Source: Hormiphora californensis
Lineage: Eukaryota; Animalia; Ctenophora
Length of the DNA: 64,000 nucleotides
Direction: 5' to 3'
Assembly (NCBI GenBank): GCA_020137815.1
Contig: CM035354.1
Coordinates: forward strand, 868,001-932,000
Made by a program: the position numbers and the translations under genes. Positions 1-64,000 of this stretch are shown here, piece after piece; position 1 is the stretch's first letter, and every line of letters starts with the position of its first letter. The notes beneath the pieces were generated by a model. That model had not been told where the DNA came from and did no database searches. It worked only from the letters and a program-made list of their open reading frames with translations.

Positions 1-267
1 TGACCCGCCATTTTTGGCGTAATCGAGCACCATGACTCTCTCTCCCTGTGGTTTCACTCTCCTTCTATATCTACCTTTCTCTCCCCTCCCTCTCTCACAC
101 ACCGCTTCCCTTCCCAATTTAGAGCCATATATGCAACAGCATGCTGTACGCTAAACTGGGCCTGGATAAAACTGGTGTTTAAATAAATTTGTCAAAATCA
201 ATCCAAGGATGAGTCACAAAGCGAATTTTTTGTTGTCAAATGGAACTTCGGAGGAATTCAAACTTAC

Positions 268-573
268 CACGACCCAGCCCGCACGGAGAAAAACAACAAG
301 GCCAAAAATGTTGAGCATACAGGAGGTAAAGACGCCATCCCAGGTGCCGAAGAGGATTGGTTTCCTGATGAAGAAATTTGCTTTCCACCATTCCACCAAA
401 TAACTTTCCTGAAATACCCAAAAGGTTCAAAGTTAGGATCATTATGAGCAGCACTAATAGAAAATTAGGTACACTAACTACACGTATAAGCTTACGTCAA
501 TTTCATCCCATAGTTCTGTTTTCCTAGGCGAGGATCTACCCCGTGACTCCTCGTCCAGAAAGGGCTGGGCCAT
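268..573 (-). CDS. SLC12A8: Cation-chloride cotransporter family member SLC12A8-like, first two coding exons (gene continues beyond the left edge of the window)
   Basis: Exons 573-496 ([26 protein letters not shown]) and 408-268 ([47 protein letters not shown]) with GT-AG phase-0 junctions. The [22 protein letters not shown] motif is the SLC12A8 TM1 region. Confidence 0.85.
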
Positions 574-2359
574 TATTTAGGCAACTACCTCCATCATTCC
601 CGGCCCTACAGTGGAGGTTTAGTCAGCAGTGAGTTCTTGATCAACTAACGGATGTCGAAAATTTGAGCAACAAGGTGGAATTGTTTATTGTCACTGACAG
701 AGCCTTAGGAGTTAGCCGTTAGGGCTAAGGACAGAGCTAAAAACTCAGAACTCAGCTCTGATACAGTATGGTGACTGGATAAAAACTAAATGTTAACAAT
801 TTAGGGATTGTATGATTGACAGGGACGAGCAGTTATATCAAGTGGGGCAATAGACTCATTTTATATTTAATTTATTACAGATTTGATTATTATATGTGTC
901 TACACGTATTTATATTCAGGCCGATGTTGGCCGCCACCCCCTTCTTGAGACAAATGAGCAGAGAGAGGGAGTATGAGAGTATGACGGTGTGTGGGTAATT
1001 TATTATAATTTATTCTATCCTTTTTCTTTTCTTGTATGGAAATACAATTAGGGATGAGATGGAAATACGTTCTTGGTGGTGTGTAAGCGGTAAGCCGTGA
1101 CGTCGCCGTAAACAGAGTGCGAAAGCCAAAATTGAACAACAAAACTTGGCATACGTTGCAGGCCCCTTATAATATAATATAAGGGGCCTGGAGGGAATAC
1201 CGCGCTAGGGGGGAATATATAATCAATAATATCTCCGGTTCCAGATAAGGTACAGAAATCGTTTTGGTAGCGTTGGAAAGAAGAAGATAACAGCTTTCAA
1301 ATGCAACCAGTTTCAGGTCTCTATCTTATCAGGAACAGGAGATATGAACCAAACTCCGCAAAATCGAGTGCGGTAAAATAAAAAAATTCGAAATTTTAAT
1401 TCAAATTTGAAACAAAGTGTTCCTGCAGGGACCTGTGACGTCACTTTTTGAAAACAACCAATCTTTGAACGGCTATTGCTCAGCCTCCTCAAGTCCAATT
1501 AACTTTTCTCAAAAACAGCAAGGTAGATAATTGTCAGATCTAACAGCTAGTGAAAGAATCAAGCCAAACGGACTTCAGGGGCCAAAGTTATAAGCACCGC
1601 CGTTTTTTCGACCGCAAAGTTATTTTCGACCCAGCCGAGCTCAGACCAAACGCGCGCGCGGCATTCCCTCCAGTCCCCTCGTTGCGGGGGTGCGCGCATG
1701 AGGGGGCTGCAGCGCATTCCAACAACAAAACTTGAAAATTTCACATTTTAAGAATTTCGGCTCAGTTATTTAAATACGTCCGCGCGGCGCCACCCACAGA
1801 ATGCGCAGATAAGTTTTGCGCGCTTCAAACCAGGTCTACATACTTGCGCGCAGCTGAACTCTCTGAAACGTTTGGCGTTCGCGCCCGCCGATGAGTCGTG
1901 GATTTTGGACGCGTGTACCTCCGGACCAAAATGTTGAATATTCCTATTTCGTGTATTTATCAGGAACAGATTGTAGGACACATAAACACACTGATATACG
2001 AGTCGAACGAAATAGATCTTACATAGAGATACATTTCCTTGGTCCCCAAATGACATGCAAAAACATTAAATTTTCAAAATCACACACACAATCACACACT
2101 CTAAAACAATCACTGACACAGTGGATCTCATTGATACGCCTACAATTCGTCTAGTTACATTACTAATTACACACACATTAATATCGTCAGGATATCTCAC
2201 ACAATGATTCAGAAAGTTCCAGATTATAGCAGTCCAAAAAGTATATCAGCAAAATATCCACCATTCCCGGAAAGTTTAGCTCCAAAAACATCTAATCCAC
2301 GCTCCAGGGGTACTCCCAGGGGTCCACGACTAGACTATAAGCGTATCAATTTTCTCCAG

Positions 2360-7497
<5,138 letters not shown>

Positions 7498-8022
7498 GTC
7501 TTGCTAGTCTCTACTATAACACGATCAGATTTAGAGGAACTGTCAAAATAAAGTTGGCGTGTGGGGGGAATGTTGAGGAGTTGCTACTGTGGAATAGACA
7601 CTAGTGTACTAATAAGCTGGGGACTGGGGATCAGACAAGCAACAGAGAGGTGTGAATCTTGTGAGGGGTAAGGGGGAATGAACACAGGTGTCAAAGCTGC
7701 TCATAGTGTGTACTAATATTATGACAAATCATTGGAATCCAATAGTTATATACACTAGTAGTACACCGATTAGTAATGCCATGTAACATGTTGGACCTCA
7801 ATATTCCAGAACACACTGTTACATACTGACACTGCTGCTGTGTGCTTGTTATTGAGATTCGTGTGGGTGTGAGCAAAACACAAACAAGATATATAATATC
7901 ATGGAAATTGGAATATATAGCAAAACATTATTCAACATAATATATCTAACAATAAACCCTGAGATATCTGAACCAGCTCAGTCATATTTTATCTTTACAA
8001 ATTGTGCATTATATATCGCAAA

Positions 8023-10749
<2,727 letters not shown>

Positions 10750-11623
10750 GGCTACAAATAGAGAGAGACATGTGCCAACAAATAGAGAGAGAGATACATG
10801 GCTACAAATAGAGACATGTGACCCGACTGCAGGGGACTACGGTACATACCCTAGAGATCACACGCGACATCGCGAGAGAGAGCACAGCGCAGGATGGAGA
10901 GAAGGGGGGTGGGGCTCATGCCCTAACGGTGGCCTGGATTTCAGGCTGGTTTATAGGGATATCCTTGATCTAGACAGAGCGTGCTGTGGGTCTAACAAGG
11001 GGAGCTTTAACAGCTGACCAGTGGGGTTGTTTAAAATTAATTCCCAATGTAATAATAAACGGGTTTTTCGCCACAGAACAAAGCCACTTTTTCGCTTATT
11101 TTCTGTGGAAACTCTTTACTTATTTCCACTTTATTTCGTACACCAGGTTACCTCAGAGAAAACATCATCTTTCTTTCCAGCTCCTTTTTATAACAACCCC
11201 CCCCCCCCCCCTCTCTCTATCTCTCCAACAGATCGGCCAACAACTCCCTCTGTTTCACGCATTACCGCGTGTCAAATGATGACTCCCAGGTGCTGCTTGC
11301 TGGTTTGCAGTTGGGAGCACTGCTTGCTGCCCTCCTATCACGTGTGTGTGTTCCCGGGGCGGCCATGGGGCAATGTGTTTCTCAACCAGACATGCACAAT
11401 TTTATTAAACAAAGCAGAGAGAGAGAGAGATATGGAGCAAGGCTATATTGCCCTGGGAGCAGCAGGGATGCTGCATCCCCCTGTTATATCATGTGAGTGA
11501 GATCTTTAAAACCTGGAGAGAGAATGGAGAGAAAGAGAGCCGGGGGCTCGGGATTTTGCCCCCTACATAAGTGCACCTTTTAAAACTTTGTGAGAGAACA
11601 AAGAAGGAAGCTTCTTAGAAAAT

Positions 11624-11693
<70 letters not shown>

Positions 11694-13202
11694 TATCTTT
11701 CCTATTTCTCGCTCTATCATCATCAATCATCAGCAGGGAAACCAAGCATAAGGCATTTGTTTTGAGTGGTGAGATAAGTTGTCTTGGTTTATTATGTAAT
11801 GCCTCAAAAAGTGTACCAACTGGCAACTACCATCTCCATTAGAAGATAGGTGCACTATGAAGAACAATATTGCGTATAATTGCACCATTTCCCCCTCCGC
11901 TGATCACATCAATATGTTTGGTTTATTGCACCATACCCATGGCCCCTTCCTTCCCCTGGCCCCTGGCTGGTGCGTGTTTGACATATTGTAATAATATGCT
12001 CACGTCCCCACCACCTCCTCTGGCCCTGATGTGTTTGGTTCACGTGTGAGGGTGAGGTGAACTGTTTTTGGAAGTGTTATGGAGAAGAAAAAGACGGGTC
12101 TAAATAAAACTCTAGAACACACACACAAACATTTAAGAGACATGTATGTAGTACCGCAACAGAAATCAGATTTAATACACAACAACGCATTTTAAATGTG
12201 TGGAACACTGTTTTTGGTTGCACCCCTCTACCGCACATCTCTTTCGCAAAGTGGGAGATAGTGAGGAGATCTGATCCTCTATCTATCTCCTCGATCTATA
12301 ATCTAAACCTAGCTGCAAGATGGGCGGTAGAGGGGGCCAATGGAAGCTGGGGATGGTGCATGCATGAGGAGGGTGGTGTGGGGAACTGATATACCTTCAC
12401 GTGAAATAAACAATTTCAAATACAGTGTACAATGAGGTTTACCGTTCTCTCTCTTCTGACTTGATCATCATTGAACAAATAGATATATTCAACAAATAAA
12501 TCAAACACTTTCCCTCTCTTATTTAGGGATCACGGAGAGACAAATTTAATTTACGCATGCATTAATTCTCTCTTCTCATACAACTAACAAAATATTGGTT
12601 AGTATAGCGTTCCAACACACGTTCAATAACTAATGACGACCAGGCATCTCGCTTTTACTACTAATAACCCTTTAACAGTCCTAATAATAACTGGCTCAAT
12701 CTCACACGTGTTTCTCTGTTTAGTACGTGAGCAGCACCGAACCTCAGTTTAAAATACAGTTTCTTGAGTGAGTTGATATCGCGTGTAATTACACGTGTTT
12801 TGTGTGTGATTTGGAAATAATCAACAAATGATGGAGGATGTATATATTAGCTATTTACAAAATTGTGATATATTAATAATGTTAATGTCCTAAAAATTAA
12901 CGGAGCTCTAGAAACTTTTCACACAACAATTGACACAACAACGCATCATATAGCTCAACTGTACTTGACTCATGTGTGATGCTATCGTTGCACCTCTCTA
13001 AAAGATAACCCGCTATCTCCAACTATTATCAGATCACTAGATATACAACAGATACATATCTCTCACTAGTTCACGTTACAGTCACATGAGCAGGCGACAG
13101 TGTCGGCGTGTCCTTCATTATCACCTCACTATTAAACTGTTGCGTCTGATGGAAGTCATCTGTAACATCTAACACTATCATCCTGTAGGTGTGTCGTACT
13201 GC

Positions 13203-14945
13203 TCACAACAGGGGCTGTTGGTGGTGCAGGGGCAGATGATGGGAGAGCTGGTTGCCGTCTTTAGAATGTCCTGGTTTATTCGAGTTGATCACATTTTGGA
13301 TGTCAAACGTGGTCTGCTGCTGTGCCAGGATATGTTGTTGTAATTGTTGCTGGTGTAACTGTTGTTGCAGTTGTTGTTGCAGCGTCAGCTCTCTCGCGTG
13401 GTTATCGCTCATGTCCCGGATCCGCTGTTTTAGTTCGTCCAGGGGATCATCGGCCTTCCGTTTCTCTCCGATCTGGTGGATCACTTTCCCGGCGGTGGCT
13501 GATTTTAGCGCCACATCCAGGAGGGTCTGGTCCAGGGAAGGGGTAACGACATGGTGCTGCTGGGTGGGTTGCTTTGGTGGTTGGTCTTTCTTCTGGGAAT
13601 GGACTGTGCTAATATGGAACTTCATGTGATCCTTTCGACCGAACTTCTTCCCACAGTCCTCACAGGTAAACCGTTTGATCTTCTGATGTATGGTCTCGTG
13701 GTGGCGTTTCAGTGCTCCTGGGGATCCAAAGGTTTTCTTACAGATGTCACAGATGATCTTCTTGATGTGACTGTGCCGGGTTGCAATGTGTCGTTCCATC
13801 TGGTAGGAGTACTGGAAGGTCTGCCCACAATCACTACAGAACAACTTCTCCTTCGAGGACCGCTTTGTGGGTGTAGGGGCGGGGAGACTGGGTGGAGGGG
13901 CCTGCGGTTGGGGCGGTTCGATTGTGATTTCAGGCTCCAACAGGTGTTGGATGGGGAAGAAGCTTGTAGTGGGGATCTGTGTGTACATCTGCTGAGGTTC
14001 ACTCTTGATCAACACCTGAAGCTCATGGGCTACTGCGTTGTTAGCTGAGAGGGCCTGTGAGAGGGCCGTTACAGCATCTTTATTCCGAGGGGATGGATCA
14101 TTGAACACATCAAACAGCGCTTTTACCTCATCCATGTAGTTCTTTAGTTCGGAAACTTGTTTCTCCAGCTTTTGGGTGTCCTTCGGGGCCTCTGTAACAT
14201 TCCCGTTCTCACACTTGTTCTCATCAGTCGATTTGGTGGGGGATTCAAAGGAGGGAGGTGGCAGGGGGGACTGGCTGGAGGGGGTACCCACGGTTGGGTT
14301 AGGGGTACCGATGGTGGGATTAGGGGTACCGATGGTGGGATTAGGGGTACCGATGGTGGGATTAGGGGTACCGATGCTGGGGTTAGGGGTACCGACGGTT
14401 GGGTTAGGGGTACCGTTGGATACAACTGGTGGTTGAGGGCTGCTCATAGGAGGCGAGGCTGGGGCCGTGACTGCTGATGAGGTGGCATTACCAGGACTGT
14501 TTGCAGCGTTTGTAGTGTTAGTTGTTGTGTTGTTATTTTGGAGCTGTTTCAGCTGGAGCTGGATGTTCTGGTTGATTTGATTCACCCACCCGGCCTTATC
14601 ACCATTCTCCAACTTCACCTCGGGCTTGGGGGCCAACTTCCTTAGCGCCTCGGGGACAGCAGGCGGGGTTGTCACAGCAGGGGCAGTTGAAGTGGTTGAT
14701 GATTTGCTGCTGGGTCCCTGAAGGAGCTTGTTTGCCTCCCCGATCAAGATGAAGTTCTTCACAACATCGAGACACGCCTGCTCTGTTTCATGGTACAGCT
14801 TCGCCACGATGGTGGTGTCGGCATTGAAGGTGGGACACACTTCATACAAGGTCTTGAGGAGCCTTTCCAGGACTGATGAGCTCAGGAGCTGACAAAGAAC
14901 ATGCCATTTCAGGCTTTCCTCGTTCAAACGTAGCAACTGATCCAT
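13203..14945 (-). CDS. C2H2 zinc-finger transcription factor (three tandem fingers, Pro/Gln-rich regions)
   Basis: 580-aa ORF with CSDC..H..H, CDIC..H..H and CEDC..H..H fingers and a polyQ C-terminal region. A splice acceptor (ctcccAG) lies 2 nt before the ATG, so upstream exons are possible. Confidence 0.85.
   Translation of the reverse strand: MDQLLRLNEESLKWHVLCQLLSSSVLERLLKTLYEVCPTFNADTTIVAKLYHETEQACLDVVKNFILIGEANKLLQGPSSKSSTTSTAPAVTTPPAVPEALRKLAPKPEVKLENGDKAGWVNQINQNIQLQLKQLQNNNTTTNTTNAANSPGNATSSAVTAPASPPMSSPQPPVVSNGTPNPTVGTPNPSIGTPNPTIGTPNPTIGTPNPTIGTPNPTVGTPSSQSPLPPPSFESPTKSTDENKCENGNVTEAPKDTQKLEKQVSELKNYMDEVKALFDVFNDPSPRNKDAVTALSQALSANNAVAHELQVLIKSEPQQMYTQIPTTSFFPIQHLLEPEITIEPPQPQAPPPSLPAPTPTKRSSKEKLFCSDCGQTFQYSYQMERHIATRHSHIKKIICDICKKTFGSPGALKRHHETIHQKIKRFTCEDCGKKFGRKDHMKFHISTVHSQKKDQPPKQPTQQHHVVTPSLDQTLLDVALKSATAGKVIHQIGEKRKADDPLDELKQRIRDMSDNHARELTLQQQLQQQLHQQQLQQHILAQQQTTFDIQNVINSNKPGHSKDGNQLSHHLPLHHQQPLL
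14281..14415 (-). repeat. Coding 21-bp minisatellite encoding (GTPNPT/S-I/V) x ~6
   Basis: Unit ggggtaccgatggtgggatta repeated in frame within the zinc-finger ORF. Confidence 0.9.
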
Positions 14946-16532
14946 CCCTGGGAGTAAGGAGATATTTAGTTTGATGAAGGAGTAAAAATAATAGATATCA
15001 AAATAAGGCAGGGGAATATTTGTTAGATAGAGGCACGTGAGTAGACGACAAAATTAACAACTGCAAGAGAGAGAAACAAGGACTAGGCACACGTAGTAGT
15101 ATCAAGTGTTCTGGGCAGTTTAACTGTTCCGGTCCGTGGCAGTCAAGGTCATGTGAGAGAGGGGGGACCACAGCACCACCATCTTGAGACCACTGGCTAC
15201 AAGTTACAACAACAAAATAAAGAAATAAAGATAGATAGATAGGAGGAGAGGGAGGTGGATCAACACACAGACAGATGGTCTATAGGATGGCAAATTAGCC
15301 GTACCTCACTGTAGTGCACATTAAATATAGGTAGAGAGGGAGAGAGAGGGAGGGAGAGAGAGATAGAGAGGGAGGGAGAGAGAGAGAGAGAGAGAGTCTC
15401 CTCCTCTTGGTTTTGTGGTCTCCACCAATAGTACGATAGATCTATAGACCGTTATTGGACTCCATTAATTAGAAGTATGAACGATAAGAGTAAGACAGTG
15501 CATTTCCGCCACGCGCCCTGATCCTCATGTCTTGAGCGAACAGAGAGAGAGAGAGAGGAGGAGGGAGGAGGAGGAGGAGGGAGGGAGAGAAAGGGATGGA
15601 GAGAAAGGGAGGATGGAGAGAAAGGGATAGAGAGAAAGGGAGGATGAAGAGAAAGGGAGGATGGAGAGAAAGGGATGGATAGAGAGGGTAGATCGGTCCG
15701 CGACCGCACTGGTAATGACCTGACTTAGGGGGGGAGCTCTGTAGTGATGGGAGGAGCCGTGTAGAGAGGACCACCTCCCTGGATCAGATAGAGAGAGAAG
15801 TGAGAAAGATAGAGAGAGAGAGAGAGAGGAGTGAGAAAATTAGGCACACACCACCATCGAGGAGGATAGATTAAGATAGATTACGATCTCGAAGGCTAGA
15901 GCTATCCCAATATAGCCGTGCGATATATAACGACCAAGCTACCTCTCTCGGTGAGCATGCTGCATGATGTCTGTCAGACCTGATTTTATATAGCGGGGAG
16001 GGAGGGTCGCAAATCTCGAATTATGCGTTAGAGTCGATAAGATGGCGAAATTCACGACGCAGAGGAGGAGCTATCTCTTCATACTCGATGACATAGGACG
16101 CTATTGTTTGCGTTAAATCAGCTGAACAGCAAATCGGCCCCTGAGTACTGTTTTACAAGTTTCCTCCCTTCCCAGAACTTCCGGTAGTAGTCTAGGAGAA
16201 TGGAGGGAGAGAGAGGAAGAGGACACATGCAGAGGGAATGGAGGGGGACACAGAGAGGGGCAGGACACATGCAGAGCTGGAGATGGCATATATATGCAGA
16301 GAACTTGAACAAAGAACAAAGAAGAGGAAGGTGAAAAAGGGGCGGGTACCTTGGGCACATCCGTCAAAAGGAAAGAGGAACCAAGGAACGAAAAGAACTC
16401 ATATGGGGAAAGAAGGGGGCTCAGCTGTCGCCCTGGTATAATATGAAGTCATAATCGCATTAAACCAAAGCAGAGCAAGCTCAACAACATGTGGTGGGGG
16501 GATCAAAATAACCCCAACAGATGAGGTGCCCA

Positions 16533-16629
<97 letters not shown>

Positions 16630-17009
16630 GGGAGAGAGAGATAGAAAGAAGAGGGACTGCTCCTGCAGCCGGGGCCAGGGTACCGAAATAGTCGCACAAA
16701 CCATATAATGTCATTATCGGACATTTGTGAAGAGAAGGGGGTTAAAAATGGTGACAAGACCAGATGTGGGAGAGAGGGAGGGAGAGAGAGAGAGAGAGAG
16801 AGAGAAAAAGAAAGAGGGAGAGTTCATATATTATGCTGGTATAATGTTTTTTATTGGGAAACGAGTTAACGTTGTAAACAGGATGGGCCGGGCGGTGTTT
16901 TGGTCACAAACAATTTAATGCACCCTGGTTATATTGGAACTACCGACGAGAAGCAGAATACTTGGCAACTGTCATAACCCAGGTCACACAAAGATAGTGG
17001 TCCTGTACT

Positions 17010-17300
17010 TGGTTACACTCACAGCCACCATGTTAACCATGTCACCTGTCACCATGGCAACTGTTAGTGACACTCACAGTCACCATGCAGGTAACTGTTA
17101 GTGACACCAACTGTTACCATGGTAACTGTTAGTGACACCAACAGTTACCATGCAGGTAACTGTTAGTGACACCAACAGTTACCATGTCACCTGTCACCAT
17201 GGTAACTGTTAGTGACACTCACAGTCACCATGGTAACCGGTGGTAAATGTTAGTGACACTCACAGTCACCATGTTAATCATGTCACCATGGTTACTGTTA
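17010..17300. repeat. Degenerate minisatellite with palindromic core (gttaccatggtaac / actgttagtgacac)
   Basis: Recurrent accatggtaactgttagtgacac(tcacagtc/caacagtt) units of ~30-35 bp with no unique spacers. Confidence 0.8.
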
Positions 17301-17512
17301 CTAGATCTGGTACTCAGAGCAGCTTCCCCCAAGCTGGTTACGGCATCACCGGGGGAGGAGGAAGGACATGAGCTCACACAAAGGAAGGAGCATAGTACCC
17401 TGCAACGGCCAACCAATGGAACGACGTGGTATAATAAAGGTAGGGGCGAGTTCCTGTAGTAGTAAAGAGAGAGAGAGAGAGAGAGAAGGGGGAGAGAGAG
17501 AGAGAGAGAGGG

Positions 17513-17599
<87 letters not shown>

Positions 17600-18508
17600 G
17601 AGACAGAGCTAGCTCTCAGCATTTCAAAAACACCCTTTAACAGTAAAGTGCGATGGGTAAAGCTGAGGATTGCAGTAATCCCGTGTGGCTACTACCTTCT
17701 CCCACTATTAGAGAGCCCCTCTCTCTCTGCCCTCTCTCTCTCTCTCCCTCTCACCAAACCCCGATGAGGAAAATGGGGAGGACCTATCAGGTATCATCCA
17801 ACTAAAACGGTGCACCCAATCCCCCACGATGATGCTGACGACAGTTCACACCCTCTCATATCCTCCCTTCTCTCTCTCCCTCTCCCCTCTCTCTCCATCT
17901 TTCTCTCTCTCTCTCTATCAGTGTTTCTCCCTCTCAGCGGGGGAGCGTACCAAAAACTTGCGATCCAAGAAAAACGGCCGGATGACGGAGTCACGTGTGG
18001 AAAATGGAGGACGCTGATTGGTGTAGAGGAGGCTTGTATTGGCTCGAAGTGCCCGGTTGCTTAATTAAGATGATGAGGTAGATCGCAGCAGCAGCACTCC
18101 CTGGGGTCAAGCAACGCTCCAACCCACCCCCAGCTGAGTCACCCCCTCCACAATCTCAATCTCACCCTCTATATCACTTTCTCGCTCTCCATCTCATTCC
18201 AGTGAATCTCTCTCTCTCTCATTCGTCATCTCTCTCTCCCTTCTCTCACCACTATCCGGACACGGCAAAGCGAAGCCAACAACCTGTGGATCACGTGATC
18301 TCCTTGGAATCGGTGTTACCATGGTAACCCATCTCAGAGAGGGGCAACAGGAATACCAAATAAAATGTAACTAATGCGAATACTATATAGTAATTACCCT
18401 CCAGTATTGCCCTCCAGTACTATACTAGAATAGCGGACTAGCTAATAATTGGACCAGTTCTCTTCTAGTGGCACAATCACTGGGGAAGAGAGTAGGGTAC
18501 CAGGTGGA

Positions 18509-18634
<126 letters not shown>

Positions 18635-18953
18635 GAGAGAGATGGGGAGAAAGGAAGAGAGTGGATGCATATACCAAATGAAAATATGAAATAAGGTAAA
18701 GCAGTTCACGACCGATGGGTAAAATAATACGAAGAGAAGGCGATGGGGAGAGAGAGACAGGGAGCGAGAGTGATGGGGAGAGAGAAAGAGTGAGGGAGCG
18801 AGAGAGAGTGAGCGAAATAGAGGGTACAGCAGTACTAGGAGGTTAAAGAGATTGGCTTGATGTATTACAAGTCCAGGGGGTTGAAGGGTTGGTAGGGTGT
18901 GAGAGAAGGGAGAAGCAATTGAGCAGAGGCAGTACCTGGGTTCAGATTGAAGT

Positions 18954-18989
<36 letters not shown>

Positions 18990-18990
18990 T

Positions 18991-19060
<70 letters not shown>

Positions 19061-19181
19061 CGATCATATTGAGGAATGGAAGAGTTAGGGGGAGGTCCTG
19101 GGTTCAAGGGTAGAGATCTAACAAGTGGTGTCAATCAAATTAATTTAACTGCATACACTTCACCAAGCAAGGTGCCTGGTC

Positions 19182-19224
<43 letters not shown>

Positions 19225-19790
19225 GAGAGAGAGACTTACTTTTGAGTAAGTATCTCTCTAGTGAAAAAGAGTGATGTGAAGGGATGTGGATACTCAGGAA
19301 AGCTAGTTATGGGATATAATACGACTGAAGGAGAATGAAAGTGAGGGTGTGGGAGAAAGGGATGGGGAGCGAGAGGAAGATAGAGAGAGAGGGATAGTTT
19401 CCGAAGATTCATTGCATAAGGTAAAAAGGAGGAAGAGTAATTCATCTGGTTATCAAATGAATTCAGACAAATTGCTTGAACAAAAACTTAAATATTATGA
19501 TGAAAACAAGATTAACTATTTGCTAACTTTTGATATTATCGCAATCTAAACCAAGATAAGACATTGCAAAAGTCAAGCGACCCTCCCCTGCAAATAAGAG
19601 ACACTTCAAAAGACACTTCAAAAGACACTCCAAATAAGAGACACTTCAAGCAAAAGACCAGGAAAAAATCTGTAACCAGCAAAAACCTTGTTGTGGGGTG
19701 TGGAGGAGCAAGCAAGGAGGTAAAATAAAAAGTCTCCCCCCACTTGAGGCACCCTGTTAGTAGGGAAGGATGAGAGAGAGAGAGAGTGAG

Positions 19791-19827
<37 letters not shown>

Positions 19828-19994
19828 AAGAGAGAGAGCTAAGAATAGCTTACTCTTTAAAACTCTTCAACCAAAAAAGATAATGGGGGTGCCACCCCCG
19901 GAGAAGCCCTCTCAATCTCTTCCCAAATTTACTCACCAAACCACTCACGCTTTTACCGGTTATATAGTGCTATCTTTTAACTAAAAAGGAGAGG

Positions 19995-20090
<96 letters not shown>

Positions 20091-21636
20091 ATGCTTTTTG
20101 GGAAGAGTAGATCGTTTCTAGATTGGGAGGAAGGCCCAATAAGAATTAAGGGAACGGGCGCTAACACAAATTACGATGTGGGGAAGCAGAAAAATTTTGT
20201 GCATTTGGGAACGGATTTTAGAGTGAGGGAGAGAATTAGAAGACAGAGAGGGAGAGGTGAGATACATCAGCAGCCGGGGACAGAAAGGTAATGGAGGGTG
20301 AAAGGTGGGGCTCACTATGTAGCAAATGGGAAATAATACCGTGTGAATTATGGGGATGGTAAATGCATAATACCAAATCTATTAGTTCTCTCTCAACCCC
20401 CCATAACGGGAGGGGGAGAGAGGCCTTCTATTAGCTCTCAACTCTCTCTTGGGGCCCAGATCGGGGGAGAAAGAGGGGTTCCTATACATTAGTTGATACA
20501 AGGAGTGGTTGTTCTTACAGATAATATATTGTCATGCAGTAACAACAGGAATCTAGTTAGGCTTGATAAGACTGTGTGGCGAAAAAAACGATTTTCGGAA
20601 AGTTATAAAAAGCAAACACGGATCATCAACTTCTGCGATTAGAAAACACGGAGCAACTAACACTTCGGCTATTAGAAAAAGGTCGGAAAGAGCTCAAGAA
20701 ACTTGGGGAGGCAGAGAAGGGGAGGGAGAGAGAGAGAGGGGGCAGCAAGCACACTACAAGCACCAGAGCTAGGGTGCGTTTCGGTGGACCACACCACGTG
20801 ATACGCTGCATAGCTTGAGAGTAGCAAGCTCTCTCACAAGCAACCCCACAAGAAAAACTCTCATAGTGAGAGAGGGGAAGAGAGGGAGAGAGAGAGAGGG
20901 GAAGAGAGAAGGAGGCAGAGACAGAAAGAGAAGGAGAAAGAGAAGGAGAGAGAGATTGTCCCCCAATGTGGCTGCTTTTAAGCACGAAGTGCAGTGTTTG
21001 GCAACTGCTGAAGGGTTACTAGGGTGACTATGCTCATCTAACTGAGAGAGGAAGAGAGAAGGAGGGAGAGAGAGAGAAGGGGAGAAAGCCACCAGTGGTG
21101 CTCTATGGTGCATGTTATCAATAGAGGGGGGAGTTGAAAGGTGGAGTAGTCAGTGATGATCTGTTCTCTTACCGTTCACCGGGGCAGCGCCACGTTTACA
21201 ACTAGAATGAAAGGAAATGAGAAGGAGAGAGATAGAGAGAGGGGAGAGGATAGGGAGAGAGAGATGAAAGGGAAGAGAGGGAAAGATAGTTATAGAGCTA
21301 GAAGCGCATATTAAGAAGAAGAAGGAGCACTTTTTAACACAGACCACGTGAGAAAATGAGAACAGCTGCGCTCCGGGAGCTTTGTAAAACAATGGGGGAA
21401 CTAAGAAAGGTGCAGTGCTGGGTGAATGGGTAGTCAGGTAAGGTTACCACCACCACACCTCTATCTCCCAAACAGAGCTTCCAACCACCAAGGGGACAGC
21501 TGTGCTGTGTGCTTTATCTCCCCCACCATAAAACACACAAAGGGAACCACCACGAGAGAGAGCGACGGAGAGAGAGAGGGGAGTATATAGACAGGTGCTC
21601 TCGTGAGGTGAGCTTCCCGGAAGTAGCTCCCAAAGT

Positions 21637-21695
<59 letters not shown>

Positions 21696-22807
21696 TTCTC
21701 TACTAAGCAGCAATATTGTCTAGCCCGCTATTGGAGGTCGCCACCTCGGCCTCTAACAAAACATTATTTTTAGCACAGTGCTGGGCTTTGGTGAGGCCCA
21801 CGTGACTTTAATAACAGAGAGAGAGGGGGTGCGATAAACAGAGATAGAGGGTAGATAAACAGAAAGAGAGAGAGGCCGGGTGTTGTAGCTATATTGCATC
21901 ACCCAGGCACAAAAAGAACGGTGGAGGAAGCATCAGCAGAGCTATAGTTATCAAGCTATCATAACATCTTATTTCGATTAGTTGTCAAGCTGATAAGCAC
22001 GAAGAAAATATAATTGAAATTGAGAATTATTATAAAGGGGAAGAGCGAAAATCGGTTAAAAAGTTATAACTATCTCTCAAACCCTTCCTTAAAATGAGGG
22101 GCTAATTTGCCAAAAACTGAAATATTAAATTAGCTTTTCGTTTTTTTCTCCTTCATTCGCTGATCAAAGTCATATCGAGTGCCGAGCAGGGTGACGGAAT
22201 GAGATAAAGATCGTATTAGGGGAGCACTAAAACATGATCCGACGAAACGGGTAGAAGTCTAAAGTAGGGAGATACTCTCTCTCCCTCTCTCCCCTGTTTC
22301 GACATCTCTCTCTCCCCCACTCTCTCTTATATTGCAGATAAAGATCAGAGAGGGGGTCCCCGATACTACATACTGCATGTCAGGGGTCCAATATATACTG
22401 ACAGGTTCACTAGCATAAGTTTAGTGCTGTGCATCGGGGTGAGTATATAGTACCCCCCTATATCACCTTTTTTGAGATAGAGATAGAGAGATAGAGAGAT
22501 AGAGAGGTAGAGAGATAGAGAGAGGACAAGTTTAGTGCTCTCAGGGAGTTACGACTATATCGCCTATTGGGAGAGGAAGTGAGCTAGATATGGAGAGGAG
22601 AGGTCGATATAGATAGGGGAAATAGATAGCTAAGGAGAGGGAGAGAGAGAGAGAGAGAGAAAGAGATAGATGAGGAAAGAACGGCCTAATATCGGCACTT
22701 CAATAGATGAAGTGTGTCCGCTATAAACTGATATGGAACTGATGAGGATAGGAGGGAGATAGAGAGTTGGGAGAGAGGGAGGGGGAGAGAGCGAGAGAGG
22801 GAGAAAA

Positions 22808-22858
<51 letters not shown>

Positions 22859-23127
22859 AAAGGAAAGAGGGAGAGATCCTAGAAGATAGCTAAAATATAT
22901 CTGTTGGAGGAACATGGAACATAACGATATGGGGGATATGAATGGATGGGGGTGGGGGTGCCTGTCCTGATTGGCCTTGGGAGAGGGGGGAGAACAACAA
23001 CAGGCATGCAGATAGAGGACAGTAATGAGTTAGAACTGTCCCCTAATGCAAGGGGAGGCACGGAAAATTAGTGGCGGCGCGTATCTAGGAAATGGTTCGA
23101 TGTGTGAGAAAATGTCAGCAGTCCTGG

Positions 23128-23189
<62 letters not shown>

Positions 23190-24096
23190 TCGTGCACGTT
23201 ATTACGATCTCAGAGCTCTAGTGAGAGGATAGATGACCGAGAAAGAGGAAGAGAGAAAGATAAATGGTATTAATCGGGTGACATCACCCAGATCATGTGG
23301 GACTCTGGGAGAGGAGGAAGAGGAGCAGAGAGGAGGAAGAGGAGAGAATTGGAGCTAGATTAGGAAGGAAGGCGAACTGTAATAACCAGAGAGGGGAGGA
23401 TCTAATAGCTTGTTTATCCAATGAATAATACAAGAATAATTGTAGATCAGGGTACGGCCACTGCTGCAGTAGTGCCCCACTGAGCTAATTGCAGAACAGA
23501 AATATGAAAATGGGAGGAGCTGAGAGAAAGATGATCAACCTACAACCATGGGTAGGAGCCATCACCTCTCTTTCTATTTCTCTCTCACTCTCTCTCTCTC
23601 TCTTTCTCTCTCTTGCTCTATCTATATCTATCTCTCTCTCCCCTCTCTCTCCCTCTCTCTTTTCACATTGTTGAACGGGGGAACAAAGCGAGCAGCAGGG
23701 TTGAGGGTGGTAAGGGTCACCAGCTGGACACCTCAATGGGGCAGGGTTGAGAGGGGGGTGGTTGGTCTTGCTAACACAATGAATGGGAATTAATGTTATT
23801 TAGGCCCATTGTAAAAATACCCCGCAAATCAGTTTTGGAGTGACGGTGCGAAATAGCTCCAACCCACCCCCTCCCAGTGGAAAGAGAGAATGGGGAGAAA
23901 GGGGGCAGGAGATAGAGAGACAAAAAGGGGACAGTCATAAGCATATAGTTCGCACATATAATAAAGAAATAAAGAGAAGTCACGTGTGTGGGGACAGGTT
24001 TTTAAAGAGGAAACGGGAATTACGGGGCGGGGACTGTCTTCGCAAGAACACCGATGAATACAACTTTATTACAACTATGAGAAGGGTGCACTAAAA

Positions 24097-24127
<31 letters not shown>

Positions 24128-25026
24128 ACCCTCTCTCTCACCCTCTCTCTCAATCTGATAAGCAAGAAGCTTTATCATGACAGGTGGGGGATGGTGGAGT
24201 TTGTGAACTTGGTAAGTAAGTACGAAGCAACAGATCGAGGAGAAATTTCTACAGATGGCGATTGCATTGCTATCACAATTCTAAAGATTTAAAAGCGAAA
24301 ACTTTCAAAGCTGATATAGTTCATCAAGAAATGACAAAGTGGAACACAACAGATAGTTCCCAATGAGTGACAGCTCTGAGTTCCCCCCAATGAAAGTTCT
24401 AATGAAAGTTGGGTGGGGTTAATAGGAGCTGAGAGAGGCAACAAACAACTGTGTAGCACCCCTCCGTGCCCCCACCACTGCGAGAGATAGAGAGGTGAGA
24501 GATGAGAGAGATGAGAGAGGGAAACACAGGTGCAATAGAAGGGAGAGAGTGGGAGAGATAGAGAGTAGACAACTGAATTGAATTGCCAAATACAAATTAC
24601 CAAAACTCTGTCAGTAGTGAGGCCGAGAGAGAGAGAAAGGAAGAGAGAGAGAGTACGAGAAGAGAGAGATGCAACTGATAGATTGAGAGAGAACTTGCGT
24701 TGAGAGATTACGGAAGAGATGGGGAGGAGTGGAGGGGAGGAGGGAGAGAGGAGAGACAAGCTCGCTCCCCTTCCCCCCGGAGAAGTTATTAATTGGTGAG
24801 AATTAAGGTAAAAATCAGAGCGAGAAATATAACTGGCAGAGCAAGCCTAGAGCATGCAAGCGGAGGGAGGCTAATTAGGAGGGAGGTGAGGCATGCTGGA
24901 AGGTAAGAGAAACCATAGAAAATAACAAAAAACGGTGGGGGGACAAAAAAAACAGAAAATAACAGAGAGTAGCCGAGAGAAGGCTGAGAAGCGAGAGAGA
25001 GATGAGAGAGAGAGAGAGAGAAGCAG

Positions 25027-25060
<34 letters not shown>

Positions 25061-25233
25061 AGAGGAGAAGTCAGATATCTAGAGCTCGCAGAAGCGCAAG
25101 CGTAGCTAGTCGATAGAGAAGAGGAGTACGAGACTAGAGAGAGCGGAGATCTCTCCTATCCTATCATATTCGCTATAGATATACTCTAGCGCTAATATCC
25201 TCTCTCTCTCTCTCTTCTCTCTCTCTTCTCTCT

Positions 25234-25271
<38 letters not shown>

Positions 25272-25423
25272 CTTCTAGACACATAATGCGCATCTGTCAG
25301 TGGTGCTGCTTGTAAGGAGTGGGTCCCCCACCACCGCTCTAAAATTAGCCCCAATATATATACGTTTTATGTGTGTTCCCAATTATACAGCCTGGATGAA
25401 AAAACCAGGGCAACGAGGAGGAG

Positions 25424-25908
25424 CACGGCGTGCCTGGTGAAATTTTAACACGACCTAGCATGCGACGGGAAACCACCACTTGTACGTGGTAGCTGAGGGT
25501 CTACAGAATGGCGCTACGGTGCGGGATAAATCATTCCATTCCCTAAAATCTTTTTTTTTACTTTTATTTGATTTGGGTCAAAATTGGCTATATTAAACGT
25601 GGTCCCGAAAAATCCATAATGACTTAGCACACGAAATATGTCACCCCTACCTATTTTTGCACGTAGAATCGATTGCCGTTGAAGTCGAATCTCTAAAATG
25701 ACTGCTAAGTCATTATGGATTTTTCGGGACCACGTTTAATATAGCTAATTTTGACCCAAATCAAATAAAAGTAAAAAAAAAGATTTTAGGGAATGGAATG
25801 ATTTATCCCGCACCGTAGCGCCATTCTGTAGACCCTCAGCTACCACGTACAAGTGGTGGTTTCCCGTCGCATGCTAGGTCGTGTTAAAATTTCACCAGGC
25901 ACGCCGTG
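25424..25908. mobile_element. MITE with CAC...GTG termini and 4-bp TSD (Chapaev-like)
   Basis: 206-bp inverted arms 25424-25629 and 25703-25908 with a 73-bp spacer. Begins CACGGCG, ends CGCCGTG, with GGAG on both flanks. Confidence 0.8.
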
Positions 25909-26570
25909 GGAGGAGGAGTGATTAGAAGGAATGATACAGATAATAATGAAGTTGGTGATGGGCGAGAGAAATAGCTAATTAGGATTGCCCAGATCTGAAG
26001 TGGATGGTCCAAAAAATATTAACCCGTCACCGGGGGATGCGGAGAATTTAATTGCTAATACAGCAGAACTGATGAGCTACCGAAAGAAAGAGAGATAGGG
26101 GCAAAGAACTTCCGTTGGAGCTACCAAAGAAAGACCAATTGCTACTGGGCTCACGAGAAGTATTGTTGTTGTCGCCCTCTACCCCAGCCCTCTACGTCCG
26201 CTTTGTAAAGCGCCTCGGTAAAGTGTAAAGCTCTCAAGAGAGAAGTGAGGAGGTGGTCTCTATCTCTCTCTCTCTCGGAGAGTCTACACCCGGAAATGAA
26301 AGGCCTGAAATAATGGGCGCCACCAACACACACAGAGGTAAAGCTCTTTCTTTCTCTCCTCCTCCTCCCATCACTCCCTTTCTCTCATCATCTCTCTCTC
26401 TCTCTCCCTCTCTCTCCTCGCGTGATGTAATCTAGGGGAGCCCCTCTCCTTGGCGGTAGCAGCATCTACGCAGCTGGAGGGCTGGATCTGGTCGCCCAAC
26501 CACTAGTAGTGGTCCACTACCCGGGGGAGTGGTAATCCCGATTATAATTCGAGATAGAGATAGATAGAGA

Positions 26571-26659
<89 letters not shown>

Positions 26660-27432
26660 CAGGGCACTAATAGAGATTGTTAATGAGAAGATAGATAATC
26701 GAGATAATCGGGCAGATAGAAATAGAGAACGGAGCAAGATCTTGGTCCTATCTAGACGATCTATACCAATCTACCCTGGACCAATGTTAGACAAAGACCT
26801 GACTACACAAAGCGAGAGAGAGAGGAGAGAGAGGCAAATATCAGCCCGAGTATTATAATTGTGCAAAATTATTCGGATAAATCATCAGAATGAGTTTTTA
26901 AGATAAAACCATTAGGGGGAACCGCGACCGACCGCAAACTCAGAAGTCTACGGTATTTTCCCTCCACCCTCCATATGTTTTCTATTTCTGAGCTCAGCTC
27001 ACTCTTTCCCCGCTTTCTTTCCCTCTCATTTTGCCACTTAAAATTTCGGTATGGGGGTGAGTGCCGAAAGGGCGTTGTATATGCTTCCGGAAAAACATTT
27101 CTCTAACTCTCTTACCAGTCGGGAACTGTAGACTGCCTGTCCACTGGGGGATGTGTGTCAAATTAGCATGTACCTAAATTAGAACTTGCACCAAAAGCAC
27201 AACCTCCTCCTCTCTCAATCAATTATATCAAATGATTGTAGAAATTAGTAATCAGAAAACTGTGTTTTATTGTATTCAGCAACTCCACTAACCTGGTATG
27301 ATGGCAAGAACAGTAGTCCCAGTCCCATACAGCATTAGTTACACAGGTGTCCATACTAGGATAGAAAGAATTATTGTTGTGTATTTTGATAACTTTCCAG
27401 CAAAAAGCGCTCTAACTGCAACAACAAATTTA

Positions 27433-28311
27433 TCATAAAAATAGCTCATTCAGAAAATCGTTCATTTCATCCTCGGTGGATTTTACTAAAGTCTCTGGTG
27501 CTGGTCCCTTCCAAATGGAAACATCGCCCTCAATATCTTTAGAGGAGGACTCAGGCTGTTCTGAGGATGACGGAGTGACACTTGATTCTGAGGAAGAAGA
27601 GGACCGGTGTTTTGACTTCCGCTTTCGTTTCTTCTCCTTTCTTTTCTTTTTAGCCTTCTTCACCTTTTTGATAAGGTTCAGCTTTACAGAGCAATCAGGA
27701 CACAGCCGTAATTTGACAAGGGCGTTCTTTTTCACTTCGCCTTCCTTGTACCCAAAATTTACCTCCCAACTGGTCAGGTCTTCAGAGAGGGTGCAGTGTT
27801 TGTTTCCACATTCAAATTGCCCCTTCCCCGATTTCACCTCCTTCTCAACCCGCCACCGGAGTGCGATCTGCTTACTTTCATAGCGGGACAAATCCGCAAT
27901 ACAATATTCCTTAAACAGTTTATCATAATAATGTTTAGCAAGTCTTTCCTCCCAAGTCTTTGGGTCTCCCTGGTCCCATAAAAACTTGTGATTATCCCTC
28001 AGCACACTATAATCATTCCTATCACCCGTTGAATCACGTGCAAAATCCTCCACACTCCCACCATACAAGTTTACATAGTTCCTGATCAACTCCTTGTGTC
28101 GCGTGTAAGCGTCCATTTTCCTGAGGTGAAAGGCCCTAACTTTCCACGCTTCCTTATCGTGATAGGAAGTGAAACCTCCCAGCTGATCTCCGTTGGATTT
28201 GTATTGTCGAGGCATGTTACTGTTCATCTCGGGCTCGATAAGGGGCTTCTTGGGTGGTGGCTCCTCCAGATCGGAGTCATAGCCACCAAGGTCGAATTCT
28301 GGGTGAGACAT
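27433..28311 (-). CDS. FRA10AC1: FRA10AC1 homolog (spliceosome-associated), single coding exon
   Basis: 292-aa ORF with WEERLAKHYYDKLFKEYCIADLSRY, LRWRVEKEVKSGKGQFECGNKHC and SWEVNFGYKEGEVKKNALVKLRLCPDCSVKLN, which are diagnostic of the family. Confidence 0.93.
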   Translation of the reverse strand: MSHPEFDLGGYDSDLEEPPPKKPLIEPEMNSNMPRQYKSNGDQLGGFTSYHDKEAWKVRAFHLRKMDAYTRHKELIRNYVNLYGGSVEDFARDSTGDRNDYSVLRDNHKFLWDQGDPKTWEERLAKHYYDKLFKEYCIADLSRYESKQIALRWRVEKEVKSGKGQFECGNKHCTLSEDLTSWEVNFGYKEGEVKKNALVKLRLCPDCSVKLNLIKKVKKAKKKRKEKKRKRKSKHRSSSSSESSVTPSSSEQPESSSKDIEGDVSIWKGPAPETLVKSTEDEMNDFLNELFL

Positions 28312-29396
28312 GGCCTGAGAAAGGAGGATGACCTTTTAGTATCACAAGTACATTGTATCAAACTAAAATAACAAACAGTATAACACACGAGCATGTTATA
28401 GACACACAGACAAATCGAACAGCGTCTATTACACACAACTACACACTAGTTGGTAACTGATGAAATGTCTGAAAAACAGGGCAAATCAGTGGTTGTGCAG
28501 TGTGATTCAAGCTGGACTAAAACAGACCCAAGTGTTCGAATAATGGGGTATAAACAATGACAAAGTGATTAGACCAAAAACCACTTTTTTGGTGATGAAC
28601 AGGTTTTCTCCCAAGATCTCCCGATTCATCTTTCACTTTTTTCAAAATTAATTAGCTTGTCAGAGAATAAACCAATTTCTTGTTATGTTCTAACCCTCTT
28701 TTACATTTGTGAGCGTGTGAAGAGAGGGTCGAGCCATTAACCAATTTCTGCACACGAATGTCGAGTAGCACTACAAACTACATACTTATTGCTTAAGACA
28801 CGAAACCATTTCTCACCATAATTCTAATTAACTTTTCACGATTAACTTCCTTTTTTTTAATTCTTGAAATTGTTAATTAAACGTGGTTACGGGGTAAATT
28901 TTAATATGCTTTGTCTTTCAATTTTAAATCCACCCGGACAGGGAAAATTCATTTAATTGTGGAGATGTGTGGAAAATTATCGTTTTATCTTGAATTTTTC
29001 ATGTACAAAATCACATAACTGAAATCCTGTCACGGAGATCAGAGTGACTCGTGCACGTTTTTCGGGAACTTCCTCCGTGAACTTGATCAATTAAAAAGTC
29101 ATGGCGCCCTCTTGCTATGTAACCCTTCATTACCCAGTTTTCATTATGAAAGGTGCTTATCAGAATTCAGAACACATAACGAGGCTAAATAAGTACATTC
29201 CATATGCTCTTGTAAAGCTGTCTCAGGTTTCAGTATTCCCAATCACATGCACATTATAAACTTCTAAAGTTGAAGGCATGGATATACAATTAATATTCTT
29301 ACAAGAATTACAAGGATTATGATAACAAATATGATTGACAACTCAAGGTCCATTTGGTGTACCTCATAATTTCCTACTAATTAATTCGATAATAGG

Positions 29397-31343
29397 TATG
29401 CCTACGCGAAGAAAAAGAGGAAGGTCCAGTCAAACATTGGACCTCTACGGACCGTGAACGGGACCCTCACTGACGACCCTTTGGAGAAATCGGAGATCCT
29501 TCAAAGTCAGTATGTGAAAGTATTCAGTGATCCAGACGCAGTGGTTGTTGAGGAAGCGCTGGAGAAAATTGCAGAGAGGACGGAGAAGTTAGAAGATGTC
29601 ACCTTCACCCCTTCAACAATCGAGGAAGCGCTAAGTCAACTTAAACCAACTTCAGCAGCACCCCACGGTGATGTCCCAGCGCTGGTGCTACGGGAATGCC
29701 GTCGTCAGCTGGCATACCCCTTGTGGAAGCTGTGGGACCAATCATTTGCTAACGGATTTATACCAGAGGATCTGAAGAAGCAGCAAATAGCGCCTATCTA
29801 CAAGAAAGGTAACAAGACTCTCCCAGAAAGTTACCGGCCGGTAGCACTCACGAGCCATTTGACTAAGACCTTCGAAAGGATTGTAAGACAGCAGCTTACG
29901 GACTTTGTGGAGAGGACTGGGGTGCTGAACGAAGAGCAGCACGGGTTCAGAGCTGGGAGGAGTACACTAAGTCAACTTCTTAGCCACTACGATGGCATAC
30001 TAGAGGATATGAACTCCGGAGTTGAAGTTGATGTCGCGTACATAGACTACGCTAAGGCGTTTGACAAGGTGGATATCAAGATTCTCCTAGGTAAACTAAG
30101 GAAATATGGAGTAAGAGGAAAGCTACTAGAGTGGATTGAGGCTTTTTTGACTGGAAGAACCCAAAAGGTGGCTCTGGAAGGAAAGTTCTCAAGATCAGAA
30201 CCGGTCTTGAGTAGTGTGATTCAGGGGTCCGTGCTTGGGCCTCTTCTCTTCATCTTGTATATAGCCGATCTAGTGGAATGGACAAGCGGACACCCACTAA
30301 CGTTTGCAGATGATACAAAGAACCGTAGAGCTATTAAAGAGCTGGAAGACCAAGAAGCCCTTCAAAAGGACCTGGACGACATCGCAATCTGGTCGAGAAA
30401 CAACAACATGTTACTTCATGAAGACAAGTACGAAGTTATGAATTACAGATTGAACAATACAATATTCCTGCGGGCACTTCCCTTCAATGTCCAGTGCTAC
30501 CGATACAACAGCACATCGGGTGAAGCCATCGAGCCAGCCTACTGTGTTAAGGATCTGGGGATTTACATGACGGACGACGCCTCCTGGGAAACCCATATCA
30601 GCATCATTTCGAAGGAGGCTAAGCGCCTGGCCGGGTGGACTTTGGGAGTATTCAGAGACCGATCTGAAGGAACGATGCTGACACTGCTAAAGTCTTTGAT
30701 TAGGCCAAAGCTGGAGTACTGTTCCCCACTTTGGTCACCGTGTAAAATCAAAGATATTGCTCAACTGGAAACCGTACAGAGATTCTTCACTCGACGGGTG
30801 AAAGAATGTGAAGGTATGGACTATTGGGAAAGGATTAAGTATCTGAGGATTCTTTCTCTACAAAGAAGAAGAGAACGGTACATGATAATTCAGGTATGGA
30901 AGATACTTCACGAGATGGTACCAAACAGCACGAACATATCCTTCTACAATCACCTTCGTCATGGACCAAAGGCCCATCTCCCACAAATCCATCACACTGC
31001 TCAAAAATCAGTCCAGACTCTTCGAGAGGAATCCTTTGGGATACGAGCTATCCAACTCTTCAACAGGATGCCGACATCAGTTCGTCTATCTACATCTGTT
31101 GACAACCTAAAAGTCAATCTGGGCAGATTTCTCGACACCCTTCCCGACAGACCTCCGGTCACAGGATACCACACAACTGGGGACAACTCGCTCTTTAGTC
31201 TGCTGACGGAAGGCAAGTAACCTTCATTCCCACTTATCACAACACTTCACGTGGATGCTTAGGCTGAGTGCGTGGTATTATTTTGACTATTTATTGTGTA
31301 CAATACCAAAACTTATTTGTAATTCTTGTAATTCTTGTAATTC
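29397..31343 (+). mobile_element. 5'-truncated CR1-group LINE with uninterrupted reverse transcriptase domain
   Basis: Open frame from ~29397 (YAYAKKKRK...) to 31220 with YRPVALTS, QHGFR, DYAKAFDKV, QGSVLGPLLF, FADD and LEYCSPLW motifs. The 3' UTR ends in a (aattcttgt)n tail at ~31315-31343. Confidence 0.92.
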
Positions 31344-33761
31344 TACCTGCAGCTCTTGATTTTCAGGTAACCAAGGTTTCCAGGACACCCTAGATTTCAT
31401 TTTAACGTAACTTTGCCAAAACTTTCAATGAAATGCGGTTCTTTCTCTGCTTTCTTATTTATCAATCCTTAACATGTTAAACACAGAAAGTACTCTATTA
31501 AAGTCCAATTTTTCAACTGTTCACCCCCCCCCCCCCCCACCCAAAAGTCCTGTGCGGAAATGTTTTGCGTGTCTATCACATGTTAATGTGCTATAGCGAG
31601 CGCAGCGTAAATTTAAATATCACACGCCCACGAGTTGAGGCCTGAAGGCTGAACAGTTGAACAAAAATGGACTTTTGTTAGATGGAACTATTCAATAATT
31701 ATTTCGAAGGTCTGAAACTGTCTCAGATTGCCAAAATACCTTTCAAACCTCCATTTTCAGGCACTTTTTAGCCATCATTCACCGGTACGAAGGTTGGGGT
31801 TCAGCTACCTTGATTTCTCCTTGCTTTACTGGTTCTCTTTTCTTTCAGCTTCAAGATCAGAGTTCTAACGTGAAATGTTAAGTGTAGATATATCTGGCGT
31901 TTGAACCGTCAACCGACTGGCACAAGCTTCCAGGTTCCTGGAGTTTTGTCATAAACTTAAATGTCCTTTTTGAAAGGTTTCTCGAGTTTAATTTTGTTAT
32001 TTAACAATTTGTGTCAGGATGGGTTGTCGGTTGATCATGGGCCAGTTCCGGAAGGCAGGAGGACTGAGGCAAGTCTTCAAAAGGGTCCCAAATAATAATA
32101 ATAATAATAATAATTCATGACATTTAATATACCGCTTAATAGTGTTTAAAATAAATGGCTTGCTACTGATTCAATCAGATCGATGCTACACCATTTACCA
32201 CTTTCTAAAGCGGTCCAAGAAAGGGCCAGTGGTAAAGGAGAGCCAATAACATATTTTTAACGCTCAGTCAAGATAACATCAAAATACTATGTATTAGTAA
32301 GAGAATATGCTATGATGATTATTTATAAATTAAGTAAATAAATTAATTTGATTGATAGAATTCGATTAAAAAGAGTGCAATCATATTTATTAATTGAATA
32401 AGTAATAAAGACATAATATAATACTATTCATATTAAGAGAGATAAGTTAATTGTTATAGACTATTATTAAGTATAGGTGAGTAAGTGAATGTGTTGGTGA
32501 GTGATGGACATGTATGGGTAGTGGAGATGTGGGTGTTGGTATAGAACTGAGGTAAGTACGATTTAATGTATCATATAAAATATATAATCTGTATATATAA
32601 TAAAAAATACGTGCACATTGTTACAGAAACAGTATACAGAATCAATACATGAGTCATGCATAGAAACAGCATACAGTAGTAAACAGTTTACATGGAGAAC
32701 AGTTTACATGGATAACAGTGTACAAGAGTGATAAAAATATTAGTGATAGTAAAAAAAAACAGTTAATAATTAAAATTCAGATGTTCACTGACCCTGGTAG
32801 TGATCACTGTGTAAAATATCACCGATAATGAGAGACACTTAGCAATAAGCTTTCTTAAAGAGGTAAGTTTTAAGTTGCTGTTTAAACACATCGACAGATT
32901 CACTTTCTCGCAGGGTTTTCGGCAACTCATTCCACAATTTAGGTGCACTAATACTAAAGGCTCTACTAGTGGCTGTGTACTTGTGTGTGTATGGTTTGTG
33001 GAGGAGTGTGCTATCCTCGTCTGCCCTGACTACCTTGACCTTTGGCTTCCGGAGGGGGATGAGGTTGGAGATGTAGGGGGGAGCCATTCCATTGATGGAT
33101 TTGTATGTTAGTAAGCAGATTTTGAAGATGATTCTGCTTTTGATCGGAAGGAAGTGTAGGTCTTTCCGCATCTGGGTCACTCCTCTCCTCTTTCTTGTTC
33201 CATAGACGAACCGTACAGCACTGTTTTGGACCTTTTGGAGGCGGTTTAAATCAGATTCTGTGGCACCATAGAGTAGGGCATTTCCATAGTCTAGGCGAGA
33301 GTGTATTAACGAATGCACTAGCTTGATTTTCAGTTGCCTGGGAAGTTTTCTCGCTATCCTCCACAGATTCAGAAGTTGCATATTACATGCTTGGACAATT
33401 TTCGAGATATGGCTTGCCATTGAGAGGGTGGGATCAAGCCAAATACCGAGATTACGGGCACTTGTCGTTGATTCGATTTCCGTAGACTGTACAATTGGAC
33501 TTTCGTCTTTTTCAATCACTAATCCAGTTGGCCCAGGAGTGCGGTCGGCTTTGTGGTTGAGTATCAGAATTTCCGTTTTACTGGCATTTAGCTTGAGGTA
33601 GTTTTGCTTCATCCATTGCTTGATGTCACTGATACAATTTTGTAATTTATCCACAACACTTTTTCTGCATTCCACGGATAATTTTGAGCAAATCTTCATC
33701 AGTGACTGGCTGAAAGCATATTAGTTTGGGAGGTGATGTAGCACGGCTAGGGATATCAGGA

Positions 33762-34152
33762 GCAGGAGCAGGAGGGCTAGGGATAACAGGAACAGGAGGT
33801 CCAGGGAGAGCAGGAGCAGGAGGGCTAGGGAGAGCAGGAGCAGGAGGGCTGGGGAGAGCAGGAACAGGAGGGCCAGGAGCAGGGAGAGCAGGAGTAGGAG
33901 GGCCAGGGAGAGCAGGAACAGAAGGGCCAGGAACAGGGAGAGCAGGAGCAGGAGGGCTGGGGAGAGCGGGAACAGGAGGGCCAGGAACAGGGAGAGCAGG
34001 AGTAGGAGGGCCAGGGAGAGCAGGAACAGAAGGGCCAGCGAAAGCAGGAGGGCTAGGGAGAGCGGGAACAGGAGAATCAGGGAGAGCAGGAACAGGAGGG
34101 CCAGGGAGAGCAGGAACGGGAGGTCCAGGGAGAGCAGGAGCAGGAGGGCTAG
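33762..34152 (-). repeat. Coding minisatellite of 24/30-nt units giving (PALP[G/S]PP[A/V/T])n in the LINE endonuclease-RT linker
   Basis: Repeated gggagagcaggaacaggagggcca-like units, in frame within the 842-aa ORF. Confidence 0.9.
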
Positions 34153-36449
34153 AAGACGGTTGAGTTGTGACATATGGAAGCTTCTCAATATCATTGTAGA
34201 TCTTAGCCACTTTATTTCTGAAGAACTCGTTGAACTTGGTTACTAAAGCATCAGGAGAGTGTTGAGATGGCAGCTCTGTAGGTGTTTTTTCGATATCAAG
34301 CAACTTATTTACTATAGCAAATGTGGCTTTTCCATCTGTAGTCAGTTTGTCCAGGCGTGAGAAGTAGTATTGGGAACGAGTATTACAGATTAGAGTTGCT
34401 GCTTCTCTACTGGCGTTTTTCCATGCAGTAAACATTTTTGTTAGTCTTCCACGATCATTTGAGTTCAGGCGAGCTTTTAGCCACCGTCTTTCTGCTGCAC
34501 GTCTCTTTCTTTTTAGTTGTTGGCATTTTGGTGTCCACCATCTGTTGCGCTTCCTGTGCTTCATAATCATTTTCTCGATTGGAGCTAACTCATCTAGGAT
34601 ATCACGCAGAGTCTTATTGTATAGTCTCACGCAGTCCTCCAGTTCTTGAGGCAGATCTCCACAGAGGTCAGTCCCCAAAATAGCCTCAGCAAGGTCTTCT
34701 CTTTGAATGTCTTTTAGCTTTCTGGACTTGATTACTTTTGGCTCCGGCGGTGGCATAGTTATTGTGGCTTCAAGAGTGACTAAAAAGTGGTCAGGAACAT
34801 CTGGAACAGGTGACACTGAAACATTAGACAAGTCCAACGTTGTCTCGTGTGCGGTCTGGACAAGGACTAGGTCTAGAGTCCCGCCTTTGACATGTGTTTT
34901 CTCATTCACAATGTTTCTCCAGCCAAACTCACTAAGAAGTTTTTGGAACTTCCTTGTTTGTGGATGTTGAGCATCCTGGATGGGGATATTGAAGTCTCCA
35001 CAGATTATTGTGGCTTCTTGGTTCTCGTTTGCACATGAAAGGATCTGCTCGAACTCCTCAAGGAATAGAGAGAAACTCGAGCTGTTTCCTGGCCTATAGA
35101 TAACAACAATCCTTGTAGGTGAAAATGCTTTAAGAAGTACCTCCTGGTGTTCAAATGATGTAGCAACAACACGAGACTTAGCCTTGCCAATCTTAACACT
35201 CCGAAGTGTGATGACTCCAACTCCCCCACCGCGGCCATTCCTTGGAAGGTGCTGGATATCAAACCCAGCATCTTTAATATCAGCACACAGAGCTTTCTCT
35301 CCACTCTGCAGCCATGTTTCCGTAACTGCAAGAACATCCAGTCCACGATCAATCATAAGTTCAAGAATATCGACCGTTTTGTTTCTTAACGAGAAACAGT
35401 TCAGCAGTCCAATCTTTAGCCTCCGCAAAGGGGAACTTAGAAGTTTTTTGGGTTCTGGATTCGTTTCAGGTAGCTCGGGCAGTCTTTGGAAGCAGCGTTG
35501 TGTGGATGCACATGATTGGAAATGAGGGTCACTGGACTGTGAGCAATTGGCACAGCATTGGTTATTCCCATCCTTACTATCGCAGTCTCGACCAATGTGG
35601 GGGCCGGCACAGCGGTAGCATGTTGGGGTTTTCGCCGTACACTCAGAGGCGATGTGACCGAATTTTTGGCAAGTAAAACATTGGCGGACATGGAATCTCT
35701 CCTCTACCCTAGAGAAGGAGTTTCCCATGAACACAAAACCCTTAGTATGCATGTAGTTAAATAGCCTATAGGTAACACGAATTGCAATTGTAGCTAGGTC
35801 GTTATCACGAAAATGTCGCTTAAAGTGCACTATCTCAATTCTTTCGCCATCATCAATCATCTTTTTCACATCATTATTTTTCTCGCATAGCATCTCTATA
35901 ATATTGGCATCATTTCTCTGAATCATCTCTTTGTTCATTTTCTCAGTGCTCTCGATGGGGAAGGATGAAACATCGGCGTTTTTGATGGTCAGCTTCTTCG
36001 TTTTCACCTTTTCTTCCAATGTCACGTCGGGACTTGATACAGCAATACTGTCCTTGGCTTTCGTCATAGGCCATAGCCTCCTCCGAGTCAAATCCGATGA
36101 GAACAGATCCGTCACCTTTTCTTCCAATGTCACGTCGGGACTTGATACAGCAATACTGTCCTTGGCTTTCGTCATAACTCATAGCCTCCTCCGAGTCAAA
36201 TCCGATGAGAACAGATCCGTCATCTTTGTTCCTCAGAAACGTGGTTGGCACAGATTTTAAAAGTTTGTTAGCAGCAGAAAGTTGACCTGAATCGCCGGAT
36301 AGGGATAAATGAGCCTTGGTGACTGGTTTCTTGAGTTGTTCAGCATAGTTGACAGGTGGCATAGTTGAATTCATGTTGATACGAGCGGTTGGAGTGTCTT
36401 GAGCAGCAAATGACTTGCCAAATGTCAAAACGCGAAAGGGCGCGATTAT

Positions 36450-36708
36450 AATCTGGGTGCCTTGCAGCGTGTTTACAGGTGCGCGCTGCCAAAAAAGTAC
36501 ACCTAAAACCACTTAGACCGACTTTTTTCAAACGGCTATAGCCACGCAACCACATGGCCAATTTGAGTAAACTAAACGGTAACTGATAGAGAATCGATAG
36601 CCCTAACCGATAACCCCATACCAAACCCTAACCCGACCCTAACAACAGCCCTAACCTGTCGCGCGCGCTAAAATCGATGAATTGTTAGCAATGCAAGGCA
36701 CCCAGATT
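36450..36708. mobile_element. Small inverted-repeat element with internal telomere-like (CCCTAA) units, nested in the LINE 5' UTR
   Basis: 17-bp inverted repeats aatctgggtgccttgca (36450-36466) and tgcaaggcacccagatt (36692-36708). Degenerate ccctaacc units at 36601-36656. Confidence 0.6.
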
Positions 36709-37296
36709 TGAGATTTTAACGTTTTCCAACGCGAAACGACGGTCGTCAGATTTTTTGCCAGAATGTGAATCTGAAGTCTGATATGAAATCGCGCGGCGCT
36801 AACCCGCTTTATTCTGCTTTGCATAAAACGTAAAACGCGTCAATAAGCTGTATCGCGCTGCATTCTGCCGCGCAGTAAGATTTAAATTTTAAGATTTTTC
36901 AAAAAGTTTTGCCCAAAATTTTGCCCAAAATTTCTTGTTTTGGTTGGTTTTTGGTTGTTGAAACTTTTTGATCAGCGATTTTGAAGCAAATTTCGGCAAT
37001 TTGGGGCAGTTTTAGAAGGCATTAACTGCCTAAAGTCAGATTTTTTGGAGTTGTCACCCCCCCTTTTCACGCGTGTCGTCGTATTTGCATTTTGCGTGTG
37101 ACAGCCCCCACTTCCTCTCACTTTTCGGCAAAAAGCCGCATATCACCGGAAAGTGTATAATTTTGTGAGTCCGCAAAGTTTTTGTTTGACAAAATTGGTC
37201 AAGAAACAAAGGCGTGAGAGCCAAAACTACGCATAGGCGGTCCGCCTAAGGCGGAGCACACACTCTTTACACCTCATAGTCTATGATAGACTGTCT

Positions 37297-38598
37297 GGCA
37301 GGTGAGTAGAACTTCGCTCCTAATAAAAGGCTGCAATAAAAGGCTGCAGAAAAAGGCTGCAGAAAAAGGCTGCAGAAAAAGGCTGCAATAAAAGGCTGCA
37401 GAAAAAGGCTGCAATAAAAGGCTGCAATAAAAGGCTGCAATAAAAGGCTGCAAGGTATCACGTATCCAACCAGACTAAAGCGGGGGATAGACCGAATCAT
37501 CCTCCCCTAATAGTGTTTCATATCACGTATCGGCTGTAAAGAGACCGAATCACCCTCCCCTAATTATAGTGATTCGTGTCACGTATCCAACTAGACCATA
37601 GGCGATAGAGAGACCGAGATAGAGAGCGAGTACGAGTGAGAACTGAGAGAGTGAAAAATCAGAATCACGGTATGGTATCACGTACCATGGTATCCTCTAA
37701 TGAAAAGTGGTTACCAATTGACAATGAGACCTCATCGGTCCCGATACGTGATTCTCTACCGCTATCCCACCGCTATGTATTCTCCGTTAGCCTTTCCGTA
37801 TCGATCCACGATTCATATAGAGGTAGTCAGTAACTACTGAGAGTGTTGGTCTAATGAGGTAGAAAACGGCCGAAATCTCGAGTTCGCTTTTCGTGATTTT
37901 AGCACTAGAGCCCGCTTACCGATCTATTGATTGAGCGTGTAGCACAATGAGTGCTACACGCACTCACAATATGACAGGTGAACCACCCAACCACTTGGTT
38001 CACCTATCATAGTTTCTACCTCATTAGACCAACACTTTCAGTAGTTACTGACTAATGGAGAATACATAGCGGTGGGATAGCGGTAGAGAATCACGTATCG
38101 GGACCGATGAGGTCTCATTGTCAATTGGTAACCACTTTTCATTAGAGGATACCATGGTACGTGATACCATACCGTGATTCTGATTTTTCACTCTCTCAGT
38201 TCTCACTCGTACTCGCTCTCTATCTCGGTCTCTCTATCGCCTATGGTCTAGTTGGATACGTGACACGAATCACTATAATTAGGGGAGGGTGATTCGGTCT
38301 CTTTACAGCCGATACGTGATACGAAACACTATTAGGGGAGGATGATTCGGTCTATTTACAGCCGATACGTGATATGAAACACTATTAGGGGAGGATGATT
38401 CGGTCTATCCCCCGCTTTAGTCTGGTTGGATACGTGATACCTTGCAGCCTTTTATTGCAGCCTTTTATTGCAGCCTTTTATTGCAGCCTTTTTCTGCAGC
38501 CTTTTATTGCAGCCTTTTTCTGCAGCCTTTTTCTGCAGCCTTTTTCTGCAGCCTTTTATTGCAGCCTTTTATTAGGAGCGAAGTTCTACTCACCTGCC
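37297..38598. mobile_element. Foldback non-autonomous DNA transposon with 8-bp TSD and GG...CC termini (Merlin-like)
   Basis: GGCAGGTGAGTAGAAC...GTTCTACTCACCTGCC flanked by GACTGTCT at 37289-37296 and 38599-38606. The long inverted arms contain a 13-bp (aaaaggctgca[at/ga]) array and ~54-bp subrepeats. Confidence 0.82.
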
Positions 38599-39015
38599 GA
38601 CTGTCTATCTATAGATGGTCTATCTTTCCCTCTCCTTCACGTGATTCAGTGCACTCAGGTCGGATTGGCACCGTCAGACATCTGGGAAGTGGGACCTGAA
38701 GGGCGAGGGCGGACTGTGGACTCCACAGTCCACACTGTCGAGGCCAGGGATCCCCGTTCATTTTTAGCAAAAATTCGGCTAAATATCTCGTCCCCATTCT
38801 TGGTATTAAAGAATTTGGCCTTTTTATACCCCCGGACCCCCCCACCCCCCTCTGGCCTTAATGCTTAAACTTATCTTGCTATTTTGTTGGTAGCCGGGAT
38901 CAAAGTTCGAACCGACAACCTGTTACCTCACATATATTTAAACATCCAAAAATCAAAGGTTTCCTGAAATGGCTTAAGAGATGACGCACTGAGAAAGAAG
39001 TATCAATAATTGATA

Positions 39016-42000
39016 ATGGTGGTAGGCAAAGCAGACGCCCAAGCTCGGCTCGTCCGGACATTCCATGAGTTTATTGAGCGAGGGGAAGTACTGGAATGCG
39101 AGCGGCTCCTTAAAAAGACACCAATTGACATCAATACGCCCTTGGTAAAAACTGAGCTACTTATAATTACCATAATCCTTATCCCGTAAATATGACTTGA
39201 AATATTAATTATTAACTGAGTTCCTTGTAAAACAGGTTTCAGATCAGTTAAATATTGATATCAAAACACTTTCAGGGGAAGGAAAAGTTTACAGCACTTC
39301 ACAAGGCCAGTTACTATGGACACCTAGATGCTGTCCACTGGCTGGTTTGGCACTGTGCCAATGTCAATGCCATCTCAGTCCAGGGCTGGACTGCTGCCCA
39401 CATTGCAGCTCTGAGGGGGAAAGAGCAGTGCATAGAGGCGCTCATCACTCATGGAGCAGACCTGACTACACAAGATGAAAGTGGGATGTGTCCTGTACAT
39501 TTAGCAGCTGCTCACGGTAACACATTTACACTCCAAACTATGGCCCGAAAAGGAGGGGATCTAACGTTGAGAGATATTAATGGCTGGAAGGCAATCCACC
39601 ACGCCGCTTACAATGGAAAGCTAGGTAAGAGCCAGGACAAGGGCCCCAATGAGTAAAGCCTAAAGTGCAATATAGCATGTTAGCGTTTTATATTATTTGT
39701 TGCTTCTGAGTCCCACGAATACACATTACAGACCCCTCCCCCTTGCCTTGCTCGACCCAGTTTCCCTGCACCCCGCATTTAACTAAGGAGGGTTAGAACA
39801 TAACAACCACCCACCCGTCCCCCTTGCCTTGCTCGACCCTGTTTCCCTGCACCCCGCAAGTAGTATAGTGTGCACAGTTGGGACCCCTTTTTCGCCCTAA
39901 CTGAGGCACCATTTTGTATGTGCATGTCACGTGACTTCTAATTACCAAAATTATGCGGCGCTGGCAAGAGTTGTTCACTAGAATATCGGGAGCGCCGGCA
40001 AGGACCATGGAATTTATTTTGGCGCTGACAAGGACCCACATTCGCGATTGGGATTTCTGTATGATGTCAATTTTTGTTTGGAATTTCTGTGTGATCTCAC
40101 CCCTATCACATTACACTCCTGCACAATGCATATAACTTTCTCTCTCTTTTCTCGTGCTGGTGTTCTGATACAAATAATAGAATACTCCAGAGTTCCCCCA
40201 ATATTCATCTAATGTTCTTTTGTTATTCTTATCGTTCTTTTGGTATTCCAGTGACTTTTCATTAGAAAGGAACGAGCCGGGAACGGTGAAAATTACAAAA
40301 GAACAGCATCGGAACGGTTTTTTGTTAGATAAGAAAAGTTGGAAAATACAAAAGAACAGTGGAAATTAGAACGGAACAACAGCGGAACGACGGCGGAACA
40401 GTAAAATGTTGCAAAATGTTTCATAAACGAAAACATGCAGTATATACACATAAACTAGGAAATGTATTTTTACACAGGTGTTCTAGAAATTATTTTGTCG
40501 TTACTTTATCATTTGTAGTGTTCTATTGTGTTCCGGTGACTTTTCATTAAAAAGGAACGAAATGGAAACAGTGAAAATTACAAAAGAACAACAACGGAAC
40601 ATATTGTGATTCAATGGAACAACACCGGAACAACACCAGAACAGTAAATAGCTAGTTTGGAACTATAAAAGAGATTGCTTATTGCGTTCAATTCATTTTT
40701 AGTCATGCCGAGATCTAATACGCGTCACGAGTCGTCTAAGAAAATGGGCTTAAGTGATATTTCAGATCCAGAGTCTGACTCAGATATATCTCAATCTGAT
40801 AGCGAATCTTCGGACCGAGAAAATACATACCAATGCTTGCTACACTGCTTTGCTTTCAAGCACGATCTTATTGACGCTGATATCAGCAAAGCTGATCTAA
40901 CAGATCGCGAGAAACTTCTTGTGGACGCCATTAAGGAATCAAACTCATTAATTGAAATTCGTGAAATGCTAAACCAGAACCCAGAAATGTTTGATAATAT
41001 TACGAACAAGCTGTTTCCGGAAACCTATGAAAATAAATGTCCTAACTGCAGTAACTAGTTTCTTTCGATGTCATGCCATGGGTATATAAGGGACAACTAT
41101 CTTCATTTCTTTACAAATGGTAGCTTGTGACTTGTGTGACCAATCGTTCCCCTTCATTTATCAACTCCTTGAACATAAAGACCTCTATCACAAAAAGCCT
41201 ACGATTAATGAAGGTATGGATACCAAAGAACTACAGATAGATGAGGATTATCCACTAGATGACACCTCTGCAGATGGCAGCGATAAAGATTCGGAAAACC
41301 CTTCACCAATACTTACTAAAGTTGTGAAAAAGCCTGAACTAAATTACAAGGAATTGTATCATGTGCGAGATCAGCACGCTCGCAAGTTTGAACGTTTGTA
41401 CAAAACAAAGCTGACGGAATCAAAACAACATTTGAGTCGCATTCGGTTATTTGAAAAGCAACTCGATGAGTTTATAACAAATTTTAAGGACAGTACCTTT
41501 AACGAGTTTTCCGATTCAATAATTAACTCCAAAAATATTGCTGACTTTCTAGAACTCAGTCGATTGTTTGCTTCAAAGAAATTTGTCAAGGTTTCACGTA
41601 GTAACCAACTTTTACAAGCTATTAAAACGTTGTGTACTGGTCTAAAGTATGGTGTAATTCCACTTGTTGTTTTTCAGCGAAAGAAATTAAATGAAAAAGA
41701 ACGAAAATTGATTAAATTAGTTGACAAAAAGAGCGTTGAAGATATCAAAAAATTATTTTTAAAGTATTCTAAAGAGTTTGCAAATATTTTCCAAGTTGTT
41801 GAAAAGACGCTGTTGCTTTTAAGAGATTTAGAAAATGAAAGTTTAAATGTATAGTTAATTATATTTCTTTTTTTTTTTGAAAAAAGGTCTTTTTATTTGT
41901 TTTACAAATCAAAAACAAAGTAGGTTTTATTGTTCCAGTGAATCAAAAATTTTGCAACAGTTTACAATATTTTACTGTTCCGCTGTCGTTCCGCTGTTGT

Positions 42001-45000
42001 TCCGTTCTAATATCCACTGTTCTTTTGTATTTTCCCACTTTTCCTTTCTAACGAAAAAACATTCCGTTGCTGTTCTTTTGTAGTTTTCACTGTTCCCGTC
42101 TCGTTCCTTTCTCATGAAAAGTCACCGGAATACCAAAAGAACGCTGGGAATAACAGTGCTATGACCCGTCGATAATTGAAGTAGAACATATCTTTGGCTA
42201 TATAAACCGGTGTTACCATAATTATGCATAATTGCTACCATAAGAATCATGGACGCGTTTCTAGATACTGTGCCCGTCAAGTTTTGGGAGTTGTACCGGA
42301 AAAATTGGTCAACTATTCGTCAGCGTACTACAAAAGGTAAACTAAAAGATATTTATCATTTTCCACTGTCACCCACTGATGGAATTTTTGGTAAACTAGA
42401 TAAAGTCTTGGAAAACTATCAGAATGATATAAAACTGAATGTCGCATTCGGATTTGTTATGACAAACAAACTTACTGGTGAAGTTAAATTTTATCACCCC
42501 TCTAATAACACAATGGTTTTTGAGACTGCTCAATTAATTTCTGGGCGAGAAGACGTTAAAAAAGTAAAAGAAAATATTGAACAGGAAGATCTGCTAGAAA
42601 TAGCAAGGAGTTCACGCCCATCTACAGCATGGAAAGTCGAAGCTGTGGTCTGCATTAGATTTGATATAATGAAGATTCAATTTTGATATAACTGATAGCA
42701 TTTTAATTATTCATTTATTTTTTTCTCCAGAAAACCAGTCTCTTAATTTGTTTTATAGACACAAAGTTGTTTTTGCAAATTTTGCAACATTTTTCAACAT
42801 TTTACTGTTCCGCCGTCGTTCCGCTGTTGTTCCGTTCTAATTTCCACTGTTCTTTTGTATTTTCCAACTTTTCCTATCTAACGAAAAAACGTTCCGTTGC
42901 TGTTCTTTTGTAATTTTCACCGTTCCCGTCTCGTTCCTTTCTAGCGAAAAGTCACTGGAATACCAAAAGAACGGTAAGAATAACAAAAGAACATTAGAGG
43001 AACGCTGGAGTATATTTATTATTTGTATCAGAACACCTGGCACGAGAAAAGAGAGAGAAAGTTATATGCATTGTGCAGGAGTGTAATGTGATAGGGGTGA
43101 GATCACACAGAAATTCCAAACAAAAATTGACATCATACAGAAATCCCAATCGCGAATGTGGGCCCTTGTCAGCGCCAAAATAAATTCCATGGTCCTTGCC
43201 GGCGCTCCCGATATTCTAGTGAACAACTCTTGCCAGCGCCGCATAATTTTGGTAATTAGAAGTCACGTGACATGCACATACAAAATGGTGCCTCGCTTAG
43301 GAGGCTAAAAGGGGTCCCAACTGTGCACACTATACTACTCCCGCAAATGTAAAGGAGGGTTAGAACATAACAACCCCCAGGATGCATGCAGACTCTGGTG
43401 AAATGGGGTGCTGACCTGGACTCCCTGACCCTGGTTACAGGAGACACAACACTTCACCTAGCAGCCTCAACAGGCCACCTTCACCTAGTGAAATATATCA
43501 TATCAACTGTAGAGGATTGGGTTTCTATGTTAGCTGGGATAAACAATGATGCTGAGACGGCACTGGAAAGGGCTGTTGTAACGGGCCAGGATGCTGTAGT
43601 GGATTACCTTTCCAATCTCAAGGTGGGTAAATTCACCAGCTGAACAACACGCAAAGTAGTACTTGAGTGCTATATGATTGTTGGTTTCTAATGAATATAC
43701 TATTGCCAGGTTAATGAGCTGAATGAGTTTGATGATGGTTTTCCCCTTCATGTTGCAGCCGCCAAGGGAGACATTCCCGCACTTGAACGAATGATAGGTA
43801 ATATCAAATGATAAGTATTTTAATTTGATAGAATTGTCAGTTCGTTGCTCCTTCTCTCGCTATTCTTCACATTCTACAAGTGGACCTGTAACTTTTTATT
43901 GACATTGTGGACAAATGAAAGTTCCTTCCTCTACCTTTGGTGATGACATCACCTATTACGCTTCGCAGGCTTCGTTTAGCCGCGCTGCGTGCGGCTAGTG
44001 TAGGGGTGACTGCGTCACCAACCTCTACCTCCAGGAGCGTCGTCTCTTTGTTACCCCACCCTTTTTATTACATTATTTGTTTCTACCAGGTAGCGGATTG
44101 TACTCGGTGAATGCTCGAGATGACCATCTCTCTACACCTGCACATAAAGCAGCAGGGCACGGGCAGGTTGAGACTCTCAAGTGGCTTATCCTTCACGGGG
44201 CTGACGGTTAGTGCTTCTTATTACACTATCATATATGACAAGAACTAAATAATATTGAACATATTGTAATACACAATATAGCTATAAACAGAGTTTCACT
44301 AACCACCCAACTATACTGCTATAGTTGTTAGCATCGTTTAACTAACATGATGAATACTAACCTAATACCTCTTCAGTTGACCTAGAAAATGGTTCGGGTG
44401 AGACAGTTAAGGATGTTGCTAAGAGGTTTGCCAAGGTGCAATGTGTTGAGGAACTAGGAGGATATACAGAGGATGAAGATGAAGAGGAAACTTCCCCTGA
44501 AGGTAATAATGTTTGGAATTTCACAACTTTCTGTGTTAGCTTTGCTACCGAAATTATGTAGCTATTATAGCAGTAACTTACTGTTATGATACCTACATAA
44601 ATTTAGCAGCAGGAAATTCAGGTTATTGAGTTATTCTGAGATGTAAATGTCAGCGGTCAAAGATCGATCTGTACTGTTCGTGGTCACTTGTTCTATTTTC
44701 GCATGCCTGTCCAATGTGATGTTGTAAGTGATATATCTCTAACCGATAGAGTTATTAGCTCGAGCATTAAACAAAGTTGAAGTCCTGGAGGATGAATTAA
44801 CTGATGCGAGGAGAGCAGTCGAGAAATTTGGAGGGAAACCGCCACCTGTCCCGCCAAGTGCCGACATAACTGCTGAAACCATGGTAAGTAGTCGGGATAT
44901 AATACCCAAAAACGGGATATGTGTTCTGTTTTTTTTGGGACATATATTGTGCTTTTTATTACTTTTTTGTTTGTTGTTGTTTGTCATGGCATCTGGCACA

Positions 45001-45541
45001 TTGTCACGTCGCAGACGGTTTGTTATGTTTTAATGGTGCGCGCGCAGATTGCGTTGTATGAAAAGCACACTTTTCAGCACTCAGTAACTAATTTCTTGCC
45101 CACATTGTTACACACACATCCCGCGCAGGAACTGAGATCTTTGCTGGAACATGAACGGTTGAAACGGGAGAGGCTGGAGGCTACAATCGTGGAATTACGA
45201 CAACAGGTGAGTGCTTTATAGGGTCATTCCGGGATTTCACTTCCAGATATTCCATCGGGACGTCGTGGCCAACCAGCGACACCTTATCAACCCTGCCGCG
45301 AACAATGTTCGGAACACAGAAGAGCGCAAGGTGCCCAACATGCTGCTTTTAATTAATTAAGACCACTCCCCAGGTTCAGAAGGTAGCATCCCAGCAACCC
45401 CCCGAAACAGGATCACCTAGCAGCACTCCTGGCTCAGAGGCAGAGAGTACGACCAGTTCAGTTGCTTCCTCAGTGAAACGGAGACCCAAGAAAAAACGGC
45501 CAAAGAAAGCTGCAAGAGGAGTTTTTGTGAAGAATTCTTGA
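39016..45541 (+). CDS. ANKRD42: Ankyrin repeat domain-containing protein 42 homolog, 9 exons
   Basis: Exons 39016-39144, 39276-39624, 43381-43622, 43710-43797, 44090-44206, 44377-44502, 44750-44883, 45129-45206, 45374-45541 with consistent phases. HWLVWH, GWTAAHIAALRG, HLAAAHGNTFTLQ, LVKWG, TPAHKAAGHG and DVAKRFA match the ANKRD42 repeat order, followed by a C-terminal coiled coil. Confidence 0.85.
40705..41058 (+). CDS. Mini-Polinton ORF A, 117-aa hypothetical protein (acidic Ser/Asp N-terminus, helical domain paralogous to ORF B, C-terminal CxxC)
   Basis: First ATG at 40705 in the open frame 40675-41058; TATAAAA at 40664-40670. Confidence 0.6.
   Translation: MPRSNTRHESSKKMGLSDISDPESDSDISQSDSESSDRENTYQCLLHCFAFKHDLIDADISKADLTDREKLLVDAIKESNSLIEIREMLNQNPEMFDNITNKLFPETYENKCPNCSN
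41117..41854 (+). CDS. Mini-Polinton ORF B, 245-aa protein with N-terminal C2H2 finger and basic helical C-terminal domain
   Basis: CDLCDQSFPFIYQLLEHKDLYH finger; TATATAAG at 41083-41090; T-tract after the stop codon. Confidence 0.7.
   Translation: MVACDLCDQSFPFIYQLLEHKDLYHKKPTINEGMDTKELQIDEDYPLDDTSADGSDKDSENPSPILTKVVKKPELNYKELYHVRDQHARKFERLYKTKLTESKQHLSRIRLFEKQLDEFITNFKDSTFNEFSDSIINSKNIADFLELSRLFASKKFVKVSRSNQLLQAIKTLCTGLKYGVIPLVVFQRKKLNEKERKLIKLVDKKSVEDIKKLFLKYSKEFANIFQVVEKTLLLLRDLENESLNV
42249..42686 (+). CDS. Mini-Polinton ORF C, 145-aa stand-alone protein resembling the N-terminal (putative terminal-protein) region of Polinton protein-primed PolB
   Basis: YRKNWSTIR...KLNVAFGFVM...TGEVKFYHPSNN...RPSTAWKV resembles the recalled Y...W..IR / KIN.SFGF.L / GE.RYYH.S.NN / RP.TKW.V pattern upstream of Polinton pPolB catalytic domains. 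It has its own ATG, stop codon and TATATAAA at 42199-42206. Confidence 0.65.
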   Translation: MDAFLDTVPVKFWELYRKNWSTIRQRTTKGKLKDIYHFPLSPTDGIFGKLDKVLENYQNDIKLNVAFGFVMTNKLTGEVKFYHPSNNTMVFETAQLISGREDVKKVKENIEQEDLLEIARSSRPSTAWKVEAVVCIRFDIMKIQF

Positions 45542-46142
45542 CAGAATCTGGGACACTTCTAACTCAATTTGACCACCTTAATTACCATGTTTATATTGTT
45601 TTACCATCAGAGAATAACCGCCTTTCAACTCCAATAATTCCAACAATAATTTAAACACGGTGGTTTGGTATATAAAAATTGAAAAGCATTAAAGGTTTAA
45701 AGAAAGCGTAGAGTAGTAGTCATCAGCATGATATGCGTGTTATTTGCAATGTGGTGCAAAAAAAGAAACGGGCAGGTAACATTCCAAAAAAGGGCACAAG
45801 GTAACAAGCGTTGTCATGGTTACTGCAGGATGCAACAGTCCAAGGACCTCTTTCACACTTAATCTATAAAACTAATTTTAATAAAAGTCACACTCACACA
45901 CGTAGTAAATCCTTTAACAAAGGAAAAAACGGTCCAATTATACCGTTAAACATATTGGGTTGTCACACACAACACTAAATATATCTCTTTTGTGACTTAA
46001 AACATAATGAATATTCAGAGCATTGGCCTGACAATAATGAATTTGAGAGAGGGAAAGTGCTATTTATTCTTGTATTTACACTCTTTTTGTGGGGGGAAAA
46101 GGGGGAAGGATCTCCATATATATATTTTCACACACAATGTTT

Positions 46143-49100
46143 TTAAGGTAGAGAAGGCAGCAATTCCACATAATTACTGGGCATCATGCCAGTCAGACCC
46201 GTCCTTGTATTTGTACCGACCATCCACCCCTCCGCAATGATCTGCCCTTGTGCCACGACGTCCCCCTCCTTAATGGTAACCTCATCAACATCAGCAGCAT
46301 CATAGTCGTACATCGCAACGTACTGAAAACAGGAGGTGTTAGTCGAGGGAATACTGAGAGGTGTTACTGGGGGTGTTAGAGAGAATGGAGTGGGGTGTTA
46401 GTGGGGGTGGGGGTGTTAGATAATAGTCGTATATCGCAACGTACTGAAAACACAGAGAGAAATCATAGGGTACTTACTACTACTACAAGAAGTTCTATAT
46501 ATAGGGTTGGAATGTTGGAGGGGGGGACTGGAGCTGGGCAGTTAATAGAGCGAGTAATCATTTGGAGAGGAAATAATATGCGATCCGTTTCTAGGGAAAA
46601 GAGGCCTCCTTGGGGGGTGGGGATAACCAGCATTGTAATGAATATGATATCGAATGAGAGAAAGAGAAACAGCCTGGGAGAGGGTTGCTGAGAATTAGAC
46701 AGAATAATATTAACGCTAGAGAGATATATGGGAACCTACAATTACAGGGTGTTAAGGTGTGGCACAGCGCTGTAGAGATGGGATTTGGGAAACAGATTCT
46801 CCTCTCTAAAGAATCCCTCTAAAATAACTGTAAAACATGACTCGGAACATAATATAGACATAACAACAGACAACAGACAATAAACATAACAACAAACAGA
46901 CAAGATAACAGACAAGATAAAATTGAATGGGGTGAGCAACTAAAAGCGCTTGTGGCGGGTTGAGTAAGCTGTAAGGGGTTACTCAACAACTTGTGGCTGG
47001 CCGGCAAGTTTGGCGAAGGGCCAGCTGTAAATGCAGCTGAGGTGTACACTTACTCATTCTTCCGCCGGGGGATTATCCGCCTATTTAATTACTTAATTAG
47101 TCAAATAATTAACGTATAGAGTGTCATGGTTATATGGACAATAATTAGTTAATTAATTTGCTATCCCTACTTACATTAGCATCCCCATTTGTAGCAGCAG
47201 GAGTCTCCTCCGCAGCTGGTTCATCTGCCTCGGGCTCAGTAGTAGGGACTGGTTCAGGGGCGGGGTCCTCAGCGGCAGGTTCAACTGGTGGAGCATCTTC
47301 CTCCGGGGCAGGGGGAGCAGGGGGCAGTTCATCAGCTCCATCCTCCTCCTGAGAGGGGGGGGGGGTAGTTAGGGAGCTGGGATATAGTTAGGGAGACTGG
47401 AAAGGGGGGGGGGGGTAATTGAAGGAGAGTTGAATTAAAAGGGGGAGAGTTGAAGGAGATGTGAGGACAGCAATGAGCAAATGGATATATTTGGTAGCGC
47501 ATTTGAGCAAGCTAATTCTTGTAATTTTATGATATATGGTAGACAAAGTGTATTTGAATGAGAGGGGGAGGTATTAGCACTGATTATATCTTTAGTTTGC
47601 TACTTCAATGAGAGAGGTATATTAGCACTGATTTAGTTTGCTACTAGCATGTTTTACCAATGGCGGCATTTGGGATGGATCCTGAAAACCTCGTGCTAAC
47701 TGCTGCACCTAATATTTAGTGTTTAGTAGTGTTTAGGTTTAGGCACCTAATGTTTAGTGTTTAGGTGGGTGCGGTATATCTGTATCAATCTCAAAGGGGG
47801 GTTGAGCGGTAAAGGAATCACATCACATTCCTGGCACTCCCGTGCTCGGAGCACACAGCAGTATAGGAGACGAGCTTTACCCCTCAACCACCCTTTGATA
47901 TACATGTATATCTTATTTTATAGCCGGATTAAAAAGTTGCTATAAACACCTCAGCTCATACTAAACACAGTTTGCCCCTCTCTCCCTACCTTTGAAAGTG
48001 GTTTGTCTCCTTCATCAGTAGGTGCAGGGGGCTGCACAACCTCCTCTTCAGCTTCCTCTACAGGGGGTTCTGGGGCTGCAGGTTCAGGTTCAGGTATGAC
48101 AGGTTCTGGTGCCTGTACTGGTTCTTCTTGTTGTACTGGCTGCACTTCCTCAGCTGGCCCTTCTCCTAGGAAAGGGGGAGTTTGAGTTGAACCTGTCTCA
48201 CCGGATTAGAAAAATGTGTGAGATAGTGAGTCTAGTACTGAGTTGTAGCTCGTATTATAGCGGTAAATTAATTAATTAATTAATTAACTAACTAATTAGG
48301 ACCAGTTTAAACTGTAGTATTAATTTGGAGCAGGTGGTTCAGCTATTATAGCACCAGCTACTCATTCGTAAGGCGTGGTTTCACATTGAAAAATAGCTAA
48401 GATTAAGACAATTGTATGAATATCTCTACAGCTACTCAGGAACGTCACAAATGATAGATTGAAAATGAATATTGAGCAGTGAACAGATGCAGGGGTGTGG
48501 TGAATTTAACTAGCTGGGTAGCAGATCTCTCACCGTTAACTGTCTCTCCATTACTATCAGTAAAATATCCTACACAAATAATTAGGATACATTTGACTTC
48601 CTTATTGGTGAAATATCGTCCCGCGAAATGAAGGGACGCGAACATTTGATTACAACCGCTCAGTGCGCGCGGTGTTATCTGTTAGAAGTGCACCGCGCGT
48701 TACCACTTACCCGGGGATGAAAAGTAGGGTCGAGCGAGGGGAGTCGAGGCCGGGTTCGTCCTATCTTTTCCGTGATACTTGATCTGTGACACCTGATCTT
48801 GAGTCTTCCTGGCTCTCACACTATCCGGATCATCAGTCACACTCATCTTAGTGCCCTTTACAGAGGTATGATAGTCCTTGTGATACGTGATCTGAGGGTC
48901 GGAGAGAGGTTAGACTTAGGTTAGACTTAGGTTAGACTTAGAGATGTGTCGAGACCGGCAATGATTAGAGCTCAACACAGGAAAGTTTAGTCCGGAATCA
49001 CATAGTGCTGAATTTAAAGGTTGGCTGCACGGCATATAATTGACAGGGGAAGGGGGAACCTAATTTGGCACCAAAAAGGGACTTACCAAACTGATATTTT

Positions 49101-49964
49101 TGGTTTGCTGCTGAAGTCTCAAGTTCTCTGGTGTATCAGCTACTTGTGTATGCTTCTGGGATGGGTAATGCCTGAAAAAGGGAAATTATAAAATTAGAAC
49201 TCTCTCCCCTGGCCTTATCACTTATCACACAGACCCGGCCCTGTCACACAACTTATCGCGTCACACCGCTTAGTGGGCATGACGCGATAAGAGGGAGAGC
49301 TGTTACAATGCTCTTAGCAGAGGGATTGTAAAGCATGTACACTTGTTCTAAAAGGGGTCTCAGACAGCCCAAAGTTATCGAGATGAATACATTCTTTGAG
49401 GATTGAATCTTGGTACAATTCTGAATTGCCGCGACAAACAAGATTTTAGAACCTTAAAATATCCCCCTCCCCCGGCCCTTCCGGGTCTATTTTAATTTTG
49501 GGTACGTGGTGCAACGTGTAAAACACTGCTGCTGCTGCAGAGGGGGTGAGAGTAATGAGTGGTGCAACTAAAACAATGGGACACAGAAAATGATCATCCC
49601 TTTTCTTGTTTCTCTCAGCAGCGATCGGAGTATTATACACCCAGAGAGGTGTAGAGGGGGGACGTGAGGAAGAAATCGAGATCGGGGTATTATACACCCA
49701 GAGAGGTGTTATGTAGAGGAGGGACGTGAAGAAGAAATCGAGAGCGAAAAATGGGTCATTTGGAGAGCAGGGGTGCAGAGAGACAGAAAGACGTAAAGAT
49801 TAAAGACAGAAAGACGTAAAGATTAAAATAGAGTGAGAGTGAGAGAGAGATGGTCTTTCTCCCATTCTCAGAGACCCCGGAAACGATTTGGACTCCAACT
49901 TATCGTTCGTCTGTCGATCATGATAGGCGATAGGGACAAAGGAAGAGGGTTAAAAAGAGAGTTT

Positions 49965-50062
<98 letters not shown>

Positions 50063-51045
50063 AAAGTAACTGTGTCCTAGAATCGTTAGCCATCCCCCAC
50101 TTGACACCGGGCATTGTGGAAAATAAAACAGAGAACACATTGTCTGGCATATTATACATTTGCGATCTCAAGTTCTCATTTTCACTCTTTGACTGTTCTC
50201 ACTCTTTCACACTCTTTCACTCTCTCTCTCTCCCTCTTTCTCTTTCTCTTTCTCGCTCTTTTTCTCTCTCTCAAAAGGAAGTGGCTTTGGTTGGCGAGCA
50301 AAAACGCTCCGGTTCATAGGCCAACCGACAGCAATCAAATTATGTACACATCACTAAGTGGAAATGTCACATTTTTGGAAGTGAGTGCTGAGTTCTAAGA
50401 AATTAAAAATCAACACTTTATTTATGAGAAAAGGGATCACTGCAAATGAAAAGATTTGCGACAACTGTGATCTGATTTAAGTGAAAATGAGAAGCTCAGT
50501 GCTAAATGCTAAGGGACCAAGTTACCAATTTGCCAAGCTAGACTGCCATTCGCGTGCCCCGCACGCGAATGACATTTGACCTTTTTTTATAAAATAAAAT
50601 AAAATAAAAAAGGGGTTGAACAAAACTAGTTACCAATATGCATGAAATCCTATTAATAAAGATTTTGGCCATGTGCCCAACTCACGTGTTGCAATAAGGT
50701 ATCTTGTTGAATCCTTTGTAACTTTTCAATGTTAGTGTACAACTGCAGGTCTCACACTTGAAACATCCCTTGTGCCAATTCTAAAATGTGATAGGGTTAC
50801 AAGGGGCTACATAAATCATACCTTTCACTGCTTGATTAGGCATTAGGATCGCGGAATAAATTATAGAACACATTATAGCTTTCAAATATTTCAGTTTAAA
50901 ATTGCTGAAATCCACACCACTAAGTACTGCAGCAGCAAGGTCAGGGGCACATGTAGTCCAGGACGTGTGTAGTTACCTTATCTAGAACGTTGAGCTTCTC
51001 TACCGGGTAGACGGTCTTGCTGCATTTCGCACACGCCGGATTCAT
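46143..51045 (-). CDS. LASP1: LIM and SH3 domain protein (LASP family: LIM, nebulin repeats, Pro/Glu linker, SH3)
   Basis: Exons 51045-50977 ([23 protein letters not shown]), 50780-50686 ([12 protein letters not shown]...PYCN), 49171-49087 (HYP...[10 protein letters not shown]), 48891-48711, optional 48569-48534, 48165-47990, 47348-47175 and 46322-46143 ([21 protein letters not shown]...GWMVG...GMMPSNYVE). Confidence 0.9.
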
Positions 51046-51093
51046 TGCTAAATAGATGTTTAGTTATACAACGGATGGTTTTATAGTGGAAAC

Positions 51094-51180
51094 AATGTAA
51101 GGAGTGTGGGATCATCTCAGTGATAAGAATGTAAGGAGTGTGGGATCATCTCAGTGATAAGAATGTAAGGAGTGTGGGAT
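51094..51180. repeat. ~34-bp tandem repeat (~2.6 copies) just upstream of the LASP start codon
   Basis: aatgtaaggagtgtgggatcatctcagtgataag repeated. Confidence 0.85.
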
Positions 51181-51563
51181 GTTTAGTCATGCTCTCAAAA
51201 TGTGTGAATATAATTTACAGGGATCTCCCTTCATTTCCGCCCGAATTTACTATATCTGACGAGATGTACATAAATTAGTGACGCACAACAGGCGAAGTTG
51301 TTGCACTGAGAAAACGGTCAATGATATACAACTAAACTAAACACAATTGGGAGAAATAACAAAACAACACTACAGATCAAATGAGGATATTATTACAAAG
51401 ATATATGGGTTTATGGATGACGCAACTTGCCTAATATCAACTACAACAAGTATTCAGATGACGAGATTCTTTAAAGCCGCTCCCAAAGTAGCAGTACAGT
51501 GCCGAGTTGTGATGTAATAGAGGTGATGAGCAGAATAGGAACGATTCGATAGCGACAGAGAGA

Positions 51564-51629
<66 letters not shown>

Positions 51630-51745
51630 AGAGAAAAAGAAGGAGTAGAGATATTAGAGGGAGAAAGATAGATAAATAATTCATGGAATAATAAATGAGC
51701 CTGAGAAAAGGGAATCGTGTTTTAGGAAGACCTGTGTAACATAAA

Positions 51746-51799
<54 letters not shown>

Positions 51800-53210
51800 A
51801 TAAGTCCGGTGGAGAACGCTTCTAGGATTACAAATCATATTTTCGAGACACTCTTCGAGAAAGATAGGGAAATAAATATGGAGAGAGAGTGAGGTTATCT
51901 CTACAATGGCTAGACGCCATTTACATGGTTCATGAGACGGTTCACGGTAACATGATCGCCACTCAGTTCACGTCATCTGGGATATTTTACCCCTTCGTCA
52001 TCCCAGTCACGCACATAGGTGTATCTATCTATCTCTCTCGCTATAATTGTCACTCTGTCAAATTGACAGTTTCGATTATAGGAGCAATCCGGATCGCACC
52101 CTTGTCCAGCCAGATAGAGGTGTTGGTTTCTCCTAGTCTTGGACTAGCTCTCTTGACAGTACTAACAAGACAATCTACAAACCGAGAACGAGTGCTTGAG
52201 GAGTGAGAACTGACCCCGTCGACGACAGACACTATGACCGATTTTCAGTCCCTCGGGGCGTGCTCTTATTACCCTTTCTATTGCATCCCCTGCATGTTTA
52301 AATCTTGACACTGTGCGAAGGACAGAGTCTCGCTAGATTTATACTTTTTTAGGCTTCACGTGCTTCCTACACACGTATCCGTGTCGGTCAACTCAGACTG
52401 TCTGTCTGATGTGATCGTGATCACTGGTCGGCATCCCGTCCTACTCCCCAGGATGTAGGGATCTAGAACCAGCCAAAATCCCTTCCATAGTTCTGCCCCT
52501 CTTCCCGATCTCACACTGAAAACTTACACTTTTCAAAATCCCTTTATATCTGAAGTGTTGACAATATGGTGGTACTGAGCACCTGCGTCTCCTTCGGGTC
52601 TTTCATATAAATATTATAATAACACGGTGCCGACAGTAGCTGGCTGCTTAGTGGCTATACCGTAATCCTCCCAAACCAAACCAAACCAAACCAGAGAGAG
52701 ATAAAGTATAACGATAGTGAGAAATAGAGATGGCACGCGAAATCGTAACAACTTTGTGAGCCTTGAAGTCAACTTCTACAATCTCCGGAGTCCAGAGTGC
52801 AAGATATATCCCATGGATAGAGAAATAGCCACGTGGATGTGGAAAAAAAGTAAAATAGAGTAATTCATTACTTCATAATTCATTGATCTGTTAGATGTAT
52901 GTCCCTAATTTGGTTACAGATAACACAGTATACAGTATACACAGTATACATTGTATACACAGTATACACTATACAGCCCACAGTACAGCAGGTATACCTT
53001 GCCTTCAGAAGGGTGCAACATACAGCAGACAGTCTATAATGATGATAATGTACATGTAGACCCGGCTAGAGGCCAGAGGGACCTTCATAACCATGGGTTA
53101 GGAAAAGAAGAGCTAGCAAAGCTAAAGATAGAAGATGTTAGAGATAACAGAGGGAGAGAGAGCTGAGAGAGAGAGAGCTAGAGCTGAGTGAGAGAGAGAG
53201 CTGAGAGAGA

Positions 53211-53276
<66 letters not shown>

Positions 53277-54062
53277 GAGAGAGAGAGGGAGAGAGAGAGA
53301 GAGAGAGAGAGATAGAGACAGTGATAGAGAGATAGAGACAGAGGGTGTGTGTAATAATGGGTGCTTGACACTGCACGCACACACGATCCTGGCTCTCCCT
53401 CCCCTCTACATCGTACCCATGACCTTCGCTCTCCCTCCACTACTCCCTTTTCTCTCTCTCTCTCTCTCTCCTTCCCTTTTTATATATCTCTCTCTCTATC
53501 TAAGTGCACATGTTTAATGATGGCCAGAAGGCTCTCTCTTCATTTCCAGCTCCCGACCCAGGATCCAGAGATAGTACGACATTAATATACATTTTGGAGA
53601 CTGATCGGTCTACCATTATTATAAAGCAGTATCTTACTACCAAATCTCCGAGATAGAGTAGAGTAGGATACTGAGCATACCGAAAGGCAATTGTCACCAT
53701 AGGAGTCCTAAGGTAAGTAGCATTTTCATTTCTCGTGATTCTTTGCATTAAAATTGAGACATGGCTGGTAAGATAGATTTAATGAAAGGCTCGGAGCAAA
53801 CAAAGAGACTCGATTCTTCTTCTCTAGTGGAGGGATGTTAATACCAAATAAGGAGCGAACGATCCATCTCAAACATCCATGTCTGAATCCCATCAGAGAA
53901 TGGCATATTATATTGACTTGTAGGGCTGTAAAAAGGAAGAAATTAAAAGAATATAAGACACACCCTGAAAGAGTGGAATTACAATCACTCCCCTCATGAT
54001 GACAAGCCAAACATATTATATTCAAAGAAATCATACGGATAGTAGGAATGGAGAGAATGAAT

Positions 54063-54130
<68 letters not shown>

Positions 54131-54313
54131 AAGAGTAATGGATAGTCATTCCATGAATTTGTCTAATTCACAGTAACACATGCTCATTTGACAATTCAGT
54201 ATACATGCAGATAGTTCATAGTAGGTCGGTCACAGCTGATGGTATAACATGAGAGAGGGTACAGACTATAACTACTGCACGATGAACGAGAGTCAATACT
54301 GTAACTGATTAAT

Positions 54314-54407
<94 letters not shown>

Positions 54408-54456
54408 TAAAGAGGGATAGATAGAGAGAGATAGATAGAGAGGGATAGATAGAGAA

Positions 54457-54490
<34 letters not shown>

Positions 54491-55437
54491 GTAGAGAAAG
54501 TGATAAATATTGGTTTGACGAGATGCAGCCCTCTACTATAACTACAAATTGCCCCCAGTTAGGTCATGAAGTGAGCTAAACTGATAACTGTGACAGAAAG
54601 CACTGTTCAAGAAACAAGGAATGTTCGGGTTGAGGTGAGTAAGAAAATTGTAGGCTTCCCCTTGTTACACGCTCAAATTCTTCCCTTCCTTATGTATCAC
54701 TAACATATGCCAGGAGAGAGAGAAAATATATGTGGATATTTTAAACGTCCCGTGACAGCCTGCTACTACTCATAGTACGGGATGGAGAGAATATTATAAC
54801 GAGAATTAGTTAATAATGTTAGCACTTTATTTGGTATTTAAATTATCAAGGAAGAGCTGGATTGATAAAATAATTAATGAGATCTGGATTGATAAATATG
54901 AGATCTGTTTAGTGCTAGAGTGTGATGAGTAGGGATTAGGGAACCTTGAGCTGTCCACTGATAGAAAGAACATTGGTAATGAAAATACTCCCCCAAGAAA
55001 GCGCCCCAGTGGGCACGAGCTCTCGGAATACAACAAAAATGGATGACTTCGTAACGAAGAAAGAAAGGGGAGTGAGAGCAAGAGTGAGAGCAAGACCGGT
55101 AGAGAGAGTTCAAAAGAAAAACGGGCGAGAGGAAAAGAGTCTTCTATAGAGGTCAGTGCTCCAGTGACATACGGAGATAGGGTGAGTAGAAGATAGAGAG
55201 AGAGAAAGATAGAGAACTAGAGAAAGATAGACAGAGAGAGAGAGAGAGAACAGAGAAATAGAGAAAGATAGAAAGATAGAGTAATTAGGGGGACGAAGGT
55301 TGTATGTTTGGATGGCTCATGATTATTCACAGTGCTCAGTACAGCTGTTAAACAGAAGCACGAAGGGCGGCGGCAATCTTTGTTAGAGAGATATAGTGTT
55401 GGGAAAGACAGGTTTAGTAAGGTGATAAGCCAGGAAC

Positions 55438-56383
55438 ACCACAAAAAAATTTGTTACAAAGGAATTCCACCTCAAATGTACTCCTAAGGGTCCCCTCTAT
55501 CGATTCCAACCAATGCTCATATTTGCTCAGGGGTGCTAAGGCCTCATTTCCGGGTGGGCGTGGTACCTGTATTTTCAGCCTGAGGCCAAAACCATAAGTA
55601 CCCTTAAAATAGGAGTAGAGATAAAATCGAGGGCACTAGAGTGATCAGCGTCCTCGCATTAGTGGGGGTAGGTGCCGGAATTAAGTCTCTATCTCAACTG
55701 GTTAATGAGATAATTGGATAATTAGGTTTGCGCACAACCGTTTTTTGGCTATATGGCTATAGCCACTTAGGAATGGTTTAGAGACTTATCATTGGTGCCA
55801 TTTTGTAGGCAAAACGAAGTTATGGGGGGTCGACGTCGGACTTTTAAGCTCTATCTTCAACCGTTTAGCCGTTATTTGGCTTTTAAGATTCTCCAAATGA
55901 GCAAAATACGGTAAAAACCCTGATTTTTAACACCGTTAAAGCCAAATAACGGCTAAACGGTTGAAGATAGAGCTTAAAAGTCCGACGTCGACCCCCCATA
56001 ACTTCGTTTTGCCTACAAAATGGCACCAATGAAAAGTCTCTAAACCATTCCTAAGTGGCTATAGCCATATAGCCAAAAAACGGTTATGCGCAAACCTAAT
56101 TATCCAATTATCTAATTAACCAGTTGAGATAGAGACTTAATTCCGGCACCTACCCCCACTAATGCGAGGACGCTGATCACTCTAGTGCCCTCGATTTTAT
56201 CTCTACTCCTATTTTAAGGGTACTTATGGTTTTGGCCTCAGGCTGAAAATACAGGTACCACGCCCACCCGGAAATGAGGCCTTAGCACCCCTGAGCAAAT
56301 ATGAGCATTGGTTGGAATCGATAGAGGGGACCCTTAGGAGTACATTTGAGGTGGAATTCCTTTGTAACAAATTTTTTTGTGGT
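55438..56383. mobile_element. Large near-perfect palindrome (foldback/MITE-like), termini unresolved
   Basis: Inverted arms ~55438-55884 and ~55936-56383 with few mismatches and a ~50-bp spacer. No TSD recognised, so it is probably truncated. Confidence 0.75.
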
Positions 56384-56500
56384 TGAGGCTAAAATTTTCG
56401 TTAAATCACCTTATTAGTTGAGTAAGAGATACAAAACGGTTCCCTAACGGGAGAAAAACTGGGTAAAGAACCTTGGGGCTTGGGGTGAGGGAGAGAGAGA

Positions 56501-56577
<77 letters not shown>

Positions 56578-56617
56578 TGAGAGAGAGAGGGAGAAAGAGA
56601 GAGAGAAAGATAAAGAA

Positions 56618-56667
<50 letters not shown>

Positions 56668-56834
56668 GTTGGTTGGTTGGTTAAAATATGATGGTGGACG
56701 AACAGCAATGTAAGTCAAATAAATGATAAACAAACTGGGTCCCGCCCCGTGCGAAGAGATCAAAAATATGATAGTAAAAACATTTAAAGCATAAAAAGGA
56801 TCTCCACAAGCTTGTGGGGCAAATTTAAATGAGT

Positions 56835-57017
56835 TCAGATGCTTTCAATCACACCTTTCCTTAAAGCATACTTTCTCTCAGGGTGCGCCTGTCTCAGTTC
56901 ATTTAGAGTCTTCACCGCCTTTCTCCTCTCAACTCTCTCTTCATAACTAAGATCAGGTTTAAGATACACACTCTTATAGTTCTCACTATTTCTCAGGACA
57001 CTTGCCTTTCTCAACAA
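56835..57017 (-). pseudogene. Relic of a non-LTR retrotransposon ORF1 C-terminus
   Basis: LRKASVLRNSENYKSVYLKPDLSYEERVERRKAVKTLNELR...YALRKGVI resembles the V[FY]I.PD.T.EER..RR.L...L tail of CR1/L2-group ORF1 proteins. Confidence 0.55.
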
Positions 57018-57021
57018 AACA

Positions 57022-57090
<69 letters not shown>

Positions 57091-57440
57091 GGAGAAAGAG
57101 AGAGAGTGAGAGTGAGAGAGAGAGAGAGAAAGAGAGAGAAAGATAGAGAACGTCAAGTTACCACCCATTCAGATACAATCCACAGTAGTAGCCAGCAGCA
57201 CGTGTTCAAAGAGTGATAACTGGCGAACTCTAGCGACGAGATATAACGAACATTTATGCCGTGTGTCGTACGGGGGATAGAGAACTCAACAGAGAAGGCA
57301 GCTGAGAAAGAGGGGAGTGAGAGCTGCACATTAGCAGGAGAGATCTACCAATATATAGTAACCATGTTAGATCATTGGAGGGTGTTTGCACGAGTATAGA
57401 CAGGGAATATATAGCACGGTGCTATTATACTCCCTATCTA

Positions 57441-58544
57441 CCGCCTGGGCCAAAAAAAACGTGGGGTACGCCGAGCCTCATATCTCCCAAATCGTAACTT
57501 CTATCACTCTGATATTTTGACACAATTTTTGTATACCTACTCATTCGAGGAATCCGGAGTTTCAATTCCTAAAACTTCAAAATTCATTAATGAACTCAAT
57601 TTTTCAATTTTCGGGTTTTTCGAGGTTTTCTCTTGTTTATATTCAATTTTATTCTTAAAATGACCGCTATGCAATAGAACAACTAACAACAAATGGCAAT
57701 CTGCATTTTTATTAAAATTGAATCAAGTTTAGTGGGTGAAATAAACAATATAAAACTGTTCATTTTTACCGAAAATCGATTTTGACCCGTTTTGACGAGA
57801 AATCGGTAATTTCAGGCGCTAAAAATTGGTAAGGCCATTGCACTTGATCAATGTTGATATAAGCCGGAATTTTAGCTCTCTATCTCAAAGTTCATTTTTC
57901 CGACTGGAATGAATCCTGAATGAACTTGAAAACAGGAATGCTTTTTCAACCCGGAATTTCACAGTCGTCTTTGGGTATCGATTTCCTTTCAAACGCGACT
58001 AATTTTAGCTCAATTGGCCCACCACAAGAGACACAGTGGCTAGTTTTCTAACCCTAGGTCTGGTCATGTGACCCCCATTGAGACGCTAGTGTCATTACGA
58101 AGTGCCAATAAGCAGGTGTAACGGTCGAGTATCACGTATCACATCTGCTAATGAGGACGGTGTACCGATACAGCGTCCGTTAGAATGTAAGTTCTCTTGC
58201 TAACACGTCAAAATTTGATGGGGATCACATGACCCAACCTAGGCCTGGTAAACTGGTCACTGTGATTCTTGTGGTGATCCAATTAAGCTCAAACTGGTCG
58301 CGTTCGAAAGAAAATCGATAGCCAAACAAATTTGTGAAACTTTGGTACCGAAATATGGTCCCATTTTGATGTTCATTCAATGTTCATTCGGGCGAAAAAA
58401 ATGAACTTTTATCTAGAGGGCTGAAACTCCGGATTCCTCGAATGAGTACCCATACAAATATTGTGTCAAAATATCAGAGTGATGGAAGTTAAGATTTGGG
58501 AGATATGAGGCTCGGCGTACCCCACGTTTTTTTGGCCCAGGCGG
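57441..58544. mobile_element. MITE with TA TSD (Tc1/mariner-pogo type)
   Basis: TA|CCGCCTGGGCCAAAA...TTTTGGCCCAGGCGG|TA with ~120-bp near-identical TIRs, plus diverged internal inverted arms (~57865-58080 vs ~58215-58430). Confidence 0.82.
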
Positions 58545-59954
58545 TATTAGCACCCACGTGAGATACGAAGTGGCAGTATACATAGCAATAGTTTCAGCAT
58601 CCAGCTTAAGTTATTTTGTAGGGTAATGGATGGAAAAATTAACCCGTCTTAATCTATTTATAATTCTCGCTATTTTTTTCTCCCTTTTCTTTTCTCTCTT
58701 TCTCTCTCCGCCATTGAATTAAACTACGACATCTTGCTAGAAGTAACTCCTGTAAGCGGAAAAACTTACAGTTCTAAAAGCGAGAGAGATGGGAGAGAAG
58801 GAGGGAGAGAGCGAGAGAGAGAGAGAGAAGAGAGAGGAGGGAGGAGCGAGAGAGAGAGATGGGAGAGAGAAGAGGGAAGGAGGGAGAGAGTGAGAGAGAT
58901 AGAAAGGAATAACGCTTAGGGAGCTGGAGTGGGTTCAATCTGTTATGAAGGAAACCGGAACAATTTATAACGACCTGAGCAAAACTGCAGTTTTCTCTGA
59001 TGCTCTTATTATCTTATCCATGAATGGCCATGGTATGGGGCCTTACCTCGAATAAAATGTTAGGATAAAAGTTTGAAAGGTTCACATTACAGAATGTCGT
59101 AGAGAATATGTTTTGTCGTCATAGAACAAAGCATCCAACTTGTATTGTTCAAGCCTGCAGCTCGCGAAAAGAGGGTCGAGCAAGGCAAGAATCCAACGCC
59201 AATGATAGGTCTTTAGGCTTTGTATAGCCTGGTTTGGTCGACAGAGTCCTTAGCTTTACTGGCAGACCGATCTTAGTTACCTTGATCAACCCTGTTTCAG
59301 GGTTTGGAGTTTGAAAAAATATTACCTTAATAGATTAGCTTACATTTGGTTGAATTTTTCATACTTTATTTTTGTTCTAAAAACAGTGTCAAGCGACTCA
59401 AAAAAACAGTGTCAAGCGACTCAAACATTTGGTTGATTCAAATCATGGTCTACAGTACGACGGTCGTGTTGGTCGGTTTGCTGCCGGCTATTGGACTACC
59501 GCGGTATCTTAGCAAAACTGGGGCGATCGTACCGATCGCAAATCGAGGGACCTGTTTCTATCTTTTTCTCTCTGACTGTCTCTCCCTTTTATGTATGTGA
59601 TGTGACCCCTCAAGTTCTCAAGCAGTTCTCAAGCACTTGTGATACGTGATACCTACGAATCACGTCGTCTAACTGACGGATCACGTCGTCACACTGACGG
59701 ATCACATCGTCACACTTATAGGGTGTCACATTTCCGTTCAGATTTGCATTAGATATAGTTAGATTAGATTGCACCTCGTGATGCAACTGTCAAGACCCAA
59801 CAGAACTCGGCTGGAATTAAACAGGAGTGAGTGGTGGGCATGTGTTCCGCAACTACAGCAGGGGCGGTGCACGGCTTTCAGTCAAGACAGCCAGTGTGAC
59901 CTCTCTTGCACATCCAGAGATCTCCCGAAGACGTCCCACACGGTGAACCTCGAC

Positions 59955-62188
59955 TAGATAAAGTTTTTTGGAGACCGGACCTAGGTTACGTATTTTTGAC
60001 CGAGGAATCCGAAAAACATAAAATTAAAATCGAAAACGTAGCGGTTTTTGTGTAAAACGGCAAAAACTGTCATTTTTCAGCGATTTTCGACTTTTTACGC
60101 TTTCTAGAGATTTTAAAAATATGTCCTTACAAGATATGATCTTGTGCTTCTAGACTAATAAAATACAATCGATTTGCTACAAATTGGTCCCGGGTTTGTG
60201 TGATTTGGTCAAAAGCTCTCTTTACTGTGGCCCATCAAAGATGGCCACTCTGCAAATACGTTTTTGACTCTTGTGGCCGCAGATGTAAACCAAAAGAAGA
60301 TTTATTATACACCAAAATTTGCGTCTTCTGAAGGCGAACAACCTGGTTTTTACGAAATTTGATTTCATGCAGGCGTTCAAAAATTACAGCCGAAAAACTG
60401 GTACAGTGGATTTCGGAAATACCCCTACTTCAACAAACCCTAATCCAGATAAGATTTCGAAAAATATACATCTTCATACATGAAAATGAAGCTCAGACAA
60501 ATGCCAACGTGATGCAAAAAACGGGAAGTGTGTAACTTATTTCGTTTAGAAGCTATAGCGAAAATAAAAGTGCTTGTATTTGCCTTGAAAACATCCTCTA
60601 AAAGCCCTGAAAAATAGCAAATCTGTCTAAAAATGCAATACGAATAAAATGTCACCTCCAGTGCACCAACTTAGCCCCCTGTGGACAGAATTTGTTTGAA
60701 ATTGTCAGAAATTGTCTGAAAGTATGGTTTTTAGAGGGTGTTTTCAAGGCAAATACAAGCACTTTTATTTTCGCTATAGCTTCTAAACGAAATAAGTTAC
60801 ACACTTCCCGTTTTTTGCATCACGCTGGCATTTGTCTGAGCTTCATTTTCATGTATGAAGATGTATATTTTTCGAAATCTTATCTGGATTAGGGTTTGTT
60901 GAAGTAGGGGTATTTCCGAAATCCACTGTACCAGTTTTTCGGCTGCATGAAATCAAATTTCGTAAAAACCAGGTTGTTCGCCTTCAGAAGACGCAAATTT
61001 TGGTGTATAATAAATCTTCTTTTGGTTTACATCTGCGGCCACAGGAGCCAAAAACGTATTTGCAGAGTGGCCATCTTTGATGGGCCACAGTAAAGAGAGC
61101 TTTTGACCAAATCACACAAACCCGGGACCAATTTGTAGCAAATCGATTGTATTTTATTAGTCTAGAAGCACAAGATCATATCTTGTAAGGAAATATTTTT
61201 AAAATCCATATAATAAATTCCAAAATGTTAGTCCGATAATTGTTTTCTCCCTACTCCTCCTACAGTTTTTGAGCTAGACCCCTGAAAATTTGTACACTGG
61301 TACTTTGGACCAAGGCGGGTGTAAGTACGGGCTCAGATTTTTGATCCGATCTTTACAACAGTGACGTCACGGGGTGACGTCATTGCGACAAAAAGACTTA
61401 CATTTTTCAAACGCTTCATTTTACATGATAGCGATTTCCCGTAACTCAATGTTTAAGGGTCGTAAATCGCGTCGGGAAAGTTAAAAATGCCAAAAATACG
61501 ATATTTTTCACCGTAGCCACCCAAAATCTTATCCAATCGATATGAAACTTGGTCGTTATGTGAATTTTAATGTCCTTTGGCCAGGGGTTCCCGGAAAACG
61601 GATTGGCAAGATGAGAACTGACCGGAGTTCTTATAATTCTAAATTCACGAATTTGGAATTTTTCGTCGACTTTTTTTTGGCGAGGAAATTTTCAATACAA
61701 TGAATTTTAAAATTTTACACTGTAGTGGAAGCTCTTACGGTATTTCCCACGCCCCGTGGGAAAGTTTTTGACCGTGGGAAAGTTTTCAAACCGTGGGAAA
61801 AGAGAGATACATACAATAACCTTTAAAAAATAATTATTTTTTGTATGTTACTGTATGTATCTCTCTTTTCCCACGCTTTGAAAACATTCCCACGGTCAAA
61901 AACTTTCCCACGGGGCGTGGGAAATACCGTAAGAGCTTCCACTACTGCGTAATTCTAGGTTCCGCGCGCGGCGTAAAAAAGCAGCGCTTTTTCGGGAAAA
62001 TTCGCGTGTTACAGTAAATGATTTACCCGCCTCGCCAAAATTGTAACGCGCTCCTACTATGAGACTCATTGCTCTAAGGAACAAACAAATTAATTTATCT
62101 TTTAAAAATCAAACACAAATGTCACCAGTTATATGAGGATAAATTACCATTTACCAGGTCACGGGTTCCCAGCAAACGGGTACTCTAG
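59955..62188. mobile_element. Composite non-coding repeat region with two nested palindromes; outer boundaries uncertain
   Basis: Inverted arms ~60109-60605 and ~60726-61206 (17-bp deletion in the right arm); second palindrome ~61722-61820 and ~61847-61946; CTAG-type ends near 59954 and 62185. Confidence 0.6.
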
Positions 62189-62324
62189 TAAAATAAGATC
62201 TTCTAATATAAAGAATTGATTCACATCACCATTTACACTGTCAAAAACTAAATATATCAGAGAATCGATCGCGGTGAAATTCCATAATAAACTTTCCAGA
62301 TTTTGTCTCTTGTATCTCGATTAG

Positions 62325-64000
62325 AAACAACCAATCACCGTTATCTCGCTCAGAAACAACCAACTTGAGATCATCGTCCGACAACCAATTTCATTAAAAC
62401 TATTCCCTTCACAGGGAAGGGCCCTTCAGTCTTTAACTTTCTACAAAATCGTATATAACCCTAGTTATAACCCTAGTTATAACCCTAGTTATAACCCTAC
62501 GTTAGGGCCTGTCTCGCCTACGAGCAATCTTTTACTGTTAAATGGGAGAAGTTTAAGTCCAGCAGGTGATACATGTTGGAAACTTGGGCTTATTAGAGAC
62601 TATGTTAAGCAAGAGAAAACTCCCATAGTAACCATTGCAGTAACTGAGACTTGGTTTAAAGGCTATCATTCTGATGCCCAGGTTCAGATACCAGGGTATG
62701 ACGTGTATAGAAGTGATAGAGAAAACCGAGTGGGCGGTGGCTGTGCCTTATATGTTCAATGTTCGCTGGCTGTTTCTGATACTACATGTTTTGCGAGTGC
62801 GAATAACAATATGTGTGCTGTTTATGTTGAACAAATAAACACTATTTATGCTGTTGTGTATCGCTCTGAGTCAAGTGTGTTAGATTTTCAAAAGCTGATG
62901 GACAATCTCCAGACTTTTATTGATAATCACAGTGATGATCGATTACCAGAGGTCATAGTTTCTGGGGACTTTAATCTTCCTCTTTTTCAGTGGGCTGATG
63001 GGTCGTCTGTTCCGATTGACAAGCCTAACTACAATGTTGTTGCTGATTTCATGGACGCAAACTTTCTATCCCAAGTTGTTGAGGGCCCTACAAGAGGCAA
63101 CAACACGTTAGACCTTGTGTTTACTAACCGCCCGGAATATTTCAGCAATATCTCTATTACGGATGGGGGTATCTCGGATCATTCCTGGGTATCATGTGAA
63201 CTCTCATTCAACCCTCTCGGTCCCAAAAGTATATTTCTTCCCAGTATACTTGAGGGTTATCGGCAATTGGATCTTCAGTCGGCTGACTTCACTAGTATTA
63301 ATGCAGAACTAGCGGCTACTGATTGGGATCAAATGTTGACGGAATGTGAAGAACTGGGAGATGAGGATGGTTCCCTTTTTGTGGAGGCCATGCGTGACAA
63401 AGTTTTCAAAGTTGTAAAGTCACACTGTCGATTGAAGAAAATCAGGAAAGAGTTTGTGGACAAAGAACTGAAGCACTTGACCAGCAGGAGACGTAAATTG
63501 GTTAAACGCGAGAACGGTTCAGACAAATGGATATCACAGATGGACTGTATAATTGGCAGGATAAAGGAACACTTGATATCAAGGGAAAGGAAGACAGAGA
63601 GGAAGGCTGTGGACGTTATTAAAGAGAACCCGAAGTTCTTTTATTCACATGTCAAGAAGAAATCTAAAGTCAGATCTTCAGTTGCACCCCTTGAGCGTGA
63701 AGATGGTTCACTAACTGTGGATCCTCAAGAGAAGGCTGGACTACTCCAACACCAGTTTTCCAGCGTTTTTAGCGACCCTTCCGCTATCGACCCCACAGAG
63801 GCAGCTGGTAACGTTGAGGACCTCGGTGAGATCCTGACAAGTTTGGAGTTCTCGCAGAATTGTATTCAGACTGCGTTGGGGGAACTGAAACCATTCTCAG
63901 CCTCCCCTCCAGACTGCATTCCTTCAGCTGTTCTGAAACAGTGTCGCAGTAGCCTGTCATACCCGATTTGGATGCTGTGGAACAGGTCATTTGAAGACGG
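62325..64000 (+). mobile_element. CR1-group LINE ORF2 (endonuclease plus linker), running off the right edge
   Basis: Open frame LLLNGRSL...AVTETW...QIPGYDVYRSDRENRVGGGCALYV...VVYRS...SGDFNLP...PTRGNNTLDLVFTN...SDHSWV...ENPKFFYSHVKKK. Same clade as the LINE at 29.4 kb but a different family. (ctagttataacc)n repeat at ~62455-62500. Confidence 0.88.

What the first reader, a model, noticed from the sequence alone, without database searches (positions are those of the whole stretch)
39859..43339. Miniature Polinton carrying a stand-alone terminal-protein-like gene: candidate helper-dependent satellite
Seen: AGT-repeat termini, a 6-bp TSD (CCCGCA), ~560-bp TIRs, a length of only 3.48 kb and three uninterrupted co-oriented ORFs. 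Established: Polintons have these termini and TSDs, are usually 15-20 kb, and encode integrase, pPolB, ATPase, protease and capsids; none of those is present here. Inference: ORF C resembles the N-terminal pPolB region proposed to be the terminal (priming) protein, but it has its own start, stop and TATA box rather than being a broken polB stub. This suggests a streamlined element that supplies its own primer protein and borrows polymerase, integrase and possibly capsid from an autonomous Polinton.
Basis: partly seen in the sequence, partly recalled or inferred. Interest (0 to 1): 0.9.

Follow-up and report, generated by a model that had tools for sequence, protein, structure and literature searches.

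The report
Mini-Polinton keeping a free terminal protein
This 3.5-kb insertion has the ends of a virus-like Polinton transposon but none of its enzymes or capsids, and it keeps a conserved free-standing copy of the protein domain predicted to prime Polinton DNA replication, so it likely spreads as a multi-copy hitch-hiker on a full-size helper that was not found here.

Summary
In detail: 3,481 bp, AGTAGT ends, CCCGCA duplication, 568/560-bp inverted repeats, three open ORFs with TATA boxes, inside an ankyrin-gene intron. ORF C is homologous to the N-terminal terminal-protein (TP) domain of Polinton polymerases by sequence and predicted fold, and keeps Ser/Thr in the predicted linking loop. It is not a polymerase stub but belongs to a separate clade of ~145-aa free TP genes. 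ORF B ends in a domain predicted to resemble the adintovirus protein GasderminX. The whole element is covered far above flank depth in two organisms, 13 of 19 displayed coding variants are synonymous, and ORFs A and B recur at ~90% identity in Pleurobrachia bachei, so the host is likely a comb jelly. It is best read as a selected non-autonomous Polinton family that likely supplies its own primer. No helper, second target duplication, expression or priming was shown. The scan noted other mini-Mavericks on other DNA, with different genes.

The parts
39853..39858 (.). left copy of 6-bp target-site duplication CCCGCA
39859..40426 (+). left terminal inverted repeat, 568 bp, starts (AGT)2; inner part carries short GGAAC-core repeats
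40517..40648 (+). degenerate partial copy of the inner TIR upstream of ORF A
   Evidence: 74-87% identity
40705..41058 (+). ORF A, 117 aa: acidic Ser-rich N-terminus plus a short domain, possibly a paralogue of the ORF B C-terminal domain; TATA box at 40664
   Evidence: 92% identical copies in P0222; 2 of 500 shuffles reach its score on the ORF B profile, hhalign E 0.15
41117..41854 (+). ORF B, 245 aa: C2H2-like finger, disordered linker, predicted coiled coil, predicted GasderminX-like helical domain; TATA box at 41083
41947..42155 (+). 209-bp internal copy of the inner right TIR (92%); with 42777-42985 it brackets ORF C as a direct repeat
42249..42686 (+). ORF C, 145 aa: stand-alone terminal-protein-fold protein homologous to pPolB domain D1; candidate linking residue T126 or S125; TATA box at 42199
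42780..43339 (-). right terminal inverted repeat, 560 bp, ends (ACT)2
43340..43345 (.). right copy of target-site duplication CCCGCA
39625..43380 (+). host GT-AG intron of an ankyrin-repeat gene that contains the element (269 nt without it)

Best explanation
This is a multi-copy, non-autonomous miniature Polinton that keeps intact ends and three conserved genes, and that likely replicates by supplying its own predicted primer protein (ORF C) to the polymerase of a still unidentified full-size Polinton, whose integrase would then insert it. Shown: Polinton-type ends and 6-bp duplication, no core enzyme or capsid gene, ORF C homology to the pPolB TP domain with the loop hydroxyl kept, and an excess of synonymous variants. 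Inferred: a fused TP is spent once per polymerase, because it is predicted to stay on the 5' end and be cut off by vOTU. A free TP would let helper polymerase start extra rounds on ends that the helper recognises. That would explain why full-size elements carry a second, free copy and why a minimal parasite keeps it. ORF B and ORF A likely act as accessory or core-type proteins (GasderminX-like domain), perhaps for packaging; this step is weak.
For: Ends match the 5'-(AGT)2//(ACT)2-3' motif and 6-bp TSD of Mavericks (PMC8097293 passage). ORF C hits 750 proteins at E<=0.001; 6 of 18 long hits scanned carry DNA_pol_B_2 downstream of the match, 5 above the cut-off. Model pLDDT 90.5. The top viral fold hits are adintovirus, densovirus and MELD-virus proteins, several annotated as polymerases (best E 6.7e-4). 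10 of the top 50 solved chains are Y-family polymerases aligned over the little finger (4ir1 Z 5.0, rmsd 3.3, 88 residues), the fold given for TPs in PMC11161782. The column of T126, in the loop before the last strand, is Ser/Thr in 41 of 45 stand-alone-clade rows and 68 of 68 extended rows. dN/dS is 0.03-0.18 for five pairs of related TP genes. 13 of 19 displayed coding variants are synonymous against 20% expected (p 8e-6; ORF C 4 of 4). Long single contigs over A, B and C in organism B have depth 321-532 against 16-66 in flank bins. One organism-B contig runs 30 nt past the terminus into a different flank.
Against: No helper was found: no genome is held, the window has none, and viral and prokaryote collections gave nothing. 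Only one TSD was read. The free TP gene occurs inside full-size Polintons, once just after polB near a contig end (L006) and once on a contig with a fused TP (L010), so it may be an accessory gene with another job, and the selection seen may partly be inherited. The residue is Thr or Ser, whereas the paper names Ser or Tyr in D1 domains, and ORF C lacks the C-terminal helical extension of PRD1 and adenovirus free TPs. Fold Z-scores of 5 are individually weak. The variant table showed 40 of 343 rows, chosen by support. The zinc-finger ORF of L004/L005 has dN/dS 0.74. The Pleurobrachia gene model has A and B in tandem without C. Depth is not a copy number by the tool's own warning.
Confidence: 0.55

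Rival explanations
1. It is an ordinary internal-deletion derivative of an autonomous Polinton. A, B and C are end-proximal accessory genes that came along, the element moves only through its TIRs, and the conservation is inherited from the parent.
For: The free TP is a regular gene of full-size elements and follows polB near the contig end in L006, in the same 24-row subclade as ORF C (SH 94). The contexts of the closest homologues (P0001-P0008) could not be read. Polintons lacking polB are reported in insects (bioRxiv 10.1101/2025.02.07.637071 passage).
Against: Depth is even across A, B and C in organism B, and the whole element is covered in both organisms. Displayed variants among copies are mostly synonymous, and the one indel shown inside an ORF is in frame. 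An ORF B and an ORF C homologue both come from contigs of 3,253 bp, and another pair from contigs of 1,667 bp (linkage inferred from equal lengths). L003-L005 repeat the layout repeats / A- or B-like ORF / TP at ~43% TP identity.
Confidence: 0.25
2. It is a true helper-dependent family, but ORF C does not prime. It likely binds DNA ends through its little-finger fold or competes for the helper polymerase as a decoy or regulator.
For: The free clade coexists with a fused TP on L010. It has its own conserved residues (H83-P84-S85-N86-N87, C135-x-R137-x-D139) where fused domains differ in part. The fold is a DNA-binding little finger (PMC11161782).
Against: The R-P-x-[ST]-x-W loop is kept as strictly as in fused domains, which is expected if the hydroxyl is used.
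Confidence: 0.15
3. The host keeps the element as a defence cassette whose products interfere with incoming Polintons.
For: Purifying selection and tandem amplification of A and B in a Pleurobrachia gene model.
Against: Intact TIRs 94% alike, a perfect TSD, a different flank in another organism and many sequence variants point to a mobile family rather than one fixed locus.
Confidence: 0.05

Closest known systems
Polintons/Mavericks (adintoviruses) of animals
   Same: (AGT)2//(ACT)2 ends, long TIRs and a 6-bp TSD (PMC8097293); TP-domain homologue; predicted GasderminX-like domain (PMC8502044).
   Different: 3.5 kb against a typical 15-25 kb (PMC6431247 passage); no pPolB palm, integrase, ATPase, protease or capsid gene.
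Stylophora pistillata polinton with a separate TP gene (Krupovic et al. 2024, PMC11161782)
   Same: TP encoded as its own gene.
   Different: That element keeps vOTU-pPolB; there the TP is split off, whereas L010 here shows a free copy beside a fused one. Whether its TP falls in the ORF C clade was not testable (figure S8 not readable).
Terminal proteins of PRD1 and adenoviruses
   Same: Stand-alone gene, same predicted fold, hydroxyl in the loop before the last strand.
   Different: ORF C is only 145 aa with no C-terminal helical extension or adenovirus insertion; no direct structural comparison with those TPs was run.
Transpovirons and helper-dependent linear plasmids (zymocin killer plasmid with helper plasmid)
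   Same: Small linear-type elements related to Polintons that depend on a larger partner (PMC11161782 passages; search listing).
   Different: Transpovirons encode pPolB-S1H; this element has no polymerase domain and is integrated with a TSD.
Non-autonomous Polinton derivatives
   Same: Polinton ends without replication genes.
   Different: The retained gene set: here a free TP plus zinc-finger/GasderminX-like genes, not ATPase plus one accessory gene and not LINE or LTR cargo.

Membership tests
Polinton/Maverick (autonomous) | (AGT)2 or (AG)3 terminal motif and long TIRs | tested here: met
Polinton/Maverick (autonomous) | 6-bp target-site duplication | tested here: met
   CCCGCA on both sides; joint skipping element plus one copy
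Polinton/Maverick (autonomous) | protein-primed family B polymerase | tested here: not met
   five pPolB queries hit only ORF C inside the element; interior is 2.35 kb
Polinton/Maverick (autonomous) | retroviral-like integrase, ATPase, protease, capsid genes | tested here: not met
   only three interior ORFs of 117-245 aa, none with such a Pfam or fold match
Non-autonomous Polinton family | multiple copies with the same structure | tested here: inconclusive
   whole-length cover far above flank depth and many variants in two organisms; no contig spans a copy, so equal size is not shown
Non-autonomous Polinton family | independent insertions with different TSDs | tested here: inconclusive
   a different flank on organism-B contigs; no second TSD pair read
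Non-autonomous Polinton family | autonomous partner with matching ends | not testable with these tools
   no genome held; none in the window
PRD1-like terminal protein / pPolB D1 | sequence homology to the domain upstream of vOTU in pPolB | tested here: met
   (45 of 178 rows show a vOTU-like motif just downstream)
PRD1-like terminal protein / pPolB D1 | little-finger-like alpha/beta fold | tested here: met
   predicted model; 10 Y-family chains in the top 50, Z up to 5.0, each weak alone; viral fold hit E 6.7e-4
PRD1-like terminal protein / pPolB D1 | hydroxyl residue near Pro/Gly in the loop before the last strand | tested here: met
   P124-S125-T126; Ser/Thr at column 126 in 41 of 45 clade rows; the paper names Ser or Tyr for D1
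PRD1-like terminal protein / pPolB D1 | covalent link to the 5' nucleotide and priming | not testable with these tools
   needs biochemistry
GasderminX (adintovirus accessory protein), for ORF B | structural or sequence homology over the ~110-aa domain | tested here: inconclusive
   Foldseek top hit E 6.1e-3, probability 1.00, TMt 0.73, rmsd 2.8; sequence tests against the 107-aa gene after the ATPase in L009/L012 not significant (E 0.31 and 0.052; 23 and 28 of 500 shuffles)
Satellite virus of a Polinton | packaging in helper capsids or interference with the helper | not testable with these tools
   no particle or infection data

The most novel reading that the evidence does not exclude
A polymerase-less satellite of Polintons whose one replication gene is a free primer protein. 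It re-primes helper polymerase in trans, uses a GasderminX-like protein to enter helper particles, and belongs to a wider marine group of such satellites (L001-L005). These draw on an unreported clade of second, free TP genes carried by full-size Polintons.
Probability: 0.35. Interest if true: 0.85.

Novelty: new variant of a known kind. Interest (0 to 1): 0.68.

Why it matters
That the pPolB N-terminal domain primes Polinton replication is a structural prediction (PMC11161782), and how it is removed before integration is stated there to be unclear. A natural 145-aa free version, conserved across many lineages and kept by a 3.5-kb element that has lost everything else, is a small, tractable test case for that prediction. 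It also suggests that Polintons have their own parasites and that many full-size elements carry a second TP gene, which bears on how adenoviruses came to have a separate TP.

Tried and rejected
No whole genome is held, so copy counts, further TSDs and a helper could not be searched. Pfam gave nothing above cut-off for A, B or C. The ESM Atlas first hit for ORF C (patatin-like cluster, 0.91, 101 shared features) was rejected as chance; ORF B 70-245 matched unnamed eukaryotic clusters at 0.93-0.96. Foldseek against PDB had no hit at E<=0.001 for ORF C. VIA top hits for ORF B were generic helical matches, Z<=7. Viral-contig scans with ORF C, ORF B, the 107-aa Polinton gene and the terminal 23-mer, and genome-contig scans with ORF C and ORF B, found nothing. 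No RNA holder was listed, which says nothing on expression. The 'broken polB stub' idea was rejected. Thirteen short proteins outside the clade look by their C-termini like cut pPolB N-termini. The careful tree did not finish; the quick tree is cited. Kapitonov and Jurka 2006 is not held; that it lists non-autonomous Polintons is recalled, not read. Literature searches showed no paper on a TP-only mini-Polinton in their listings. Most subscription papers and Repbase are not covered, and figure S8 of PMC11161782 could not be seen. Look-ups in the scan's notes by sequence and place were empty.
Full report
OBSERVATION. The element spans 39859-43339. It starts AGTAGT, ends ACTACT and is flanked by CCCGCA on both sides. 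The TIRs are 568 and 560 bp, 94% identical, with a perfect terminal 33 nt. These ends fit the 5'-(AGT)2//(ACT)2-3' motif and 6-bp TSD of Mavericks (PMC8097293, passages read). Three co-oriented ORFs of 117, 245 and 145 aa fill the interior, each with a TATA-like box 34-50 nt upstream. The element is 36% GC against 43% for the window. It sits in a GT-AG intron of an ankyrin-repeat gene whose exons join in frame, within an 81-bp tandem repeat that has one CCCGCA per unit. Contigs of 3 of 4 runs show a joint that skips the element plus one CCCGCA; they derive from a high-copy repeat family.

ORF C IS A TP-DOMAIN HOMOLOGUE. A word-indexed search gave 14 hits among 34 candidates, 13 of them complete 143-150 aa proteins at 46-91% identity. 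A search among longer proteins gave one hit of 7,998 scored, a polymerase-type N-terminus (E 1.3e-9). phmmer over 1.84 billion representatives gave 750 hits at E<=0.001, with the best 150 listed. Of 18 long hits scanned, 6 carry DNA_pol_B_2 behind the match. Of 178 rows classed by script, 45 show a vOTU-like motif just downstream. This is the TP(D1)-vOTU-polymerase order of Krupovic et al. 2024 (PMC11161782; passages, sections 6 and 10 and supplement text passages read). The model has pLDDT 90.5. Its best viral match is an adintovirus protein (E 6.7e-4), followed by densovirus and MELD-virus proteins. Ten of the top 50 solved chains are Y-family polymerases aligned over the little finger, including 4IR1 (Z 5.0, rmsd 3.3, 88 residues), though the top row is an ATP-grasp protein and all Z are under 8. 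The paper places the linking residue between alpha2 and the last strand near Pro or Gly. ORF C has R123-P124-S125-T126 there. Column 126 is Ser/Thr in 41 of 45 clade rows and 68 of 68 extended rows.

IT IS AN OLD FREE GENE, ALSO IN FULL-SIZE POLINTONS. A quick IQ-TREE of 99 selected rows splits 39 stand-alone from 60 fused domains (SH-aLRT 98). The stand-alone rows there were picked with a motif filter, and the careful search did not finish. Without the filter (154 rows), ORF C falls in a group of 45, of which 44 are short proteins (FastTree 0.96); 13 other short proteins lie outside and look like cut polymerase N-termini. L006 has the gene directly after a pPolB. L007 has it beside an adenovirus-type protease. 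L009 has it upstream of an rve integrase and an ATPase, L012 has the same layout, and L008 and L010 are 95-98% identical to that family. L011, L013 and L014 share its neighbours by eye. L010 also holds a polymerase with a fused TP and vOTU. L001-L005 show no core gene: there the TP follows tandem repeats, in L004/L005 with a zinc-finger ORF weakly like ORF B (E 3e-4, probability 40%), in L003 after an ORF end like ORF A (0 of 1,000 shuffles). Those contigs are 1-3 kb, so they may be minis or ends of large elements. dN/dS for five TP pairs is 0.03-0.18.

ORFs A AND B. ORF B has 21 hits among 573 candidates at 44-92%. Identity is high in the finger, coil and helical domain and collapses in the linker (for P0059: 13/27, 30/44 and 73/121 against 4/43). 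The model (pLDDT 73.8) matches best GasderminX of Terrapene adintovirus (E 6.1e-3, probability 1.00, TMt 0.73), described as a Beta-class virion accessory gene (PMC8502044, passages). Sequence tests against the 107-aa gene after the ATPase in L009/L012 were in register but not significant, so this is a lead. ORF A may share the domain (2 of 500 shuffles). A Pleurobrachia bachei gene model holds three copies of A (92%) and five of B (89-91%) in tandem, without C. The host is therefore likely a comb jelly.

COPY NUMBER AND SELECTION. Twenty listed runs hold part of the element, six of them half or more of its words; these six are all organism A, and organism B holds 0.11-0.13. Laid contigs cover the whole element in three organism-A runs and one organism-B run. 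In organism B, long single contigs over A, B and C have depth 321-532 against 16-66 in unique-flank bins; in one organism-A run a contig in ORF B has 3,509 against about 110-290. The tool warns that depth is no copy number, and X4 may be the window's own source. One organism-B contig runs 30 nt beyond the terminus into a different flank. Of 343 variant rows, 40 were shown and 19 lie in ORFs; 13 are synonymous against 20% expected (p 8e-6), 4 of 4 in ORF C. Of 85 indel rows, 12 were shown; the one inside an ORF is a 9-nt in-frame insertion.

MECHANISM. Shown: Polinton ends, integrase-type TSD, absence of core genes, TP homology, conservation. Inferred: integration must come from a helper's retroviral-like integrase, and replication from its pPolB. 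A fused TP is predicted to be cut off and left on the 5' end (PMC11161782), so each polymerase would prime once. A free TP would allow re-priming, which would benefit a full-size element and even more a parasite. I put 0.9 on a non-autonomous mobile family, and 0.55 on the full reading in which ORF C primes. Rivals are a passive deletion derivative (0.25), a non-priming end-binding or decoy role (0.15) and host defence (0.05). No helper, second TSD, expression or docking prediction was obtained.

NOVELTY. A separate TP gene in a Polinton is in print for one coral element, and polB-less Polintons with transposon cargo for insects (bioRxiv 10.1101/2025.02.07.637071, passages). The Anolis survey notes an apparent absence of non-autonomous copies there (PMC3014272, passages). 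Nine literature searches listed no TP-only miniature or free second TP clade, within a library that lacks most subscription papers. The scan's notes list four other small Maverick derivatives in other genomes with different gene sets (unchecked). Verdict: a new variant of a known kind, interest 0.68.

Noticed in passing
window 39732-39858 and 43346-43381: The element landed in the second unit of an 81-bp tandem of a very high-copy short repeat (summed depth near 43357 of several hundred thousand in two runs). The repeat's end supplies the 3' splice site of the host intron; partial copies lie at 7249-7277, 28680-28709 and 59172-59189.
   Followed up: partly
P0222 (Pleurobrachia bachei gene model): Tandem A-B-B-A-B-A-B-B array, A 92% and B 89-91% identical to this element, with no ORF C in the model; either cassette amplification or an assembly or gene-model artefact.
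   Followed up: partly
window 41947-42155 and 42777-42985: ORF C is bracketed by 209-bp direct repeats, so unequal crossover could add or drop the TP cassette.
   Followed up: no
L010 99-3400 (-) and 6871-7341 (+): One 8-kb contig holds a TP-vOTU-fused polymerase (decayed in its 3' part) and a free TP paralogue.
   Followed up: partly
L009 2376-2765; L012 1177-1584: A conserved ~130-aa ORF follows the free TP gene in full-size elements; by eye it recalls Bcl-2-like helical proteins (recalled, no Pfam support).
   Followed up: no
window 3826-5111, 25424-25908, 37280-38615, 55438-56383, 60109-61206: Five unrelated palindromic or fold-back elements, probably MITE-like.
   Followed up: no
window 27433-28335 (-), 8023-9417 (-), 29385-31220 (+), 33647-36178 (-): Intronless FRA10AC1 ORF, an M13 peptidase in long ORFs, and two LINE-type RT/endonuclease ORFs.
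   Followed up: no
P0080, P0122, P0140: The TP domain also occurs behind long C2H2 zinc-finger arrays; in P0080 it ends the protein. These may be long pPolB N-termini or host captures.
   Followed up: no
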